Shown piece after piece: positions 1 to 64,000 of a stretch of DNA of 64,000 bases. The stretch comes from Candidatus Colwellbacteria bacterium (GTDB lineage Bacteria; Patescibacteriota; Minisyncoccia; UBA6257; Colwellbacteraceae), in NCBI GenBank assembly GCA_030700125.1, contig JAUYKE010000021.1, positions 2,492 to 66,491 of the forward strand. The letters run 5' to 3'. The translations under genes and the position numbers were made by a program. Numbering within the stretch: position 1 is the stretch's first letter; every line of letters begins with the position of its first letter. Below the pieces are notes generated by a model. The model saw only the letters and a list, made by a program, of their open reading frames with translations. It ran no database searches and was not told the DNA's origin.

Positions 1-541
1 TAAAGGCAACGTTATTGATCCTTTGGGAGTAGCGGAGATTTATGGGACGGACGCCCTGCGGATGGCACTGACCGTCGGCAATATGCCCGGGAGTGATACG
101 GCTATCTCCGAAGACAAAATCCGAGGATACCGGAATTTTACGACCAAGATTTGGAATGCTTCGCGGTTTGTCATTTCAAGCTATGACAAAAAGCTGAAAG
201 TTAGACCAAGATATACAAAAGCTGATCGAGCACATTTAAAAAAGCTGCAAGAAATAAAGAAACAAGTAACAAGTGATTTGGAAAAATTTAGATTTCATCA
301 TGCCGCCGAAACTCTTTACCATTATTTCTGGCACACTTTTGCCGACAAGATTATTGAAGTAAATAAATCACGTTTGCAGGGAGACGATTTGGCGGACAGG
401 GCGGCGGCCCAAGCGGCACTTTTAGAGATTCTTGAAGAGAATCTAAAGATGCTCCATCCTTTTATGCCATATGTCACCGAAGAGATCTGGGCTAGATTGC
501 CTCATAAGCCACGGGGTATGCTCATGATTGAAAAATGGTAA
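1..541 (+). CDS. valS: valyl-tRNA synthetase, C-terminal fragment (5' end outside window)
   Basis: In-frame continuation upstream of the listed ORF (KGNVIDPLGVAEIYGTDALRMAL... class-I aaRS 'GxDALR' region plus anticodon-binding/coiled-coil tail); no upstream stop in frame to position 2. Confidence 0.7.
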   Translation, partial: KGNVIDPLGVAEIYGTDALRMALTVGNMPGSDTAISEDKIRGYRNFTTKIWNASRFVISSYDKKLKVRPRYTKADRAHLKKLQEIKKQVTSDLEKFRFHHAAETLYHYFWHTFADKIIEVNKSRLQGDDLADRAAAQAALLEILEENLKMLHPFMPYVTEEIWARLPHKPRGMLMIEKW

Positions 542-1206
542 TTATTCCTTCGATTTTAGGTCTTCTCCCGGCAGTTCTCTGGCTTATTTTCTTTCTCCGC
601 GAAGATGCTACTCGGCCGGAACCGAAAAGAATGATTATTTATGTGTTTATCGGCGGGGCTTTGGCAGCTGGCGTATCGGTTATCCCTGAATTTTATCTCC
701 AAAAATATTTTCCTCCCTCAATCGGCGAGCCGTCTTATGCCTCCCCACTTCTCGCAGCATTTGCTTTTATTGAAGAGCTTACTAAGTTCCTGATTGTTTA
801 CCTCATTATTAAGAAAAGTAAATATTTTGACGAAGGGGTGGATGGAATGATTTACATGATTACCGCCGGACTGGGATTCGCTGCGGTGGAGAACATATTG
901 AATTTAATCGGCGCTGAGTCGGTCTTTGAAACCTTTACCTTAAGAGCAATCGGAGCAACCTTGCTTCACGCCATGGCAAGCGGCATCCTCGGTTTTCACT
1001 GGGTTAGAGGGTACCTTATCCCGGGGATTGTGGCAGCCACCCTGCTTCACTGGGGATTCAATTACCTCGTTCTTCTTTTTCAAAATATAGAAATCTATAC
1101 TACGGGGTTGCTGCTTCTTGCCGCCATTTTTCTCTTTCATGATTTTGAAATCCTAAAAGCCCGAGACCGAATGATGGCTCGACTCAGACGCCCCCAGCAA
1201 CAATAG
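535..1206 (+). CDS. PrsW-family intramembrane protease (membrane protein)
   Basis: Multi-TM 223 aa; motifs FIEELTKF (EExxK), AAVENILN (FxxxN), HAMASGILGFHW (H-motif) typical of PrsW/CPBP-like proteases. Confidence 0.6.
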   Translation: MVIIPSILGLLPAVLWLIFFLREDATRPEPKRMIIYVFIGGALAAGVSVIPEFYLQKYFPPSIGEPSYASPLLAAFAFIEELTKFLIVYLIIKKSKYFDEGVDGMIYMITAGLGFAAVENILNLIGAESVFETFTLRAIGATLLHAMASGILGFHWVRGYLIPGIVAATLLHWGFNYLVLLFQNIEIYTTGLLLLAAIFLFHDFEILKARDRMMARLRRPQQQ

Positions 1207-1212
1207 TGTATA

Positions 1213-1251
1213 ACCCCGCACCTTTTCAAACAAAAAGGTGCGGGGTATAAT
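1213..1251. promoter_or_regulatory. 14-bp perfect inverted repeat (ACCCCGCACCTTTT-caaaca-AAAAGGTGCGGGGT) fused to a TATAAT box, immediately upstream of hsp20; terminator for prsW and/or operator/promoter of hsp20
   Basis: Seen directly; TATAAT at ~1246-1251, ATG of hsp20 at 1266. Confidence 0.5.
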
Positions 1252-1265
1252 ATTTCCATAAGACC

Positions 1266-1703
1266 ATGTTTAATAAACTTTTTGGTAAGCCCGGAAAATT
1301 AGAAACAAATAAGCTACGAGCTAAAGAAAGTGATCTGCCGGAAACGGGCATCGCTGAAGAAATGGAGGGGCAGCTGGCAATTGACGTTTATCAAACACCG
1401 GATGAAGTTGTCGTTGAGTCAACTATTGCCGGAGTTAGGATTGCCGATCTTGATATTGATGTTTCAAGCGAAAAGATAACGGTTAGAGGGGAACGTCATC
1501 GCGACAGTAAAATCGCCGGCCATGATTATTTCTGGCAAGAATGTTTCTGGGGAAAGTTTTCTCGTTCCGTTATTCTCCCTGAAGAAATTGATCCTGATAG
1601 GGCTCACTTCACACTAAAAAGAGGAGTGCTCACAATTCACCTGCCAAAAGTTCATAAAGACAGGGTAAGGAAAATCGAGGGGAAAGAGATCAAAGACGAC
1701 TAA
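1266..1703 (+). CDS. Hsp20/alpha-crystallin family small heat-shock protein
   Basis: 145 aa; AIDVYQT...VRGER...LTIHLPK alpha-crystallin domain pattern. Confidence 0.8.
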   Translation: MFNKLFGKPGKLETNKLRAKESDLPETGIAEEMEGQLAIDVYQTPDEVVVESTIAGVRIADLDIDVSSEKITVRGERHRDSKIAGHDYFWQECFWGKFSRSVILPEEIDPDRAHFTLKRGVLTIHLPKVHKDRVRKIEGKEIKDD

Positions 1704-1763
1704 AGCCCGCTGCTCCACAGCGGGAAATCCCAAATTACAAAATCCAAGTTACAAACCGTTTTG

Positions 1764-2573
1764 TTATTTGGTGCTTGGATCTTGGTGCTTTGAATGGGAA
1801 ATTCTATCAATGAAATTTCCCATGAGCTGGTGGGCTTTGCCTGCGTGCTTATCTACGGTAAAAACGTGATAAGAATTTTCAAAAAAGACGAGCTCTTTCT
1901 CTTTGGAACCGACGTTATCATAAAGATATTCCGAGCTTTTGGGCAGGACGATGCTATCCGGTCTTGAATGCATTATGAGAATTGGCGCCGTGATTTTAGG
2001 GATGATTTTCTTGGTGGGGGAAGTCATTCTAGAGGCTTCCAGTATGCTTCTTGGCGGAAATTCAGCATAATGTACTTTCTTCTGGGCAACTTCCCTATCT
2101 TCCCTCCTGCGATACATTTTCTTGAGCAATTTCCGATTTCTTAAAATCCAATAGAGGACTCTGATTATTACTCGCCATCGCAGTTTAGTAAAAATCGGTG
2201 TTCCCATGGCAATAATACCTTCGACTTCTCTTTTTTGAGAAAGATTTAAAGCCAGAAGGGAGCCGGTGGACATTCCGCCGACAACAATTTCGGAGGCATA
2301 TTGCGAGAACCAATCGTAAGCTCCGCAAACATCCTCCAGCCAATCCTCCCACTTTAAGCCGATTAAATCGCGCGGTTCTGTCCCGTGCCCCCGGAGAAGC
2401 GGAGCGTATACCGAATAGCCGAGACCGTTTAGATAATTAGCTGTGTTGCGAAGCTCTTGAGGGGTGGATGACCAACCGTGAATTAATAAGACGCCGGTTT
2501 TTTTGCTACCTTTCAAAAAAATCGGCTCTCCGCCTTTGAGAATTTCTTTATTAGTCCAAAGTGGGGGTTTCAC
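1764..2573 (-). CDS. alpha/beta-fold hydrolase (esterase/lipase-like)
   Basis: VLLIHGW...HG motif, GMSTG nucleophile elbow (GxSxG), 269 aa. Confidence 0.7.
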   Translation of the reverse strand: MKPPLWTNKEILKGGEPIFLKGSKKTGVLLIHGWSSTPQELRNTANYLNGLGYSVYAPLLRGHGTEPRDLIGLKWEDWLEDVCGAYDWFSQYASEIVVGGMSTGSLLALNLSQKREVEGIIAMGTPIFTKLRWRVIIRVLYWILRNRKLLKKMYRRREDREVAQKKVHYAEFPPRSILEASRMTSPTKKIIPKITAPILIMHSRPDSIVLPKSSEYLYDNVGSKEKELVFFENSYHVFTVDKHAGKAHQLMGNFIDRISHSKHQDPSTK

Positions 2574-2706
2574 TTTATCTGATACTTAATTTCCTCAAGC
2601 CCAATTTTCCCCAAAATGGCGACGAGGGCGGCAAAGACAGCGGCTAAGAGAGCATAAATAATCCAGGCAGGCATAAGCTTAATAATACCAGATTGATTTT
2701 ATTCTG

Positions 2707-2778
2707 TGCGCGCTCGAGGTATCGAACCCCGGACCTACTCGGTGTAAACGAGTCGCTCTACCACTGAGCTAAGCGCGC
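2707..2778 (-). tRNA. tRNA-Val (anticodon TAC)
   Basis: Cloverleaf on minus strand: GCGCGCT-TA-GCTCAGTGGTAGAGC-...anticodon loop TTTACAC...-GGTTCGATACC; no encoded CCA. Confidence 0.8.
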
Positions 2779-2781
2779 CCT

Positions 2782-2856
2782 TGGTCGGCCCGGTAGGACT
2801 CGAACCTACAACCGCCAAGATATAAGCTTGGTGCACTGCCATTGTGCTACGGGCCG
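2782..2856 (-). tRNA. tRNA-Ile (anticodon TAT, reads AUA) with encoded CCA
   Basis: CGGCCCG-TA-GCACAATGGCAGTGC-A-CCAAG-CTTATAT-CTTGG-...-GTAGGTTCGAGTCCTAC-CGGGCCG-A-CCA; anticodon loop gives UAU. Confidence 0.7.
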
Positions 2857-2871
2857 CACTTCAGGTTCAGA

Positions 2872-4728
2872 TTATGCCTTAATCCCTCTTAGTTTAAAAG
2901 GCTTAATAATGGCGTAGAATTCTTCTTGTTCCAGCACCTCTTTTTCAATAAGCGCCCTAGCTATCGCTTTAAGTGCCGCCTTGTTTTTAGTGACAATTTG
3001 GACCGCTTTTCTGTAGGCATTATCAATAAAACTTCTGACTTCTCTATCAATTTCCGCCGCTACTTCCTCTGAATAATTTTTTTCGGTTGTAATCTCTCTT
3101 CCCAAGAATATCAGATCCTCGGTCTTGCCAAAAGTTAAAGGGCCCATTTTTTCACTCATGCCGTATCGGGTAACAAGCCGCCGGGCTAAAGTTGACGCTT
3201 GCTTTAGATCGTTCGAAGCGCCGGTCGTAATCTCTTTAAACATTATTTTTTCCGAAGCGTAGCCGCCGAGCATCATCGCTAAATCAGCCAAGAACTGCGA
3301 TTTGGTAACAAGCCGCCGGTCTTCCAAGGGTAAATTAATGGTATATCCTCCGGCCTGCCCGCGGGCAATGATTGAAACTTTGCTTATCGGATCGGCGTCT
3401 TTCAAGCCGGCCGCGACAAGCGCGTGGCCGGCTTCGTGGTAGGCCGTAATCTCTTTTTCTTTATCTGAGACTATGCGGCTTCGCCTCGCCGGCCCTAAAA
3501 TAACTTTTTCAATTGATTCATAAAGCTGAAGCTGGCCGACCTCGGTATGCTTTTCCTGAACAGCGAGAATCGCCGCCTCGTTAACAAGATTTGCCAGATC
3601 AGCGCCGGAAAAACCGGGAGTTCTCGCCGCCACCCTGGAGAAATCAACGTCTTTTGCCAAGGGCTTACCTTTGGCGTGAATCTTTAAAATTTCTTCCCGC
3701 TCCCTAATGTCCGGCAGATCAAGCACCACCCTTCGGTCAAACCGCCCAGGGCGCAAGAGTGCCGCGTCAAGCACGTCAGGCCGATTGGTTGCCGCGAGCA
3801 CTATCACTCTGGTGCCCTGATCGAAGCCGTCCATTTCAACCAAAATTTGGTTTAGGGTCTGCTCCCTCTCATCATGTCCACCGCCTAAGCCGGCGCCTCT
3901 TTCCCGGCCAACCGCGTCAATTTCATCGATAAAGAGGATGGAAGGAGCCGCCTTTTTAGCTGTTAAAAAGGCGTCCCGAGTCCGGCTAGCTCCAACTCCG
4001 ACAAACATCTCTACGAACTCTGATGCCGAAATGTGAAAGAATGGCACCCCGCTCTCACCCGCGACTGCCCTCGCCAACAACGTCTTTCCGGTTCCCGGCG
4101 GCCCCATCAAAAGTACGCCGCGAGGGATTTTGGCTCCCATCTCAGTGTATTTTTTCGGCTCCTTCAGAAAATCAACAATCTCTTCAAGTTCTTTTTTGGC
4201 TTCTTTTAGGCCGGCCACGTCAGCAAAAGTAGTCTTCTCTTTTTGGCCGCCGAATAGATGAACGTTCGCTCGCCCAAAAGTGAAGGCTTGGTTAACTCCG
4301 GTTTTGGCTTGCCGAATGAGAAACCAGAAGATGGCCACGATAAAAATCAGGGGCAAAAGAGCCGGAAGAATAATGCTTAGCCAAAAGCCAATCCCCGATT
4401 GTTCTTTTGATTCTATTCCCACCCCGCCCAAAGCCTCGGGCGCGACCCCGTAGTTAACAAGGGTTTGGGTCAAGCCGGCTTCAACCTCCTTTTTGGAAAC
4501 GAGCTTCTCGCCGTTTTTAAGTTCAATTTTCAAGTTGTCTCCGGCGACTATAATCTTCATCACCTCACCGGCGGTGATCTTGTGAGCCAGTTCAGTAATA
4601 TTAATCGTTGCCGGTTCGTCCCGGGTTTCGTAAATCAAAGAGGAAACAAAAGCCAGCGCAATTAGCGCGATAACCACCCGAATGATGCCCCGATAAAATA
4701 TTTTTTTGTTGGGACCCTGGTCCTTCAT
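2872..4728 (-). CDS. ftsH: ATP-dependent zinc metalloprotease FtsH
   Basis: AAA+ Walker [24 protein letters not shown] region, HEAGHALVA zinc motif; start set at internal Met (MKDQG...) to avoid overlap with next gene; upstream Arg-rich extension in the ORF track unlikely. Confidence 0.9.
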
Positions 4729-4738
4729 GGACTTAAAA

Positions 4739-5944
4739 TTATTCAACCGCCACCGGAGGCTCTCCAATTGACGTGGCCTGCCCCGGCGGCGTCTTCGAGG
4801 TAAGTTTAAGAATAATCCTTTTTTCATCGGGCTTAACGGAGTCAATCAGAAACTCGTAGGATTTGCCCGGCTCGAGATTTTTCTTTAATTCCTCCACCGA
4901 GCCAAACTCGGAGACATGAATCAGTCCCATAATATCCTGGTCAAGCTTAATAAAAGCGCCGAAAGGATTAAGTTTGTGAACGATTCCATGCACCGTCACT
5001 CCTTCCTTGAAACGTTCACTCACTTTCTCCCAGGGGTTTGGTTGGAGAGTTTTGATTGAAAGGGATACTCGGCCGTCTTTGATCTCAATAATTTTGGCTT
5101 GAACCATATCGCCGATTGCCACTACTTCCTTAGGGTGGTCAATTATATTATGGCTTAGTTCAGAGATGTGAATCAGTCCTTCGATTTCGGGATTGTCGGC
5201 AAAACGGGCAAAAGCGCCGAAATTAGCCACCCCGGAGATAATCCCCGAAACAACTTGCCCTACCGAATACTGGACTAAGAGTTCCTTCACATTCTCGGTT
5301 ACCACTTCTCTCTCGGAAACTATTAATTTATTGTTTCGCGGATTGACGTTAATGATCTTTACCGTGAGTTCGGTGCCGATGAACTGATTCAGGGTCTCTA
5401 GTATCTTCTGGCGATTGCCGTCGGCGTTTTGAGGATAATGCTCGTTGGAGAGTTGAGAGGCCGGTAAAAAGGCCTGAAGACCGGCAATGGCGGAAATCAA
5501 CCCGCCGGTATTAGCCGCCGTAATCTGAACTTTAATCGGTTCTCCCTGATCCTTTAGTTCTTTGACTTCCTGCCAAGCCTTCTGTTTGCCTGCTTCGGTC
5601 AAAGATAATTCTACAAACCCCTCGTCGTTTTCCGGGGCAAGCACCTTAGCGGTTACGACCTCGCCGATCTCAAGTTTTTTTAGAATTCCTTTGGCATTTA
5701 AAAATTCCACTCCATAGACAATACCGGTTCCGATTTTGGGAATTTCAAAATAGGCCGCCCGGCCGCCCCTCTCCATTAGGGAAACATCAACAAGATCGCC
5801 TTCCTTAAGAAGAATCATGAGCGAGGGGTTCGCTTTGAGCATTTGCAGTTCTAGATGATTACCGTTCTTTTGCATTGCTTGGAGATTATAGAGAAATGGA
5901 TTTGTGTCTGCAAGTTTCAGAAGCTTGTCGAAAGCCCCAATCAT
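4739..5944 (-). CDS. S1 RNA-binding domain protein (ribosomal protein S1-like, ~4 S1 repeats)
   Basis: Repeated S1-domain signatures (G.V.G.V..F.L......GLIH.SE). Confidence 0.75.
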   Translation of the reverse strand: MIGAFDKLLKLADTNPFLYNLQAMQKNGNHLELQMLKANPSLMILLKEGDLVDVSLMERGGRAAYFEIPKIGTGIVYGVEFLNAKGILKKLEIGEVVTAKVLAPENDEGFVELSLTEAGKQKAWQEVKELKDQGEPIKVQITAANTGGLISAIAGLQAFLPASQLSNEHYPQNADGNRQKILETLNQFIGTELTVKIINVNPRNNKLIVSEREVVTENVKELLVQYSVGQVVSGIISGVANFGAFARFADNPEIEGLIHISELSHNIIDHPKEVVAIGDMVQAKIIEIKDGRVSLSIKTLQPNPWEKVSERFKEGVTVHGIVHKLNPFGAFIKLDQDIMGLIHVSEFGSVEELKKNLEPGKSYEFLIDSVKPDEKRIILKLTSKTPPGQATSIGEPPVAVE

Positions 5945-5961
5945 CCGGTAAAATTAATTGG

Positions 5962-6531
5962 ATGATAGTGAGCTTATCGTCTCCTGGCTGTAAGTGCCAA
6001 GTGGGAGACTTTGTTATGTTTGTTGACCCCGCCTCCGACAGGAAGGCCGATTTAATTTTGAAAACCAAAACTGACTTGCCGATCGGCTTCCCTCTTTCGC
6101 CGGAAGTTGTCGCCGGATCCGGTGAATATGAGATCGGAGGAGTGAGAGTGAAGGGTATGAGTTTAGAGAACGAAGCTAACGGCCAAACCATAAGGACGAT
6201 TTATGCGGTTCTACTTGAAGGAGTCAAGCTCGCCTTTCTGGGGGAGCTCCAAGACGAACCTGACGAAGAATCCTTAGGTAAATTGGGGAAAGCTGATATT
6301 CTATTTCTCTCGGCTGACTCAGGTAAGCTAAAAGCCAAACAACTCACCTCCCTCATTAAGCAAATTGATCCCAAAATTATCATTCCGATTAGCGATAAAA
6401 CAGCGAAATTGCTGGCTGAAGAGTTGGGGCAGAAGGTCAAAGCGGAAGAAAAATTAGTTATCAAGAAGAAGGATTTAGATAAAGAGCAAATTGTAAGTAA
6501 ATTAGTATGGCTAAAGAGCGGGACGAAATAA
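5962..6531 (+). CDS. hypothetical protein (weak resemblance to MBL-fold hydrolase segment, lacks HxHxDH)
   Basis: ORF; start moved to internal Met to avoid overlap with S1 gene; 3' end overlaps gyrA start by 25 nt. Confidence 0.4.
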
Positions 6532-8942
6532 ACAGAGGAGGCAAAATTGAGCCGAGAGAAATTACCGCGGAGTTGCGCGAGTCCTATTTGGATTATGCGA
6601 TGTCGGTTATCGTCGGTCGCGCCTTGCCCGACGTTCGAGACGGCCTAAAACCGGTTCACCGCCGGATTTTATGGGCAATGCAGGAGCTGGGATTAACTGC
6701 CGGCAGCAAATTTATGAAGTCCGCAAGAGTGGTTGGTGAAACTATGGGTAAATTCCATCCGCACGGGGATGCGGCGGTCTACGACGCCTTGGTAAGAATG
6801 GCCCAGCCGTTCTCATTACGTTATCCGCTTATTACCGGACAAGGAAATTTTGGGAGTGTTGATGGGGATGGAGCTGCGGCACAAAGGTATACCGAGGTAA
6901 AATTATCTCCAATCGCCGAAGAGCTTTTAACCGATATTGATAAAGATACCGTTGATTTCGCCCCTAACTACGACGACTCTCGCAAAGAGCCGGTAGTAAT
7001 GCCGGCCAAATTCCCCAATCTCTTAGTGAACGGTTCCGAGGGAATTGCCGTAGGAATGGCGACTAAAATTCCGCCCCACAACCTAAGCGAGGTAATTAAC
7101 GCCAGCATCCACTTGATTGATAGTCCGAAAGCTACCGCCGAGGAGCTAATGGGGTTTGTCCAAGGACCGGACTTTCCCACCGGCGGGATAATTTACGACC
7201 GGAAGGCAATTGTCGAGGCCTACATTTCCGGCCGGGGTAGTGTCACATGCCGAGCTACGGTTGAGGTTGAAGAGAAAAGAATCGTTATTAGCGAAATTCC
7301 TTACCAGGTTAACAAATCCGAACTTATCATACGGATGGCCGAGCTTGTCCAGGAGAAGCGAATTGAAGGGATTAGGGATCTTCGAGATGAATCCGATAAA
7401 GATGGATTGCGAATTACGATTGATCTGAAGTCCGATTCCGTCCCGGAAAAAGTATTAAACCAGCTCTGGCGGCATACCGACCTCCAGAAGGACTACCATC
7501 TAAACATGGTGGCCCTAGCTGAAGGGCTCCAACCCCAGACAATGTCCATTCGGGACGTTCTCTTGGGTTTTGTTCTACACCGCAAGGAAGTCGTCACTCG
7601 CCGAACCAAGTTTGAACTAAAGCGAGCCGAAGAGCGGGCCCATATTTTAGAGGGACTAGCCAAGGCCTTATCTCAAATTGATAAAGTGATTGCCGCCATT
7701 AAAAAATCGGCTGATAGAGCCGAGGCCCACACGAATTTAATAAAGCAGTTTGATTTAAGTGACCGCCAGGCAACGGCCATATTAGAAATGCGGCTCCAAA
7801 CCTTGGCGGCTCTCGAGCGGCAAAAGATTGCGGATGAGTTAAAAGAGAAACTCCAATTAATTAAGGACTTGAAGCTTCTTTTGAAGAGTCCGGAAAAAAT
7901 TCTGGGAATCATCAAAAGAGAATTGAAAGAACTTGATAGCCGTTTTGGCGACGAGCGCCGCACCAAATTGAAGGTCGGCGCGTTGAAAGAGTTGGCGGAT
8001 GAAGACATGATTCCTCAAGAAGAGGCGATTATCACGCAGACCCACGACGGCTACATTAAGCGTCTGCCCCCCGGAACTTTCAAGCATCAGCGGCGAGGAG
8101 GCAAAGGCGTGAAAGGTGGAATCACCAATGAAGCTGATGTTTTGACGCACTTCATCGGCGCCCATACCCACGATGATATTCTCTTCTTTACCGACAAAGG
8201 ACGTGTTTTTCAAACAAAAGTCTACGAAATCCCGTCCGCTTCGCGCGTGAGCAAAGGTCAGATGATTCATAATTTCTTGGGTATTCCAGCCAACGAAAAG
8301 GTTAGCGCTATTGTAGCTTACGGCAGCGAAGAGAAGAAAAACAACCCTTATTTAGTGATTGTCACCGCCGGCGGAGTAATAAAGAAAACCGGGCTTGATA
8401 AATTTGAGAATGTCCGGCGAAGCGGCATCCTCGCCGTGAACCTTAGTAAAGGAGATGAACTGAAGTGGGCCAAGCTCGCCGGGCCCAAGGACGAGATTGT
8501 GATGACTACCGCGGCAGGCCGGGCAATCAGATTTAAGGGAGGGGACGTAAGAGCTATGGGGAGGACGGCCGGAGGTGTCAGGGGCATCACTTTGAAAAAA
8601 GACGACAGAGTCAGTTCCTTTGACTTGGTGGCACCGATGAAAGCTGCGAGGTTCCTCACGGTGATGGTAAATGGATACGCTAAGCAAACCCCGCTTAAGG
8701 AATACAAGCTTCAGCGGCGCGGCGGTCAGGGGATTTTAACCGCCAAAGTGACCAGCAAAACCGGTCAAGTAGTTTCAGCTCATGTTATAATTGAACAGAC
8801 TGAACTGTTAGCGCTTTCAGCCAAGGGATTGGTGTTGCGCACAAGCATTAAAAGTATTAGATCTGCCGGCCGAGCCACCCAAGGAGTGCGTATCATGAAG
8901 CTCGGCGCCGGCGATAAAATTATCGGAACAGTTTGTCTTTAG
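6507..8942 (+). CDS. gyrA: DNA gyrase subunit A
   Basis: N-terminus ...[33 protein letters not shown] near-identical to canonical GyrA; 811 aa with C-terminal beta-pinwheel repeats. Confidence 0.95.
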
Positions 8943-8999
8943 ACATCAGACAACAGTAATCAGACATCAGAAGCCCCAATTACTAATAACTATTAATTA

Positions 9000-10283
9000 A
9001 TGTCTTTTACTCGTCAGCAACTTATCTTCCTCGGCGTTGTCGGCGCCATTGTTTTAATATTTCTCATCATCTTTTTTGCTGGAGGCAGGAGATCATCAAC
9101 TGAGAGAGTAGAACTCACTGTTTGGGGAATAGATGACAAAGTAGCTTGGCGTGACACTATTTTTCAGTACCGAAGGCTCCACTCAAACGTCAGAATAGAA
9201 TATACCCAGATTGACCCGGAAAATTATGAGAAGGAACTTGTAAATGCCCTGGCTGCGGATCGAGGTCCGGACATTTTTATGTTTAACAGTCGCTGGCTTT
9301 ATAAGCACGGCGATAAAATTGCCGCTTTTCCCTCGGAGACGATGAGTCTTAGCGCCTTTAGTGAACTCTTCCCGAAAGTGGCGGAACAGGACTTTCTTTA
9401 TAATGGGCAAATTTATGCCCTGCCTCTTTCAGTCGATACCCTGGCTCTTGTTTACAACCGGGATATTTTTGATGGGCGAGGCGTGGCTCTATCGCCGAAG
9501 ACCTGGGAAGAATTCCAATCTCTTGTTCCCCGCTTGAGAACTATTAATAAACAAGGAAGCTTGACGCTTGCCGCTGCTTCAATCGGCGGCCCTTCAGAGA
9601 ATATACCGAATGCTGCTGATATTTTATCCCTTTTAATGTTCCAGGCAGGTGCCACTCAAACGGATGAAGAGCTTGGCACGACCAGGATTAATCCTAACAC
9701 GAAGGAGGGCGAAAACGCTCTTAGCTTTTATGCTCAATTCGCCAGTCCAACCAGTACTTACTATGCTTGGAGTAATTCTTTTGAATCCTCTACCGAATCT
9801 TTTGCCGAGGGTAAAACAGCAATGGTTTTCGTTTATGCCTACCAACTCCCCCGGATTAAGGAAAAAAATCCTTTTCTGGATTACGCTATTGCGCCAGCAC
9901 CGCAAATCAATCCCGATAACCCAATAAACATTGCCAACTATTGGGGATTGGCAGTTTCTACGAAAAGCTTAAGCCAAAACGTGGCCTGGGATTTTGTGAC
10001 GTTTGCTGCAACCGACAAGGATAATGCGGCCAATTATCTCAAGACTACCTCCCGCCCGCCGGCTTTGAGATCCCTAATCAATGATCATCTAAGTGATAAA
10101 GATCTTGGCGTTTTTGCCAGTCAGGCGTTAACCGCCAGAACTTGGTTTCAGGTTGATGATATAGCTTTTCAAAGGATTCTTAACGGGGCGATAAAAAGAG
10201 CGCTGGGAGGAGCCCCTCTCTATCAAGTTTTAAGGCAGGTCGATGCCGAAATAATCCAACTGGAAAGAGAGTTAACAAGATGA
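9000..10283 (+). CDS. extracellular solute-binding protein (ABC transporter family-1 SBP), N-terminal membrane anchor
   Basis: 427 aa; signal-anchor then typical sugar-type SBP pattern (LTVWG...DIFMFNSRWL...); no permease/ATPase adjacent. Confidence 0.7.
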   Translation: MSFTRQQLIFLGVVGAIVLIFLIIFFAGGRRSSTERVELTVWGIDDKVAWRDTIFQYRRLHSNVRIEYTQIDPENYEKELVNALAADRGPDIFMFNSRWLYKHGDKIAAFPSETMSLSAFSELFPKVAEQDFLYNGQIYALPLSVDTLALVYNRDIFDGRGVALSPKTWEEFQSLVPRLRTINKQGSLTLAAASIGGPSENIPNAADILSLLMFQAGATQTDEELGTTRINPNTKEGENALSFYAQFASPTSTYYAWSNSFESSTESFAEGKTAMVFVYAYQLPRIKEKNPFLDYAIAPAPQINPDNPINIANYWGLAVSTKSLSQNVAWDFVTFAATDKDNAANYLKTTSRPPALRSLINDHLSDKDLGVFASQALTARTWFQVDDIAFQRILNGAIKRALGGAPLYQVLRQVDAEIIQLERELTR

Positions 10284-10654
10284 CGGATTTCCTAAGCTTT
10301 ATAGGGGTAAAAATAGCGCTGGCGCAAGGGCTTGTCCCCAATTGCTCTCCGACTGAATGCGGGGAAGAGCAGCTTCTTCAATTAGGCGTAAATGTCATCA
10401 ATTTTATGATTCAGTTTCTCGCTTTCCCCCTCGTCGTTGTCTTTTTCCTTTGGGGCGGCTTTCTTCTTCTCACCTCCGGCGGTTCGCCTAACCGGGTAGA
10501 GCAGGGTAAAAAAGCGATCACTGGTGCTATTATCGGATTGGTGATTGTTCTCACTTCGGTGGTAGTGATTAACACCCTTCTTGGTACCTTTACTAGCTGC
10601 GAAGTCAAATTGAGCCAAATCGGTAAAGTTAATTGTCCAGGTATCACAGATTAG
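10280..10654 (+). CDS. small two-TM protein, T4SS-pilin-like (TrbC/VirB2-type 'pilin' fold candidate), paralog 1
   Basis: 124 aa; hydrophobic helix - WGGFLLLTSGGSPNRVEQGKKAITGAIIGLVIVL - second helix; ATGA start overlap with SBP gene. Confidence 0.5.
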   Translation: MTDFLSFIGVKIALAQGLVPNCSPTECGEEQLLQLGVNVINFMIQFLAFPLVVVFFLWGGFLLLTSGGSPNRVEQGKKAITGAIIGLVIVLTSVVVINTLLGTFTSCEVKLSQIGKVNCPGITD

Positions 10655-10701
10655 CAATTTGTTATTATGAAATTAAGCCTCCACCGCCATAAGAGATAAA
10701 A

Positions 10702-11112
10702 ATGAAACATTCTATCCAGTCACTTTTCATTATTCTCCTAGCTTTGTTCGCATTCGGATTTCTAAATCCGGCTCTTAGTCCTGCCCAGGCTCAAGTAGGC
10801 GGCGGGAATCCTAACGGATTAGTTATCGAAAATCCCCTCAACTTCGGCACCATCCCAGAGATCCTTAATGCCGTTGCGGGATTTCTCTACGTAACTGCCC
10901 TTGCCGTAGTAACCGTTATGGTTCTTTGGGGAGGTTTCCAGATTCTTACTGCCGCCGGCAGTCCGGAAAGGATTGATAAAGGCAAGAAGACGCTTTTATA
11001 TGCTGTCATCGGGACAGTAGTTATCATCATCGCTGGCGGGATGGCCGATCTTACCGCTAATATTCTCGGAGGGGGAACCCAGCCGGGTCCTCCTGCTGGC
11101 TCACTACCATAG
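10702..11112 (+). CDS. small secreted two-TM protein, T4SS-pilin-like, paralog 2
   Basis: Signal peptide (…LNPALSPAQA/QV), then LWGGFQILTAAGSPERIDKGKKTLLYAVIGTVVIII motif shared with neighbours. Confidence 0.5.
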   Translation: MKHSIQSLFIILLALFAFGFLNPALSPAQAQVGGGNPNGLVIENPLNFGTIPEILNAVAGFLYVTALAVVTVMVLWGGFQILTAAGSPERIDKGKKTLLYAVIGTVVIIIAGGMADLTANILGGGTQPGPPAGSLP

Positions 11113-11182
11113 CCGTTCGCTCTCCACAAGGACTTTATGCTATCATTAGGGAAACCCAAAAGGTCGGAAGCTAAGATCGTGT

Positions 11183-11542
11183 TTGATGAGCAAGTTCAAC
11201 TTACAGAAACTGACAACGAAAATTAACTCCGCCTACGTTGGTGCTGTCCTTGTCCAACCAGCAAGAGCACTAGGAGAACCAACAGCACCCATTAAGACTG
11301 CTCAAGGGGTTGTAGACGCAATTAACCAAGTAGCCAATTTCTTATTTGCAGTCTTCCTTGCTTTGGCCGTTATCTTCTTGATTGTAGCGGCACTTTTTTA
11401 TCTGACTGCAGCAGGCAATCAGACCCAGCTTGATAAGGCAAAGAATACTTTAATTTATTCCATCGTCGCCATTGTAATCGCCTTGATTGCGGGCGGATTA
11501 ACAGCCTTTATCGGCGATATTTTAGGAACAAGAGCCTTGTAA
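11183..11542 (+). CDS. small two-TM protein, T4SS-pilin-like, paralog 3
   Basis: LFYLTAAGNQTQLDKAKNTLIYSIVAIVIALIAGG motif shared with the two upstream genes. Confidence 0.5.
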   Translation: MMSKFNLQKLTTKINSAYVGAVLVQPARALGEPTAPIKTAQGVVDAINQVANFLFAVFLALAVIFLIVAALFYLTAAGNQTQLDKAKNTLIYSIVAIVIALIAGGLTAFIGDILGTRAL

Positions 11543-11561
11543 TTATACTTGGATACTAGGA

Positions 11562-11602
11562 GGCCCCGGACACGCTTGTACGCGCCGGGGCCTTTCGTTT
11601 TT
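11562..11602. terminator. rho-independent terminator (GGCCCCGG...CCGGGGCC + TTTCGTTTTT), bidirectional between pilin-like operon and convergent GC-rich gene
   Basis: Hairpin plus T-run seen directly. Confidence 0.7.
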
Positions 11603-11624
11603 CATCACCTCCTTTCTAGCTGGT

Positions 11625-12536
11625 CTAGCTGGTCGTGACGGTGGCATCCTCCGCCCCTTGATTGTTGCGAAGACGGAAGATGCCGCGCTTGGTGCCAACG
11701 TACTGCGGCGCTCCCTGCTTGAAGACAAGCGCCGTCCCGTCCCAGAACTCGATTCCGGCCGTCGACCCAAGGGGGTCGAGGTCAACCCGATAGCTCGACC
11801 CTGGCGGGGTTGTGACCCATCCGGTCCAACACCCGCTCTGGAGCTGAACTGTGATCTGCGTCACTCCCTCGCCGAAGTTGTAGGAATCAGGCTCGCCGGG
11901 ACAGACATTGACGTCTATCCCTTTGACCTCCGCCGGCGCCGCCTTCGCGTTCTCGGTTTGCCAGTTCTGGTACCACGGCTCCTTGGAAAAGAAGTGGAGC
12001 GTGAGACCTACGAGAACGATGACGGGAAGCCAGAAAAAGATGATTCTCCAGCCCTTTGATAGACCCAAAGAGAAGAGCATGAGTGCAGCCAGGATCGGGA
12101 TCCCAAGGACAAGTCCCCTGTTGTTCTCGACCGGGACGAAGAAGAAGTACGCCCCGATGGCGATCTCCGTGAGGAGGATGATCCTCAATCCTCGCAATCC
12201 GCTCGCGATGAGGTTCCGGATATCGCCCAGCTTATTGACTGTCGCGATGCCGCCACCGACCACCAGCCCTCCAGCCAGGTAATCCTGGTAGCGAGGTTGG
12301 GTGATCGCCCAGATCACCCAACCGAGGGCGGCAAAGGCTGCGAAGATCACGAGCCCGGTAAGCGCGTGAATCCCCGTCAGGGCCGCCAATGTGAGGGCAA
12401 TTGGTAGCCCGACGATGACCACCGCCGTGTAGCGGATCGCCAGCCGGGCCCATCTGCCACCATGTTCCCATCCGAGCCGGAGGAAGCTAATGGCGTTCCG
12501 AAGCTCTTCGAATAGCCACTGTCCTATAGTTCTCAT
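11625..12536 (-). CDS. hypothetical polytopic membrane protein with Cys-containing C-terminal extracytoplasmic domain (GC-rich island)
   Basis: 303 aa, ~6 TM helices; GC-rich codon usage distinct from flanking genes. Confidence 0.5.
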   Translation of the reverse strand: MRTIGQWLFEELRNAISFLRLGWEHGGRWARLAIRYTAVVIVGLPIALTLAALTGIHALTGLVIFAAFAALGWVIWAITQPRYQDYLAGGLVVGGGIATVNKLGDIRNLIASGLRGLRIILLTEIAIGAYFFFVPVENNRGLVLGIPILAALMLFSLGLSKGWRIIFFWLPVIVLVGLTLHFFSKEPWYQNWQTENAKAAPAEVKGIDVNVCPGEPDSYNFGEGVTQITVQLQSGCWTGWVTTPPGSSYRVDLDPLGSTAGIEFWDGTALVFKQGAPQYVGTKRGIFRLRNNQGAEDATVTTS

Positions 12537-13213
12537 CGCATCCTCCTTTCTCGGAGCTCAGTGAGTCGCCGCTCCCGTTCCTCACGGGATTCCTGGAGTC
12601 GCTGTGCCGACTCGGTAGCCTTCGCGTCGAGTTTCCGAAGCAGCCCAGACTTCCGCTTGGTACCATGGAGTCGCTTTTTCGCACCGTTCTTGAGTCCTTG
12701 CCAGTCGGTCGGCCGACGAGGAGACTTCGGCGGTTTCATGGAATCGCTTAGCTCTTTAAGGAACCTTCGCGTTTCCATGCTCTCCTGCCACTCAGCCTTG
12801 AGCCGCTCGCGCTCAGCATCCTTGTCAGCCGCATTGCGGAGTCGCTCCGCCGCATCTTTGACAAACCGCTCCCCCTCCGTTTTCATGTAGTTCTCATAGA
12901 GGACGGTCCCCGGATCCTTCTTCTTCCGGAAATAGACAGTGCCGAAAATATCGCTAGCATCGCTAGCTATTGCCTCGACACTTGTACCTAGCCATCCTCC
13001 CCGAACTTCGGCTTTCTTCTCAGCCTCGTTGATAACGACAGTGAAAACACGTTCAGCTAGTCCCCCCCGCGACCAGTGGTCGTCCGGGTAACGAGCGGCA
13101 AGCCATTCTGCTCCCCGCTCGATATTCATTCTCATCTCTGGACGTACGGCACTGATGAACCCTCGTAGCGCTCTCGCGCCACCATCCTTTTTGTTTTCTT
13201 TCTCGTCTGGCAT
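12533..13213 (-). CDS. hypothetical protein with highly charged K/R/E-rich C-terminal coiled-coil tail (GC-rich island)
   Basis: 226 aa; 4-nt overlap (ATGA) with downstream membrane-protein gene implies operon. Confidence 0.5.
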   Translation of the reverse strand: MPDEKENKKDGGARALRGFISAVRPEMRMNIERGAEWLAARYPDDHWSRGGLAERVFTVVINEAEKKAEVRGGWLGTSVEAIASDASDIFGTVYFRKKKDPGTVLYENYMKTEGERFVKDAAERLRNAADKDAERERLKAEWQESMETRRFLKELSDSMKPPKSPRRPTDWQGLKNGAKKRLHGTKRKSGLLRKLDAKATESAQRLQESREERERRLTELRERRMR

Positions 13214-13226
13214 CTTAGTTCCCTTT

Positions 13227-13595
13227 CTACTCCGATTCCTCTTCGTCTGATTCTACAGCGGCATTTTCCATCTGGATTTCCACCAGACTGTCTATCTCCC
13301 AGCGAATCTCAGGACAGACATTGCCGCAGACCATGCAGACACCCAGCGTCACAAGCGATCCTTCAGGATCAATTGTGAATTCGGGCATCCAGAGAACAGA
13401 GTGGGTCCCTCGCTCCTCGCACTTAGCGCAAAGAGTTGAGAGAATTGTCCATTCGGGACGAGCCATCTCCCTCTCCTTTCGTCCGTCGTAAGTATTACAG
13501 AGGTGATATTGTTGATTGTTTTTAAAGACCCCCTGCCCATTGCTGGACAGCCTCTCGAGCACAAGGCTCAAGACACCCATTTCTACCATATCCAA
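13227..13595 (-). CDS. hypothetical Cys-rich protein (CxxC…CxxC zinc-ribbon-like) with acidic C-terminus (GC-rich island)
   Basis: 122 aa; CAKCEERG … CMVCGNVC motifs. Confidence 0.45.
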   Translation of the reverse strand: MDMVEMGVLSLVLERLSSNGQGVFKNNQQYHLCNTYDGRKEREMARPEWTILSTLCAKCEERGTHSVLWMPEFTIDPEGSLVTLGVCMVCGNVCPEIRWEIDSLVEIQMENAAVESDEEESE

Positions 13596-13601
13596 ACTTA
13601 T

Positions 13602-13631
13602 TTGTCAATGATTTAAAATTTGATGTATAAT
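13602..13631 (+). promoter_or_regulatory. sigma-70-like promoter (TTGTCA-18nt-TATAAT) driving leader + tRNA-Leu
   Basis: Consensus hexamers seen directly upstream of structured leader. Confidence 0.5.
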
Positions 13632-13653
13632 ATCGACACTGGGCAGGTGGCGA

Positions 13654-13708
13654 AATGGTATACCCCAGTAGTAGTCCGCCGGAGGCGGACACTACGGGGC
13701 AGGCGCGC
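13654..13708 (+). ncRNA. conserved structured leader element, copy A (AAUGGUAUA-CCCC(A)GUAG-UAG-hairpin-CA-CUACGGGG-CAGGCGCGC), directly 5' of tRNA-Leu
   Basis: Closing helix CCCC-A-GUAG/CUACGGGG plus inner hairpin UCCGCC-GGA-GGCGGA; two related copies elsewhere in window. Confidence 0.45.
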
Positions 13709-13712
13709 AATT

Positions 13713-13794
13713 GCCCCCGTGGCGGAACTGGTAGACGCGCATGGTTTAGGACCATGTCTCGAAAGAGGTAGGGGTTCAAATCCTCTCGGGGGCA
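13713..13794 (+). tRNA. tRNA-Leu (anticodon TAG), long variable arm, no encoded CCA
   Basis: GCCCCCG-TG-GCGGAACTGGTAGACGC-...CATGG-TTTAGGA-CCATG-variable arm-GGGGTTCAAATCCTC-TCGGGGGC-A. Confidence 0.85.
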
Positions 13795-13816
13795 CAAAAA
13801 TTTTATCAAAAAGAAA

Positions 13817-13849
13817 ACCCCACCAGTCCGGGACGGACTGGCGGGGCGC
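13817..13849 (-). terminator. hairpin (CCAGTCCG-GGA-CGGACTGG, extended) followed on the minus strand by T-runs; terminator for the metallophosphoesterase gene
   Basis: Seen directly. Confidence 0.5.
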
Positions 13850-15219
13850 TAGAAGTGACAAGAACTTTCACGGAGCTCACCCGGCCCGTCAAAGAGCATG
13901 AGGCAGGCCGAGGCGAATGTCTTTGTCTTCGCCTCGAATTCAACGAGGGCAAATCCGTAAAGCTGCTCTACCGCGTGAACGAAACCGCCGGCACCGCTCG
14001 TTCCCGGTGAGACAGAAATCACCGTACCGGATCTTTCAAAGAACTGACGGTGATCATGCCCCGAGACAAAAACGAGCGGCAACTCGATTTCCTCCGCGTA
14101 GCGTGCCGCACATTCACCGACCTCGGGATTGTGGACGAGGATAATCAGTGCATCTGTTTTCGCAAACTCCCTCTCGAGCTTGCGGCAGATTTCCGAAAAC
14201 GACATTTCTGCCAGTTTCGGATCCCGGTCGTCAATGCCTCCAAGCGGATCGCTCTCGCCGATGATTCTTATGCCGCGAATTTCGGTAAGAGCGCCGTTCT
14301 CGAGCAGGCGGATGTTGGACGCCTCCTTCACTCTCTGGATAGCCGCTTCGTCCTCGTGATTTCCGGCGACAAGGATGTAGGGTATCCCATTGTCGCTACT
14401 CCGGACGAAGAAATCGGCTTCCATTGCTGTTCCTCGATCGGTGAAGTCACCGGCATCGAGAACAGCATCTACCTTGAAGCTCTTCGCTAACTCGCGCGCC
14501 ATCGCCATCCCCAGCGGGTTATTGTGGAGGTCTGAAACGAGCAGGAACTTGACGGTTGGAGGTGTTGGCACCTCTGCCCCGGTTGTTACCTGTTCGTGGA
14601 GACGCACAAGCCCGGCGATCACTTCGTTGAAGGTAAGCTGCGCCTTATCCCAGTCTTCTTGGATTTCCGTCACTAGCCGGAAAATCCGCGGGGCATCTTG
14701 AATCGGCCCCCTATAGGACGGGTTGCGAAGCGATTGAGGGTTAAAGGTGAGGGCGGCTACAGTTCCGAGGATTGTCACAACGACAAAAGTCGAAACGATA
14801 GAGAGGGCGGCTCCGATAATCCGCCTCCGTGGCGGACCATTAATGGCGACTACTCCGAAGAGGCCGCCAAAGAGCAGAAGCCAGAGCAACTTAGCCCAGA
14901 TTAGCTTCCACGTCAGACCGCCGAAATCCTCCGGTTGGGGCAGAGTCTCGGCGCTATCTCCGACAACAAACACCGCCTCGACGTTCAAGGGGCCATAGTG
15001 GGTTCCCCAGGATAGCTCACCGAGCGGACCGAGACCGAGCTTGAGCTCGCCTCCGGGGATGGCTGGTGCCAGCCGTAATGAGAGCTTGCCCGTTTCAAGA
15101 TGAAACACCGTCGGGCTTACGAGCTCCACGCTGACGAAAACCAAAAAAGCCACCAGCACGATTCGAATGATTGCCGATTTCACATTCACCTCCTTCCTGT
15201 CAAAGGGCTTAATTACCAT
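13849..15219 (-). CDS. membrane-anchored calcineurin-like metallophosphoesterase (GC-rich island)
   Basis: N-terminal TM segments then LLVSDLHNN, GDFTDRG, VAGNHED, GHDHRQ metallophosphoesterase motifs. Confidence 0.75.
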   Translation of the reverse strand: MVIKPFDRKEVNVKSAIIRIVLVAFLVFVSVELVSPTVFHLETGKLSLRLAPAIPGGELKLGLGPLGELSWGTHYGPLNVEAVFVVGDSAETLPQPEDFGGLTWKLIWAKLLWLLLFGGLFGVVAINGPPRRRIIGAALSIVSTFVVVTILGTVAALTFNPQSLRNPSYRGPIQDAPRIFRLVTEIQEDWDKAQLTFNEVIAGLVRLHEQVTTGAEVPTPPTVKFLLVSDLHNNPLGMAMARELAKSFKVDAVLDAGDFTDRGTAMEADFFVRSSDNGIPYILVAGNHEDEAAIQRVKEASNIRLLENGALTEIRGIRIIGESDPLGGIDDRDPKLAEMSFSEICRKLEREFAKTDALIILVHNPEVGECAARYAEEIELPLVFVSGHDHRQFFERSGTVISVSPGTSGAGGFVHAVEQLYGFALVEFEAKTKTFASACLMLFDGPGELRESSCHF

Positions 15220-15295
15220 GCGGTAATAACTGCCAGGATGCTATTTTGTGCCTTCCACGTCAAGCCATTCCCTCCTCCGGCACAATTTCAAACCT

Positions 15296-15324
15296 TTGAC
15301 AAAAAAATTAAAAGTTGGTATCAT
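15296..15324 (+). promoter_or_regulatory. sigma-70-like promoter (TTGACA-17nt-TATCAT) for rpsO
   Basis: Seen directly 11 nt upstream of rpsO ATG region. Confidence 0.5.
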
Positions 15325-15334
15325 TAAAGTCCGT

Positions 15335-15610
15335 ATGATCACTCCAAAAAAGAAAAAGGAAATTATCAATGAATTCGGAATTCACGAGACAGACACCGGC
15401 TCAGCCCAAGTTCAGGTCGCTGTAAACACTCGTCGGATTAAGGAGCTCGTATCTCACCTAAAAAAACACCCCAAAGACAAACACTCTCGCAGAGGTCTTT
15501 TAGCTATGGTCAACCAGAGGAGAAAATTTTTAAATTATCTTTTTAGCACCTCGCCCAGAAGCTATAACGCCATTATTAAAAAGCTGGGACTTAAAAAGAG
15601 AACGTCTTAG
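15335..15610 (+). CDS. rpsO: 30S ribosomal protein S15
   Basis: …GSAQVQVAVNTRRIKELVSHLKKHPKDKHSRRGLLAMVNQRRKFLNYL matches S15; start at internal Met (MITPKKKKE) rather than the longer ORF. Confidence 0.9.
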   Translation: MITPKKKKEIINEFGIHETDTGSAQVQVAVNTRRIKELVSHLKKHPKDKHSRRGLLAMVNQRRKFLNYLFSTSPRSYNAIIKKLGLKKRTS

Positions 15611-15619
15611 CCCAGAGAA

Positions 15620-16225
15620 ATGTCACTTATTCCCAATAAGGAACAACGAGTCGGGATTTTCATTGATATTCAGAATCTCTACCACTCGGCTAAAAACCTC
15701 TATGGCGGCCGCGTCAACTATAATGAGCTTATCAAACAGCTTATCGACGGTCGCCGATTGGTAAGAGCCCTCGCTTATGTGGTAAAAAGCACTCCTGAAA
15801 CCGGCGAGGAAAGCTTTTTCGACGCCCTAGAGAAGTCCGGTATTGAACTCCGAAGCAAAGAAATTCAGGTTTTCTCAAGTGGCGTGAAGAAAGCCGATTG
15901 GGACGTTGGGATTGCCGTCGACGCCATCAGAATGGCCGACATGCTGGACGTTGTAATTCTTGTTTCCGGTGACGGCGATTTCCTCCCTCTGGTAAATTAC
16001 CTCCAGTGGGGATTAGGAAAAGGAGTGGAGGTGGCCGCTTTTGGCCGCACTTCCTCTTCCCGCCTTAGAGAATCGGCCGATCGGTTTCTTGACTTGGATA
16101 GCGCCCCTCGCATGGTGTTCAAAACAACTAGGAAAACGAATTTAAACTCAGGCATAGTAAGACCGACCCGAAAAATCCGCATTCCGCGCGCCGCCGAAGG
16201 CGGGCCTCGCCAAAGGCAGGAATAA
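15620..16225 (+). CDS. NYN-domain (LabA-like, PIN-fold) protein
   Basis: GIFIDIQNLYHS…VILVSGDGDFLPLV pattern typical of NYN/LabA. Confidence 0.65.
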   Translation: MSLIPNKEQRVGIFIDIQNLYHSAKNLYGGRVNYNELIKQLIDGRRLVRALAYVVKSTPETGEESFFDALEKSGIELRSKEIQVFSSGVKKADWDVGIAVDAIRMADMLDVVILVSGDGDFLPLVNYLQWGLGKGVEVAAFGRTSSSRLRESADRFLDLDSAPRMVFKTTRKTNLNSGIVRPTRKIRIPRAAEGGPRQRQE

Positions 16226-16295
16226 CCCGCAGTTGCTTTTGGATAACTCCGATACGGTCGGTTATTAGGGTTGTCATTAAGAATATTTAGAAGAA

Positions 16296-18404
16296 ATGGA
16301 TTTAAAAAGAAAAAAATTTACTAAGAAAATAGCTGATCAAGATCTTACTCTTGAGATTTCCCCATTAGCGGAGAGAACCAACGCGGCAGTACTCGCCACT
16401 TATGGCGAAACATCAGTGCTCGTAACCGCCGTTATGGAGCCGAAAGATCGAGAGATTAATTACCTGCCGCTCGCCGTTGATTACGAAGAAAAATTCTACG
16501 CCGCCGGAAAAATCTTGGGCAGTCGCTTTATTCGGCGGGAAGGGAGGCCATCGGATGAAGCCATTTTATCCGGCCGGGTGATTGACCGGACGATTAGGCC
16601 CCTTTTTGACCATCGGATTAGGCGACCTCTCCAAATAGTGGTAACCGTTCTTTCCTATGACGAAGAAAACGATCCGGTTTTTCCGGCGCTTATCGCCGCC
16701 TCCACCGCACTGGGCATTTCAGATATTCCTTGGAATGGCCCGGTTGCGGGTGTAGGAGCGGCTAAAGTTGGTGATCAAATCATTCTTAATGCGAGGAATA
16801 GCGACCTAAGGAACGGCGGCTTGGAGTTTGACGCTTTTATTGCCGGCACGGATAGCGCCATTAACATGATCGAGCTTGCCGGGGACTCTGCCCAAGAAGC
16901 GAATGTTGTGGAAGCCGCCGGCAAGGCTCTCGCTAGCATCAACGAATTAGTTTCTTGGCAGAACGAAATTATTAGAGAGATTGGCCAGCCCAAAGCAGAA
17001 TTGAAACTTAAAGAGCCGAAAGCGGAACTCGTAGAAGCGGTAAAATCATTTTTGCGAGATAAGCTCGAGGCCGCGGTTTACGTAAAAGGAGATGGGCATT
17101 ACTCCGAAGCATTAAATAAAGTCAAAGCTGATCTAATCGACCACCTGCAATCATTGAACCTCGGCAATGAAGATCTAGAGGATGCTGATTCGCTTTTTGA
17201 GGATGAATTAGAAGAATTGGTCTCGCGGAATGTTCTTGACTCCGGCCGACGCCCCGACGGGCGGAAACCGAATGAAGTTCGACTTCTCCACTCCGAAGTG
17301 GCGCTTTTCCCGCGAGTCCACGGTTCGGCCCTTTTTATTCGGGGAAATACCCAGGCTTTGGCTATGAGCACCTTAGGAGCGCCCGGCGCCGAGCAATTAA
17401 TTGAAACAATGGAGCTCTCCGGTAAAAAAAGATTCTTGCTCCACTACAATTTCCCTCCATATTCAGTTGGAGAAGCAAGATCTTTCCGAGGGCCGGGAAG
17501 AAGAGACATCGGCCACGGAGCACTCGCGGAAAAAGCCATCCTTCCCCTTATTCCCACGGCAGATAAGTTTCCTTATACGGTGCGGGTTGTCTCAGAAATT
17601 TTATCCTCTAATGGTTCCTCCTCAATGGCTACCGTTTCAGCGGTGAGTTTAAGCTTGATGGACGCCGGCGTGCCGATTAGAGAACCGGCGGCTGGCATTG
17701 CTATCGGACTGATCACTGCCGCTGACGGCCGCTATAAATTACTGACTGATATTCAAGGCCCCGAAGACCACCACGGTGATATGGATCTCAAGGCCGCTGG
17801 TACAAAGAACGGTATTAACGCCATTCAAATGGATGTGAAGATTAACGGCATTACTTTAGAGATATTAAAAGGAGCGCTTGATGAGGCGAAGAGTGCCCGG
17901 CTTCATATTTTGGACCATATGGGTCAAGTCCTCCCCAAGCCAAGAGCCGAACTATCTAAATACGCTCCTAAGATTATTACTTTCAGCATTGACCCGACTC
18001 GTATCGGCGAGGTTATCGGTCCGGGCGGAAAAATAATTAATGGCATCATCGCGAGAACCGGAATCAAGTCAATTGACATTGACGACAACGGCCAGGTGTT
18101 CGTCTCCGGTCACGATATGGAACTTGTTAATCAGGCCGTTTCAGAGATTAAAGCCATAGTAAAAGAGTTTGAAGTGGGCGAAATAGTTAAAGGAAAAGTA
18201 TTTAAAGTTTTCGACTTCGGGGCATTGGTGGACATCGGTGGAGGCAAAAGCGGTCTAATCCACGTTTCCGAACTGAAAAACGAATTCGTCAAAGAAGTAA
18301 CTGACGTAGTGAAGATCGGCGACTCTGTCACCGCCAAGGTAATTAAGATAGAGAACGGAAGAGTGGATCTTTCCCTCAAGCGAATGGAATCTACCCAATC
18401 TTAA
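16296..18404 (+). CDS. pnp: polynucleotide phosphorylase
   Basis: Two RNase PH domains, KH and C-terminal S1 domain; 702 aa; downstream of rpsO. Confidence 0.95.
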   Translation: MDLKRKKFTKKIADQDLTLEISPLAERTNAAVLATYGETSVLVTAVMEPKDREINYLPLAVDYEEKFYAAGKILGSRFIRREGRPSDEAILSGRVIDRTIRPLFDHRIRRPLQIVVTVLSYDEENDPVFPALIAASTALGISDIPWNGPVAGVGAAKVGDQIILNARNSDLRNGGLEFDAFIAGTDSAINMIELAGDSAQEANVVEAAGKALASINELVSWQNEIIREIGQPKAELKLKEPKAELVEAVKSFLRDKLEAAVYVKGDGHYSEALNKVKADLIDHLQSLNLGNEDLEDADSLFEDELEELVSRNVLDSGRRPDGRKPNEVRLLHSEVALFPRVHGSALFIRGNTQALAMSTLGAPGAEQLIETMELSGKKRFLLHYNFPPYSVGEARSFRGPGRRDIGHGALAEKAILPLIPTADKFPYTVRVVSEILSSNGSSSMATVSAVSLSLMDAGVPIREPAAGIAIGLITAADGRYKLLTDIQGPEDHHGDMDLKAAGTKNGINAIQMDVKINGITLEILKGALDEAKSARLHILDHMGQVLPKPRAELSKYAPKIITFSIDPTRIGEVIGPGGKIINGIIARTGIKSIDIDDNGQVFVSGHDMELVNQAVSEIKAIVKEFEVGEIVKGKVFKVFDFGALVDIGGGKSGLIHVSELKNEFVKEVTDVVKIGDSVTAKVIKIENGRVDLSLKRMESTQS

Positions 18405-18460
18405 AAAAGAAGACGCCCTCGTTTTGCTCTTCGGGGTTTGTCATTTGGTGCTTGTGATTT

Positions 18461-19543
18461 GTGATTTTCCAAAACTGTCCACAGTTTTGGTGTGCTATCA
18501 TTAACCTAATGAATGGAGAGAATAAGCCGATAGGGCCGGCACCTTTGCCCGACAATACACCTTCACCATTTGGCGGACCGCCTACGCCACCCCCGCCACC
18601 GTCATCGGGGTCAAGTAGATCTACCCCAGCCGGAGCGTCGGGACCTCCGCCTCCGCCTCAAATTGATATTAGGACCATGGCCAGTGATAGAGAATCACTC
18701 CAGCGGAGCGGCGGCCTCGGCACCGAACCAAAAACTTTCAGCCCGGCTGATCTGTCCAAAGAGCCAGTCTTCAATACAGGGATTACATCCCCTGCCGGCG
18801 TTGTCGAAAAAGGTGCGGGTGGTAAGAAAATAGGGATAGCAGTCGGCGCTATTGCCATTCTCGCCCTCGCCGGCGCTATCGGTTATTACCTTGTTTGGCC
18901 CAACTTTTCCGGCAAAGAAGAGCCACAAGTTACTAAAGTCACTCCTCCGGCACTTCTTCCCGCCGAACCAACCCCACCCGCCCCAACTTCTCAAAGCTTC
19001 TTCACTAAGCCAGCGGCTAGCACTGAGCAGATAAACTTAAGTACCTTAACGCTTGCGGAGCTCTCTGGTGCTTTGAAGACTCAACCGGGAGAAGAATCAA
19101 TGGCTGCCGGAACAGTTAAAGAAGTTATTTTGAAAGTTAATAATGCCTCGGCGACCTCTTCAGCCCTACTTAATGTTCTCGTTCCGGGAACCGGTCTTGA
19201 ATCAATGCTTGAGTCAGGCGCTACGAACTTCGTCTATTACGACGCTAAAGGAGCTTGGCCCGGCTACGTCTTCAAGCTTAAAAGCGGCACCAACCCTGCT
19301 GCCGCCCAAACATCAACCGCAAAAATAGAGCAGTCAACAAGTCTCGCCGCTCTCTACCTAGCGAGTCCTGGCACGGCAAGCACGGGTGGTTTTAAGAACG
19401 GCTCTGCCGGCGCAATAAAGACTCGCTACCTCTCCTTCGCTAGCGGCGCCTCATTTAATTACGGCTGGGTCAATAATTACTTAGTGATAAGTACTTCTTT
19501 CGACGGCTTCAAGAAAGCGGCTGCATTACTGCCATCCCAATAG
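18461..19543 (+). CDS. hypothetical proline-rich membrane-anchored protein (start uncertain, possibly Met17 at ~18509)
   Basis: PPTPPPPPSSG low-complexity N-region, one TM, ~200 aa extracytoplasmic domain. Confidence 0.5.
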   Translation: MIFQNCPQFWCAIINLMNGENKPIGPAPLPDNTPSPFGGPPTPPPPPSSGSSRSTPAGASGPPPPPQIDIRTMASDRESLQRSGGLGTEPKTFSPADLSKEPVFNTGITSPAGVVEKGAGGKKIGIAVGAIAILALAGAIGYYLVWPNFSGKEEPQVTKVTPPALLPAEPTPPAPTSQSFFTKPAASTEQINLSTLTLAELSGALKTQPGEESMAAGTVKEVILKVNNASATSSALLNVLVPGTGLESMLESGATNFVYYDAKGAWPGYVFKLKSGTNPAAAQTSTAKIEQSTSLAALYLASPGTASTGGFKNGSAGAIKTRYLSFASGASFNYGWVNNYLVISTSFDGFKKAAALLPSQ

Positions 19544-19621
19544 GTTTGACTTTTCGTTAAAGTTAAATTACACTGTTGCTATTGATGAAAGTCCGCTTTA
19601 AGCGGACTTTCTACTTTAATC

Positions 19622-20926
19622 ATGGACCTAAAAGCATTAGTTCAAACAGTTAATCAAATTGCCGAAGAAAAAGGGATTGAATCGGCACGAGTGCTCGAGG
19701 CAATCGAGAGCGCTCTCGCTTCCGCTTACAAAAAAGAATACGGCAAGAGAGAATACAACATTAAAGCCAAACTGGATTCAGAAACCGGTGAGGTAAACTT
19801 CTTTCAGGTTAAGGAAGTGGTTGATGAGACTACTGTTAATACTTCTGTCGATGAGGAAGAAATCGAAAGCGCTGAAACGCATCCGTCTCCGCCAGCTGAC
19901 GGATCGGGCGGAGAAGTAAAGCTGCCTCGCTACAACGAACACCGGCATATCTTCTTAAAAGAAGCCCTAGAAATTAAGCCCGATGCCAAACTTGGTGATG
20001 AACTGGAATTTCCTTTACCTGAAGAGGCAAATTTTGGCCGGATTGCGGCGCAAACGGCCAAGCAAACCATTCTCCAGCGCTTGCGAGAGGCCGAGCGGGA
20101 GTCAATTATGTCCGAGTTCAAAGACAGAGAAGGCGACATTGTAAGCGGCGTAATTCAGCGGTTTGAACGAGGTAACGTCTACATTGATCTGGGGCGCACC
20201 AACGGCATTATGTTTGCCAATGAATCCATCCCGGGCGAGCATTATCGAGTGGGAGAGAGATTAAGATTTTATGTTCTGGGAGTTCAGAGCGAGTCAAGAA
20301 CCCCCGGCATTATTCTCTCGAGAGCCCATCCTAATTTTGTAGCCAAGCTTTTTGAACGGGAGATTCCGGAAATTACCGACGGCGTAGTGGAGATTAAAGC
20401 AATTGCGAGGGAGGTCGGATCCCGAACCAAGGTAGCTGTTAGGTCAAATACTGAAGGAGTTGACCCTGTGGGCAGTTGCGTCGGCCAGCGGGGCACAAGA
20501 ATCATGGCAATTACCAACGAGATTGGCCAAGAAAAGCTTGATGTTGTTTTATGGTCCGATGACCCGGCCGAATTTGTCGGCAACGCTTTGAATCCCGCTA
20601 AGGTAAAATCCGTAGAGGTTAGCGGTGCGAGAGAGGCGAGAGTCCTTGTGATCGATGATCAGTTGAGTTTAGCCATTGGAAAAGGCGGTCAGAACGTTCG
20701 ACTAGCGGCTAAATTAACCGGCTGGAAAATTGATGTAAGGCCGCAAGCCAGGCCGGAAGAAGTGCAAGCTGGCGGAGTGGCTGAAAGAGAGGTAGAAGCC
20801 GAAGATAGTGAAACCACGGAAGCCATGGATTCGGCCCATTCAACAAGTTCAGGGCAAGCAAGCTCACCACGGGTTGAAGAAGAAGAGAAACCAATCTATC
20901 ATAAGCCTGTTGAAGACGACGAATAG
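19622..20926 (+). CDS. nusA: transcription termination/antitermination factor NusA (acidic C-terminal tail)
   Basis: N-terminal NusA domain, S1 and two KH domains. Confidence 0.9.
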   Translation: MDLKALVQTVNQIAEEKGIESARVLEAIESALASAYKKEYGKREYNIKAKLDSETGEVNFFQVKEVVDETTVNTSVDEEEIESAETHPSPPADGSGGEVKLPRYNEHRHIFLKEALEIKPDAKLGDELEFPLPEEANFGRIAAQTAKQTILQRLREAERESIMSEFKDREGDIVSGVIQRFERGNVYIDLGRTNGIMFANESIPGEHYRVGERLRFYVLGVQSESRTPGIILSRAHPNFVAKLFEREIPEITDGVVEIKAIAREVGSRTKVAVRSNTEGVDPVGSCVGQRGTRIMAITNEIGQEKLDVVLWSDDPAEFVGNALNPAKVKSVEVSGAREARVLVIDDQLSLAIGKGGQNVRLAAKLTGWKIDVRPQARPEEVQAGGVAEREVEAEDSETTEAMDSAHSTSSGQASSPRVEEEEKPIYHKPVEDDE

Positions 20927-20948
20927 CTCGACAAACTCATCATAAATA

Positions 20949-21419
20949 ATGACCATCGAAGTTCTCATAGAAATTCCCCGGGGATCTCGCAATAAATACG
21001 AACTGGATAAAAAGAGCGGCCGAATTAGATTAGATAGAGTTCTTCACAGCTCCGTTACCTATCCAGCTGATTATGGTCTTATCCCTGACACGGAATCTGC
21101 AGACGGTGATCCGTTAGATGTATTGGTAATTACTCGGTTCCCAACCTTCCCCGGCTGCGTAGTTGAAGCAAGACCTATCGCTTTAATAGACATGATTGAC
21201 ACTAAACAAGGGGATGAGAAAATTATTGCCGTCCCGGAAGGCGATCCTCAATTTGCTTCCTGGAACGATTTAAGCGATATCCCCGAAGCGCTCAAGAACG
21301 AGATAAATGAGTTTTTCAGGACCTATAAAAATCTCGAACCGGACAAATTCGTCGAAATTCAGGGTTGGAAAGGGAGAAAGGAGGCCGAAGAGATGGTAAA
21401 GAAATCAATGAAATCATGA
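20949..21419 (+). CDS. ppa: inorganic pyrophosphatase
   Basis: [15 protein letters not shown]…[10 protein letters not shown] family-I PPase motifs. Confidence 0.9.
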
Positions 21420-22060
21420 ATCCGAAAAACTTCGAACAATTCAATCAATACCTAATCCCTACCGTTATTGAAAAATCCCCTTCTGGCGAGCGGGCTTATG
21501 ACATTTATTCCCGCTTGCTCAAAGACAACATTATTTTCTTGGGTGGTCCCATTAACGACCCTGTGGCTAACGCCGTTATTGCCCAAATGCTTTTCTTGCA
21601 GAGTCAGGATCCGAAAAAAACCATTCAGCTCTACATTAATTCCCCGGGCGGGTCAGTGACGGCCGGCATGGCCATTTACGACACCATGCAATATGTGAAA
21701 CCCGACATAAGCACTCTTTGTATCGGTATTGCCGCCTCCATGGGAGCGTTTCTCTTAGCCGCTGGTGCTAAAGGAAAACGGCATGCTCTACCGAATTCAG
21801 AAGTTTTGCTCCACCAAGTGATGGGAGAGGCCGGCGGACAAGCAGCTGACATTGAAATTACCGCTCGGCAGATCGTGAAAACCAAGGAGAAGATGAATAA
21901 ACTTCTAGCCAAGCACACCGGCCAGCCGTTATCTAGAGTTGAGAAAGACACCGATCGTGACTTCTGGCTCTCCGCCGAAGAAGCTAAAAAATATGGCCTC
22001 ATTGATGAAGTGATTCTGAACGCCGCTAAACTCACTCCCGCAAAAAGCAGTAAAAAATAA
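21416..22060 (+). CDS. clpP: ATP-dependent Clp protease proteolytic subunit
   Basis: [21 protein letters not shown]…[15 protein letters not shown]…HQVMG (Ser-His-Asp triad context); ATGA overlap with ppa; start at internal Met. Confidence 0.9.
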
Positions 22061-22066
22061 TTCCTG

Positions 22067-23296
22067 ATGAAGGTTGACACCAACCCTCGAAAGATTAAAG
22101 CGCTAGTTGATAGCCGCTTTATTGATAAGATTTATCCTTCTCGTGCCAAGCTTGAAGAAGCACTCCGCTCCGGAAAGCGACTCACTATTTATCACGGCGT
22201 AGATCCCACTGCGCCGGATCTCCACTTAGGCCACTCCACTAATTTTTTACTCCTTCGTGAACTCCAAAAACTTGGCCATCGCATCATTTTATTAGTCGGA
22301 GATTTCACCGCTCGCATTGGTGATCCAACAGATAAGTTGTCTGCCAGAAAACCTTTTACTGAAAAAGAGGTTAAAAATAACAGTAAAACTTATAAAAATC
22401 AGGCCGGTAAAATTCTAAGCTTTACTGGCGCCAATCCTGCCGAAATTGCTTTCAATAGCCGCTGGTTAAAGCGGATGAATTTTGAGGACCTGATTAAATT
22501 GAGCGCTAAATTAACACACGCTCAAATTATTAAGCGCGACATGTTCCGTCGCAGGATAAAAGAGGATAAAGAGATTTTTCTCCACGAATTTCTTTATCCC
22601 CTAATGCAAGGATATGATTCAGTCGCTCTAAAAACTGACGCGGAGGTTGGCGGTACGGATCAAACGTTCAACATGCTGGTCGGTCGCGATTTAGAAAAAG
22701 CCTATTTGAATAAAGAGAAGTTTGTAATCACGACTCCCCTGCTTGAAAATCCGAAAACTGGCAGAAAATTGATGTCCAAAAGCGAAGGCGGCTACATCAG
22801 CCTGCAGGACTCTCCAGCAGAAATGTATGGCAAATTGATGGCTTTACCAGATGAAGTTATTATCCCCTGTCTTGAATTGTGTACTGAGTACCCCCAAGAG
22901 CAGATTGAGGGGATCAAAAAGGGATTTAAGAGGGATCCAACCAACCCGCGAGACGCAAAGCTTATATTGGGATATGAAGTAGTTAAGATTTACTACGGAA
23001 AAGAAAAGGCACAAGACGAACAAAATAAATTCATAAATACCATTCTAAAAAAAGGCTTACCAAAAGAAAAAGCGGTCCATTCTTTAACACTTGAGCTTCC
23101 TTTTAGAGATATCATTTATGTATTAGTAAACGGAGGCCTTGCTTCCAGTAAAAGTAGTGCTTGGAGACTTGTGAATCAGGGAGCAGTTAAAATCGACAGT
23201 GAGAGAATTGATAATCCTAAGCATATGCTCGCAGGCGGTGAGTTAATCGAGGTAGGAAAAAAGCGGCATTTTCTGCGAGTAAGATACAGGAAGTAG
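22067..23296 (+). CDS. tyrS: tyrosyl-tRNA synthetase
   Basis: HIGH-type DLHLGH, GDFTARIGDP, KLMSKSEGG (KMSKS), C-terminal S4-like domain. Confidence 0.85.
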   Translation: MKVDTNPRKIKALVDSRFIDKIYPSRAKLEEALRSGKRLTIYHGVDPTAPDLHLGHSTNFLLLRELQKLGHRIILLVGDFTARIGDPTDKLSARKPFTEKEVKNNSKTYKNQAGKILSFTGANPAEIAFNSRWLKRMNFEDLIKLSAKLTHAQIIKRDMFRRRIKEDKEIFLHEFLYPLMQGYDSVALKTDAEVGGTDQTFNMLVGRDLEKAYLNKEKFVITTPLLENPKTGRKLMSKSEGGYISLQDSPAEMYGKLMALPDEVIIPCLELCTEYPQEQIEGIKKGFKRDPTNPRDAKLILGYEVVKIYYGKEKAQDEQNKFINTILKKGLPKEKAVHSLTLELPFRDIIYVLVNGGLASSKSSAWRLVNQGAVKIDSERIDNPKHMLAGGELIEVGKKRHFLRVRYRK

Positions 23297-23303
23297 AAAT
23301 AAT

Positions 23304-23377
23304 TGGCGGGAGTTGAGGGAATCGAACCCCCGACCGCGGTTTTGGAGACCGCCGTTATGCCACTTAACTAAACTCCC
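23304..23377 (-). tRNA. tRNA-Trp (anticodon CCA), encoded CCA
   Basis: Anticodon loop CTCCAAA; standard cloverleaf. Confidence 0.8.
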
Positions 23378-23380
23378 AAC

Positions 23381-23454
23381 TGGAGCGGGGTACGAGAATT
23401 GAACTCGCGTCTCGACGTTGGCAACGTCGCATACTACCACTGTACTAACCCCGC
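23381..23454 (-). tRNA. tRNA-Gly (anticodon GCC), encoded CCA
   Basis: CGACG-TTGCCAA-CGTCG anticodon arm; GTTCAATTC T-loop. Confidence 0.8.
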
Positions 23455-23524
23455 CTCTGGATTCACTTAATAAGTTAAGTTAGTATTTATCTGTTGTAAA
23501 GGACGTCTGACGTCCCAGAACTGT

Positions 23525-24169
23525 ATGAACGTCAAAAAAGTCAGTGGCTTTATCAGAAAATATTTAAAATCCACCGGCCGGCGGAGGAAAGCATTATATG
23601 TCGCCGGTTTGGCGGCTATTCTTCTAGCCGGCGGCTGGTATTGGTACGACCAAAGTCAGGGGGCTTACGTCCCGCCGGATTTTTTTGAAGCCAGGAATCG
23701 CGCTGGTGAAGTCTCAGTGAGAATATTGCAACTTACCGATGCCTCGGTGCAAACCCTGCGACTCATTAGCACCGCCGATGAAAAAGGCAATTATAAGCGC
23801 GGCCTGGATTTAGTTTTAGAAGAAGTTGATAGAAACGAAGCAACAAGAGCTGAAGCGATTAAATTATCGGAAGAATTAAAAAATATGGCCATTAATCTCG
23901 GCGCAATTCGGCCAGAGAAAGCAGCTCAGGTTGGACTTCAGACCACCACCAGCGGTCTGGAGCTGGTCCAGCACTTAATTAATTACAACAATTACACTCA
24001 AGAATTACTAGGCGTTCTCCAAACACGGCTTAAAAGCAACGGCTCTCCTGAAACCAGGCAAAGGATTGAACAAATTATTTTGAGAATGAATCAAGAGGCA
24101 GAAGCCGTGAATGAATTGAATGATCGGTACAAGGAAGAGATGAGAGAATTCGACCGGCTGACTTCTTAG
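23525..24169 (+). CDS. hypothetical membrane-anchored protein
   Basis: 214 aa, single N-terminal TM. Confidence 0.5.
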   Translation: MNVKKVSGFIRKYLKSTGRRRKALYVAGLAAILLAGGWYWYDQSQGAYVPPDFFEARNRAGEVSVRILQLTDASVQTLRLISTADEKGNYKRGLDLVLEEVDRNEATRAEAIKLSEELKNMAINLGAIRPEKAAQVGLQTTTSGLELVQHLINYNNYTQELLGVLQTRLKSNGSPETRQRIEQIILRMNQEAEAVNELNDRYKEEMREFDRLTS

Positions 24170-24182
24170 TACTTTTATTTAG

Positions 24183-24253
24183 TCGGGGCGCCGAGACTCG
24201 AACTCGAACTAAATCCTCCCAAAGGACTCGTGCTGCCATTACACTACGCCCCG
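24183..24253 (-). tRNA. tRNA-Pro (anticodon TGG)
   Basis: CGGGGCG-TA-GTGTAATGGCAGCAC-G-AGTCC-TTTGGGA-GGATT…TTCGAGTC…CGCCCCG-A. Confidence 0.8.
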
Positions 24254-24670
24254 ATACTTATATTTGTTTTTCAATAATTCCTCTAATCTACTGCTTAGCT
24301 TCAGGTAGGTGGCTTTATCGGAATATCTAATTTTACATGTTCCCATACTTTTCCCGACCTTATTACCTTGAGGTCTAACTATAGTTTTTGTAAATCTATT
24401 TTTTGGAATTCTAGTTACTTCTGACCAATAATTCTCTATGTATTCTTTGTCATCTCCTTCGTGAATTTGAAGTTGTAATTTTAAACGTGGCTCATCTATC
24501 CTGATATCGTTCCTTAAGAAATCTAAGAACAATTTTATTATGTCCGGATTTGTATTAGTAACGTCAACATTGCGTATCCAGGTGTTTTTCCACCGTTTAT
24601 CTTTATATGCTTTAGTCCCTTCTGTCCACCAAATTATTATACCTATAACTTCTCTCAGACTATATCCCAT
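24239..24670 (-). CDS. AT-rich hypothetical protein inserted within a tRNA operon (3' end overlaps tRNA-Pro by ~15 nt)
   Basis: 143 aa, K/N/I/Y-rich, composition distinct from the neighbourhood. Confidence 0.45.
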   Translation of the reverse strand: MGYSLREVIGIIIWWTEGTKAYKDKRWKNTWIRNVDVTNTNPDIIKLFLDFLRNDIRIDEPRLKLQLQIHEGDDKEYIENYWSEVTRIPKNRFTKTIVRPQGNKVGKSMGTCKIRYSDKATYLKLSSRLEELLKNKYKYRGVV

Positions 24671-24737
24671 ATACTACTATCCTAGCATAGCACATGCTAT
24701 TCAGCAAGTTGATAAATGCATAATAATCAGCCCAGCA

Positions 24738-24806
24738 CGCGCCTGCCCCGTAGCGAGCCATGCCGTGTGGCGAGCTTTGCTCTGCTACTGGGGTACCACC
24801 ATCACC
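24738..24806 (-). ncRNA. conserved structured element, copy C (GGUGAUGGUGGUA-CCCC(A)GUAG-CAG-hairpin-CUACGGGG-CAGGCGCG), between tRNA-Arg(TCT) and the AT-rich ORF
   Basis: Same closing helix and flanks as copy A at 13654. Confidence 0.45.
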
Positions 24807-24855
24807 TTCCTGCGCTAAAGCTACGAACGGGCACAGTACGCCAGCCCGTTCTTTG

Positions 24856-24927
24856 TCTCCCCGGCAGGAATCGAACCCGCATTTAGAGGTTAGAAACCTC
24901 TTGTTCTGTCCGTTGAACTACGGGGAG
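24856..24927 (-). tRNA. tRNA-Arg (anticodon TCT)
   Basis: AGAGG-TTTCTAA-CCTCT anticodon arm; D/T arms identical to tRNA-Arg(GCG) at 47211. Confidence 0.8.
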
Positions 24928-24933
24928 GGCCTG

Positions 24934-25005
24934 TGCCGGAGCGGTGAATCGAACACCGGACGCTCGCCTCTTCAGGGCGACGCTCTACCACTGAGCTACT
25001 CCGGC
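24934..25005 (-). tRNA. tRNA-Phe (anticodon GAA)
   Basis: GCCGGAG-TA-GCTCAGTGGTAGAGC…TCGCC-CTGAAGA-GGCGA. Confidence 0.85.
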
Positions 25006-25079
25006 AAGCGTAAAAATTTTAGCGAGCTTTATTAAAAATTGCAATTGATTGAAGATTTGAATATATTTTGAATAGCTTC

Positions 25080-25152
25080 GCCCTTGTAGTTCAACGGATA
25101 GAACGCGGGTTTCCTAAACCTGAAATCGAGGTTCGATTCCTCGCAGGGGCAC
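25080..25152 (+). tRNA. tRNA-Arg (anticodon CCT)
   Basis: CGGGT-TTCCTAA-ACCTG anticodon arm. Confidence 0.8.
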
Positions 25153-25196
25153 AATTGATTTTAATATCCCAAATTGTTATTCTCAGCTTGAAATTA

Positions 25197-25273
<77 letters not shown>

Positions 25274-25299
25274 AAAATTAAATCTGGTATAATTTTAAT

Positions 25300-25434
25300 A
25301 TGATGAACTGGGGAGGAGGATACGGAATGATGGGCGGAGGATGGGGCCTTTGGGGTTCTATCTTCTGGCTCGTGCTTCTCGTAGACCTCGTTTTGTTAGG
25401 CGTCTGGCTTTGGAAGCAGATCAATAAGAAATAG
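25300..25434 (+). CDS. putative 44-aa Gly/Trp-rich single-TM peptide (MMNWGGGYGMMGGGWGLWGSIFWLVLLVDLVLLGVWLWKQINKK)
   Basis: Below the ORF-track size cutoff; TATAAT box ~7 nt upstream suggests leaderless start; no SD. Confidence 0.3.
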   Translation: MMNWGGGYGMMGGGWGLWGSIFWLVLLVDLVLLGVWLWKQINKK

Positions 25435-25550
25435 AGATTGCGTTTCTAAAAAGAAGATGCCCCGCCCCTCCTTCGTCTGCTGGTTGGCGGACTTCGGACG
25501 GGCGAGGCGTGCTGCGGAGTAACAGAGCGTCTCCTCCGTGCTGGGCGAGA

Positions 25551-25781
25551 CTAGTGACCGACGGGGGTCTTGGAGGACTCCCTTTTCGCTTTGCGGAGCG
25601 CCATCATGCTTTGGATATCCCCTAGCGCAAAGGCTCCTAGAGACAATGGGACAAGGATGATTCCGCCGAAAAAGCGCCGAAGGAAAGCGAGTCTCCCATC
25701 CCCTCGGTGCTGCAAGAACCAGACGCTGATGAAACCCAGCACAAGCCAGACGGTAACGAGTATCAATGCCCACTGAGGCAT
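25551..25781 (-). CDS. small two-TM membrane protein (GC-rich)
   Basis: 76 aa; strong GAGGGAGG Shine-Dalgarno 7 nt upstream of ATG. Confidence 0.55.
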   Translation of the reverse strand: MPQWALILVTVWLVLGFISVWFLQHRGDGRLAFLRRFFGGIILVPLSLGAFALGDIQSMMALRKAKRESSKTPVGH

Positions 25782-25868
25782 GTTTAACCTCCCTCGGATA
25801 GACGAAGAGCTATCTTATTTATTAAGCAAGAGGCTGATTCAGTCAAATTGTGGTAGAATTGGGAACCT

Positions 25869-26552
25869 ATGAATAGAAGAAATTTAATTTTACTGCTCGT
25901 CGTTATTTTAATTATTGCCGGTGGGGCGGGATATTACTTTTGGAATAAAAAGGGTATATCAGATGTTCCCGATGCCTCCAGTGAAGGAGGGGCTGTATCG
26001 CAAGAAGGCCCCTCGTTCTTTGACACTTTTTTTGAAAAGCTTGGGTCCTCTGACGAGTCGAAAAAACAAGCGGGCCTCAAAGAATACAAAGATCCTACTG
26101 GCACATTCAGAATTATGCACCCTCCCGCTTGGATTGTGCGCGGCGAAGAGGGAAGATTGTTAAAAGGGGCGAGCTTGACCTCTCCCGAGCTACTCAACCA
26201 ATACTCCGCTGAAGAACAGCAATTCGTAAAGGGGTTAGTTGTTGCCGCTGCTGAATCCGAAGAAACACCCGAGGCCTACTATAAGAATCTGATAGCCGGG
26301 GCGGAGACCGGCCAAACCGAAGCCAGGAACTTAACTGTTAACGACTACCCCGCCTATCTTGTAAAAGGAAGTGTTAGGGGTATCTCTTACACAATTTACA
26401 TCGTCTCTCATAATAACCGGATTGTTTACTTCAACTATCGCAGCCTGGAAGAGACAAGCGCTCACCAAAATGACATCAAGAGGGCCATTGATTTCGGTCC
26501 ATATCTCACGGACTTTGAGGCCGCCGTTAACTCCATTAAGTTTCTTAAATAA
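25869..26552 (+). CDS. hypothetical membrane-anchored extracytoplasmic protein
   Basis: 227 aa, N-terminal TM. Confidence 0.5.
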   Translation: MNRRNLILLLVVILIIAGGAGYYFWNKKGISDVPDASSEGGAVSQEGPSFFDTFFEKLGSSDESKKQAGLKEYKDPTGTFRIMHPPAWIVRGEEGRLLKGASLTSPELLNQYSAEEQQFVKGLVVAAAESEETPEAYYKNLIAGAETGQTEARNLTVNDYPAYLVKGSVRGISYTIYIVSHNNRIVYFNYRSLEETSAHQNDIKRAIDFGPYLTDFEAAVNSIKFLK

Positions 26553-26573
26553 GCGACCTGGTATAATTAAAGG

Positions 26574-27152
26574 GTGATGAAGATTAAGTATCCCAATATC
26601 ACTCTCTTTGTCTTGTCGCTTGTTATAGCCGTCATTTTGTCTTGGACCGGCGTGTTTGACTCCTTCGCCGAGCTTGGTAAATTAGATTATTTAGGAGCCC
26701 TCATTGCCGGACTTCTCTGGCCCTTTACGTTCGCTACCCCCTTGGCAGCCGCCAGCTTTTTCTATTTAGGACAGACCGCCAATATCTGGATGATTGTTGC
26801 TGTTGGTAGTATCGGTTCTCTTTTTTCGGATATAATTATCTGGAAGTTTTTTAAGGGAGGTATTTTTACCGAATTCGAAAAAATCTGGGAAGATTATAAG
26901 AATCATCACCGCCGCCCTTTCCGCCGTGAACACCGGTTTCACTTGATTCAACTTTTCCACTCACGTCCCTTCCATTTCATCACCCTCTTTTCGGGCGTTA
27001 TCGTACTATTTTCTCCTTTACCGGATGAAATCGGGCTGGAGATGCTTGCTTATTACAAGCTAAGCCCAGCAAAATTTGTCTTTCTTTCCCTGGCTTCAGC
27101 CGCTTTTGCTATCTGGGTTGTAACGGGCGCCGGCCGTCTGGCTTTAGGCTAG
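26574..27152 (+). CDS. hypothetical polytopic membrane protein
   Basis: 192 aa, 4-5 hydrophobic helices. Confidence 0.5.
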   Translation: MMKIKYPNITLFVLSLVIAVILSWTGVFDSFAELGKLDYLGALIAGLLWPFTFATPLAAASFFYLGQTANIWMIVAVGSIGSLFSDIIIWKFFKGGIFTEFEKIWEDYKNHHRRPFRREHRFHLIQLFHSRPFHFITLFSGVIVLFSPLPDEIGLEMLAYYKLSPAKFVFLSLASAAFAIWVVTGAGRLALG

Positions 27153-27174
27153 AATCTGGTCTAATCTAAATCCA

Positions 27175-27852
27175 ATGTCGTCCTACGAAGTAGAGATTAA
27201 GTGTCTTTTGGGAGGGAAAGAAAGCGCTGACGGCTTGCTCGCGCGCATGAAAGAAAAAGATCCCGGCCTGCAGCAGGTAAGCTCTCACAAACAGCTAAAT
27301 CATTATTTTATGGGCGGCGACCTGAATCAGCTTTATGAAAACATTGCCCCACTTCTTAAAGAAGAAGAGAAAGAGGCCATCCAGGCCCTTCTCAAAAATG
27401 CAAAAAACTTCTCCCTAAGAACTAGGCAGGCCGATGAAAAGGTGATTCTGGTGCTTAAGGTTTCGGTGGACGAGGGGACGAGCGCCAATACCGTCGGCCG
27501 TATTGAATTTGAAGCAGAAACCCCAAAATTATCTTTGGAAGAACTGGACCAACTGGTGCTCAAATCCGGCCTTGAGTACCAAGCCAAGTGGTCCCGGGAA
27601 CGAACCGAGTATAAATATCTTGGAGCCAATGCCACAATCGATAAAAACGCCGGCTACGGCTACCTAGCTGAATTTGAAAAAATAATTAATGACGAAGCTA
27701 AGGTGGCTGAAGTAAAAACCCAGTTGAGAAAGATAGTTAACGAACTCTCGCTGGAAGAGCTGGATCAGGCGCGCCTTGAGCGGATGTTCGCATATTATAA
27801 CGCCAACTGGCAGGACTATTATGGAACCGATAAAGTTTTTGTAGTGGAATGA
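27175..27852 (+). CDS. CYTH-domain protein (triphosphate tunnel metalloenzyme)
   Basis: N-terminal EVEIK (ExExK) signature and acidic patches. Confidence 0.6.
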   Translation: MSSYEVEIKCLLGGKESADGLLARMKEKDPGLQQVSSHKQLNHYFMGGDLNQLYENIAPLLKEEEKEAIQALLKNAKNFSLRTRQADEKVILVLKVSVDEGTSANTVGRIEFEAETPKLSLEELDQLVLKSGLEYQAKWSRERTEYKYLGANATIDKNAGYGYLAEFEKIINDEAKVAEVKTQLRKIVNELSLEELDQARLERMFAYYNANWQDYYGTDKVFVVE

Positions 27853-28859
27853 TGGTTCGACAAAGCTCACCACAGGCGGATCACCCGGAGTATCAATATT
27901 TAAATCTCCTAAAAGAGATCATTGCCGATGGTGTGAAAAATGTTGACCGCGGCACAGGGATGGCTTCATATAGCTTATTCGGCAGACAAACCCGGTACGA
28001 CTTATCAAAAGGGTTCCCGCTTCTAACGACGAAAAAAACCTACTGGCACGGGATTCTGCATGAGCTTTATTGGTTCTTGTCCGGCCAAACAAATATTAAA
28101 TATCTAATTGATAATAACGTCCATATTTGGGACGACTATCCTTACAAGATTTATAAAAAGAAGGCTAAGGGAGCGGATATAAAAGAGCTAAGCAAGGAAG
28201 AGTTTATCAATAAAATCGCGACTGATGCTAAGTTTGCTAAGGAGCACGGAGAACTACCTCGAATTTACGGAGAGATGTGGCGCAAGTGGCCCACTCGTAC
28301 ACCGGGCCGCACTATCGATCAGCTAAAGTGGGTAATTGATGAGATTAAGGAAGACCCATACGCCAGAAATGCGATAGTCACTTCTTGGAATCCGGAATAT
28401 CTCTACACAATGGCAACTCGTGAAGATACGAGCTACTTCCCAATTTGCCACAACATGTACCAGATTAGTGTTAAAGACGGCAAGTTATCCCTACAACTCT
28501 ATCAAAGAAGCGCCGATATGTTTTTGGGAGTACCGTTCAATATTGCGAGCTACGCTCTCTTAACTCATATTCTAGCTCGCGTGACCGGATACGAGCCGGG
28601 AGATTTTATCCACACTTTTGGCGATGTTCATATCTACGAAAATCATCTAGAGCAATCAAAGGAGCAGATCACTCGCGAGCCAAGACCTCTCCCCTCTTTA
28701 AAAATTAATCCATCAGTGAGAAGCTTTGACGACTTTAGGCCGGAGCACGTGATTCTCGAAGGATATGACCCTCACCCGCCAATTAAAGGAGATTTTACAG
28801 TCGCCGGCGGCTTTTATGAATCAGAAACAGCTAGACAGAATCTAGAATTTAGAAAATAG
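27849..28859 (+). CDS. thyA: thymidylate synthase (ThyA)
   Basis: …SWNPEYLYTMA…FPICHNMYQISV…LYQRSADMFLGVPFNIASYALLTHILA core motifs; ATGA overlap with upstream gene. Confidence 0.9.
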   Translation: MMVRQSSPQADHPEYQYLNLLKEIIADGVKNVDRGTGMASYSLFGRQTRYDLSKGFPLLTTKKTYWHGILHELYWFLSGQTNIKYLIDNNVHIWDDYPYKIYKKKAKGADIKELSKEEFINKIATDAKFAKEHGELPRIYGEMWRKWPTRTPGRTIDQLKWVIDEIKEDPYARNAIVTSWNPEYLYTMATREDTSYFPICHNMYQISVKDGKLSLQLYQRSADMFLGVPFNIASYALLTHILARVTGYEPGDFIHTFGDVHIYENHLEQSKEQITREPRPLPSLKINPSVRSFDDFRPEHVILEGYDPHPPIKGDFTVAGGFYESETARQNLEFRK

Positions 28860-28872
28860 AATCTAGAATATT
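28838..28872. repeat. TCTAGAAAATAGAA-type repeat block, copy 1 (overlaps thyA stop, upstream of folA)
   Basis: gaatctagaatttagaaaatagaatctagaatatt; related copies at 30022 and 30597. Confidence 0.6.
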
Positions 28873-28875
28873 GTA

Positions 28876-29367
28876 ATGCGACCGAAAGTCTCTATCATTG
28901 CTGCTATCTCTGAAAATGGAGCGATTGGAAAAGATAATCAGCTTTTATGGCACATTCCAGGGGACATGCGCCGCTTCAAGGAACTGACCACGGGCCACGT
29001 GGTCATCATGGGTCGAAAGACATATGAGACAATCGGAAAACCGCTTCCGAATCGAACCAATATCATCCTTACAAGGGATAAAAACTACAGCGCCCCTGAC
29101 TGCCTTGTAGTCCCCTCTTTGGAAGAGGCCCTAGAGAAAGCTAAAGAGATAGAAAACGACGAAATCTTCATTATGGGCGGCGGGGAGATTTACCGTCAGG
29201 CGATCGGCAAAGCCCACAAGCTTTATCTCACCTTGGTCCACCAGAATTTTGAAGGAGATGTTTTCTTCCCTGATCATTCGCAATTTAAAAAGGAGGTCTT
29301 TCGCGAAGAAGGCGAATCCGCTAACGGACTCAAATTCACTTTCCTGGAACTTGAAAAGTTGCTATAG
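28876..29367 (+). CDS. folA: dihydrofolate reductase
   Basis: ISENGAIGKDNQLLWHIPGDMRRFKELTTGHVVIMGRKTYE…IMGGGEIY. Confidence 0.9.
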   Translation: MRPKVSIIAAISENGAIGKDNQLLWHIPGDMRRFKELTTGHVVIMGRKTYETIGKPLPNRTNIILTRDKNYSAPDCLVVPSLEEALEKAKEIENDEIFIMGGGEIYRQAIGKAHKLYLTLVHQNFEGDVFFPDHSQFKKEVFREEGESANGLKFTFLELEKLL

Positions 29368-29371
29368 CTCA

Positions 29372-29411
29372 CTACTAAACAAATTCCGCGATCGCGGAAT
29401 TTGTTTAGTAG
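29372..29411. terminator. 40-nt perfect palindromic hairpin (CTACTAAACAAATTCCGCGATCGCGGAATTTGTTTAGTAG) between convergent folA and dcd; bidirectional terminator
   Basis: Seen directly. Confidence 0.65.
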
Positions 29412-29414
29412 ATG

Positions 29415-30008
29415 TCATTTTCCCTTCTTTATTTCTTGCTTAACTTCTTTTCCGAGCTTGGAGGCATCGGCGTTCTTCGCCCCGGCGTATTTGGCGCCCT
29501 TCTTTTTGGAATAAGGCACCTCTACTTTGCTAGAAACCTCCTCAAAAGTGAAGGCGCAGATTCTCATTCCCGGATAAAGCGTCACTGGCATCACTCCTAA
29601 ATTCCCGAGCTCCATCGTTGGTTTGCCGTCCCAGCCAGGATCAAAAAGCCCGGCGGTGCTGTGGACAATAATTCCCAGTCGCCCCAGCGAACTTCTGCCC
29701 TCAATCCGACCGGCAATGTCCGAGGCGAGCTTCAAGCGCTCGACCGTGGTGGCAATGGCAAAATCCCCCGGTTGAAGAATAAAGGGCTTCCCCTTGGGTA
29801 TCACGACTTCTTCCATAATGCTTGCCACATCAACATCGCCCATTAAATCAATGAAAGGATGAGTCGAATGTTTAAAGACACGGAAACGGTTTCCCAAATG
29901 AAAATCAATGGAGCAGGAGCCCAGCTGCTTTGAATAATCCGGTTTGGGGGTGATTTTTATTCTGCCTGAAGCGATGGCTTTTTTGATGTCCCTGTCAGAG
30001 AGAACCAT
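29415..30008 (-). CDS. dcd: dCTP deaminase
   Basis: MVLSDRDIKKAIASGRIKI… dUTPase-fold dCTP deaminase signature. Confidence 0.85.
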   Translation of the reverse strand: MVLSDRDIKKAIASGRIKITPKPDYSKQLGSCSIDFHLGNRFRVFKHSTHPFIDLMGDVDVASIMEEVVIPKGKPFILQPGDFAIATTVERLKLASDIAGRIEGRSSLGRLGIIVHSTAGLFDPGWDGKPTMELGNLGVMPVTLYPGMRICAFTFEEVSSKVEVPYSKKKGAKYAGAKNADASKLGKEVKQEIKKGK

Positions 30009-30021
30009 GGACCAATTGTAG

Positions 30022-30049
30022 CTAGAAAATGGAATCTAGAAAATAGAAG
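30022..30049. repeat. TCTAGAAAATAGAA-type repeat block, copy 2 (between divergent dcd and GC-rich ORF)
   Basis: ctagaaaatggaatctagaaaatagaag. Confidence 0.6.
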
Positions 30050-30123
30050 ACTGCTTTACGAGAAGAAACGAATGTGGTAAACGTGAGGGCTGTACCGTAA
30101 CACAATTTTGAGGAGGAACAACT

Positions 30124-30543
30124 ATGTCGGGAGTCAGTGGAGCAAGTCTCTTCCGTAACAAATTGAGGGAGAGAGGATTGCTCCCCGTTCAGATCGCAGC
30201 AAAACCAGTTCCCATCAGTGCCCTCGAGCTTGTCCCCATCTGCGGGGACGACGAACTCTGGATCTCCGGCGAGGATCTGCTGATGCGAGCTCGGGAAGTC
30301 GAGGCTGATTTCGGCCAAGATCAGATCGAGTACATGTTGGAACGCCGCGATGAGTTTCCGGAAGAATGGGGGATCATCTCCTTCCTTCTCTTTCCAGACG
30401 TAGTCAGGAGAGACCAGCCCGGGAACCTGTATTTCCCCTTCATCTACTGGAACGGGGAGTGGAATCTGGAGTTCTGCTTACTCGATAGTCGTCACCCCCC
30501 GAGTGGGCGACTGGTCCGGCGTCGTAAGCGTCCACGCGAGTAG
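30124..30543 (+). CDS. GC-rich orphan hypothetical protein (139 aa, W/F-rich, Arg-rich tail)
   Basis: Strong GAGGAGG SD 8 nt upstream; followed by compound hairpin terminator (~30556-30592); GC content clearly above that of flanking nucleotide-metabolism genes. Confidence 0.55.
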   Translation: MSGVSGASLFRNKLRERGLLPVQIAAKPVPISALELVPICGDDELWISGEDLLMRAREVEADFGQDQIEYMLERRDEFPEEWGIISFLLFPDVVRRDQPGNLYFPFIYWNGEWNLEFCLLDSRHPPSGRLVRRRKRPRE

Positions 30544-30596
30544 CTGAACCCTCAACCGAAGCCCGTCCCGATGCACTGTCATCGGGCGGGCTTCTC

Positions 30597-30635
30597 TACT
30601 TCTAGATTCTATTTTCTACTTTCTAGATTTTTGCT
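30597..30635. repeat. TCTAGAAAATAGAA-type repeat block, copy 3 (inverted relative to copy 2; upstream of glyA)
   Basis: tacttctagattctattttctactttctagattttt. Confidence 0.6.
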
Positions 30636-30646
30636 ATTCTTGACCC

Positions 30647-31903
30647 ATGGCTTTTCGCGACCCGATTTTAGAGAATTTAATAAAAAAGGAAATTAAGCGG
30701 CAAAGGGAGACCTTGGCTTTAATCCCTTCTGAAAATTTCGCTCCCCTAGAAACGCTGAAAATTTTAGGTACTCCTCTATCCAATAAATACTCCGAAGGGT
30801 ATCCCGGAAAGCGCTATTATCCCGGTAATTTTTATTACGATAAAATTGAAACTCTTGCCCAGAAGCGAGCTTTAAAAGTTTTTGGTTTAGATCCAAGAAA
30901 ATGGCACGTGAATGTTCAGCCCTATTCCGGTTCGCCGGGAAACCTCGCAGTTTATTTTGCCTTGGCAGAACCGGGCGAAACGATTATGGGGATGAAGCTT
31001 GCCGATGGCGGACACCTCACTCACGGGCATAAAGTTTCGGCTACCGGAAAATTTTGGAAGAGTGTTCAGTTTGGCATCAATCCTAAAACGGGATTGATTA
31101 ACTACGCTGAGGTGGCAAAGCTGGCAAGGAAACATAGGCCCAAAGTTATTGTTTCAGGATTTACCGCTTATCCCAGAAAAGTTAATTTCAAAAAATTCGG
31201 CGAGATTGCAAAGAGTGTCGGGGCATATCACCTAACCGATATCTCTCACATTGCGGGGCTCATAGCCGGCGGAGTGCATCCTGCGCCTTTTCCCCACGCC
31301 GACGTGGTAATGACTACCACTCACAAATCACTCCGAGGACCCAGGGGAGCTATTCTTTTTATTAATCGGGCGTCCCCCGTCGCAAAGAAAAACAAAGTTG
31401 ACCTCCCGGCTTTAATTGACAGGGCAGTTTTCCCGGGTCTCCAAGGCGGGCCACATAATAACACCACCGCCGCCATGGCAATGGCCTTTTTGGAAGCCAG
31501 TCAGCCCTCTTTTAAGGCTTATGCCAGGCAAATCGCTAAAAACGCAAAAGCCCTCGCGGCAGAGCTTAAGCAACTGGGCTTTAATCTGGTAAGCGGAGGA
31601 ACAGACAGCCATCTTATTCTCATGGATGTGAGAAACTTTGGCCTTGACGGCATGGAGGCGGAAAAACAACTAGAGAAAGCAGGTATTATTGCTAACAGAA
31701 ATTCGGTTCCCGGAGATCCTTCACCTTTTAAACCCTCCGGCATAAGAATGGGAACGCCGGCTCTCACTTCGCGCGGGATGAAAGAAAAAGAAATGGTTGA
31801 AGTGGCACGACTCATCCATCAAGCGCTCCACAAAAAGGCGGGAGCAAAAGCAGCTGTCTTAAAGCTCTGTCGTAAATTCCCGGCCAGAAGATTTTTAGGA
31901 TAA
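30647..31903 (+). CDS. glyA: serine hydroxymethyltransferase
   Basis: …LIPSENF…SNKYSEGYPGKRYY…TTTHKSLRGPRG (PLP-Lys region). Confidence 0.95.
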   Translation: MAFRDPILENLIKKEIKRQRETLALIPSENFAPLETLKILGTPLSNKYSEGYPGKRYYPGNFYYDKIETLAQKRALKVFGLDPRKWHVNVQPYSGSPGNLAVYFALAEPGETIMGMKLADGGHLTHGHKVSATGKFWKSVQFGINPKTGLINYAEVAKLARKHRPKVIVSGFTAYPRKVNFKKFGEIAKSVGAYHLTDISHIAGLIAGGVHPAPFPHADVVMTTTHKSLRGPRGAILFINRASPVAKKNKVDLPALIDRAVFPGLQGGPHNNTTAAMAMAFLEASQPSFKAYARQIAKNAKALAAELKQLGFNLVSGGTDSHLILMDVRNFGLDGMEAEKQLEKAGIIANRNSVPGDPSPFKPSGIRMGTPALTSRGMKEKEMVEVARLIHQALHKKAGAKAAVLKLCRKFPARRFLG

Positions 31904-32265
31904 TGCCAAAAGAAAAGAGGTTAGCTAAAGGCTTTGGAGCTGCCCTCGACGGCTTTAGAGAAACTATCCTCTACGAAAAAAGCTTTAAGGTGATGCTAGT
32001 TATCGCTGCCGTTGTTGTCGCAGCTATGTTCTATTTTCCCACCGGCCCTCTTGAAAAAGTAGTGCTTCTCGCTGCGATCTTTGCTGTTTTGGTGCTTGAG
32101 CTTTTGAACTCTGTCGTTGAACGAGTAATGGATTTTTTGTCGCCGGAATACAATGAGCAGGCAAGAATAGTAAAGGACTTAATGGCCGCCATCGTGTTTT
32201 CGGCTTCCGTCGGCGCCGTTATTATTGGATTAATGATTTTCGTCCCTTATATACTAAGTTGGTGA
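31903..32265 (+). CDS. dgkA: diacylglycerol kinase family protein (DgkA/undecaprenol kinase-like)
   Basis: 120 aa, 3 TM, ELLNSVVE motif. Confidence 0.7.
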   Translation: MPKEKRLAKGFGAALDGFRETILYEKSFKVMLVIAAVVVAAMFYFPTGPLEKVVLLAAIFAVLVLELLNSVVERVMDFLSPEYNEQARIVKDLMAAIVFSASVGAVIIGLMIFVPYILSW

Positions 32266-33074
32266 AAATAGACGGTCATTCTATCTCGAAAGAGATAATC
32301 GAACATCTTAAAAAATTACCAAAACCGGAAAAGATTTTTGCGGCCATTCTTGTCGGTGATGATCCCCGTTCAGCCAGTTTTCTAAAACAAAAGGAACGGG
32401 TGGCTAAAGAGCTGGGAGTTGATTTCCGGCTCTATAATCTACGGGCTGAACTTGGCAATGACGGTTTGCGGCAGGAGGTAAGGCGGCTCGTGGGAAAAAA
32501 CCCGGTCGGCGGAACCGTTTTCCAGCTGCCTCTTCCGCAAGGACTCAATCCCCACTATGTTTTGAATGCCATTCCGCGCAAGAAGGACGTTGATGTCTTG
32601 ACCGAGCGAGCACTAGGCGCCCTTTACAATGGCCGAAATCCGGTTTTTCCTCCGGCAGTCGCGACTGTAAAAACTATTTTAGAAAAAGTTAATTTTGACT
32701 TAGAGAAAGCAGAAGTAGCAGTAGTCGGGCTGGGTAATTTGGTAGGTAAGCCGGTTAGTGTCTGGCTCACAAGAAAGTGTAAAAACCTCTTTTTATTGAG
32801 GAGGGGCAGCGATTTGGAATTGCTTAAGCGGGCGGATCTTATTATTACTGGAGTCGGCCAGGCAGGACTCATTAAATCAGATATGCTAAAATCCGGCGCA
32901 GGCGTTATCGACTTCGGATATTATTATTCTCCCGATGGCGAAGTGTCCGGCGATTTTTCGGCGGAAGATGGGGGAAAACTAAGTTTTTACACCCCCACGC
33001 CGGGAGGCACAGGCCCGATTTTAGTAGCCGAGCTGTTTCGTAATTTTTATATTTTGAATAGTCAAGAAAGATGA
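32259..33074 (+). CDS. folD: bifunctional methylenetetrahydrofolate dehydrogenase/cyclohydrolase
   Basis: AAILVGDDPRSASFLKQKERVAKELG…VVGLGNLVGKPVSVWL… typical FolD. Confidence 0.8.
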   Translation: MVKIDGHSISKEIIEHLKKLPKPEKIFAAILVGDDPRSASFLKQKERVAKELGVDFRLYNLRAELGNDGLRQEVRRLVGKNPVGGTVFQLPLPQGLNPHYVLNAIPRKKDVDVLTERALGALYNGRNPVFPPAVATVKTILEKVNFDLEKAEVAVVGLGNLVGKPVSVWLTRKCKNLFLLRRGSDLELLKRADLIITGVGQAGLIKSDMLKSGAGVIDFGYYYSPDGEVSGDFSAEDGGKLSFYTPTPGGTGPILVAELFRNFYILNSQER

Positions 33075-33946
33075 GAAAAACCTTAGTTATTTTTACTTTG
33101 GCTGCGGTGGCAGGACTCCTAATCGGCGGGATATTATTCTGGCAAAGAGTCTATTTTTTTAACGGCAAAATCGGAATAAGCCAGGATTTGGCTCTACTAG
33201 TTCTGGGACAAGTTTCTCCCGGAGAAGGAGGCCAGTGGCACAATGCTCCCGAGCTGGCTGATTCCATTGTCCTTGTTTACTACAACGCCGACACAAAAAC
33301 GGTAAACCTTATTTCTTTACCCCGCGACCTCTACGGCACTTTCGGCGGCGAGAGTTTTAAATTAAACGAAGTTGCTAAACGTAAAAAAGTTGATGATCTT
33401 CTCGTCAAGATGCCCGAAATAACCGGAGTGGAAACGGAAAAATATGTCATCGTTAACTTGGGAATCGTGGAGAAAGTAGTTGATAACTTGGGCGGGGTGG
33501 ATGTTGTCCTTGAAGCTCCGGTTACTGATCCGGTAAGCGGCTTTACCCTTAAAAAGGGCTTAAATCATTTAAACGGTAACCAGGCGGCTTTCCTCGTTAG
33601 AAATAGATTCGCGCCGGAAGGAGATTTCTTCCGGGAAAGACACCAGCACCTTTTGATAAAAGCTATTTTTGACAAACTAAGCGAGCAAGGTTCCGCCGAC
33701 CGCACAAAATTTTTCTTCCAGATTTTGCCGGAAGTCGCTAGATCCCAATCAAACTTTAGTGTTGGAGAGCTTATTCCCCAGTTAGGTAATATTAATGTAG
33801 AGAAATTTAATAGCATCACCCTGGATTTCCAAACCGGTGTTCTTGTGAGTTCCCAAGACCCAATCGGCGCCTACATCCTAATCCCCAAAGAAGGAATCGA
33901 TAACTACGCCGGCGTAAGAAAATTTATTGAGAGCAAGCTGAAGTAG
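33071..33946 (+). CDS. LytR-CpsA-Psr (LCP) family protein
   Basis: N-terminal TM then LCP core (…ADSIVLVYYNADTKTVNLISLPRDLY…). Confidence 0.75.
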   Translation: MRKTLVIFTLAAVAGLLIGGILFWQRVYFFNGKIGISQDLALLVLGQVSPGEGGQWHNAPELADSIVLVYYNADTKTVNLISLPRDLYGTFGGESFKLNEVAKRKKVDDLLVKMPEITGVETEKYVIVNLGIVEKVVDNLGGVDVVLEAPVTDPVSGFTLKKGLNHLNGNQAAFLVRNRFAPEGDFFRERHQHLLIKAIFDKLSEQGSADRTKFFFQILPEVARSQSNFSVGELIPQLGNINVEKFNSITLDFQTGVLVSSQDPIGAYILIPKEGIDNYAGVRKFIESKLK

Positions 33947-33948
33947 CT

Positions 33949-34452
33949 CTAGATATATCTGTCTGCCACCGAGGAGGCGGCGTAGGCCTCGGGCTTAGTT
34001 TTGACCTCAAGGTTGTTGGCGCGAATCATTCCCACCAATTCTTGGATCATTTTACTTGATTGGCCGTTAGTGCCGACATCAACGTGAACTTCTAGATCAT
34101 ATTGAGGAGTATCAAATTGTCTTAGATAACTCAAAACTGTTTTCGCAATTTCAATAGATACAATCACCTCCTGCATTATTCTGTCTCTCATCGTGTAGAG
34201 CTTGTGAAGCTCATCTCGCCGCCAAAAGAATCGGCCGCCGTTGCCGATGCGATGAACAACGATGGCGGTGACAAAATCAGCCGAGGTTTTATCAAATACT
34301 TCCGAATCAGTACCAATAGTTACCTTGTAAGAACGGCCGGGCTCCGCCTGCATAAAGGCGATAACTTCAGTTGCCGCTTCCTTGACGGTAAGCTTGCCGC
34401 CGCTGGAATTGTTAAAAAGGGGTTCTGTCATTCTGGCCTCTATGGTAAGCAC
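33949..34452 (-). CDS. hypothetical protein (possibly YkuK/DUF458 RNase-H-like family)
   Basis: 167 aa; weak family recollection only. Confidence 0.35.
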   Translation of the reverse strand: MLTIEARMTEPLFNNSSGGKLTVKEAATEVIAFMQAEPGRSYKVTIGTDSEVFDKTSADFVTAIVVHRIGNGGRFFWRRDELHKLYTMRDRIMQEVIVSIEIAKTVLSYLRQFDTPQYDLEVHVDVGTNGQSSKMIQELVGMIRANNLEVKTKPEAYAASSVADRYI

Positions 34453-34489
34453 AGTTTAAATTAAAGGCAATAGCTGTTAAATTTAAGAG

Positions 34490-36571
34490 GTGGCAAGAAA
34501 AAGAAGGAAGAGACGAAATAAATTTCCGGAGCCGAATCTTCCTAAGAAGACTTTGCATAGCGAAACCAAAATGAGCATTGTGGCTATCGCCCTTTTGGGC
34601 TTAGCTATTCTTCTTGTCCTCGCAGGTTTCGAGGCAGCCGGGCCAGCGGGTGATTTTATCTTTAGCGCTCTTCAAAAACTCCTCGGCTGGGGCTATTTTC
34701 TCGCCCCTCTAATCCTCTTTCTGATTGGATTAAATCTCCTTACTCAAGCCAAGCGGGTGGTGATGGGTCCAGCGCTTATCGCTTCCGCTTTCTTTGTGAT
34801 GGCTGGCTTGGGGGTTATTGATCTTATCTCCTCCGAAAGCGGAGGCCTTTTGGGTAGCACCTTAGGCAGCTTAGGTCTTCTTTTCGGCACCGCCGCGGCC
34901 TTAGTCATCAACTTTACGATTCTCATAGTAACTGTCCTCGTCATTTTAAATGCTCCTTTAAATCTCCACCTCCCATTCTTAAAACCTAAAGAGCCGAAGA
35001 TTATTATGCCGGGGGCGCCCCCGACGGGTGCTTCTGACGAGGTTCAGTCAGAAGAAAAGAAAGAGGAGATTGAAAAGCCGAGGATAGTTGAGCCCTCTAC
35101 CTCCGTTGCCGCATCCTCGCCGCTCCCCTTGGCACTTGAGAAAGAAGTGATCCACAAAAGCCGAACCTACGTGCCGCCGCCCTTGAATCTTTTAAAATCA
35201 TCGACCGAAAAGCCAGTCGTCGGCGACTTGCGAGCCAATGCCAATATCATTAAAAGAAGCCTGGAGAGTTTCGGTATCCCGGTAGAGATGGGAGAAATTA
35301 CTATCGGCCCCAAGGTTACCCGCTACACTTTAAAACCGGCCGAAGGAGTAAAACTCTCCCGCATTATCGCTCTCCGGTCTGATCTAAGCCTAGCTTTAGC
35401 CGCCCATCCTATCAGGATTGAAGCTCCTATTCCCGGCCGTTCTTTAGTCGGAATTGAAATTCCAAATAAAGTCGGCAGCATTGTCCGGCTTGGCGCCATC
35501 CTCGCTTACCCCGAGTTTAAAAAATCGGCTAATCTGGGCTTTCCTTTAGGGAGGGACGTCGCCGGTGAGCCGATTTTCGTAAATCTCTCCCGCATGCCTC
35601 ACTTTTTGATCGCCGGGTCAACCGGCTCCGGAAAATCCATTGCCATCCACTCCCTTATTCTCTCCATGCTCTATAAAAACTCACCCGAGATTCTCCGCTT
35701 TATTCTTATTGACCCCAAGCGAGTGGAGCTCTCCGTCTACGAAGGCATTCCTCATCTTCTGACACCTGTCATTATCGATGGTAAAAAAGCCATCGCAGCT
35801 CTCGGATTTGCCATTCACGAGATGGAACGGCGCTACGAAGTGTTACTCAAAGCCGGCAAAAGAGACATTGCCGGTCATAATGCCGAGCGGCGTAACGACC
35901 CTATGCCATATCTTGTAATCATCATAGATGAATTGGCCGACCTTATGAGCGCTTACGGCAGAGAGATTGAAGGGTCAATTGTTCGGTTGGCGCAGATGGC
36001 GCGAGCTACGGGTATTCACTTGGTTGTCTCCACCCAAAGACCTTCGGTGGAAGTCATCACGGGGCTAATCAAGGCCAACATTTCTTCAAGAATGGCTCTC
36101 CAGGTTGCGAGTCAGGTTGACTCCCGCACTATACTGGACATGGCCGGGGCGGAAAGCCTCTTGGGCGGAGGAGATATGCTATTTCTTTCGGCCGAGATGA
36201 GTAAGCCCAGAAGAATTCAAGGGACCTATGTAGGCGAGGAGGAAGTGAAGAGCGTAGTTGAATTTATTCGGAGAGAGAATCCGGCTTTTGAGAGTAACCA
36301 TCTTGGCGAAGAGGCAGCCAGAAGCTTAAGTCGGCCAAGGGTTGATCATTTTGGAGAGGAAAATGGTATAGACGACGATCTTTACGAAGAGGCGATAAGA
36401 GTCGTAAAAGAGGCCAAGAAGGCCTCGGCCTCTCTCCTCCAGCGACGGCTAAAAATTGGTTACGCCAGGGCCGCCAGATTAATTGATATAATGGAAGAGC
36501 GCGGCATAGTGGGCTTCGCCGAGGGAGCTAAACCCCGTCCGGTTTTTATCAATGAGGAAAATCAGGAATAG
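34490..36571 (+). CDS. ftsK: DNA translocase FtsK/SpoIIIE
   Basis: N-terminal TM domain, linker, motor domain with Walker A GSTGSGKS, C-terminal gamma (winged-helix) domain. Confidence 0.9.
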   Translation: MARKRRKRRNKFPEPNLPKKTLHSETKMSIVAIALLGLAILLVLAGFEAAGPAGDFIFSALQKLLGWGYFLAPLILFLIGLNLLTQAKRVVMGPALIASAFFVMAGLGVIDLISSESGGLLGSTLGSLGLLFGTAAALVINFTILIVTVLVILNAPLNLHLPFLKPKEPKIIMPGAPPTGASDEVQSEEKKEEIEKPRIVEPSTSVAASSPLPLALEKEVIHKSRTYVPPPLNLLKSSTEKPVVGDLRANANIIKRSLESFGIPVEMGEITIGPKVTRYTLKPAEGVKLSRIIALRSDLSLALAAHPIRIEAPIPGRSLVGIEIPNKVGSIVRLGAILAYPEFKKSANLGFPLGRDVAGEPIFVNLSRMPHFLIAGSTGSGKSIAIHSLILSMLYKNSPEILRFILIDPKRVELSVYEGIPHLLTPVIIDGKKAIAALGFAIHEMERRYEVLLKAGKRDIAGHNAERRNDPMPYLVIIIDELADLMSAYGREIEGSIVRLAQMARATGIHLVVSTQRPSVEVITGLIKANISSRMALQVASQVDSRTILDMAGAESLLGGGDMLFLSAEMSKPRRIQGTYVGEEEVKSVVEFIRRENPAFESNHLGEEAARSLSRPRVDHFGEENGIDDDLYEEAIRVVKEAKKASASLLQRRLKIGYARAARLIDIMEERGIVGFAEGAKPRPVFINEENQE

Positions 36572-36583
36572 TTTAAAATAATC

Positions 36584-37213
36584 TTGGAACGGGAAGAACG
36601 TCAAAACATAACATCAATCTTGAAGGAGCTCATGGAATCCAAGGGGATGGACGCCGGTAAGCTTTCTGATCTAACTGACGTGCCGCAACGTTTTATCGTA
36701 TCTTTGGTCAGCGGCGACTTCAAAAATCTCCCTTCCGAGCCCTATATCAGAGGGTATCTTTTTAAGGTCGCCGGCGTCCTAGATGCTGATCCCAACTTTC
36801 TCTGGCGGAGTTTCCGCCAGTCCTCCGAGATCCATTCTTCTGGCTCTGCGGATTTACTGCCCGCCAACCGCTTTAGCCTGCAAAGAATTAGCAGCAAGAA
36901 AGTTTGGATTGTCTTCATAGTTCTCATCGTGCTGGGCTTCCTTGGCTTCCGGGTAGACAGCATCTTGGGAATGCCGACTCTTGATGTAACTCTCCCTGAA
37001 ACAACTACCAGTCAGACTATTAACGTCACTGGCAAAGTAAATCCCGGAGACACTCTTACCTTAAACAACGAAGTGGTTTATCCTGACGAGAGAGGTCAAT
37101 TTGAAAAGGAAGTTCAGCTGGAAACGGGCTTAAATACCCTGGAGTTTAGAGCCAAACGTTTCCTCGGTCGGGAAACGAGGATAGTAAAACAGGTGTTCTA
37201 CCAACCCCAATAA
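36584..37213 (+). CDS. RodZ-like cytoskeletal protein (N-terminal XRE-type HTH + TM + C-terminal domain)
   Basis: [35 protein letters not shown] then [18 protein letters not shown]. Confidence 0.6.
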
Positions 37214-38214
37214 TGGTTAAAAAAGAAAAAGTGCAAGAAAAATCAGGTGATCTGGATTCACTTCTCCAGGCTCTGCGAACCAAGTTTGGCGAAGAAGCAG
37301 TTATGAAGTTAGGGGAAATTCGGGGCGTAAATGTTGAAGTTATTCCGACGGGTTCATTGTCGCTTGACCTCGCCTTGGGGGTCGGCGGTCTGCCTAAGGG
37401 GCGAATCGTTGAAATCTTTGGTCCCGAATCTTCCGGCAAAACCACCTTGGCGTTGAATGTCATCGCCCAAGCGCAAAAGCAGGGTGGCCGCGCGGCTTTT
37501 ATTGACGCCGAGCACGGCATGGATCCGGATTACGCCAAGCGCATAGGCGTGAATGTGAATGAACTTTTAGTCTCTCAGCCCTCGAGTGGAGAAGAGGCGT
37601 TAAATATTCTGGAGAGTTTAGTCCGCTCCGGAATTATCGATGTTATCGTGGTTGACTCTGTGGCAGCGTTAACTCCCCAGCGAGAAATCGACGGTGAGAT
37701 GGGAGACCAGCACATAGGACTCCAAGCTCGGATGATGTCCCAAGCCCTAAGGAAGCTCACTGCCATCGCGGCGAAGAGTGGAACTATGATTGTCTTTATC
37801 AATCAGCTAAGAGAAAAGATAGGCGTAATGTGGGGGAACCCGGAAACGACTCCCGGCGGCCGGGCGCTTAAATTTTATTCTTCAGTGAGAATTGATATTC
37901 GCCGAATAGCTCAAATAAAGAAGGGAGATCAGGCAGTTGGAAATCGGGTAAAAGCCAAAGTAGTTAAAAATAAAGTTGCTCCGCCTTTTAGGGTAGCGGA
38001 GTTCGATATTATCTTCGGCGAAGGGATTTCTTACGAAGGTGATGTGTTGAATATGGCCCTGAATCAAGGAGTGGTGAAAAAGAGCGGCGCGAGCTACAGC
38101 TTCGGCGAGGAAAAGCTCGGTGTAGGCCTTGAGACCGTCCGCAAAAAACTTGAAGAAGATAAAAAACTGCTGAATCAGATCAAGAAGAAAGTTTTAGAGG
38201 TGGTAAAATCATAA
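37213..38214 (+). CDS. recA: recombinase RecA
   Basis: …[17 protein letters not shown]… and full-length RecA core. Confidence 0.95.
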
Positions 38215-38234
38215 TTTTTGCTACCCCATTTTCT

Positions 38235-39440
38235 ATGGAGAAAGTCTATCTTGACTATTCCGCCTCCACCCCAGTAGCTCCGGAAGTAAGAGAAGCGATG
38301 GAGCCATATTTTAGCGAGCATTTTGGTAATCCCGGCTCAATTCATTCCTGGGGACAAAAGGCGCAGGCCGCCTTAGACCATTCCCGAGAAATTATTGCCG
38401 ATGAATTAAATGTAAAATTCAGCGAAGTTGTTTTTACCGGTTCGGCCACCGAGGCTAATAACTTAGTAGTTAGAGGAGTAGCGGCAGGCAGCAAGGGAAT
38501 TGATAAACCAAGAATTATAGTTTCGGCGATTGAGCATCCTTCAGTTTTGGAAACCGCCCGTACGCTCACGGCCGACGGAGTAGAAGTGGTCTGTCTCGGA
38601 GTAAACAGGGAGGGATTCATAGATCCCCAAGCGCTAAAAAATTCCCTGAACGAGCGGACGGTGCTTGTTTCTATCATTTATGCCTCAAACGAGATTGGCA
38701 CCATCCAGCCAATTAAAGAAGTCGCGAGAATAATTTCCGAATTTCGGGAAAGCAAGAAAAAACTTTCTTTGGGGCAGCGCAGCGGGTTGAGGGAAGAAAA
38801 TTTTCTCTTGCAGTACCCTCTCTTTCACACCGATATTGTTCAAGCTTTTCAGTTCTTTAAGATGGACTTGCAAGAGCTTGGGGTGGATGCGTTTTCAATC
38901 TCCGGTCATAAAATTTATGGTCCCAAAGGGGTGGGGATATTAGTTTTAAGAAACGAATGGGAGCCTTATCTCGGCCGGATTATTACCGGCGGCCACCAGG
39001 AGCTCGGCCTCCGCGCCGGAACAGAAAATGTGCCGGCAATTGTCGGCTTAGGTAAGGCGGTAGAGCTCGTGAGCCACGATCGCGAAGAAGAAGCAAAGAG
39101 AATTGGGAGTTTAAGGGATTATTTTTGGGAAAAGCTGAAGAGAGCCGTACCGGAGATTGAGCTTAATGGCTCACTGGGCAACCGCCTGCCGAATAACCTC
39201 AACATCTGTTTTCCTAACAAAGAGGGTGGGGATCTCTTGATTAAGTTAGATCAAGCGGGGGTGGCGGTCTCCGCGGGTTCGGCGTGTTCAGCAAAAGCGC
39301 CAAAGCCCTCCCATGTTATCACCGCCCTGGGAATGGGCGAGAAACGAGCAAAGCAGAGTTTACGTTTCACTTTAGGTAGACCGACCACAAAAGAAGAAAT
39401 TGATATGGCGCTAGAACGCATCATTAAGTTAGTAAGTTGA
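38235..39440 (+). CDS. cysteine desulfurase (class-V aminotransferase, IscS/NifS-like)
   Basis: YLDYSASTP…SISGHKIYGPKGVGIL (PLP-Lys)…catalytic Cys region SAGSACS. Confidence 0.85.
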   Translation: MEKVYLDYSASTPVAPEVREAMEPYFSEHFGNPGSIHSWGQKAQAALDHSREIIADELNVKFSEVVFTGSATEANNLVVRGVAAGSKGIDKPRIIVSAIEHPSVLETARTLTADGVEVVCLGVNREGFIDPQALKNSLNERTVLVSIIYASNEIGTIQPIKEVARIISEFRESKKKLSLGQRSGLREENFLLQYPLFHTDIVQAFQFFKMDLQELGVDAFSISGHKIYGPKGVGILVLRNEWEPYLGRIITGGHQELGLRAGTENVPAIVGLGKAVELVSHDREEEAKRIGSLRDYFWEKLKRAVPEIELNGSLGNRLPNNLNICFPNKEGGDLLIKLDQAGVAVSAGSACSAKAPKPSHVITALGMGEKRAKQSLRFTLGRPTTKEEIDMALERIIKLVS

Positions 39441-39483
39441 ACTTGACATTTTAAGAAATTTACTCTAATACTGTTCTTATAAG

Positions 39484-42126
39484 ATGAATCCTTTTAATCG
39501 TTTCACTATAAAAGCTCAAGAAGCTCTCCAGCGGGCCCAAGATCTGGCTGTGGCCCAAAACCACGGTGAGTTTAAAGCCCTCCATCTCTTGTCAGCCCTC
39601 ATCGCTGACCCTGACTCCTTAGTCAGGCCTATTATTACTCATGCCGGCGTCAATTTAGAGGTCTTAAACGACGCGATTGATGAGGAGCTAAAGAAGCTTC
39701 CAAAAGTTTTTTCAACGGCTGCCGTTGGTCAGCTTTATCTTTCGCAGGAGGTAATGCTTGTTATCGATCGAGCCGCTAAAGCTGCCGCGGGCGCCAAGGA
39801 TGAATTTATTTCACCCGAGCACCTGCTTCTGGGAATCTTGACGGTGGAGTCAGCCGCCCAACTTATTCTTGAGCGTTTCGGATTAAGGCGGGAGTCAGTT
39901 CTCCGTAGTGTAGCCAAGCTTCGCGGCGGAGCTCGGATTACTGATGAAATGCCTGAGAGTAAGTTTCAAGCGCTTGAGAAATATTCAATCAACCTCACCG
40001 ATTTTGCGAGAGACGGCAAACTCGATCCGGTTATCGGTCGAGAGGAGGAATTGCGCCGAGTGATTCAGATTCTCTCTCGCCGAACCAAAAACAACCCGAT
40101 TCTAATCGGTGAACCGGGAGTTGGTAAAACCGCTATTGTTGAAGGCTTGGCACAGAGGATTGTCTCCGGCAACATTCCTGAAACACTCAAAGACAAAGAA
40201 GTGGTCACTCTTGATTTAGGGGCCTTGATTGCCGGCACCAAATTTAGGGGCGAATTTGAAGATCGCCTGAAGGCCTTCATCCGTGAAATCCAGAATTCTG
40301 CCGGCCGAATCATTCTTTTCATTGATGAGATTCACACTATTGTCGGCGCTGGAGCGGCCGAAGGGGCAATTGACGCTTCTAATCTTTTAAAACCCGCTTT
40401 GGCACGAGGCGAGCTTCATGCTATTGGCGCCACTACTCTTAAAGAATTTCAACGCCATATTGAAAAAGACCCGGCCCTAGAGCGCCGGTTCCAGCCGGTC
40501 TTAGTGGAGGAGCCGACCATTGAAGATAGCATTACTATCCTCCGCGGTCTCAAGGAAAAATATGAGCTCCACCATGGTCTTCGCATTAGCGACGAGGCAT
40601 TAATTTCAGCAGTCAACCTCTCTGCCCGTTACATCAGCAACCGCTTCTTGCCGGACAAGGCAGTGGACGTAATAGACGAAGCAGCCGCGGCAAGAAAACT
40701 GGAAAGCGCCAGCTTACCGAAAGACATTGGTGAGGTTCGCCGCGAAATCACCTCCTTAGAGATAGAAAAAGCCGCTCTTAAAAGTGAGACTAGTAAGGCG
40801 GGCACTCTAAGAGTCAAAGTAATTGAGAAGCGGCTAGAAGAGTTACGAAGCGAGAATGAAGACCTCTCAGCTGAATGGGAGGCCGAGAGAATGCTATTCG
40901 AAAAATTAAACGCCCTCCGAGAACGGGTGGATGTTCTAAAAAGAGAAAAGGAAGTGGCCGAGCGGGAAGGCGACTTGGAGCGGGTGGCAAGAATCATTTA
41001 TGGCGAGTTACCAGCCGCCACTAAAGAGTATAAATCGTTTGAGAAGAAATATTTCTCTAAGCCGGCCCAAGGAAAGAGTAGGGGGAAGCGCCAGTTTTTG
41101 AAACAAGAAGTTGACGAAGAGGATGTGGCGGAAGTGATTACCCGCTGGACAGGCGTTCCAATGCAAAATATTTTGGAATCCGAAGGTCAGAAACTGAAGA
41201 GAATTGAAGAGGTTTTGAGAGAGCGAGTTATCGGCCAAGACGAAGCCATTAGAGGCGTTTCAAGCGCTCTCCGGAGAGCGAGAACGGGGCTAGCTCCTCT
41301 TGATCGGCCGCTGGGATCATTTATGTTCCTGGGGCCAACTGGAGTTGGAAAAACCGAGCTAGCAAGGGCTCTAGCCGAATTTATGTTTGATGACGAAAAA
41401 GCGCTTGTCCGAATTGACATGTCCGAATACATGGATCGCCACACCACTTCTCGGCTTGTAGGAGCCCCGCCCGGATACGTTGGTTTTGAGGAAGGCGGAC
41501 AGCTCACAGAGATCATTCGCCACCGCCCTTACAGCTTGATTCTTTTTGATGAGATTGAAAAAGCTCATCCGGAAGTTTTTAACATGCTTCTCCAAGTGCT
41601 GGATAACGGCCGATTAACCGACGGCAAGGGGCGAACGGTAAACTTCCGTAACACTATCATCATTATGACCTCTAATGTCGGCAGTGAATTCTCCCGCGCC
41701 ATGTCGCGCATGGGTTTTGCCGCCTCGGAGGAATCAAACGATAAAGCTAAAGAGGAAGAGTATCGAAGTCGCATTCAAGAATCACTCCGAAGCCAGTTTC
41801 GACCGGAATTCTTAAACCGCTTGGATGAAACCATTATTTTTAATGCGCTTGACAGGAAGGTCATCTCCCAGATTGTAGAGATTCAACTGAAACAACTTAC
41901 CGAACACCTGAAGGATCGGGGAATGAAATTGGCCATTGACTCCTCAGCTAAGAAATATATTACCGAGCATGGATTTGACCCCGAATACGGCGCTCGACCC
42001 ATCAAGCGACTCATTCAAAAGGCGATTCTCGACAATTTAGCCGACAGAATAATTAAGGGAGAGATTAAGGATGGCAGCAAAATTAGAGTTAGGGGGGAGG
42101 CATCCGGTATTAGGGTTACTGCTTAA
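39484..42126 (+). CDS. clpB: chaperone ClpB (AAA+ disaggregase)
   Basis: N-domain, two AAA+ modules ([15 protein letters not shown]; [15 protein letters not shown]) and long middle coiled-coil. Confidence 0.95.
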
Positions 42127-42787
42127 GACCCTCGTCGTTGCTTTTGGGATCTACTTCCTCCGGCGAGGAGGTCCCGAGTGGGGGGCGCTTTTTTTGTTTT
42201 TTGCTCTCTTCTTGGTTGTCTACCTCCGACCCCCTCTTAACAATCGGAAGTTTTTGGTTTCAGCACTGGGTCTTATGGCTCTGCCGATTCTTCTCCCGCC
42301 GATGGGAGTTGGGTTAGAGAGGATTTTAATCATTGTATGGACTGGTGCTTTATTTTTCCTCCTCGGAGTTAAAAACTTAATCCTTCTCCGAAGACAAGGG
42401 AGCTATGAGATTGTCCATCTCCTTGTCGTCTTCGGATTAGGAGCTTTATACCTCTTAAATTTTATTCCCTTCGCCCCCCAAATTATTCTTTTCCTTGCCT
42501 TTTTTCTCCTTTTTAGGGAGTTTTATTTTGTCTTGGCGCCTCATTATCCCCAGCGGTTGACCTTGGTTGCGGTTGTTGAGGCCTTCCTATTAGTAGAGGT
42601 CGCTTGGATCCTGTTTTTCCTGCCGATTAACTTCTTGGCTGGGGCCGCCCTCTTGGCGCTTATCACATTTATTTTCCACGATCTTATCCTTCATCATCTC
42701 CAAGGGACGCTCTCCCGCCAAATCATTCTCCGCAACGTCACTTTATTCGTTGCCCTCTCAATTCTCCTCGCCATCCTCCCCGCTTGA
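42071..42787 (+). CDS. hypothetical polytopic membrane protein (start uncertain; listed ORF overlaps clpB 3' end)
   Basis: Very hydrophobic 238 aa. Confidence 0.45.
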   Translation: MAAKLELGGRHPVLGLLLKTLVVAFGIYFLRRGGPEWGALFLFFALFLVVYLRPPLNNRKFLVSALGLMALPILLPPMGVGLERILIIVWTGALFFLLGVKNLILLRRQGSYEIVHLLVVFGLGALYLLNFIPFAPQIILFLAFFLLFREFYFVLAPHYPQRLTLVAVVEAFLLVEVAWILFFLPINFLAGAALLALITFIFHDLILHHLQGTLSRQIILRNVTLFVALSILLAILPA

Positions 42788-42881
42788 TACCCTCTTTAGG
42801 GTTGGGCGACCTTTTGACAAGTTTGAGCTGCCCCTATATTATTATTTCGTCCAATGAAAAAATTAATTACTTATAACAACT

Positions 42882-44405
42882 ATGACCTACACACTACCTT
42901 TTGTGGCCGGCTTGGTTATTGTCGGCATAATTGCAGGCTACTTCGTTCGCTACTTATTCGCCGCCCGGCGAATTGATTCTCTTGAGCGCCGCCTAAAAGA
43001 AGACATCCGTAAAGCCAAAAGCGAGGCTCAGGACATCGTACTAGAGGCCAAGAATAAGGCAGTTGGTCTTTTAGACGAAACCAAAGAAGATCTTAAAGAA
43101 CGAAAGACAGGCCTCGACCGGCTAGAAGAGCGTCTCTTCAAGAAAGACGAAGAGTTAGTTAAGCGTGAAGGTGGACTAAGGACTGAAAGAGAAGAGCTTG
43201 CAGGAGAGATAAAAAAGATAGAGGGAAGAAACCTGGAGTTAGAAGAGATTAAGACCAATGTCCGTGAAGAACTCTCGCGGGTTGCCGGACTCACCTCCGA
43301 AGAAGCCAAAGAGAAATTAATGAAGGAGGTAGAGGAGAAGCACAGCGAAGATTTAACAAAAGCGCTTGCCGCGCTTACTAGGGAAAAACGGGAAGAGATC
43401 GAAAAGAGAAGTTTGGGGATTATGACTGAGGCGATTCAGCGCTACGCCAGGAGTCACGTGGCCGAGATGACTACCTCGGTCCTTACCCTCCCATCGGAGG
43501 ACTTAAAAGGGAAAATCATTGGCCGGGAAGGAAGAAATATCCGGACATTGGAGCGATTAACTGGGGTGGAGCTCATCATTGATGAAACACCGGAAACAAT
43601 TATCATTTCCTCTTTTGATCCGATGCGACGCGAGGTCGCCAGATTAGCCCTTCAGAAATTAATTAAAGACGGCCGAATCCAGCCGGCAAAAATTGAGGAA
43701 AAAGTAGAAGAAGCCAAAGCGGAAATTGACACACGGATTTTTGAGATCGGCGAAGAAGCCTCATATGAGGTTGGCATCTTGGGTTTGCCAAGAGAGATTA
43801 TTCAGCTTTTGGGGCGGTTAAGCTTCCGGACCAGTTTTGGCCAGAACGTTTTAGTCCATTCGATAGAAATGGCTCACCTAGCCGGCATGATGGCCGCCGA
43901 GCTGGGGGTAAATGTTGAGGTTACTAAAACCGGGGCACTCCTGCACGACATTGGTAAAGCCATTGACCACGAAGTCCCGGGGACACACGTTGAGCTGGGA
44001 AGAAAAATATTGAAAAAGTATGGCATTGATGACCAAATCATCGCCGCCATGGAATCACACCATGAGGAGTACCCCTTCTCAACTCCTGAATCGTTTATCG
44101 TAGCAGCAGCCGACATTCTCTCCGCCGCCCGGCCGGGAGCAAGGCGCGGCACCTTAGAGAACTACTTAAAACGACTGGAAGACCTGGAAAAGATTGCCAC
44201 TAGTTTTGACGGTGTTAAGCAGGCCTACGCCCTTTCCGCCGGCAGAGAAGTTCGAGTTTTCGTTGTCCCTGAGAAAATTGATGATTTTCGGGCCCTCCAG
44301 CTGGCCAGAGACATTGCCAATAAGATTGAATCGGAACTCAAGTACCCGGGCGAGATTAAAGTGAACGTTGTTCGGGAGAGCCGGGCTGTGGAGTACGCCA
44401 AATAG
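42882..44405 (+). CDS. rny: ribonuclease Y
   Basis: N-terminal TM, coiled-coil, KH domain, HD domain (LLHDIGKAIDHE). Confidence 0.9.
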   Translation: MTYTLPFVAGLVIVGIIAGYFVRYLFAARRIDSLERRLKEDIRKAKSEAQDIVLEAKNKAVGLLDETKEDLKERKTGLDRLEERLFKKDEELVKREGGLRTEREELAGEIKKIEGRNLELEEIKTNVREELSRVAGLTSEEAKEKLMKEVEEKHSEDLTKALAALTREKREEIEKRSLGIMTEAIQRYARSHVAEMTTSVLTLPSEDLKGKIIGREGRNIRTLERLTGVELIIDETPETIIISSFDPMRREVARLALQKLIKDGRIQPAKIEEKVEEAKAEIDTRIFEIGEEASYEVGILGLPREIIQLLGRLSFRTSFGQNVLVHSIEMAHLAGMMAAELGVNVEVTKTGALLHDIGKAIDHEVPGTHVELGRKILKKYGIDDQIIAAMESHHEEYPFSTPESFIVAAADILSAARPGARRGTLENYLKRLEDLEKIATSFDGVKQAYALSAGREVRVFVVPEKIDDFRALQLARDIANKIESELKYPGEIKVNVVRESRAVEYAK

Positions 44406-44473
44406 TCCCGCACCCTTCGAGGATTTGCGCTTCGCGCATTTGGTACGGAGTACTCATCCTCGAAGGGTGCGGG
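44406..44473 (+). other. long stem-loop immediately after rny stop (19-bp stem TCCCGCACCCTTCGAGGAT…ATCCTCGAAGGGTGCGGGA, ~30-nt loop); terminator or processing/regulatory structure
   Basis: Seen directly; no clear U-tract. Confidence 0.45.
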
Positions 44474-44556
44474 ATAGCGTGTTTAAGCCATTTTTGCTAT
44501 AATGGCTTCACGAATTGGCTTAAATAAAGGTCGGATTTATTTTTCGGAATAAGCAG

Positions 44557-44832
44557 ATGAAGAAATCAGAATTAGCAGAAGCAGTAATGTCTAAAGCTAG
44601 CCTTGAGTCCAAGCGTCAAGCCGAGGCCGTTGTTGATGCAGTTTTCGACACCATTACTAAGGCCATGAGCCAAGGTGAGGATGTTGCCATTACAGGTTTC
44701 GGTACCTTTAGAGTAAGGAAGAGAGCGGCAAAGATCGGTATTAACCCGAGAACCGGAGAAAAACTTCAGGTTCCGGCAAAAACTGTTCCTAAATTCTCAG
44801 CTGGCAAGGCCCTAAAAGAGGCCGTCGCCTAG
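44557..44832 (+). CDS. hup: DNA-binding protein HU
   Basis: 91 aa; …GFGTFRVRKRAAKIGINPRTGEKLQVPA… HU/IHF signature. Confidence 0.9.
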   Translation: MKKSELAEAVMSKASLESKRQAEAVVDAVFDTITKAMSQGEDVAITGFGTFRVRKRAAKIGINPRTGEKLQVPAKTVPKFSAGKALKEAVA

Positions 44833-44844
44833 CAAATAAAAAAA

Positions 44845-44869
44845 CCTCTGGGATTCCAGAGGTTTTTTT
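44845..44869. terminator. rho-independent terminator (CCTCTGG-GATT-CCAGAGG + T7), bidirectional between hup and convergent gene
   Basis: Seen directly. Confidence 0.8.
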
Positions 44870-44879
44870 ATTTCAAAAC

Positions 44880-45665
44880 TTATATCCCGAGGGCCTCTTT
44901 GACTAATTGATTGAGTTCAAGGAATATCCCGTAAACGGTTTTAACGTTATTCAAGCTTTGCTCAATCATGTCTTTAGCTGAGGGTTCTTCGCTTTTTCCT
45001 GGATCAGTGGAAGTAGCTAAGATTATTTTTTTGGCTTCTCCTTGGAGGTCGGCGGCTTCTTTAAGAAGACTGGTCACCTCGTCTAGTTTCTCTTGGAAAT
45101 CACCTTCTCTGACTACGCCTAGTTTATCGAGTTTCTTGATATCGGCCCCGATTTTACTAAACCGGTCGTTGGCCACCCCCAAAACTTCTTCGTTATAAAA
45201 AACTAAGATAAACCTTATGGTCTCCTCAACCCCCGGGGTGTAGGTAGTATCGCGGTATTCCTTGATCTCTTTAGCCAGATCTTTTACTTCGTCCAAACTC
45301 CCCTTCTTATCCAAATTTTCCTTGGCGTTCAAGTAATACTCGGCATAAGTATCAAGGTCGCCCAACGCTTCGTTCTTCAACGTTTGCTCCCGGCTATCCT
45401 CAGGGAAATTTAGCTCGTTTAGCCTGTTCTTTAAGCTCTCCACTTTCTTTAAAGATAAATCGAGGGCCCTAACCAAATCTTCTTTGGCCTTGGCTAATTT
45501 CTCTTCAGGAGCCAGGGAGGCGCTATCAACTGAAAGAAGATCAACCGAAAGAAGAGTTGAACTGGTGCTCTCGGCTCGGGCCGTTCCTACGTTGAAACTC
45601 ACAAACGCTCCCGTCAAAGGAATTGCTAGCCCAACCAGTAAGATGGTTCGCTTGAGCCGCCTCAT
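44880..45665 (-). CDS. secreted coiled-coil protein (DUF5667-like; commonly downstream of ECF sigma/anti-sigma pairs)
   Basis: Signal peptide, acidic/K-rich helical repeats. Confidence 0.5.
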   Translation of the reverse strand: MRRLKRTILLVGLAIPLTGAFVSFNVGTARAESTSSTLLSVDLLSVDSASLAPEEKLAKAKEDLVRALDLSLKKVESLKNRLNELNFPEDSREQTLKNEALGDLDTYAEYYLNAKENLDKKGSLDEVKDLAKEIKEYRDTTYTPGVEETIRFILVFYNEEVLGVANDRFSKIGADIKKLDKLGVVREGDFQEKLDEVTSLLKEAADLQGEAKKIILATSTDPGKSEEPSAKDMIEQSLNNVKTVYGIFLELNQLVKEALGI

Positions 45666-46156
45666 TAGTATTCGTTAATTACCTGATTTAATAGTTTATC
45701 GATTTCTTGATCGGTGACGGCTTCGGTGAGAAGAAGCTTTTCTTTCTGGGATTGAACCCTTTCAGCATCAAGAGCCACCACTCTTTCAGTACTTGTTTTA
45801 TGAACGCCGAAGTAAGCAATCTCATTTAGCTGAAGATTGATATCTTCATTAATGGCATCAGCTTCGGTGAGAAGCGCTTTCTCATCAATTCCCTGAAGAG
45901 GGGGGAGAAAAAAAGACTTTGATAAACCGAAGAGTCCGCCAAGAATCACCACCAGGAAAAGTGCCGCTACCAAAGTAGTCTCAAAAGCGAAGCTAAAACT
46001 TCGAACTACCTGAACCAAAATGCCCGGTTGCGGTTCGCGGTAGTCCGCTCTCTGCGTCAAGATTAAGCGACGCGAATTACGGATATATTCGGCATCCGGT
46101 TCTATTCTCCGTAATCCTTGCAGATTTTTAGTTATTTCTTCGTTAGTTAATCTCAT
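45665..46156 (-). CDS. putative anti-sigma factor (single-pass membrane protein)
   Basis: 163 aa, central TM, position between ECF sigma and DUF5667-like gene, ATGA-type overlaps on both sides. Confidence 0.5.
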   Translation of the reverse strand: MRLTNEEITKNLQGLRRIEPDAEYIRNSRRLILTQRADYREPQPGILVQVVRSFSFAFETTLVAALFLVVILGGLFGLSKSFFLPPLQGIDEKALLTEADAINEDINLQLNEIAYFGVHKTSTERVVALDAERVQSQKEKLLLTEAVTDQEIDKLLNQVINEY

Positions 46157-46691
46157 TTTTTTTGAGAATTCCTTTTAGGTTTTTGAGGGCCCGGTGCTGG
46201 ATGAGCTTTACCGCTCCCTCACTCTTGCCGACTATTAGAGCTGCTTCCTGGTGAGTCAAATCTTCAACGAATCGCAGAATGAGTACCTCCTGTTCAACCT
46301 CTTTTAATTCTCTCATTGCCGTAAGAAGCAATTCCCACTCAATTTTCATATCCAGAAAATCTGACTGTGATTGCTCCTCGGCGGCTAAGTAAGAGGTAAC
46401 CTCTTCGATATTCACTTGCGGATTGGCTTTCCGGTGACTGTCAATAATGGTGTTTCTGGCAATCCGGTAAAGCCAGCTGCCAAAGGGATATCCTTTAGAC
46501 TCGTACTGCTCGATCCGCTCCCAGGCTTTTAAAAAAGTTTGGTGGGTGATGTCCTCAGCTTCCTCACGATGGCTTACTCGAAACAAGACGAAACGATAGA
46601 TCGGGGGCAAATAATGATCATAAAGTAAGCCAAAAGCCTCGGCCTCCCCACCTTTTGCCCGTTCAACTATCCTCGGCTCGTCCTCTATCAT
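46143..46691 (-). CDS. ECF-type RNA polymerase sigma factor (sigma-70 regions 2 and 4)
   Basis: …YRFVLFRVSHREEAEDITHQTFLKAWERIEQY… (region 2), …LTHQEAALIVGKSEGAVKLIQHRALKNL (region 4 HTH). Confidence 0.85.
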   Translation of the reverse strand: MIEDEPRIVERAKGGEAEAFGLLYDHYLPPIYRFVLFRVSHREEAEDITHQTFLKAWERIEQYESKGYPFGSWLYRIARNTIIDSHRKANPQVNIEEVTSYLAAEEQSQSDFLDMKIEWELLLTAMRELKEVEQEVLILRFVEDLTHQEAALIVGKSEGAVKLIQHRALKNLKGILKKNEIN

Positions 46692-46746
46692 TTAAAACGA
46701 AATTTAGCTCTATTTAGTTACTAGATTTAGACCCCATGGTCAAGGG

Positions 46747-47046
46747 TTATTCGATCGGATTTTTTAGAAGATCGAGGCCGGCTTTGATGCCTTCCAGCCC
46801 CTCCTGGAGTTCGTTCTCTTTGAATCCCCCTAAAGAAGGAGTGGTGGTTGCGGATGAGTTCGCGGCTAATTTCTCGTCCGGGGTTTTTGGGGCGGCTGAT
46901 TCCTCATTATTAAAATCAGCAATTGTTGCCGTTTGAGGAAGGAGTGAATCGACCTTCCTCTCCGAAAGATGCGAATAAGCGTAAAAGAAGGCAATAAAGA
47001 TAATTATAATCGTGAGGGATCCTAATATGGCAGTGGGTAATTTCAT
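46747..47046 (-). CDS. small membrane-anchored hypothetical protein
   Basis: 99 aa, N-terminal TM. Confidence 0.45.
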   Translation of the reverse strand: MKLPTAILGSLTIIIIFIAFFYAYSHLSERKVDSLLPQTATIADFNNEESAAPKTPDEKLAANSSATTTPSLGGFKENELQEGLEGIKAGLDLLKNPIE

Positions 47047-47070
47047 ACTCTTATTTTAACAAATTAACTA

Positions 47071-47144
47071 TGGAGCGGGTAAGGGGAGTCGAACCCCTGT
47101 CAACAGGTTGGAAACCTGTGGTAATGCCGTTATACCATACCCGC
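47071..47144 (-). tRNA. tRNA-Gly (anticodon TCC), encoded CCA
   Basis: ACAGG-TTTCCAA-CCTGT anticodon arm. Confidence 0.8.
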
Positions 47145-47154
47145 TTTTACACGT

Positions 47155-47205
47155 GCCCCCGAGAGGAATCGAACCTACATTATGAGCTCCGCCCCGCACC
47201 ATGCT
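47155..47205 (-). pseudogene. tRNA 3'-half-like fragment (T-arm + 3' acceptor: GTAGGTTCGATTCCTCTCGGGGGCA) without a 5' partner; last 14 nt identical to 3' end of tRNA-Leu(TAG) at 13713
   Basis: Cannot be folded into a full cloverleaf; only ~55 nt available between flanking tRNAs. Confidence 0.4.
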
Positions 47206-47210
47206 TTTTG

Positions 47211-47282
47211 TACCCCCAGCAGGAATCGAACCCGCATCACGAGCTCCGCAAGCTCGCATTCTGTCCGTTGAACTATGGGGGC
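47211..47282 (-). tRNA. tRNA-Arg (anticodon GCG)
   Basis: CGAGC-TTGCGGA-GCTCG anticodon arm; D and T arms identical to tRNA-Arg(TCT). Confidence 0.7.
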
Positions 47283-47347
47283 ATGTGCGGGATTACGGTT
47301 TTTATCTCCGACTTACGTCAGAGAAAAACCGGGAACAATCTTCGTGT

Positions 47348-47399
47348 TCTGCCTGCCCCGCACCGAACTTCGTTCTGGTGCTGGGGTCCATTAAACTAC
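47348..47399 (-). ncRNA. conserved structured element, copy B (UAAUGGA-CCCC(A)GCA-CCAG-GAAC-GAA-GUUC-GG-UGCGGGG-CAGGCAG), ~65 nt upstream of tRNA-Arg(GCG)
   Basis: Closing helix shows compensatory change (GCA/UGC instead of GUAG/CUAC) relative to copies A and C. Confidence 0.45.
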
Positions 47400-47434
47400 G
47401 AGGGCAGGACTCTCTTATTATTCACGTCTTACGA

Positions 47435-47559
47435 CAGCGAATCAATATCTCTTTTCCCAAACCCCCAAATAATAAACCAGGAGCCCAGTAGCTTGCTGTC
47501 GTGCGGAAGCTCTTATAGCAGCTAAGCGAAACCAATATCTCTTCTCCGAAACCTCCGGA
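47435..47559. repeat. pair of ~31-nt direct repeats (GCGAAtCAATATCTCTTtTCCcAAACCcCC / GCGAAaCCAATATCTCTTcTCCgAAACCtCC) 89 bp apart in an ORF-poor 650-bp region
   Basis: Seen directly. Confidence 0.5.
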
Positions 47560-47973
47560 GGCGAGCGGGCATGGTTCGAGCAATAGCGAGAGAGCGAGCC
47601 GAGGACAAGCGCAGTTTCCTCGCTGGGGAAACAAGCGGGTTGAGGGAAGAAATATTGGTGAGCGGTTTCTCATAGACAGCGAGATGCTGGACGACCAAAC
47701 TCTTATCCACATCCCCCAATTGACTTTCAAGCAAGATCAGGGTAAAAAGAGAATTGAACATTAAAAGGGTTCCTCGAAGAAGAATTCTGGAAAGGAAAGG
47801 GGAGTTTCACTGCAATTGCCATCTGGCCGCTATAGCTTATCAGTAATCCATAGTTATCAGATGGCAGTTGCAGAAACCGCCACTCTATCCCTAAGAGCGC
47901 TTTGGCGTCGGGGATTAGAAATGGCGGTTTTTGCGTTTTTATATGGCCACCGCTGGATTACAGGGAGGCGAAG

Positions 47974-48183
47974 ATGTCTATCAGTCAGAGACTCCGCGAA
48001 GACCAGCTCGGGCCTACTCAAGAAGTTCTTGACTGGCGTTTCCAGGTGCTCCTGGAAGCCCGCTATCCGAGGGAGGATGCGTGGGAGATTGCGAGTGAAC
48101 TTTCTGTCGACCTCCATGAGGCAGCGGACCTAGTAGTAAAGAAAGGGTGTCCGCCAGAGATGGCGGCAGCTATCCTTCTATGA
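47974..48183 (+). CDS. GC-rich small hypothetical protein (69 aa)
   Basis: GGGAGG SD 5 nt upstream of ATG; compositionally distinct. Confidence 0.45.
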   Translation: MSISQRLREDQLGPTQEVLDWRFQVLLEARYPREDAWEIASELSVDLHEAADLVVKKGCPPEMAAAILL

Positions 48184-48196
48184 GAAGGGGGCGGTC

Positions 48197-48433
48197 ATGT
48201 CGAGCCAGGTAAGGCCAACCATCGGAGAGGTGGTGGACGACTGTCGGATGGTGCTAACTTGCCCGGAACTTGATGAGGCTTCGATGAACGGAGTCACATC
48301 TTCCGGGCTGGATAGAAGAGACATGGTTTCCATCATTTGCAGTCACACCCATTCTCCTGATGCAGGATGCGGGTGTGCCCAGAAGATCGATCCGAACACT
48401 CTCACTTCCTATGCGGAGGAGGTAGGGCTATAG
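48197..48433 (+). CDS. GC-rich small Cys/His-rich hypothetical protein (78 aa; C17,C22,C48,H49,H51,H53,C58,C60)
   Basis: AAGGGGGCGG SD before ATG; followed by hairpin terminator ~48458-48487. Confidence 0.45.
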   Translation: MSSQVRPTIGEVVDDCRMVLTCPELDEASMNGVTSSGLDRRDMVSIICSHTHSPDAGCGCAQKIDPNTLTSYAEEVGL

Positions 48434-48593
48434 AGTAAACCGTCAACAACTAAGAAAAGGGGACAACCGAGGTATGTCCCCTTTCGAACATTTATGAGAT
48501 CTGGCGCTTGTCTGTTTGAAAATATCCCTGCCTACCGGCAGGCAGGCGAACTGAACTGGCTGGGCCCCGCGGGCGGAGTAAATGACAAAAAAA

Positions 48594-48884
48594 TCAATCA
48601 GTGATAAATAAAGAATGGAAAATGATAAAAAGAATCACACACAACCCTAAAAGAATAGATAGGAGAACTGAAATAGAGCCATCTTGATATTTCCTTTTAG
48701 CAATTATTCCGATGATAAAGGCAATGATGCTTGCGGAGAACACAATAGGCACGGTTACATCCCACCAATGATCATCAAAATTTAGTACTTTCAAAATTTG
48801 AGCAAGAAAGATTGAAGCGATAATTGCGATCAGGAAAAAGATGTGTAGTCCAACTGACCATTTACCTAATTTAGTTCTTGGCAT
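48594..48884 (-). CDS. small AT-rich membrane protein (3 TM)
   Basis: 96 aa hydrophobic. Confidence 0.45.
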   Translation of the reverse strand: MPRTKLGKWSVGLHIFFLIAIIASIFLAQILKVLNFDDHWWDVTVPIVFSASIIAFIIGIIAKRKYQDGSISVLLSILLGLCVILFIIFHSLFITD

Positions 48885-48969
48885 AAATTACCCTTATTAT
48901 ATGTGTTCCACTTCAAAGTTTTTCTTCCTAGAGCGTTCCGAGCAACGCTCGGAGTAGCTTGGCGGCAAA

Positions 48970-49278
48970 TTACTTTAACTCAACTATCAAAACATGGGTC
49001 TCGGTTTCTCCAATATTTTCACCTATATGAATTTGGGCCTCAGACCAAATAATGTCACCGGCTTTGAATTCGCGCGGTATAACTTTTCCATTGTCTAAAT
49101 GTATGTTCCGCTTGAAAGCACCTAAAGCATAGAGCACAAAAGCAGGATGTTTATGTCTATTTGTCTTTTCGCCAGGCTTATCGCGATAATCTAATACCCG
49201 TACCCGTTCATTTTCGTATATAACCTTATACTTATCAGGATCAGTTGTTACTGCATCTTGAACTGGTTGTGTATCCAT
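48970..49278 (-). CDS. cupin-domain protein
   Basis: 102 aa; …HKHPAFVLYALGAFKRNIHLDNGKVIPREFKAGDIIW… cupin-2-like beta-barrel pattern. Confidence 0.55.
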   Translation of the reverse strand: MDTQPVQDAVTTDPDKYKVIYENERVRVLDYRDKPGEKTNRHKHPAFVLYALGAFKRNIHLDNGKVIPREFKAGDIIWSEAQIHIGENIGETETHVLIVELK

Positions 49279-49456
49279 ATTTTTTATTTCCTTTTAGTTT
49301 AATTTTATATAATCGACCTTTTCGTTATACCAAATCTTCCATTGGAACGCCTAACGCTTTGGCGACTAATCTTTAAATGAATTTTTATCGAGGCAACTCG
49401 GTCGCTGACTCGCCTCGGCTGAGTCGGTCCCTCGATAAAAAATGTTGTCTGGCTAA

Positions 49457-49480
49457 ATCAAAATTCTTAAGAATTTTGAT
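49457..49480. promoter_or_regulatory. 24-bp perfect palindrome ATCAAAATTCTTAAGAATTTTGAT in the ATPase upstream region; candidate operator
   Basis: Seen directly. Confidence 0.5.
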
Positions 49481-49494
49481 CGCCCGATCGCTTA

Positions 49495-49610
49495 TAGCGA
49501 TTTAGGGCGGGACATTCGGGTTAAGTAGCCGGAGTATCCAATCAGTATAAGGGTTTTCGAGAGGTTATTCCAGAAAGCAATTTGAGGTGTCTCGGTCAAG
49601 ATTAAGCGAG
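49495..49610 (+). repeat. ~110-bp direct repeat, copy 1 (…GGGCGGGACATTCGGGTTAAGTAGCCGGAGTATCCAATCAGTATAAGGGTTTTCGAG…ATTTGAGGTGTCTCGGTCAAG…), leader of the P-type ATPase gene
   Basis: ~80-90 % identical to 53375-53485; contains a possible -10 (TATAAG). Confidence 0.6.
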
Positions 49611-52319
49611 ATCGCGGTTTCTGGTAAACTTAGCCGAATGGGAAATAATTGGTCAATGAAGCCAGTTGTAAAAATTATGGAGCAATTTGCTTCCAGCGAA
49701 CGCGGATTAGATGCCCAAGAAGCAAAGCGACGTTTACAAGAATACGGACCCAATAAATTACCAGCAGGGAAAACAAGCAGCTTAGCTCTTATATTTTTAA
49801 GACAGTTTCAAAGCCCTTTAATTTACATCCTCTTTATAGCAAGCTTGATTGTTTTTGTGATAGGAGAAGTAACTGACGGTTCTATTATTCTCTTCGTTCT
49901 TTTATTTAATGCGGTTGTGGGCACTTTTCAGGAGGGTAAAGCCCAGAATACGCTTTTAGCGTTAAAGAAACTTATCAGGGCCGACTCGGCAGTTTTACGA
50001 GGCGGAAAAGAAGTGTTATTACCGGACGAGGAAGTGGTACCAGGAGACATCCTTGTTCTTCAGGCCGGCGAGATGATCGCGGCTGACGCTAGAATAATTA
50101 CAGCTAAAAATCTTAAGGTAGACGAAGCGATATTAACTGGTGAGTCAGAACCAGTTCATAAAGTTTCCGAAATACTGGCAAGAAAAAAGAAATCGGCGCT
50201 CAATCCGAGTAATATAGTTTTTCAGGGCACTTATGTTGTCGCCGGCAATGGCAAGGCCGTAGTGGTAGCCACGGGCACCGAGACTGCGATTGGGAAAGTT
50301 GCTAAAAAAATTACGACCATTGACACCGAAATCCCTCTTAAGGTTAACATCCGCCATCTTTCTCGGCTGATTATCCTCGCGGTTGCAGGTATCGTTACTT
50401 CATTATTTTTCCTCGGTATTGCTTTGGGGAAATCGGCGAGGGAGATGTTCACTACGGCTGTATCCCTATCTGTGTCAATCATTCCTGAAGGACTGCCGAT
50501 TGTTATAACCCTGGTGTTGGCGACAGGAGTTTGGCGGATGAGCAAGAGAAATGCTTTGGTAAAGCGGCTCCAGGCAGTGGAGGCATTAGGGCAGGCGCGC
50601 ATTATCGCCATAGATAAAACCGGGACAATCACCAAAAACGAGATGGTGATTCAAAGAGTCTATATAGAGGACAAGCTTTTCGAAGTTACCGGTACTGGTT
50701 ACGACCCTAAAGGAGAAGTAAGGATTGAAGGTAACATTGTTAATCCACCTAATCATCCCGAGTTGCTCCTAGCCGGGAAAATAGCGGCTTTTTGCGCTAA
50801 CAGCCGGGTTGTAAATGATGAAAAGACTAATCAGTGGCGGATAGTTGGCGATCCGACAGAGGCAGCCATGCTTGTCTTCGCTGAAAAAATGGGATTTCAC
50901 AAAGATGATTTAGAGCGGGAGTCGCCGGAGACTGACGAAATCCCCTTTGATTATAAGCTTAAATATCACGCTACAGTCCATAAAGTCGGCAGCAAGAGAT
51001 TCCTTGCTGTAGTTGGCACACCAGAAGTCATCTTAGATCTTTCGTCAAGGATATGGCAAAAAGGCGAAGCTCATTCTCTATTTAAAGAGGAGAAAGAGGA
51101 GCTTGAAAAAACATTTATTAGGCTCTCCGAAGAAGGATTTCGGGTTTTAGCTTTTGCGATAAGTCACGATGTACCGGAGAATATCACTCCGGAGAAGATC
51201 CAGAAGCTCACTTTTGCGGGATTCTTCGGTATGAAAGATGCCCTTAGGCCGGAAGTTAAGGAGGCAGTGGAGAAAGCCAAGTCAGCCGGCATCAGGGTGA
51301 TAATGATTACCGGGGATCATAAAATTACTGCTCAGGCTATTGGGAAAGAAGCCGGCATTTACAGGGATGGCAGTGAGGTTTTGATTGGCGAGGAGGTTGA
51401 TAAGCTTTCTGACGCTGAACTTGCGTTTCGTCTTCCAAAAATCTCGATCTTTGCTCGAGTAACTCCCGATCATAAATTAAGGATTATTAATGCCTATAGA
51501 GCCCGGGGTGAGATTATTGCCATGACGGGAGACGGGGTCAATGATGCGCCGTCGTTAGTAGCCGCCGATCTTGGCATAGCGATGGGTAAAATCGGCACCG
51601 AAGTAGCCAAAGAGGCATCCGACATTGTTCTTTTGGACGATAATTTCACCAGCATTGTCTCGGCCATAGAAGAGGGGAGAAATATTTATAAGACCATTAA
51701 AAAGGTTGTCCTCTATTTGTTTTCAACGAGCGTCGGTGAAGTTCTTACGATTTCCGGAGCTCTCTTTCTCGGCTACCCCTTACCGCTGTTGGCTGCTCAA
51801 ATTATTTGGTTAAACTTGGTAACTGACGGCTTTTTGGATGTCGCTCTAGCGATGGAACCCAGGGAGAAAGGACTGCTTCAAGGTAATTTTGAACGACCCA
51901 AAAAGTATCTGATAGATCGGTTGATGGGAAAGCGGATAATTATAATGGCCATTTCGATGGCGATAGGAACCTTGTTTCTTTTCAAGGGATATTTTGAGGC
52001 TGATATTACTAAGGCCTGGACAATATCGCTTACAACTCTGGCAGTTTTTCAATGGTTTAATGCTTGGAACTGTCGCTCTGAAGAAAAATCTATTTTCCAG
52101 ACGAATCCGTTTTCAAATAGGTTCTTAGTGGGAGCAACGGTCATTGTAGTTCTCCTTCAATTGTTAGCAGTCTATAACCCTTTAATGCAGAAAATTTTGC
52201 ACACCACCTCACTTGAATTACGCGAATGGTTGCTGATTATTGCCGTAGCGGCCTCTATTATCCTTGTAGAGGAGATAAGAAAAAATTTCTATCGCAGGAG
52301 GTTGGCTTTATCCCGTTAG
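49587..52319 (+). CDS. P-type cation-transporting ATPase (type IIA/Ca2+- or Mg2+-ATPase-like); true start probably at an internal Met (~49638/49656)
   Basis: Cation_ATPase_N-like N-term (LDAQEAKRRLQEYGPNKL), TGES, DKTGTIT phosphorylation site, MTGDGVNDAPSL hinge, 10 TM. Confidence 0.9.
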   Translation: MSRSRLSEIAVSGKLSRMGNNWSMKPVVKIMEQFASSERGLDAQEAKRRLQEYGPNKLPAGKTSSLALIFLRQFQSPLIYILFIASLIVFVIGEVTDGSIILFVLLFNAVVGTFQEGKAQNTLLALKKLIRADSAVLRGGKEVLLPDEEVVPGDILVLQAGEMIAADARIITAKNLKVDEAILTGESEPVHKVSEILARKKKSALNPSNIVFQGTYVVAGNGKAVVVATGTETAIGKVAKKITTIDTEIPLKVNIRHLSRLIILAVAGIVTSLFFLGIALGKSAREMFTTAVSLSVSIIPEGLPIVITLVLATGVWRMSKRNALVKRLQAVEALGQARIIAIDKTGTITKNEMVIQRVYIEDKLFEVTGTGYDPKGEVRIEGNIVNPPNHPELLLAGKIAAFCANSRVVNDEKTNQWRIVGDPTEAAMLVFAEKMGFHKDDLERESPETDEIPFDYKLKYHATVHKVGSKRFLAVVGTPEVILDLSSRIWQKGEAHSLFKEEKEELEKTFIRLSEEGFRVLAFAISHDVPENITPEKIQKLTFAGFFGMKDALRPEVKEAVEKAKSAGIRVIMITGDHKITAQAIGKEAGIYRDGSEVLIGEEVDKLSDAELAFRLPKISIFARVTPDHKLRIINAYRARGEIIAMTGDGVNDAPSLVAADLGIAMGKIGTEVAKEASDIVLLDDNFTSIVSAIEEGRNIYKTIKKVVLYLFSTSVGEVLTISGALFLGYPLPLLAAQIIWLNLVTDGFLDVALAMEPREKGLLQGNFERPKKYLIDRLMGKRIIIMAISMAIGTLFLFKGYFEADITKAWTISLTTLAVFQWFNAWNCRSEEKSIFQTNPFSNRFLVGATVIVVLLQLLAVYNPLMQKILHTTSLELREWLLIIAVAASIILVEEIRKNFYRRRLALSR

Positions 52320-52530
52320 GTCGCTTGATAGTTCGATAGGCTCACCGCAAGTAAAAAATGTTGTCTGCGGAGGAGTAGTGGACGATGTTAGAACCTATTG
52401 GATGACCACTGCCGAGAGGTTTTTCATTCCAAGCTTAACGTTAGAGGTCGCTCGAATCAAATAATGATTTCCTACCCTTCTTTTCGTGAGCCAGAATTTT
52501 TACCCTATTATTGATTATAAAGTGAAAAAT

Positions 52531-53349
52531 TTATGTAATAAAAATTGATAACCACTCTGGATGATGGGCTTCAATAAGCGCCAGAAAGAGGATTAAATCA
52601 AGCGTCAAGTGAATCGTAATTATATAAAGGAGAGATTTGGTTTTCATAAAGATGTAACCTTGAGTAAGAGCAAAGATAAATATTAAAATAAAACCCCAGC
52701 CGGTGAAGCCAAGTTCATATAAAAATGAAGTGAACAAGACGCTTTGAATTAAGTTTGCCCAGCCAAATTTTATATGCCGGATGAGTATTCCAAGAACAGT
52801 ATTTACGAAGAAAAGTTCATCCCAAATACCCAGCGCATTAGTTCCGATAAAGAGCCTGATGATATTACTTAAGCCCGGTTCTACATTCCAATTCAGATAT
52901 GCCCCCGTATTTAGAAGGTAGAAAGGGAGTAAAAAGTAGGAAAGAATAGCTGTTATAACAATATAGAGAATTTCACTCCGAAACCAACGTCGCCCATGAT
53001 GAAACGTGTAAGGAATTAATGCCTTATCTTTATAGAATTTGCGGGCGATAGTTAACGGAATTATGAGAACTAAGACAAGGGCTAATCCCATCTCGAACAT
53101 GTGTCGATAGCTGATATCAGTGGTGATGGCAGTAATACCAAGAAGAGCTATAGCCACATAAACAAGTAAGAGATGCTTGGCGAATTGCCGCTCGGCAAAA
53201 ACTAAAGATAGTAATCCAGCGCCATATACTAGCCAGCCATAGGGCTTAACTTGCAGGGCAATAAGAATTATGCCGGTAGCCGAAAGGAGGATAAGCGAAA
53301 AGATATTAAAAATTTTAGTTCGCATTGAAGATACAAATAAGCATATCAT
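52531..53349 (-). CDS. CPBP-family (CAAX/Abi-like) intramembrane metalloprotease-like protein
   Basis: Polytopic; WDELFF (EExxxR-like), HLTLDL (HxxxD) motifs; AT-rich. Confidence 0.5.
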   Translation of the reverse strand: MICLFVSSMRTKIFNIFSLILLSATGIILIALQVKPYGWLVYGAGLLSLVFAERQFAKHLLLVYVAIALLGITAITTDISYRHMFEMGLALVLVLIIPLTIARKFYKDKALIPYTFHHGRRWFRSEILYIVITAILSYFLLPFYLLNTGAYLNWNVEPGLSNIIRLFIGTNALGIWDELFFVNTVLGILIRHIKFGWANLIQSVLFTSFLYELGFTGWGFILIFIFALTQGYIFMKTKSLLYIITIHLTLDLILFLALIEAHHPEWLSIFIT

Positions 53350-53374
53350 TTAAGGTATGCCCATTCTGCATTTG

Positions 53375-53485
53375 CGGGACGTTCGGGTTAAGTAGCCAGA
53401 GTATTCAATCAGTATAAGGGTTTCTCGGGGCTCGGGCGAGGAGCTATTTTGAGGCACGTGGGTCAGGGTTAAATGGGACAAATGG
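53375..53485 (+). repeat. ~110-bp direct repeat, copy 2, upstream of helicase gene; followed by AAATGGGACA tandem and GGGACAC…GTGTCCC hairpin
   Basis: Seen directly. Confidence 0.6.
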
Positions 53486-53629
53486 GACACGAAAACAGGG
53501 TTTTTGGGAGTGTCCCATTTTGCAACCTGAGTAGTTGCCAGGCGGTTGACTAATGGCATTAAATATGCCATTCTTTGGTGTCCTTTAATAGCGTATTCTC
53601 TCCACCGAAAGCGAAAGGAGGTGGTCGAC

Positions 53630-56017
53630 ATGATCCCAATGCTACACCAGCAGGACTGCCTGGACCGCCTCCAGGCGGTTCGTAAGCAAGGCCATGAACG
53701 TGCCCTCATCGTGGTTGCAACTGGCCTTGGTAAGACTGTCATTTCGGCTCTCGACATAAAGCAGTTTCGGAAGCTGAAGCGTGGTGGTCGAGTGCTCTAC
53801 CTCTGTCACCAGAAGGATATCCTCCGGCAGGCTCGGAGGACCTTCGAGCTCGTGCTCGGAGAGGAGGCGACCTACGGGTATTTCCACGGCATGGAAAAGC
53901 ATTTCCACGACGTGGATTGTCTCTTTGCCTCGTTCCAAAGCATGCGCGAGTGGCGTGAGGCTTTCCTTCCGGATGAGTTCGACTACATCGTGATTGATGA
54001 GAGTCATCATGGTCCGGCGCCGACTTACCGCCCCACGATCGAGTACTTTGAACCCAAGTTCTTGCTTGGAATCACCGCTACTCCGGATCGGACCGATCTC
54101 CAGGATATTCGGGAGATCTACGGACGGGAGGTCTACTCGCTTCCCATCGAGGAGGCTCTAGCCAAGGGGCTTCTCACAAGGGTGGACTATCGACTCATCA
54201 CAGATGAACTCGTCGATCTCAAGGTACTCGAGACGCCAGTTGGTAAGCTCAGCATAACCGAGCTCAACAAGAGGCTCTTCGTACCGAAGCGAGACGAGGA
54301 AATCGCACAGATCATCCAGAAGCGCATCAAGAAGATCAAGGACCCTCGGGTTATGATTTTCTGTCCTTCAGTGGACTACTGTATTCGACTCTCGGCGCTC
54401 TTGCCAGAAGCGATACCCATCCATTACCGGCTTTCCGGGAAAGACCAGGAAATTCGGCTTGAGTTATTCCGGCAGGGCCGGGTCAGGTCAGTCCTCACGG
54501 TCGATAAGTTCAACGAAGGGATTGATATCCCAGAAGCGAACGTAATTGTCTTCCTCCGCTCGACTGCTTCTCGGATGCTCTTCTTCCAGCAGCTTGGGAG
54601 GGGACTCCGGAAAGTTGAGGGGAAGAAGAAGGTTCTCGTGCTCGACTTCGTGGGTAACTGCGAGCGGCTCGAGCTGGTCCACTATCTGTGGTCTGAGGTG
54701 ATGACGTATCACTCTCATAAGATCTCGGGTAATGGACCGGCTCCAATCGAGATTGATGTCGGAAGCCTCAAATTCTCCGAGGTGACCAAGAACGTTCTGG
54801 ACGTCATCATGGCGGTTCGGGGCGGTTACACTAAGGAGATTTTGATCAAGCAGCTCAGGCAACTTGCCGAGCGGATCGGACGAATCCCTAGAAGAGTCGA
54901 CGTAGACAAGGCATCTCATGAAGGTCGATGCGCACACAGCGTGACTTTCACAAGGGTCTTTGGATCATTCCCTAAAGCTCTGCTGGCAGCGGGGTTTGAG
55001 CCGAACTATATTCGCTCTCTCCTCCCAAGTAAAGAGGAAATGATTCGTCTCCTCCGGGAACTCGGAGATAAACTGAAAAGAGTTCCCAGTCGGGAAGACA
55101 TTCGGCAGGCAAACAAGGAAGGGTTCTGCCCAAGCTGCTGGTACTACGAGCAACAGTTTGGATCACTTCCAGAAGCTCTCACACGTGCCGGCTTTAATCC
55201 TCGGAGATCAATCCGGCACACTCCGGAAGAGCTCATCGAAAGGCTCCAGTGGCTCACCAGAGAGCTAGGTCATCAGCCTTCGCATAGAGAGTTAAGGAAA
55301 GTAAGTAAGGAGATCAATGGTTTCCCGACCATTCTTCCTTTCCTGCGTGCTTTTGGCAATCTTGATGAGGCATTCGAAGCAGCAGGCCTCAGTAGAAGGC
55401 GAGGTATCGAGAAATATAAATCCTCGTACACGGAAGATGAGATTGTCTCTTACCTTCAGAGTCTTGCCAAGCAACTTGGTAAGACACCTAGCGCAGCTGA
55501 CGTAGGCCAAGCAAGTGCCGGCGGCAAGGGGCCAGGATCCTCCGCTATCGCCCGACGCTTTGGCAGTTTCAATGCAGCGCTTGAAGCAGCTGGATTACTA
55601 CCATTAAAGAGAAACTACACCGACGAAGAGCTTATTGATCTGCTCCGGCAGTGTGCTGAGGAGATCGGTAAAGTTCCCGGAAAGCAAGACCTCCTACACC
55701 ACGGCTGGCCAAGCCCTAACACATACCGACAACACTTCGGCTCGTATGCCATCGCGCTTGAGAGAGCTGGGCTTACGCCGACTGCTCGAAGCATCGCAAG
55801 AAGCATCTATAGCTTCGAGGATATAGTCAGGGCTGTCCGAAAGGTAGCGGAAAACCTAGGCCGAGTTCCTACTCTAGGTGAGTACGAATCACTCCGTGCC
55901 GTTGGCGAACCTACTCGCTACACGATTAGTAGGCGACTAGGCGATTGGAAGTCTGTACTAAAAGCCGCTGATCTTACAGGGGAAAACGAATCCCTGAACA
56001 CCCGGTTGGAGGGATAA
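53630..56017 (+). CDS. SF2 (ResIII/DEAH-like) helicase fused to six C-terminal homing-endonuclease-associated (HEAR-type) repeats; GC-rich
   Basis: Walker A ATGLGKT, Walker B DESHH, motif III GITATP, helicase-C motifs; C-terminal six ~50-aa repeats ending …FGS(F/W/L)xxALExAGL; AAGGAGG SD before ATG at 53630. Confidence 0.8.
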   Translation: MIPMLHQQDCLDRLQAVRKQGHERALIVVATGLGKTVISALDIKQFRKLKRGGRVLYLCHQKDILRQARRTFELVLGEEATYGYFHGMEKHFHDVDCLFASFQSMREWREAFLPDEFDYIVIDESHHGPAPTYRPTIEYFEPKFLLGITATPDRTDLQDIREIYGREVYSLPIEEALAKGLLTRVDYRLITDELVDLKVLETPVGKLSITELNKRLFVPKRDEEIAQIIQKRIKKIKDPRVMIFCPSVDYCIRLSALLPEAIPIHYRLSGKDQEIRLELFRQGRVRSVLTVDKFNEGIDIPEANVIVFLRSTASRMLFFQQLGRGLRKVEGKKKVLVLDFVGNCERLELVHYLWSEVMTYHSHKISGNGPAPIEIDVGSLKFSEVTKNVLDVIMAVRGGYTKEILIKQLRQLAERIGRIPRRVDVDKASHEGRCAHSVTFTRVFGSFPKALLAAGFEPNYIRSLLPSKEEMIRLLRELGDKLKRVPSREDIRQANKEGFCPSCWYYEQQFGSLPEALTRAGFNPRRSIRHTPEELIERLQWLTRELGHQPSHRELRKVSKEINGFPTILPFLRAFGNLDEAFEAAGLSRRRGIEKYKSSYTEDEIVSYLQSLAKQLGKTPSAADVGQASAGGKGPGSSAIARRFGSFNAALEAAGLLPLKRNYTDEELIDLLRQCAEEIGKVPGKQDLLHHGWPSPNTYRQHFGSYAIALERAGLTPTARSIARSIYSFEDIVRAVRKVAENLGRVPTLGEYESLRAVGEPTRYTISRRLGDWKSVLKAADLTGENESLNTRLEG

Positions 56018-56056
56018 CCAACCCCGGTCTGGCATCGACGACTAGATCGGGCTACT

Positions 56057-56098
56057 GGCCCACCGAGGATTAATTCCAAAGTGGGCCTTTTCGTTTTT
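56057..56098 (+). terminator. rho-independent terminator after helicase gene (GGCCCAC…GTGGGCC + TTTTCGTTTTT)
   Basis: Seen directly. Confidence 0.7.
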
Positions 56099-56305
56099 AT
56101 AATACTTTAGATACAACCGCTAAATTAATTTGGTTCTAACGTCCCACTCGGGGTATTGAAAGAAGTCTCTGAAATTGAGGTTAATTCTCTGGTGGAGGAG
56201 GTGGGAATCTCACTACTCACTTGTTTCACTCGTTGCGCTTTCAGAACCCTCGGTTCTAAATAATCTCCAACACGGAGGGGGCCCGGTGGCTTCCCCTCCG
56301 ACCCA

Positions 56306-56325
56306 CCCCTCGTTCAAATCCCACC
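56306..56325 (+). pseudogene. inverted partial copy of the tRNA-Ser 3' region (CCCCTCGTTCAAATCCCACC vs CCCCCTCGTGGGTTCGAATCCCACC)
   Basis: Seen directly ~45 bp from the 3' end of tRNA-Ser. Confidence 0.35.
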
Positions 56326-56369
56326 AAGTACAAAATAAATACATCGCAAGGATGTACTTATTTTGTACG

Positions 56370-56455
56370 CGGAAGGGGTGGGATTCGAACCCACGAGGGG
56401 GACAAGCCCCCACGGGTTAGCAACCCGTCGCTTTGGACCGCTCAGCCACCCTTCC
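56370..56455 (-). tRNA. tRNA-Ser (anticodon GCT), long variable arm
   Basis: GGAAGGG-TG-GCTGAGCGGTCCAAAGC-G-ACGGG-TTGCTAA-CCCGT-variable arm-GTGGGTTCGAATCCCAC-CCCTTCC-G. Confidence 0.85.
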
Positions 56456-56561
56456 AGGCAATAAAAGTTTAGTTGAATCGTGTTTTTTATTCAATAAATC
56501 TTGCATGGGGCACCTCGAGATGCTTGCGCTGAGTGTGCCGAAATGATAGTTTTCTAAAACA

Positions 56562-58046
56562 ATGCCTGTTAAGAATCAAGAGAAAAATTTCCAGCATCGT
56601 CCCCCGGTAGTAGCTGTGGTGGGGCATGTTGATCACGGCAAAACCACTCTTTTGGACTACATTAGAAAAACCAATGTCGCTACCAAAGAGGTCGGCGGCA
56701 TTACTCAATCGACCGGTGCCTATGAGATAGAACACTCTTCGACAAGCTCAGGGCAAGCTCACAAAATTACCTTCATTGATACCCCGGGGCATGAGGCATT
56801 TTCCCTGATGCGGGCTCGGGGTGCTGCCGCCGCCGACTTGGCTATCTTAGTGGTAGCGGCTGATGAAGGGATAAAGCCCCAAACAACGGAAGCGATCGGA
56901 ATTTTAAAAAGCACGGAAACACCGTTTATCGTTGCCATAACCAAGATTGATAAACCAAACGCCAACATTGATAAAGTTAAAAACGAACTTCAGAGCGCCG
57001 AGGTTTTACTCGAGGGCTACGGGGGTGATGTTAGCTGGCACGGTGTCTCCGGAGTTTCCGGCGAAGGGGTTAATGAACTTCTTGATTTAATTGTGCTTAC
57101 CGGTGAGGTTGCCGGTCTTACTTTTGATCCAGAAGCCAAGGCAAGAGGGTTCGTTATTGAATCGAGGAAAGAAAATCGACGGGGAATTATTGCTCACCTT
57201 GTTTTGAAGGACGGAGTGCTCAAGGCGGGAGAGAACATCGCTACTCCTAGCGCCTCGGGCAAAATAAAAATACTGGAAGATTTTCTTGGCCACCGAGCTA
57301 AGGAACTTTGGCCATCCGCTCCGGCACTCGTAGTCGGATTTGAAAAACTTCCTCGAGCCGGAGAGGAGTTTACGGTTGGCAAGACTAATACGCCTCAAGT
57401 TAAAATTACGCCGGCACCAAAAACTGCCGCCCCCAAGAGAGGCAAGCCTCTCAACTTTAGAGTAATTCTAAAAGCTGATACCACCGGCTCATTAGAAGCG
57501 ATGGAAGCACTACTCAAGAATTTAGTGGAGATTGGAGAAGCGTCGGTCGGTGAGATTTCAGACAGTGACGTGAATTTTGCCAAATCTACCAAGAGTGTGA
57601 TCGTCGGATTCAATGTTCTGCCCGGCAAGTCCGCTGCCCGACTAGCCGATGCCCAGCGAGTTAAGATTATTACTTCAAGCATTATCTACAAAGTGGCAGA
57701 TGCGGTCTCCGAAATGCTGAAAGCGGAGGAAGAAGAAAAAATCAAAGGGTCACTGGAGGTCATGGCTGTCTTTAGTATTGCCCGCGCGAGAAAAACAATC
57801 GGAGGCAAAGTGTCAGAGGGCGTACTTAGGGTCGGCAATAATGTTGAGATCGAGCGAAACACGGCCGCCCCTGATGGGGGCGAGCCTCGCCCAGAAGCTG
57901 GGCGGGAGGTAGTCGGAAAGGGTAAAATCACGAATCTTCAGCGTGACAAGGAAGATGCAAGAGAAGTGCCTCAAGGGAATGAGTGCGGACTTGTTGTTGA
58001 GACCCCCGTTAATATAGAAGTTGGAGACACCTTAAAAGTGGTTTAA
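56562..58046 (+). CDS. infB: translation initiation factor IF-2 (short form lacking long N-terminal region)
   Basis: G-domain VVAVVGHVDHGKTTLLD, DTPGHEAF, ITKIDK; beta-barrel domains; followed by rbfA. Confidence 0.85.
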   Translation: MPVKNQEKNFQHRPPVVAVVGHVDHGKTTLLDYIRKTNVATKEVGGITQSTGAYEIEHSSTSSGQAHKITFIDTPGHEAFSLMRARGAAAADLAILVVAADEGIKPQTTEAIGILKSTETPFIVAITKIDKPNANIDKVKNELQSAEVLLEGYGGDVSWHGVSGVSGEGVNELLDLIVLTGEVAGLTFDPEAKARGFVIESRKENRRGIIAHLVLKDGVLKAGENIATPSASGKIKILEDFLGHRAKELWPSAPALVVGFEKLPRAGEEFTVGKTNTPQVKITPAPKTAAPKRGKPLNFRVILKADTTGSLEAMEALLKNLVEIGEASVGEISDSDVNFAKSTKSVIVGFNVLPGKSAARLADAQRVKIITSSIIYKVADAVSEMLKAEEEEKIKGSLEVMAVFSIARARKTIGGKVSEGVLRVGNNVEIERNTAAPDGGEPRPEAGREVVGKGKITNLQRDKEDAREVPQGNECGLVVETPVNIEVGDTLKVV

Positions 58047-58387
58047 TGAAACCGTATCGCAGAGAACAATTATCCAGTTTAATCCAGAAAGAGTTAGGTG
58101 AGCTCGTTATAAGAAACATAGAATTTCCACCAGGATCCCTGGTCACGATAAGTGAAGTTGAGATATCGAGGGACTCCAAAAGAGCCGCAGTTTGGATAGG
58201 GGTTATCCCCGGAGAAATGAGCGATACGGTCTTAGGAATTTTAGAAAAAGCGAGAGGATCTCTTCAGTATGAATTAGGCGAGATGTTACGAGCGAGGATC
58301 GTCCCAAGAATAGAATTTGTGATTGATCGAGGTGCGGAGCACGCTGCCCTGATAGAGAAGATCTCGCTTGAGAAAGATAAAGAATAG
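58046..58387 (+). CDS. rbfA: ribosome-binding factor A
   Basis: 113 aa; RREQLSSLIQKELGELV… KH-like RbfA pattern; start overlaps infB stop. Confidence 0.8.
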   Translation: MKPYRREQLSSLIQKELGELVIRNIEFPPGSLVTISEVEISRDSKRAAVWIGVIPGEMSDTVLGILEKARGSLQYELGEMLRARIVPRIEFVIDRGAEHAALIEKISLEKDKE

Positions 58388-58411
58388 TTATAAGTTTTAG
58401 TTGTAAGTTTT

Positions 58412-58483
58412 GGCCTGGTAGCCAAGTGGTAAGGCAGGGGACTGCAAATCCCCTACACGCGGGTTCGATTCCCGCCCAGGCCT
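58412..58483 (+). tRNA. tRNA-Cys (anticodon GCA)
   Basis: GGGGA-CTGCAAA-TCCCC anticodon arm. Confidence 0.8.
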
Positions 58484-58550
58484 CCCTGGAACAATTGCTT
58501 TGCAATTGTTCGGGCGATCAAGCGCCTACGCTTGATTTAGCCGTTGATTT

Positions 58551-58631
58551 GCCTGGGTGGTGGAACGGTATACACGCATCACTTAAAATGATGTGCCGAA
58601 AGGCATGTGGGTTCGAGTCCCACCCCGGGCA
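58551..58631 (+). tRNA. tRNA-Leu (anticodon TAA), long variable arm
   Basis: CATCA-CTTAAAA-TGATG anticodon arm; spacer to tRNA-Cys contains two perfect hairpins. Confidence 0.8.
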
Positions 58632-58733
58632 CTGCTAAACAACTCAAGGAAATTTTCCCAGAATTTTCGCGCGATTATTTTTAATTAGCGGAGATGCTGG
58701 ATGCTCTTATATCACATATGATATACTTGCCGT

Positions 58734-60251
58734 ATGACGCATATTTCGGAATGGGCAAAAATTGGCAGTAAAATTACCGCACATCGTGAGCAGAAGGGTA
58801 TGACCCAAGCTGGGCTTGCCCGGCTTCTAAAAACGAGTCAAAGCGCCGTTGCCCGAATGGAGGCAGGCGAACAAAATTTCAGCACCGGGACGCTTTTAAA
58901 AATCGGCAAGATTCTTGATAAAGAGTTAATTACTCTTTCCGATGAAACAGTTAATTTTAAAGTTGAAGGCGGCCACAAGCTAAAAGGGGAGGTAAAAGTA
59001 AATACCTCAAAAAACGCCGCTGTCGCGCTGCTTTGCGCTTCGCTCCTCAACAAAAATAAAACCGTCTTAAAGCGAATGCCTCGAATTGAAGAAGTCTATC
59101 GAGTGATTGAAGTGCTCGTTAGCTTGGGTGTTTCGATTAGATGGCTTGGCAATGATGTTGAAATTATTCCGCCGAAGAAAATCAATCCGCGGCATATCAA
59201 TGTTGAAGCGGCAATGAAAACCCGGAGCGTGCTTCTTCTCTTGGGGCCGCTAATTCATTTATTGCCGGCCTTTAGAATTCCTCAACCGGGGGGGTGTAAG
59301 CTCGGCGGGAGAACTGTCCGACCCCATCTTCTTGCCCTGGAGAAACTGGGAATAAAGATTGATACCAAAGCGAATTATTACGAAGTCTTGCACAAGAGAC
59401 TTCGACCGGCGGAGATTGTGCTCTACGAATCGGGCGACACAACTACGGAAAATGTTTTAATGGCGGCCGCCAAGATAAAGGGTAAAACTGTAATCAAGTT
59501 TGCTTCGGCTAACTATATGGTCCAGGATCTTTGCGACTTCCTTACCCAATTGGGGGTAAAGATAGACGGGGTCGGGACAACTACCCTTACGGTCTATGGC
59601 ACTCCGGAAATAGACAAGCCGATTACTTACTACCCGAGCGAAGATCCGATTGAGGCGATGCTTTTCCTCTCAATCGCCGCCACCACCAACTCTTCAATAA
59701 CCATAAAGGGCTGTCCGATTGATTTTCTCGAGCTTGAACTCTTGAAGTTGGAAAAAATGGGCTTCAAATTCAAAATCTTGAGGCGCTATAAATCCGCCAA
59801 CAATTTCACTAACTTGGTAGATATCCGGACTCTCCCTTCGAAGCTCCATGCCCTGGAAGAGAAAATTTACGCCCGGCCTTTTCCGGGACTAAATATCGAT
59901 AATCTCCCTTTCTTCGTGCCGATTGCCACCCAAGCGGAAGGTCAAACTCTGATTCACGACTGGGTGTACGAAAATAGGGCCATCTATTATATGGAGCTAA
60001 ATAAGCTTGGGGCTGACATTATTCTGGCTGATCCGCACCGCATCTATGTTAATGGACCGACCAGACTAACCGGAGCTGAAATAATCTGCCCGCCGGCTCT
60101 CCGGGCAGCGGCTATTATTTTAACCGCCATGCTCGCCGCCTCCGGCACCTCGGTTTTGCGGAATGTTTATTCAATTAATCGCGGCTACGAGGATCTGGCT
60201 AACCGATTAGGTAAACTGGGAGCGCGGATTAAAACATTACGTAGTTTTTAA
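58734..60251 (+). CDS. murA: UDP-N-acetylglucosamine 1-carboxyvinyltransferase (MurA) with an N-terminal XRE-type helix-turn-helix domain fusion
   Basis: N-terminal ~65 aa GMTQAGLARLLKTSQSAVARMEAG HTH; then full MurA (KLKGEVKVNTSKNAAVALLCASLL…, active-site loop PQPGGCKLGGRTVRPH, C-term …RGYEDLANRLGKLGARI). Confidence 0.8.
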   Translation: MTHISEWAKIGSKITAHREQKGMTQAGLARLLKTSQSAVARMEAGEQNFSTGTLLKIGKILDKELITLSDETVNFKVEGGHKLKGEVKVNTSKNAAVALLCASLLNKNKTVLKRMPRIEEVYRVIEVLVSLGVSIRWLGNDVEIIPPKKINPRHINVEAAMKTRSVLLLLGPLIHLLPAFRIPQPGGCKLGGRTVRPHLLALEKLGIKIDTKANYYEVLHKRLRPAEIVLYESGDTTTENVLMAAAKIKGKTVIKFASANYMVQDLCDFLTQLGVKIDGVGTTTLTVYGTPEIDKPITYYPSEDPIEAMLFLSIAATTNSSITIKGCPIDFLELELLKLEKMGFKFKILRRYKSANNFTNLVDIRTLPSKLHALEEKIYARPFPGLNIDNLPFFVPIATQAEGQTLIHDWVYENRAIYYMELNKLGADIILADPHRIYVNGPTRLTGAEIICPPALRAAAIILTAMLAASGTSVLRNVYSINRGYEDLANRLGKLGARIKTLRSF

Positions 60252-61213
60252 TTTGAAGCGCACGTATTAAACGCAGCTATCTGGTTGTTATATCGACTAA
60301 TTATAGTTCTGGTTTCGCCTATAAGGTTGTTGTACTCCTTAACAAGTAAGTTGTAGGTTTCGACTTTAGTGTTGTAATCGGGATCCGTATCGGGGTCACT
60401 TGCCTCAATTTCCGACTTTAAAACGACCAGTTTGTCTCTCATGTCGGCTAGCTCAAGTTTATTCTCGTCAATCGAGCGGCTGAGGGCGGCATCCGGCCTG
60501 GGGCAATCGGAAACGGGCTTGCCAAAATGCTGGACTGCGAGCCAAGTTGATCGTCCTTCAAAAACGCATCTTGTTACCCCGACTCCGATTTCGGTGAAGC
60601 GGGAGTTTAGAATATTGGCTCGGTGGCCGGGACTATTCATCCAAGCTTCAACCACAACTTGGTCGCTGGTAAAAGAGCCAAGGGCCAAATTTTCCCCAAC
60701 TGAAAGATAGTCATAGCCAAAACTGTCAGCTAAATCCCCTGATCCAACCCCGCTTGGTGAAGTGTGGGCAAAGTATTGTTTCTCGCACATATCGTCAGCT
60801 TTCTTTCCAGCCATGGCATTTAAGATAACGTTTTCTTTAAGAAACCCTATGCTGTTTTCTTGTCTTTGAAGATTAGTTTGGAGGATAATGCCCGATTGGG
60901 TTAAGCCGGAGACAGGTCCCGGCTCCGGCGTTGGCTCTGGCGTCGGCGGCGGAGTGGTAACACGGAGAGGTGCGGGAGCAGAAACTTCTTTTTTGGGTTC
61001 TATCGGTTTTGCTCCGGGAGCTTTGGGTAAAGAAGGGAGCTCTTGTTGAATTAAACCTTTTCTATCGGCCTCCTGGTTACCCTGGGTTGCCTCTTTTTCT
61101 ACCCTCGCGTTTTGTCCATCTTCGAGGCTCCCTGATGGTGCTTTTTCCTTTTGGTAAATTAAAACGGCCCCTAGGAGGACAATGAAAATGGTAAATAAGA
61201 GTCGCAGTTTCAT
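60248..61213 (-). CDS. secreted CAP/SCP (PR-1-like, YkwD-type) domain protein with Pro-rich linker
   Basis: Signal-anchor, PPPTPEPTPEP linker, CAP motifs (…AHTSPSG…SPGHRANILN…). Confidence 0.65.
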   Translation of the reverse strand: MKLRLLFTIFIVLLGAVLIYQKEKAPSGSLEDGQNARVEKEATQGNQEADRKGLIQQELPSLPKAPGAKPIEPKKEVSAPAPLRVTTPPPTPEPTPEPGPVSGLTQSGIILQTNLQRQENSIGFLKENVILNAMAGKKADDMCEKQYFAHTSPSGVGSGDLADSFGYDYLSVGENLALGSFTSDQVVVEAWMNSPGHRANILNSRFTEIGVGVTRCVFEGRSTWLAVQHFGKPVSDCPRPDAALSRSIDENKLELADMRDKLVVLKSEIEASDPDTDPDYNTKVETYNLLVKEYNNLIGETRTIISRYNNQIAAFNTCASN

Positions 61214-61229
61214 GGCTGGTATTTTAATA

Positions 61230-61790
61230 CTATGACTTAATACTTATCGCAAGCTTAAGTGTCTTTTCTATTAGTTTTTTAAGAGTTTCCAGGGTCTTAG
61301 CCTCCGTCAATGAACCGTCGGGCCTAAAAGCTTCTTCGGCTCTCGAGATAAGAACTTGGGGCTGGGGGAGAATTAAGACGTTGACTGAAGCCAGAATCTG
61401 GCGAAGCTGAAATTGACCTCGGAGGGTGCCAAACCTGCCGGTGGAAGCGCCAAAAACTACCGCAACTTTGCCGCTTAGCGAATTGCCTTCCCGCGAAGCC
61501 CAGTCGATCGCGTTTTTTAATGCACCGGAGACAGAATAGTTATATTCCGGTGAAGCAATTATTAAAACATCAGTGCCCTCAACGGTTTTTTTTAGTTTTT
61601 GGACAGATTCCGGCAGGCCTTGATCCTGAATATCTTTGTCATAAATCGGCAAATCAAGTTCTCGCAGGTCCAGCTCTGTAACCTCGGCGCCTAAATCAGC
61701 CGCAATACGCATGGCAATTTGGAGCGCTTTGCGATTGTAAGATTCGCTTCGCAGACTTCCGGAAATAGCTAAGACTTTTAAATTGTTCAC
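61230..61790 (-). CDS. NAD(P)H-dependent FMN reductase family protein
   Basis: KVLAISGSLRSESYNRKAL… flavodoxin-like FMN_red signature. Confidence 0.75.
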   Translation of the reverse strand: MNNLKVLAISGSLRSESYNRKALQIAMRIAADLGAEVTELDLRELDLPIYDKDIQDQGLPESVQKLKKTVEGTDVLIIASPEYNYSVSGALKNAIDWASREGNSLSGKVAVVFGASTGRFGTLRGQFQLRQILASVNVLILPQPQVLISRAEEAFRPDGSLTEAKTLETLKKLIEKTLKLAISIKS

Positions 61791-61907
61791 TGAAAGAGTC
61801 CTTTGACTATAAAATAAAGACCGACGAGCACCGCGAGAAAGATAAGAAGCGGCCCCAGCTGATCTACAATTTCCAAAATCATTTCTTTATTCTAGTATAC
61901 TCGAAGT

Positions 61908-62609
61908 ATGGCTAAAATTCTCTCGCCCCGACACGTTGCTATTATCCCTGACGGAAATCGGCGGTGGGCGAAGCGCCGCGGGTTTCCCAGCTGGAGGGGA
62001 CACTTCGAAGGCGCTAAGCGGATGGAAGAAATTGCCCGAGCGGCAGTTGATCTAGATATCAAATACTTCACCCTTTGGGGCGGATCTTATGACAACCTCA
62101 CTAAGCGGTCAAAAGGGGAAATTATTGTTTTAAACCGGGTCTACAAAGAGCTGGTGCGAAAACTGCTTAAGGATAAAACTATCCATGAAAATAAGGTAAG
62201 AGTGAGGTTTCTAGGTGAGTGGCCGAAGTTATTGGATAAAGGAGTGGTTGAAGCCATTAAGAGAGCCGAGAGAGAAACTGCCCGATACACAGGTTATGAA
62301 CACTCATATCTTATTGGATATAACGGGGATCGGGAGATGTTGGATGCCATGAATCGGCTTTTAAAAACCGGCCACGGGCGGGTCACCGCTCCACTATTAA
62401 AATCATATCTCTGGACTGCTGATCTGCCACCGGTTGACCTAGTAATAAGGACTGGCGGCGAGCCTCATCTTAGTAATGGCTTTATGATGTGGGATGCGAG
62501 AGATGCCCAGCTCTATTTTACCGATAAGTTTTGGCCTGACTTTACCAAGAAAGAGCTCATCCTCGCACTTGAAGATTATTCTCATCGGGAACGGAGGTTT
62601 GGCCGGTAG
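61908..62609 (+). CDS. uppS: undecaprenyl diphosphate synthase (cis-isoprenyl transferase)
   Basis: HVAIIPDGNRRWAKRRG… and C-terminal RFG motif. Confidence 0.9.
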   Translation: MAKILSPRHVAIIPDGNRRWAKRRGFPSWRGHFEGAKRMEEIARAAVDLDIKYFTLWGGSYDNLTKRSKGEIIVLNRVYKELVRKLLKDKTIHENKVRVRFLGEWPKLLDKGVVEAIKRAERETARYTGYEHSYLIGYNGDREMLDAMNRLLKTGHGRVTAPLLKSYLWTADLPPVDLVIRTGGEPHLSNGFMMWDARDAQLYFTDKFWPDFTKKELILALEDYSHRERRFGR

Positions 62610-62698
62610 AATTTCATGGGGAAATAGTGTGGAAATCATTCGGAAATTTCCGAATTAATTTCCGAATGAGGTTTTATGGGACGATCGGGTTCTTGGCG

Positions 62699-62870
62699 AC
62701 TAAAAACCCGATCGTCGCATAGATACTAGCTTTTTGGAAATCTTGTGAAACATTGACGAACCTTGTGAAACATCGTGAAAATTGCAAAACCCGATCGTGG
62801 CTTAAATACTAGAGATTTGACAATGTATTCTAAAAAGGGTGTTTTGTGAAACAATGCTTGACTGTTAAAC
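62699..62870. repeat. repeat-dense region: two copies of AAAACCCGATCGTnGCnTAnATACTAG (first within a 12-bp-stem hairpin) interleaved with at least three CTTGTGAAACA iterons plus degenerate TTAAACAATG copies
   Basis: Seen directly; a fourth CTTGTGAAACA copy in inverted orientation lies at ~63341-63351 on the other side of the LAGLIDADG-like ORF. Confidence 0.6.
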
Positions 62871-63329
62871 AATGAATTTTTTAAACAATCCGCCTCGGCA
62901 GAGCTCCTTCCTAAAATAGCCAGATTTGTGGAGACGGTAGAGAAGTTTATAGCTTTCGGGCACAAACGGATCAGTCTCTATCCTTTCTAGCCACTCACTA
63001 AATTGCTCTGCTCTGGCACCTATCAACCTGTCGTAAAATAAAGGGATAATTATATTTTTTAGTGATCCGAGCTCCCTAATTATTAAAATTGCGACCGGCC
63101 TTCTCTTTGCTTTATCTTTTCCGGGGTAGTGATAAATATAGATTTTATTTTTTAACTTGAGCTTATTTCTAATTGCCTTGAGTAGCTCTTCATCTTCGGC
63201 CGGCATTCTTAGCTGAAATGATGGAATTCTTCTTGGTTTCAAACTGCCAAGGTTACTGGAGGTTGTAAAAGTAAATGTCCCTGTGCCCTGGACTAGCCCC
63301 CGGATGTAGTCATAGCTGATGTTTGTCAT
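62865..63329 (-). CDS. LAGLIDADG-family homing-endonuclease-like protein (single-motif type; motif reads IRGLVQGTG, second acidic residue not conserved)
   Basis: 154 aa AT-rich; N-terminal LAGLIDADG-like helix followed by pattern consistent with the I-CreI-like fold. Confidence 0.5.
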   Translation of the reverse strand: MTNISYDYIRGLVQGTGTFTFTTSSNLGSLKPRRIPSFQLRMPAEDEELLKAIRNKLKLKNKIYIYHYPGKDKAKRRPVAILIIRELGSLKNIIIPLFYDRLIGARAEQFSEWLERIETDPFVPESYKLLYRLHKSGYFRKELCRGGLFKKFIV

Positions 63330-63492
63330 AGTTGTTTCACAAGCAACTCGATATGACGTTTACCTGGTAAACACTTTAATTATACCAAATTGTGGATAAA
63401 TTGTTAAGAATTAGGTAGTAGCCCGCCTAAGGTGGATCACTGCCCGGTGTAAACAAAATCAACCCATAAATGGGCTGATTGAAAACTGCGGG

Positions 63493-63522
63493 GCTGCGGG
63501 GCGCTCAAGGGCGCCCCGCAGC
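63493..63522 (-). terminator. GC hairpin (CTGCGGGGCGC-tcaag-GCGCCCCGCAG) downstream of minus-strand GC-rich ORF
   Basis: Seen directly. Confidence 0.5.
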
Positions 63523-63549
63523 AGCTCTTCTGGTCAAGGACGACTTTCC

Positions 63550-63861
63550 CTACCGTTGGCGAGGGTGGTGAAAGCCGATCTTGAACTGGGGAGGCAGATG
63601 GGGTAGGTGGGGGTGAGTCAGGTGGTCCAGAGCTTCTCGAACCCGGTGATGATGGCCGTGCGATGGGATATAGATGATGATCTTGTCACCGTACCCGTAG
63701 AAGGTATGGGTGGTGAGCTCGTGGTCACCCCGACCACGAGTTATCCCTTCCCAGACCACTTTCACGTTTTGTTTTCCTCTGTGGTCTGCATAGATCACCG
63801 CCAATTCTGCCGAAGTGGGCCTGCGGTCAGCGATAAAGTAGATTATCGTTTCCGGCGACAT
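63550..63861 (-). CDS. GC-rich hypothetical protein with His-rich C-terminus
   Basis: 103-aa ORF with downstream hairpin; an overlapping plus-strand ORF (63607-63978) is the alternative reading. Confidence 0.3.
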   Translation of the reverse strand: MSPETIIYFIADRRPTSAELAVIYADHRGKQNVKVVWEGITRGRGDHELTTHTFYGYGDKIIIYIPSHGHHHRVREALDHLTHPHLPHLPPQFKIGFHHPRQR

Positions 63862-64000
63862 ATCTCTTCCTCTCTTTTCTTTGTCTTAAGGGACGGTTCC
63901 GATCTAGTTGCAATCGGGTTGAAGCGCTATATACTGGCATGTTTCGGTCTCTTTGCGCAGATCTTGTGCCACTCGTAGCTCTGCACGGTCACAACCATAC

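Follow-up and report, generated by a model that had tools for sequence, protein, structure and literature searches.

BirA, NadR and PutA are known as trigger enzymes, in which a DNA-binding domain is fused to the enzyme; BirA is both the biotin protein ligase and the bio repressor, and couples biotin activation to repression of the bio operon. Pseudoenzyme transcription factors have also been described, namely MocR/GabR, in which a helix-turn-helix (HTH) is joined to an aminotransferase-like domain, and the ROK repressors, in which it is joined to a kinase-like domain. Control of MurA is known mostly at the level of the protein, through proteolysis, PASTA-kinase signalling and feedback by UDP-MurNAc, a known inhibitor of the enzyme. 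Cys115 of E. coli MurA is catalytic and is the residue targeted by fosfomycin; PEP is bound through K22, R120 and R397, and position 115 of the catalytic loop is either Cys or Asp. To our knowledge, almost nothing is known of gene regulation in uncultured Patescibacteria.

Streptomyces encodes two UDP-GlcNAc transferases, murA and murA2 (PMC12161575); the named gene murA2 (SCO5998/SVEN_5810/vnz_28735) is the Streptomyces member of the fused family considered here. The divergent arrangement of SCO5998 and SCO5999 (murA2 and aconitase) has been published, and a DmdR1 box is predicted 5' of murA2 (PMC12161575); the SVEN murA2 promoter is bound by BldM-WhiI, and its developmental expression drops in bldM and whiI mutants (PMC4125116). 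In this literature the product is termed simply a UDP-GlcNAc transferase, and its HTH and palindrome go unmentioned (PMC12161575, PMC4125116). Full-text literature searches turned up neither an account of an HTH-MurA fusion nor one of its operator.

The window, which is the whole 64-kb stretch of Candidatus Colwellbacteria DNA analysed here, contains an open reading frame in which an XRE-type HTH precedes a full MurA domain, directly downstream of two tRNA genes. The features of the gene are as follows.

58412-58485, forward strand: tRNA-Cys, directly 5' of the fusion ORF and on the same strand
58551-58632, forward strand: tRNA-Leu, directly 5' of the fusion ORF and on the same strand
58734-60251, forward strand: HTH-MurA fusion ORF, 505 aa, ATG start, stop codon TAA at 60249-60251
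58734-58928, forward strand: N-terminal XRE/Cro-C1-type helix-turn-helix domain, aa 1-65 (Pfam HTH_3, AlphaFold2 model)
58917-58952, forward strand: flexible linker between the HTH and the MurA body, aa 62-73 (AlphaFold2 pLDDT, orthologue alignment)
58953-60239, forward strand: MurA (UDP-GlcNAc 1-carboxyvinyltransferase, EC 2.5.1.7) domain, aa 74-502 (NF006873, Foldseek, alignment)
59295-59297, forward strand: TGT codon of Cys188, the equivalent of E. coli Cys115, in the loop PQPGGCKLGGRT (alignment, sequence)

An in-frame TGA at 58719-58721, immediately 5' of the ORF, makes 58734 the earliest possible start. The protein is 100% identical to P0001, which bears the name MurA in a Candidatus Colwellbacteria MAG, and is laid out as an HTH at aa ~6-61, a flexible linker, and the full MurA domain at aa 74-502. 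The AlphaFold2 model has a mean pLDDT of 86.3 over the whole protein; the linker falls to a mean of 54 over aa 61-70 and to below 50 at aa 66-70, and the HTH is not docked on the MurA body in the predicted structure. Among orthologues the linker is constant in length and variable in sequence.

The body of the protein matches Pfam EPSP_synthase (PF00275) at aa 77-491 with an E-value of 1.7e-49, and passes the NCBIfam MurA subfamily model NF006873 with 348 bits against a cut-off of 297; it stays below the cut-offs of the strict murA equivalog model TIGR01072 (332.9 bits vs 392.7) and of the equivalog model NF009470 (239.6 bits vs 552). To judge from these profile scores, the window protein is a member of a divergent MurA clade. 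The best matches among solved structures are all MurA (top match 5ujs, E 4.8e-60), with target-normalised Foldseek TM-scores of 0.91-0.94, and the predicted fold of the body is the two-lobed enolpyruvyl transferase (EPSP_synthase) fold. Residues K22, N23, R91, C115, R120, D305, R331, R371 and R397 of E. coli MurA (the numbering of the reference sequence used agrees with published residue numbers) align in the same order with the active-site residues K93, N94, R164, C188, R193, D389, R415, R457 and R483. Across 81 members, comprising the window protein and 80 orthologues, ten active-site or structural residues are invariant, which indicates selection for catalysis; the enzyme domain thus appears to be catalytically competent.

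The HTH matches Pfam HTH_3 at aa 17-65 (E 3.5e-10, 40.2 bits against a cut-off of 23) and also HTH_31 (32.7 bits against 27). Four helices are predicted by AlphaFold2, at aa 6-20, 25-31, 36-43 (the recognition helix, SQSAVARM) and 51-61; five helices are typical of XRE domains. Block-mean pLDDT is 85-90 over aa 11-40 and goes down to 69-74 over aa 41-60. With a profile score above the gathering threshold and a modelled helix 2-turn-helix 3 bundle, the predicted fold is that of a canonical XRE/Cro-C1 HTH. In homologue alignments the HTH is among the most strongly conserved parts of the protein: T24, Q25, S35, Q36, S37, R41, E43, G45, Q47 and N48 are invariant in 43 homologues, and the motif TSQSA(V/I)xR(M/I)E is retained from Patescibacteria through Streptomyces. 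A conserved Q opens helix 2 and a conserved SQS opens helix 3; these we take to be the residues that read bases, as is usual in 434/Cro-type heads.

The original prediction had described a complete MurA behind an XRE HTH, situated directly after a tRNA-Cys/tRNA-Leu pair, and both statements hold: the ORF, Pfam, NF006873 and the solved-structure matches bear out the first, and both tRNA genes lie just upstream on the same strand. The HTH peptide that it quoted, GMTQAGLARLLKTSQSAVARMEAG, is present in the translation, where it runs from helix 2 through the turn to recognition helix 3 of the modelled HTH; the profile alignment it proposed as a check gave the HTH_3 and EPSP_synthase matches above.

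Both domains are present in 120/120 of the closest database homologues, which are drawn from NCBI, JGI, ENA and Logan assemblies and have the junction at an identical position, and in 77 of the 80 best species-representative loci, which belong to Parcubacteria, Saccharibacteria and cultured Actinomycetota. The architecture, at ~500-510 aa, is seen in hundreds of independent assemblies, and complete cultured genomes with the fusion include Streptomyces, Nocardioides, Actinopolymorpha and Nonomuraea. The fusion is therefore genuine and in frame, as had been proposed, and the suggested survey of orthologues returned the same architecture in related genomes. That such a fusion is unusual stands with respect to the textbook MurA; in the databases it is common. 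The arrangement named beforehand as speaking against a true fusion, a separate small HTH gene with a normal murA in relatives, was not encountered: no such gene is adjacent to the HTH-less relatives L015, L019 and L088-L090. L088, from another Patescibacteria genome, occupies the same infB-rbfA-tRNA-Cys position as the window gene; infB-rbfA synteny was not found among the fused orthologues within the flanks available, and is shared only by this HTH-less locus.

Directly upstream of the gene lie two overlapping elements.

58708-58725, no strand assigned: 18-bp palindrome TATATCACATATGATATA, the proposed HTH operator, with arms TATATCA and TGATATA and a 4-nt centre
58719-58727, forward strand: extended -10-like element TGATATACT (TGnTATACT) in the right arm of the palindrome, read by eye

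The palindrome stops 8 nt short of the ATG and overlaps the extended -10-like element; the arm cores ATATC and GATAT of TATATCAcataTGATATA have centres 11 bp apart, which is about one helical turn. It is the sole match in the window at up to 3 mismatches, against a chance expectation of 0.02, and scores 29.5 bits with a position weight matrix (PWM); the runner-up within the window, at 10.6 bits, lies inside the uppS coding region, and no convincing further operator that would indicate a regulon was found in the 64 kb. The -10-like element ends 6 nt from the ATG with no intervening Shine-Dalgarno sequence, which suggests a leaderless or very-short-leader mRNA. A simple -35/-10 scan found no canonical two-hexamer promoter at the site, so the promoter is a putative one; orthologous loci have TGATATAAT, TGATATACT or TGATATATT at the same position.

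Conservation of the palindrome was assessed by PWM over 556 kb from the 80 loci, 77 of them HTH-bearing; the six divergent fusions described below were excluded from construction of the matrix. In 76/77 HTH-bearing loci, mostly Streptomyces and therefore non-independent samples, the motif has the top score of the locus and lies within 100 nt 5' of the gene. There are 76 hits of at least 15 bits across the 80 loci, all within 160 nt 5' of the gene, and none elsewhere in the 556 kb or in shuffled sequence; the site is absent from one HTH-bearing locus (L038), and in six others it stays under 15 bits. In 6/6 HTH-less relatives the 200 nt 5' of the start give only scores below zero, and the co-occurrence of HTH and palindrome, which is strict across phyla, gives a Fisher p of 4.5e-6 on these mostly Streptomyces loci. 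The arms shift jointly by clade, from ATATCA/TGATAT in Patescibacteria to ATCTCA/TGAGAT in Actinomycetota, with a near-constant recognition helix; in L010 a diverged recognition helix (TKQSVIAR) is paired with a weak, diverged site. Symmetric changes of this kind would preserve an RNA or DNA hairpin equally well. A simple covariation between residue 40 (A/N) and the arm base (ATATCA/ATCTCA) was considered and rejected, because Saccharibacteria-type proteins with N40 retain ATATCA-type sites.

The gene product is probably bifunctional, to go by these sequence features: a working MurA that also represses its own gene through its HTH. Two protein molecules would each place an HTH head on one arm of the palindrome; since the right arm would double as operator half and extended -10, and the site lies so close to the ATG, the bound protein should exclude RNA polymerase, and with the polymerase blocked MurA output would be kept in check by negative feedback on its own promoter. 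By extension, and by analogy with known systems, the MurA body is likely also a sensor, whose open or closed ligand-bound state would alter dimerisation or the availability of the HTH; UDP-GlcNAc, PEP and UDP-MurNAc are the candidate ligands. Against the enzyme-repressor reading, the right arm of the palindrome is by itself a good extended -10, and conservation of the palindrome could in part be conservation of the promoter. MurA enzymes are generally monomers, and a dimerisation element is not evident in the single-chain AlphaFold2 model.

In six divergent HTH and MurA-like relatives (P0127, P0129, P0139, P0149, P0158 and P0241), R91 and the Cys115 loop are gone, and in most of them R120 and R371 as well, yet both the HTH and the palindrome are retained; the MurA-like body that follows the HTH is still full-length at ~430 aa, and a true MurA is encoded separately alongside these relatives. 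Four of the six lie between divergent mur operons, with murD/E/F-murA-murB on one side and the HTH-MurA* gene with murC/ddl on the other, and in these four loci the palindrome is intergenic between the operons. In these relatives the palindrome sits immediately 5' of the start codon, where promoter-like elements such as TTGACA (L081, L085) adjoin or overlap it; in L083 it heads a NUDIX-nucleotidyltransferase operon. Retention of HTH and palindrome within mur clusters indicates that the regulatory role would outlive catalysis and would be tied to peptidoglycan precursor genes. The upkeep of so large a dead domain is otherwise hard to explain, and a regulatory use, such as ligand binding or dimerisation, is likely retained.

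A broader reading, which we offer tentatively as a possible one, is that HTH-MurA is an ancient and hitherto unrecognised transcription-factor family for cell-wall precursor synthesis, common to Patescibacteria (CPR) and Actinomycetota, in which the MurA body would sense UDP-sugar or PEP and the HTH would read the 18-bp operator. The family would form a series from the plain enzyme, through the enzyme-repressor (the window protein and Streptomyces MurA2), to a dead, dedicated regulator of divergent murA-murB and mur-ligase operons.

The first of the competing explanations is plain autoregulation, in which the HTH represses its own promoter and buffers MurA, the ligand state is irrelevant, and the fusion only fixes a 1:1 ratio of regulator to enzyme. 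We regard it as somewhat unlikely. The operator evidence fits it equally as well as the sensing model, and the flexible, low-confidence linker, the undocked HTH of the AlphaFold2 model and the absence of other strong PWM sites from the window all agree with it; it is opposed by the degenerate relatives in mur clusters, whose MurA-like body has been kept.

That the protein is mainly a regulator or an accessory paralogue, with the housekeeping MurA encoded elsewhere as in Streptomyces with murA and murA2, we consider unlikely. Such a role would accord with the presence of two UDP-GlcNAc transferases in Streptomyces, of which the fused one is murA2 (PMC12161575), with murA2 being a developmentally controlled BldM-WhiI target (PMC4125116), with the separate true MurA that accompanies the pseudoenzyme relatives and with the score below the strict TIGR01072 cut-off. 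It is at odds with the ten residues invariant in 81 members, and with HTH-less L088, which holds the same infB-rbfA-tRNA-Cys position in the other Patescibacteria genome. For the stand-alone MurA type that accompanies the pseudoenzymes, all named relatives come from Collierbacteria, WWE3 and a handful of further taxa, with Parcubacteria and Saccharibacteria unrepresented, which also counts against an accessory role, as does a tblastn search in which neither a second MurA nor further mur genes were found in the 64-kb window.

It is quite improbable that the palindrome instead belongs to the promoter, forms a hairpin or is bound by a different factor, with the HTH serving protein-protein contact or nucleoid tethering. 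The right arm does equal the extended -10, and a hairpin too is preserved by symmetric arm changes; however, the left arm, which is dispensable for the -10, is conserved as strongly as the right, and the motif is lost exactly with the HTH (0/6 vs 76/77). Specific bases, beyond those needed for pairing, are kept across phyla and over a locus G+C of ~30% to >55%, and the HTH retains what are presumably 434/Cro-type base-reading residues. An artefact of assembly or annotation, in which a sequencing indel would have run two genes together, is a priori possible in any metagenome-assembled genome and nothing more, and is rejected with next to no probability left to it because the fusion and its junction are conserved across independent assemblies and Actinomycetota isolate genomes.

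Under the enzyme-repressor reading, a MurA with a DNA-reading head and a matching operator would form a transcriptional feedback loop inside the enzyme itself. The conserved palindrome at the promoter of the gene itself, the correspondence with Streptomyces murA2 and the degenerate relatives in mur clusters are newly brought out here, and together they turn a curiosity of architecture into a testable regulatory system; since the module is common to uncultured Patescibacteria and, as murA2, to genetically tractable Streptomyces, the prediction can be tested at once. The dead relatives suggest a route from enzyme to dedicated pathway regulator. Should the family reading be true, it would define, for the first time in CPR bacteria, a transcription factor and its operator for peptidoglycan precursor genes, and would add a further level of regulation to murA2, and possibly acnA, during Streptomyces development. 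Some Saccharibacteria are epibionts on Actinomycetota, and the common, highly specific operator raises the question of gene flow between Saccharibacteria and their Actinomycetota hosts.

Among known systems, canonical MurA (E. coli, E. cloacae; PDB 1uae, 1naw) shares the fold (TM 0.91-0.94), the active-site residues and the Cys115 loop with the window protein at only ~30% identity; the window protein differs in having an extra ~73 aa of N-terminal HTH and linker and a ~14-residue insertion at aa ~366-379. NikO, the nikkomycin enolpyruvyl transferase (PDB 4fqd), is a MurA-fold enzyme from Actinomycetota, but is far more distant (E 1.4e-19 vs 4.8e-60 for MurA; 23% identity); its match spans only query aa 76-500 and thus gives no sign of an equivalent HTH, and a link to the 18-bp operator is not evident. 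Streptomyces MurA2 is of the same family and architecture, at 508-509 aa with every catalytic residue, and is 54% identical to the window protein over aa 8-505, HTH included. The gene is divergent from an aconitase gene in the loci examined and carries the Actinomycetota version of the palindrome, cATCTCATATcTGAGATA, 8-12 nt 5' of its start; the footprinting primer published for SVEN_5810 includes the palindrome's right arm and, after it, the ATG. A difference is that MurA2 is a second paralogue beside murA, whereas the fused protein may be the sole MurA of the window's small-genome organism.

The six divergent relatives resemble MocR/GabR and the ROK repressors in pairing an HTH with a body that has lost catalytic residues, within operons of the pathway; the analogy is restricted to these relatives, as the window protein keeps every catalytic residue and is therefore no pseudoenzyme. 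Like BirA, NadR and PutA, the window protein combines an N-terminal DNA-binding domain and a metabolic enzyme in one polypeptide, as read at the sequence level, with a putative palindromic operator at the promoter of its own or a pathway gene that would be bound by a dimer. It differs from them in pathway, which is peptidoglycan synthesis, and in DNA-binding fold, which is XRE/Cro-type here, a winged HTH in BirA and a ribbon-helix-helix in PutA. The window system would most likely work in the manner of these trigger enzymes, and may share ligand-dependent binding to DNA, the defining property of BirA.

The reading frame of HTH-MurA, in which an XRE-type helix-turn-helix (HTH) is joined through a linker to a MurA body, is present exactly as originally predicted and lies directly downstream of the tRNA-Cys/tRNA-Leu pair reported with it. 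Its surroundings are as follows:

56562-58046: short infB, product of just 494 aa
rbfA, preceded by the short infB and upstream of the tRNA pair
tRNA-Cys and tRNA-Leu, directly upstream of the fused gene
58708-58725: 18-bp palindrome, candidate operator
58734-60251, forward strand: HTH-MurA, 505 aa
60248-61213, opposite strand: CAP/SCP-domain protein, 321 aa, with a Pro/Thr-rich N-terminal region
FMN reductase, downstream of the fused gene, opposite strand

ATG 58734 is the earliest start possible because an in-frame TGA lies upstream at 58719-58721; by eye, no in-frame ATG, GTG or TTG from which an HTH-less isoform could start was seen around the domain junction. The fused gene ends in TAA (60249-60251) and shares its last 4 nt with the end of the convergent CAP/SCP frame, and no terminator-like site was found between the two genes. 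Bacterial IF2 typically has a long N-terminal region, which this infB product lacks; the same short form (498 aa) also precedes rbfA in locus L088 of another genome.

Pfam matches cover aa 17-65 (HTH_3, E 3.5e-10) and aa 77-491 (EPSP_synthase, E 1.7e-49), bearing out both halves of the proposed domain assignment. Against NCBIfam the body scores 348 bits for the MurA subfamily NF006873 (cut-off 297) and 333 bits, below the cut-off of 392.7, for the strict murA equivalog TIGR01072; the closest solved structures are all MurA (top 5ujs, E 4.8e-60). A MurA-named protein of a Candidatus Colwellbacteria MAG has exactly the same sequence (100% identity), and both domains occur in 120/120 nearest homologues (67-100% identity, about 500-530 aa) from NCBI, JGI, ENA and Logan assemblies of Colwellbacteria, Liptonbacteria, Tagabacteria, Doudnabacteria and Paceibacterota. 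The full fusion is also encoded in 77 of the best 80 loci from a genome scan with a single representative per GTDB species, including genomes labelled Saccharibacteria (56-68% identity) and cultured Actinomycetota such as Streptomyces, Nocardioides, Actinopolymorpha and Nostocoides (54-57% over aa 8-505); NCBI product names are either MurA or "helix-turn-helix domain-containing protein". An assembly artefact is ruled out, as the same fusion recurs across independent assemblies and in cultured Actinomycetota. Conservation across phyla, in the nearest homologues and genome loci alike, supports the original prediction of a genuine fusion; it was called unusual, however, and is less rare than assumed. 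The record titles of L008, L021 and L022 look at odds with their content; in L008, labelled "uncultured Gammaproteobacteria", the protein is of Patescibacteria type (65% identity) and the operator of the low-GC type. The range of the family should not be inferred from taxon labels that automated binning assigns.

In the AlphaFold2 model (mean pLDDT 86.3) the HTH half has four predicted helices (aa 6-20, 25-31, 36-43 and 51-61), followed by a low-confidence linker (aa 62-73). From Patescibacteria to Streptomyces there is hardly any change in the segment G-x-T-Q...T-S-Q-S-A-V-x-R-x-E-x-G-x-Q-N, which resembles helix 2-turn-helix 3 of phage 434-type repressors; by sequence and model the HTH half looks like a functional DNA reader.

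The palindrome TATATCACATATGATATA ends 8 nt before the ATG and, at up to 3 mismatches, occurs only once in the window (0.02 expected by chance). Its right arm makes TGATATACT, which reads as an extended -10-like element and stops 6 nt short of the ATG; no Shine-Dalgarno lies between this element and the start, which suggests a leaderless or very short-leader transcript. A simple two-hexamer promoter scan finds nothing at the palindrome, so both the extended -10 promoter and the leaderless call are inferred. The same motif is displayed upstream of the orthologues, and a symmetrised weight matrix built from 20 of their sites was scanned over all 80 loci; it returns 76 hits of at least 15 bits, all within 160 nt upstream of the gene, with none in the remaining 556 kb or in shuffled sequence. 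The locus-wide best hit (~7.5 kb) is within 100 nt upstream of the start in 76/77 HTH-bearing loci, and reaches 15 bits in 70 of these 76. The consensus is TATAtCAtAtaTGATATA in low-GC (Patescibacteria-type) loci and cATCTCATATcTGAGATA in high-GC (Actinomycetota) loci, both arms changing together; the arm-core centres are 11 bp apart, the spacing that a dimer on one helix face would need. Six Patescibacteria loci (L003, L004-L007, L018) feature a second, weaker copy, which overlaps the first or precedes it by 60-140 nt and falls within the upstream 60-160 nt; cooperative binding to tandem operators would be expected to use such a layout. The runner-up matrix hit in the window, CATATCTTATTGGATATA (62305-62322, 10.6 bits), sits within the coding region of ORF 61908-62609, presumably undecaprenyl-diphosphate synthase (uppS) as read from its translation; it is probably a chance match, though the pathway in question is that of the cell-wall lipid carrier.

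Full-length fusions at 32-46% identity (P0127, P0129, P0139, P0149, P0158, P0241) were found by a search of 50%-identity cluster representatives. All six keep TSQSA(V/I)xRIE-G-QN and have lost R91 and the Cys115 loop, with R120 and R371 also gone in most; P0127 scores 234.6 against the MurA subfamily cut-off of 297. In four loci (L081, L084, L085, L087) the degenerate gene is divergent from an operon with a separate bona fide MurA (437-452 aa), which, where checked (L081, L084), keeps the Cys loop or passes NF006873; three of the four operons also encode MurB, and those of L085 and L087 one to three Mur ligases. Ddl and/or a Mur ligase directly follows the fused gene in L081, L084 and L085, and in L087 a Mur ligase lies about 350 nt downstream; no mur genes were seen near the fused gene in L086. 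In L083 (4685-7554) the first two genes of an operon encode a NUDIX hydrolase and a sugar-1-phosphate nucleotidyltransferase with a GlmU/MurU-like N-terminal domain, and the fused gene comes third.

All six degenerate loci, which were left out of matrix building, carry the palindrome: at 20-22.6 bits and ending 0-12 nt before the start in L081, L085, L086 and L087, at 13.1 bits in L084, and twice in L083, where the operon's first two genes are each preceded by a site (20.5 and 14.5 bits), an arrangement that hints at a regulon reaching nucleotide-sugar supply. The HTH-palindrome pair thus persists after catalysis is lost, in physical association with genes for peptidoglycan precursors. That regulator-only relatives retain a dead MurA-like body at full length suggests that the body may also sense UDP-GlcNAc, UDP-MurNAc or PEP; the rival of plain autoregulation without sensing would account for the paired HTH and palindrome equally, but would leave the retained body hard to explain.

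The separate MurA of these loci also lends itself to a less favoured, rival reading of the window protein as an accessory or regulatory paralogue, the real MurA being encoded elsewhere. That stand-alone type has named relatives in Collierbacteria and WWE3 and none in Parcubacteria or Saccharibacteria, which is consistent with, though no proof of, the fused form serving Parcubacteria and Saccharibacteria as their MurA. The AlphaFold2 model superposes on solved MurA structures at TM 0.91-0.94, and explicit alignment places E. coli MurA K22, N23, R91, C115 and R120 at K93, N94, R164, C188 and R193, and D231, D305, R331, R371 and R397 at D304, D389, R415, R457 and R483 (the E. coli sequence used agrees in its numbering with the published residues). 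None of the ten varies among the window protein and its counterparts at the 80 genome loci, and the enzyme half appears to be active. P0130 (529 aa, Logan assembly) displays the opposite case to the pseudoenzymes: all ten catalytic residues are kept, and its N-terminal extension has a degenerate HTH motif, ITLEEQLGMEQE replacing TSQSAVARMEAG.

Three close relatives among the 80 loci (L011, L015, L019; 67-69% identity) are HTH-less, and three more (L088, L089, L090) were added; the best matrix score within 200 nt upstream of the start is negative in 6/6. Fisher's exact test (70/77 vs 0/6) gives p = 4.5e-6, although most of the 77 loci are Streptomyces and are not independent; cross-phylum agreement, not locus count, carries the weight for the pairing. 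L088 has infB-rbfA-tRNA-Cys-murA as in the window, but without HTH or palindrome. Exceptions among HTH-bearing loci are L010, with a diverged recognition helix (TKQSVIAR) and a weak, diverged 9-bit site, and L038 (a Dermatophilaceae MAG), with Q47 replaced by R and no detectable palindrome. L038 and the overlap of the right arm with the promoter element are weak points of the autorepressor model. The overlap would suit a rival in which the palindrome is the site of another factor or no more than a promoter element or hairpin, a reading to which the joint loss of HTH and palindrome runs counter.

The fused gene and the aconitase gene are divergently oriented in Streptomyces loci, in agreement with the published pair SCO5998 (murA2)/SCO5999 (acnA) (PMC12161575). 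The reverse complement of a published S. venezuelae murA2 (SVEN_5810) footprinting primer, CTGAGATAACGTGACGCCATGGC, consists of the palindrome's right arm and then the start codon. murA2 is a BldM-WhiI target (PMC4125116), has a predicted DmdR1 box (PMC12161575) and shows no exploration phenotype on over-expression (PMC11005364); these three papers mention neither HTH nor palindrome. A second palindrome, ATCTCGAT(A/G)TCGAGAT (e.g. L055:2813-2828), lies 106-181 nt before the acnA start in 25/25 Streptomyces loci (L030-L079) with acnA visible, a position kept though its distance to murA2 varies between 126 and about 2200 nt. It has the outer arms ATCTC...GAGAT and spacing in common with the murA2 palindrome, and could be a second MurA2 target or another factor's site.

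Full-text searches found no account of an HTH-MurA fusion, and the family with its cis-element is described in no paper found; as a large cross-phylum family with a conserved cis-element, HTH-MurA is more than a domain oddity. A bifunctional enzyme and autorepressor is the best-supported model, and operator-mediated autoregulation of the fused gene is considered reasonably probable from the sequence comparisons. The HTH heads of two molecules would bind the palindrome overlapping the promoter and thereby shut off transcription of the fused gene; no dimerisation element is visible in the AlphaFold2 model. HTH-MurA would then be of the same kind as BirA, PutA and NadR, in which an enzyme is fused to its own repressor domain.

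Follow-up and report, generated by a model that had tools for sequence, protein, structure and literature searches.

A putatively domesticated LAGLIDADG protein among parS-like half-sites in Candidatus Colwellbacteria

Our analysis of a 64-kb stretch of DNA from a Candidatus Colwellbacteria MAG (64,000 nucleotides, hereafter the window) argues, with somewhat better than even probability, that a small LAGLIDADG gene between uppS and a GC-rich region encodes a domesticated DNA-binding derivative, kept by selection within a decayed yraN-adjacent parS array. A first-pass annotation had taken the CTTGTGAAACA repeats around this gene for iterons; judged by sequence, they represent half-sites of parS, the centromere palindrome (TGTTTCAC|GTGAAACA, together the published consensus 16-mer TGTTTCACGTGAAACA). 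In the window, these half-sites appear to be the remains of an array that some relatives have kept intact. The protein itself has almost certainly lost the capacity to cleave DNA, because both acidic residues of its LAGLIDADG motif are gone.

The 154-aa product, described at first pass as a free-standing LAGLIDADG-like ORF, is a real single-domain (I-CreI/I-TnaI-like) LAGLIDADG protein. A profile comparison of the kind proposed there gave a match to Pfam LAGLIDADG_1 (PF00961; E value of 2.7e-5, profile positions 2 to 99 of 102) with 25.4 bits, above the gathering score of 23.1 bits, and the same family is present in most homologs of the protein. Among PDB sequences, it matched the LAGLIDADG chains 4z1x and 4efj (E value of 6e-5). 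The AF2 model (pLDDT 92.4) follows the alpha-beta-beta-alpha-beta-beta-alpha order with an N-terminal interface helix (H6-16, E17-24, E33-43, H44-56, E63-66, E79-84, and H87-98). Foldseek against the PDB returned I-OnuI, I-LtrI, I-SmaMI, and I-TnaI as the best matches of this model (E value of about 6e-8), and the best 50 of 120 matches (E value of ≤0.001) were all LAGLIDADG enzymes, with E values up to about 2e-6. The protein is presumably homodimeric. Pfam revealed neither a helix-turn-helix (HTH) family match nor a relation to WhiA, and NCBIfam gave no match for the ORF.

The motif of the window protein reads I9-R-G-L-V-Q14-G-T16-G17, where the family consensus is V-E-G-E-G. I-SmaMI-type chains and the family consensus have an E where the window protein has T16, a nonacidic residue at the last-but-one motif position, which in active LAGLIDADG homing endonucleases holds the acidic D/E of the catalytic metal; Q14 occupies the other acidic position. 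The doubt about nuclease activity voiced at first pass was thus justified, as both acidic residues are replaced: the replacement at the second position (T16) had been seen correctly, and the first position has changed as well (Q14). An intron-, intein-, or RNA-hosted ORF was rejected because there is no Rfam intron or RNA family at the locus; at the Rfam gathering level, the whole window yielded only tRNAs, located elsewhere, and ARAGORN placed no tRNA near the LAGLIDADG locus. Another candidate LAGLIDADG gene of the window, ORF 24239-24670(-), resembled the family on visual inspection and was rejected for having no match in Pfam or the PDB.

The protein belongs to a small LAGLIDADG family, to date found in Patescibacteria only, whose home is a repeat-rich noncoding region adjoining yraN (UPF0102). 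Both E14 and E16 are lost in the nearest roughly 16 sequences, E-G-E-G is kept in distant members, and, across the wider family, 8 of the 52 representatives that could be scored have nonacidic motif variants. In the predicted nuclease-dead clade, among relatives of 60 to 88% identity, the ORFs are intact and the LAGLIDADG gene is followed, in some cases after an intervening uppS, by FMN_red and CAP; uppS is the downstream neighbor of the family gene at other Colwellbacteria loci too. Comparison of the window gene with an 88%-identical ortholog gave a dN/dS of 0.11 at a dS of 0.59, and pairs in which dS could still be estimated (1.45 to 3.1) gave 0.07 to 0.24. Divergence of LAGLIDADG and YraN is correlated (Mantel r of 0.45, with 0 of 2,000 permutations as high), and their mean identities are alike (48% and 51%, respectively). 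The distribution of the gene is patchy, with 16 of the 63 yraN loci having enough flank carrying it. In the Colwellbacteria subclade, the gene is vertically inherited, fixed in position, and under purifying selection, which argues for a domesticated derivative rather than an active or freshly decaying selfish gene. A phage or mobile origin was rejected, since the IMG/VR viral contigs hold no family member and NCBIfam has no match.

The features of the locus are collected in Table 1.

Table 1. Sequence features at and around the LAGLIDADG gene (window coordinates)
Feature	Position	Strand	Remarks
uppS	61908-62609	+	Context gene
TCATTCGGAAATTTCCGAATTAATTTCCGAATGA palindromic repeats	62636-62669		Match ATTCGGCAATTGCCGAAT / TTGCCGNAT arrays of relatives; terminator-like after uppS (scan)
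Long inverted repeat	62668-62729		Two copies of the 27-bp family; left arm TGAGGTTTTATGGGACGATCGGGTT, right arm the first 27-bp motif (62703-62729)
Two exact half-sites CTTGTGAAACA	62742-62752, 62762-62772	+	Followed by the GTGAAAAT variant at 62775-62782
Second 27-bp motif AAAACCCGATCGTGGCTTAAATACTAG	62786-62812	+	Most conserved noncoding block of the locus
Near-invariant block GAGATTTGACAA	62813-62824	+	Adjoins the second 27-bp motif
Putative decayed parS, TGTTTT-GTGAAACA	62840-62853	+	Two bases short; aligns with a perfect TGTTTCACGTGAAACA of syntenic L001
Variant half-site TGTTAAACAATG	62863-62874	+	Overlaps the LAGLIDADG stop codon
LAGLIDADG gene	62865-63329	-	154 aa, single domain; NCBI Q8P66_02400, Candidatus Colwellbacteria MAG
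Half-site CTTGTGAAACA	63333-63343	-	Three bases upstream of the LAGLIDADG ATG
15-bp palindrome GTTTACC-T-GGTAAAC (GTTTACCTGGTAAAC)	63358-63372		parS-like with one extra central base; operator-like, about the predicted transcription start
Promoter-like site of the LAGLIDADG gene	63379-63407	-	TTAACA, 17 nt, TATAAT, upstream TG; 11/12 matches
Perfect DnaA-box 9-mer TTATCCACA	63391-63399		Inside the promoter spacer
Terminator-like hairpin	63457-63480	-	Outer boundary of the locus; closes off the GC-rich region upstream

Much of the first-pass description of this DNA held. The stretch between uppS and the GC-rich region is AT-rich (GC content of 0.36 to 0.42, against 0.55 to 0.60 after 63400), the 27-bp motif is duplicated (two exact copies versus 0 expected), and the hairpin with a 12-bp stem has a perfect 12-bp core within arms of 20 nt each (62675-62694 and 62702-62721) that are 90% complementary. 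The inverted CTTGTGAAACA copy on the other side of the ORF is exact; of the three direct copies claimed, two are exact, and the third, at 62843-62853 (TTTGTGAAACA), has one mismatch. The 64 kb contain one more one-mismatch match; in shuffled sequence, CTTGTGAAACA-type matches averaged 1.19, and 0 of 100 shuffles reached 5. Within the 64 kb, the motif belongs to this locus only, which speaks against a dispersed transcription factor site. The repeat units are 8 to 11 bp long, with spacings of 20 and 81 bp.

Several of these elements recur in relatives, whose loci carry L numbers here. The second half-site (62765-62772) is kept in all 4 of 4 relatives and the first in three, being replaced in L041. 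The 15-bp palindrome is likewise kept in L039, L040, and L001, and its equivalent in L041, TTCAC-A-GTGAA, has both halves changed. A family-wide equivalent of the 27-bp motif, TAGGTTTTATGCGATTATCGGGTTTTT, occurs at many loci, and ATCGGGTTTT has 13 matches near the family gene versus 0 in 234 kb elsewhere. The noncoding blocks are near-invariant across relatives although dS is saturated in most pairs. We set aside a reading of the 27-bp motif as a dif/Xer site, as its arm orientation appears not to match the dif consensus.

The identification of the half-sites with parS, for which the degenerate form TGTTNCACGTGAAACA was used in matching, draws on the relatives. Perfect parS 16-mers are present in L001-4, L009, L048, L070, and L101; they flank the LAGLIDADG gene in L001-4 and L009, and in the syntenic L001 they lie downstream of it, one of them aligning with window positions 62840-62853. 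Furthermore, within 350 bp of family genes the density of GTGAAAC is about 50 times that found elsewhere (38 loci), the 1 kb upstream of yraN shows an enrichment of about 10-fold in parS-like sites, and GTGAAACA stands directly before the start codon in L001, L005, L007, L009, L012, L039, and L040 as well. Throughout the 64-kb window, there is no site within 3 mismatches of the 16-bp parS, but only half-sites and one copy with a 2-bp deletion; because of this, the window sites may have lost their function as a working centromere.

The arrays are also found where the LAGLIDADG gene is missing. The LAGLIDADG-free yraN locus L101 has seven perfect parS copies and one with a single mismatch, and L070, another such locus, has five perfect copies and four within 2 mismatches. 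L055 combines yraN, palindromes, a 27-bp-type motif, a TTGCCGAT array, and uppS, with the LAGLIDADG gene absent. Because LAGLIDADG-free yraN loci such as this one still carry them, we count the TTCCGAA palindromes and the 27-bp motif with its inverted repeat as additional conserved modules of the region, independent of the gene. Motif searches of the window and of 122 relative loci (3- to 5-kb flanks) saw no parB, and our literature search turned up no relevant work on parS or ParB in CPR bacteria or Parcubacteria. In L026, a Soj-like ParA is encoded 4 kb from the LAGLIDADG homolog. In L004, yraN is located on the far side of a GC-rich insertion.

A 16-mer within 2 mismatches of parS occurs at none of the 43 loci with an intact catalytic motif and at 21 of the 61 LAGLIDADG-free loci; two dead-enzyme lineages have perfect parS sites. 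This distribution suggests that the LAGLIDADG family and intact parS are mutually exclusive. It opens the way for a tentative reading, to which we give well under even probability, that the family consists of homodimeric LAGLIDADG homing endonucleases with parS as their target; the ancestors of the window protein may have been such enzymes. In this scenario, the position of the genes inside yraN-adjacent parS arrays, the parS or half-parS sequences fused to the start codon, and the patchy gene distribution among close yraN lineages would all be accounted for. No parS-like 16-mer would be expected beside an intact motif, where the respacing, eversion, or asymmetry of the half-sites would reflect escape from cleavage, and perfect parS would be allowed wherever the gene is absent or dead. 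The Q14/T16 protein would then be a retained noncutting derivative that might occupy or shield parS-like sites, interfere as a poison with incoming active subunits, or serve as a regulator of the locus.

Could the gene instead be a functionless passenger, an inactivated homing endonuclease gene long settled in a gene-poor, repeat-rich spacer whose repeats serve ParB or other host factors and are unconnected with the LAGLIDADG protein? In their life cycle, homing endonucleases normally pass through a stage at which catalytic residues are lost, the repeats exist without the gene, and the gene is found at only 16 of 63 yraN loci. We nonetheless regard this as rather unlikely, given the low dN/dS and the intact ORFs, a LAGLIDADG divergence rate like that of neighboring yraN, the strong predicted promoter belonging to the gene itself, and a half-site that abuts the ATG in at least 8 lineages; the strict anticorrelation between intact catalytic motif and parS is not expected of a pure passenger either. 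The first-pass annotation proposed a mobile or selfish element of roughly 650 bp with the inverted CTTGTGAAACA copies as its limits; this reading is largely refuted and retains hardly any probability. The ORF is indeed bracketed by an 11-bp perfect inverted repeat and is patchy among yraN loci, but the supposed ends match parS half-sites, which arrays lacking the gene contain as well, and L055, which might have served as the empty site, retains the flanking modules. No transposase was found at the locus in the window, the gene is stably placed beside (uppS)-FMN_red-CAP under purifying selection, viral contigs hold no relatives, and the motif is confined to this one locus of the 64 kb.

We consider it improbable that the noncoding region serves as an origin of chromosome replication or as an origin-like array of iterons, with the repeats as initiator sites and the LAGLIDADG gene a mere resident. 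The region is AT-rich and has several classes of short direct and inverted repeats, a perfect DnaA box lies within it, TTWTNCACA shows an enrichment of about 16-fold downstream of family genes, and at some loci the genes are divergently oriented and the skew switches. However, DnaA-box matches number one or two per locus, many of them within other palindromes, and they are not enriched in the window; the sign of the left/right GC skew is inconsistent among 20 loci; and cumulative skew in the window climbs over about 47 kb, from a weak minimum at about 15.7 kb to the locus itself, contrary to what an origin would show. The window has no DnaA or ParB motif and, by inspection of the first residues of its ORFs, no Rep-like gene; the ORFs of the locus, inspected in this way, showed none either. 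Thus, of the iteron array proposed at first pass, the array of repeats stands, while the identity does not: these are parS-like half-sites and other modules, not Rep-type units, and the evidence for an origin is weak. Less probable still is a structured RNA (an sRNA, 3'-UTR, or attenuator) formed by the conserved blocks, in which 62673-62694 would pair with either 62702-62721 or 62788-62806. Such an RNA would fit with the length and stability of the hairpin, which has a choice of two partner arms, with the strong sequence conservation, and with a promoter-like site at 62753-62782(+). On the other side, Rfam at E values up to 10 returned only noise and no RNA family for 62300-64000, many relatives have the motif in single copies with no pairing partner, and substitutions break pairs, with 1 of 46 predicted pairs of the long inverted repeat compensatory and a covariation term of +4.08. 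The lack of compensatory covariation points to an element that acts at the DNA rather than the RNA level.

Returning to the favored explanation, a domesticated DNA-binding derivative, we infer which protein binds which site, and to what effect. A dimer of the protein would bind the parS-like palindrome or the half-sites around its own gene, with the 22-bp palindromic duplex AATTGTTTCACGTGAAACAATT as candidate DNA. The palindrome at the predicted transcription start, together with the half-site touching the ATG, would allow for autoregulation, and the remaining downstream half-sites may also be occupied by the LAGLIDADG dimer. ParB or another factor could instead be the reader of the half-sites. 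DNA-contacting beta-strand residues, compared by eye with the local repeat variant, showed no clean covariation.

Domesticated LAGLIDADG proteins are rare in bacteria, with WhiA as the textbook case, and this would be a second, independent example: a protein of one domain, probably a dimer, that selection has maintained in the ultrasmall genomes of Patescibacteria. The link to parS weighs more. If true, a selfish nuclease family residing in, and apparently incompatible with, centromere sites would constitute a new kind of conflict between a mobile gene and chromosome segregation, and this conflict could explain the diversified parS-like sequences of these lineages.

Homodimeric LAGLIDADG endonucleases recognize palindromes of 20 to 24 bp. 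In its Pfam, PDB, and fold matches, the window protein is like the I-CreI and I-TnaI type, with one LAGLIDADG helix and an alpha-beta-beta-alpha-beta-beta-alpha core in about 150 aa, and the palindromes of its relatives, at 20 to 24 bp, are of a size for dimer recognition. Unlike that type, it lacks both acidic residues, lies in no intron or intein, and is fixed in position under purifying selection. With ParB-parS centromeres, the locus shares the repeat core GTGAAACA, half of the consensus, and in relatives the perfect 16-mer arrays at the same locus. It differs in that the window has half-sites and one 2-bp-deleted copy and in that half-site spacing varies from 0 to 8 bp among relatives, with some pairs everted; to our knowledge, such variably spaced or everted half-sites are not a known target of ParB dimers.

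WhiA is a monomer with two LAGLIDADG domains and a C-terminal HTH that recognizes a short nonpalindromic motif, unlike the window protein, which has one domain (154 aa), no HTH, and no Pfam link to WhiA. It is nevertheless a bacterial LAGLIDADG scaffold that lost catalysis and now acts as a DNA-binding regulator (PMC3781837). Iteron origins, with regular direct repeats of 17 to 22 bp, an adjoining rep or dnaA, and clustered DnaA boxes, are unlike the window and its units of 8 to 11 bp. A TIGR-Tas array, a system known in Parcubacteria (PMC12045711), was rejected, as no Nop-domain tas gene lies near the locus and the repeats are irregular.

The LAGLIDADG homing endonucleases of rRNA insertion sequences in CPR bacteria share phylum and superfamily with the window protein (PMC11270868). 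They are mobile and sit inside rRNA genes and introns. Unlike them, the window family stands free next to yraN, and its surroundings contain neither rRNA nor tRNA nor a group I intron. I-TevI, finally, is a catalytically active, autorepressing GIY-YIG enzyme, and the window protein resembles it as a nuclease-family protein with a palindromic, operator-like candidate site at its own promoter and start codon.

The 154-aa ORF, described as LAGLIDADG-like in the first-pass annotation, proved to encode a member of the LAGLIDADG superfamily. Its product matches Pfam LAGLIDADG_1 (25.4 bits against a curated threshold of 23.1, E 2.7e-5) and, in sequence, the solved LAGLIDADG enzymes 4z1x and 4efj (E 6e-5), while its confident AlphaFold2 model (39 homologs; pLDDT 92.4, pTM 0.86) has the order alpha-beta-beta-alpha-beta-beta-alpha and, in a Foldseek comparison with the PDB, matches I-OnuI, I-LtrI, I-SmaMI, and the homodimeric I-TnaI best (E about 6e-8). 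With respect to the catalytic motif, the second acidic residue is replaced (T16), as had been noticed, and so is the first (Q14), giving I-R-G-L-V-Q14-G-T16-G against the family consensus V-E-G-E-G. Acidic residues are missing from all of the ~16 nearest sequences (QGTG, QAAG, SGGNG, and similar), and E-G-E-G is kept in more distant members of this family, a small one for which 1.84 billion proteins gave 38 cluster representatives at E <= 1e-30. As judged from its sequence, the protein has no catalytic acid and so lacks what defines an active homing endonuclease. A Candidatus Colwellbacteria MAG encodes the identical protein, which is annotated there as hypothetical. A 143-aa ORF in a tRNA cluster resembled a second LAGLIDADG gene by eye and was rejected, having no Pfam or PDB match; the 64 kb hold 15 tRNA genes, several in tight pairs.

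Coordinates of the features discussed, as positions in the window
Feature	Position	Strand	Remarks
gyrA	6507-8942		
tRNA-Pro	24182-24253		
143-aa ORF	24239-24670	-	overlaps 3' side of tRNA-Pro
MurA/EPSP-synthase-family enzyme	58734-60251	+	N-terminal Cro/C1-type HTH domain
ATTCGGCAATTGCCGAAT / TTGCCGNAT-type palindrome array	62636-62669		TTCGGAAATTTCCGAA
Inverted repeat	62675-62721		20-nt arms
27-bp motif	62703-62729; 62786-62812	+	
CTTGTGAAACA, exact	62742; 62762	+	
First half-site	62745-62752		
Second half-site	62765-62772		
Stretch aligned with parS of L001	62840-62853		TGTTTT-GTGAAACA
CTTGTGAAACA, one mismatch	62843		
LAGLIDADG ORF	62865-63329	-	154 aa
CTTGTGAAACA, exact	63333-63343	-	
parS-like palindrome	63358-63372		15 bp, GTTTACC-T-GGTAAAC; about predicted transcription start
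Perfect DnaA-box 9-mer	63391-63399	-	TTATCCACA; within promoter spacer
Predicted LAGLIDADG gene promoter	63407-63379	-	TTAACA, 17 nt, TATAAT; upstream TG; 11/12 matches
ORFs in GC-rich stretch	63550-63861; 63607-63978	-; +	

The LAGLIDADG gene is a resident of this locus and not a recent arrival. Proteins of the nuclease-dead clade share 60 to 88% identity with that of the window, and on the contigs reaching far enough downstream (L001-4, L039, L040, and L041) the neighborhood is the same, with the LAGLIDADG gene, uppS in some, an FMN reductase gene, and, where the contig reaches, a CAP-domain gene; the contig of L042 stops at the LAGLIDADG gene, so that the upstream yraN alone is visible. Against its 88%-identical ortholog the window gene gives a dN/dS of 0.11 at dS 0.59; the remaining pairs have a dS of 1.45 or more or are saturated, and their computable dN/dS values are 0.07 to 0.24. 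Divergent pairing with yraN (UPF0102, Pfam E 4e-21) is found in nearly all 38 family loci of the genome collection, and the pairwise identities of LAGLIDADG and YraN proteins, similar in the mean (48% and 51%), correlate with each other (Mantel r 0.45, reached by 0 of 2,000 permutations). No family relatives were found on viral contigs, and no intron or other RNA family was found around the ORF.

In the lineage of the window, yraN and the LAGLIDADG gene appear to have been split by an insertion. The stretch upstream of the LAGLIDADG gene (63480-64000) has a GC content of 0.55 to 0.60, and its two ORFs have no Pfam or NCBIfam match. Since the corresponding interval of the syntenic locus L004 (700-3000) contains, between yraN and the LAGLIDADG gene, ORFs rich in GC and a transposase of the IS1595 family, the GC-rich region after 63480 is probably due to an insertion of this kind. 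Elsewhere in the window, the fusion of an HTH domain (HTH_3, E 3.5e-10) to a MurA/EPSP-synthase-family enzyme (EPSP_synthase, E 1.7e-49) also occurs in the syntenic loci L001-L003.

All of the repeats listed in the first-pass annotation are present, although one of the three direct CTTGTGAAACA copies carries a mismatch. Only one further one-mismatch match lies in the 64 kb, and five matches were reached by none of 100 shuffles. The 27-bp motif occurs exactly twice; it is a family-wide module (TAGGTTTTATGCGATTATCGGGTTTTT), often forming a long inverted repeat, and the core of the module, ATCGGGTTTT, has 13 copies close to family genes and none in 234 kb elsewhere. Because no compensatory substitutions were found in the inverted repeat of the window, we read it as a DNA-level element and not as an RNA. 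Palindrome arrays of the ATTCGGCAATTGCCGAAT / TTGCCGNAT type, present in the window and in L101, L070, L058, L080, L072, L015, and L006, invariably occupy the distal end of the spacer next to yraN, whether or not a LAGLIDADG gene is there.

The iterons of the window are related to parS. Within 350 bp of family genes the density of GTGAAAC (83 copies in 27 kb) is ~50 times that in the remainder of the fetched loci (17 in 289 kb), and in many lineages one copy stands immediately 5' of the start codon. In L001-4 and in L009 the motif takes the form of the perfect palindrome TGTTTCACGTGAAACA, the published consensus of parS, the ParB-binding centromere site (bioRxiv 10.1101/724823), and the spacer alignment sets a perfect parS of L001 against the corresponding stretch of the window. 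Nothing in the 64-kb window comes within three mismatches of the parS 16-mer; what the window has are therefore half-sites or decayed sites, which do not qualify as functional parS there. The half-sites are not drifting freely, the second being kept in 4/4 relatives and the first in 3/4 (it is replaced in L041), in a comparison in which synonymous sites are saturated in most of the pairs.

These repeats do not belong to the LAGLIDADG gene. A YraN metagenome scan yielded 80 loci, in 63 of which the sequence upstream of yraN is 700 bp or longer, and only 16 of the 63 carry the gene. Among the LAGLIDADG-free loci, L101 has seven perfect parS sites and one with a single mismatch, and L070 has five perfect sites and four within two mismatches, both in AT-rich spacers of 550 to 700 bp that adjoin yraN and are followed by ATTCGGCAATTGCCGAAT-type repeats. 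Taken together, the loci without LAGLIDADG contain 38 parS-like 16-mers (two mismatches or fewer) in the 50.7 kb made up of 1-kb stretches upstream of yraN, against 14 in the remaining 194 kb. A recurrent position inside the yraN coding sequence (~+160 to +210) also carries such 16-mers, with one or two mismatches, in several of these loci (L105, L119, L120, L121, and L092). L055 is effectively an empty site that has kept the repeat modules: after yraN come parS-like palindromes, then a motif of the 27-bp type, half-sites, the same type of motif as an inverted repeat, a TTGCCGAT array, and finally uppS, and tblastn found no remnant of a LAGLIDADG gene. The place of the gene is taken by a GC-rich noncoding stretch of ~400 bp (~2530-2930, between yraN and uppS) that has no Rfam match at E up to 0.1.

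Because the repeats exist independently of the gene, the small mobile or selfish cassette of 650 bp that had been proposed is rejected. In place of the proposed origin-like array we see a decayed parS region of centromere-like character that holds further modules as well; the evidence for an actual origin is weak. At one mismatch or fewer the window contains 11 DnaA boxes where 10.5 are expected, which is no enrichment, and neither dnaA nor dnaN is present in it. The cumulative GC skew is lowest near 15.7 kb, from where it rises steadily to the window end.

The LAGLIDADG gene has a strong predicted promoter of its own, and a half-site stands three bases upstream of its ATG. The palindrome about the predicted start is conserved in the clade, and in L041 both halves have changed, giving TTCAC-A-GTGAA, as would befit recognition by a symmetric dimer. 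LAGLIDADG proteins with a single domain are expected to work as homodimers on palindromes of about 22 bp, and without acidic residues the window protein should bind DNA but not cut it; a domesticated DNA-binding protein is therefore the best-supported model. We infer, by comparison among relatives, that this protein binds the parS-like sites around its own gene, which would result in autoregulation, and it may occupy the downstream parS-like sites as well. ParB or another factor may instead bind these sites. In L026, a divergent family member with TGTTTCAC-A-GTGAAACA in its upstream region lies ~4 kb from a Soj-like ParA ATPase gene (42-845, minus strand); a parB gene, if L026 has one, would lie past the end of the fetched sequence.

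When loci were sorted by the catalytic position of the motif (E or D retained, dead, or gene absent), parS 16-mers within two mismatches were found in 0/43 loci retaining E or D (284 kb in total) and in 21/61 LAGLIDADG-free loci (Fisher p 2.7e-6, for loci that are not independent), and two dead-enzyme lineages, L001-4 and L009, have two perfect sites each. Since the classes interleave on YraN-based clustering, a crude tree of nonindependent loci, the pattern is not simply one clade against another. At intact-enzyme loci half-sites persist, but with altered spacing, in everted orientation, or with a different half as partner. Such a pattern would follow if active enzymes of the family cut canonical parS and their hosts have escaped, a reading that we consider rather unlikely; if true, such cutting would also explain the residence of these genes inside parS arrays.

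The feature is real and more interesting than first described, and in the literature searched we found no paper tying LAGLIDADG genes to parS arrays or yraN. WhiA is a LAGLIDADG scaffold turned DNA-binding protein (PMC3781837), which the window protein would resemble as a putative noncutting binder; with its single domain and its lack of an HTH, it falls outside the WhiA family. LAGLIDADG enzymes have also been described in CPR rRNA insertions (PMC11270868), and the window gene differs from these in being free-standing and in having a fixed position.
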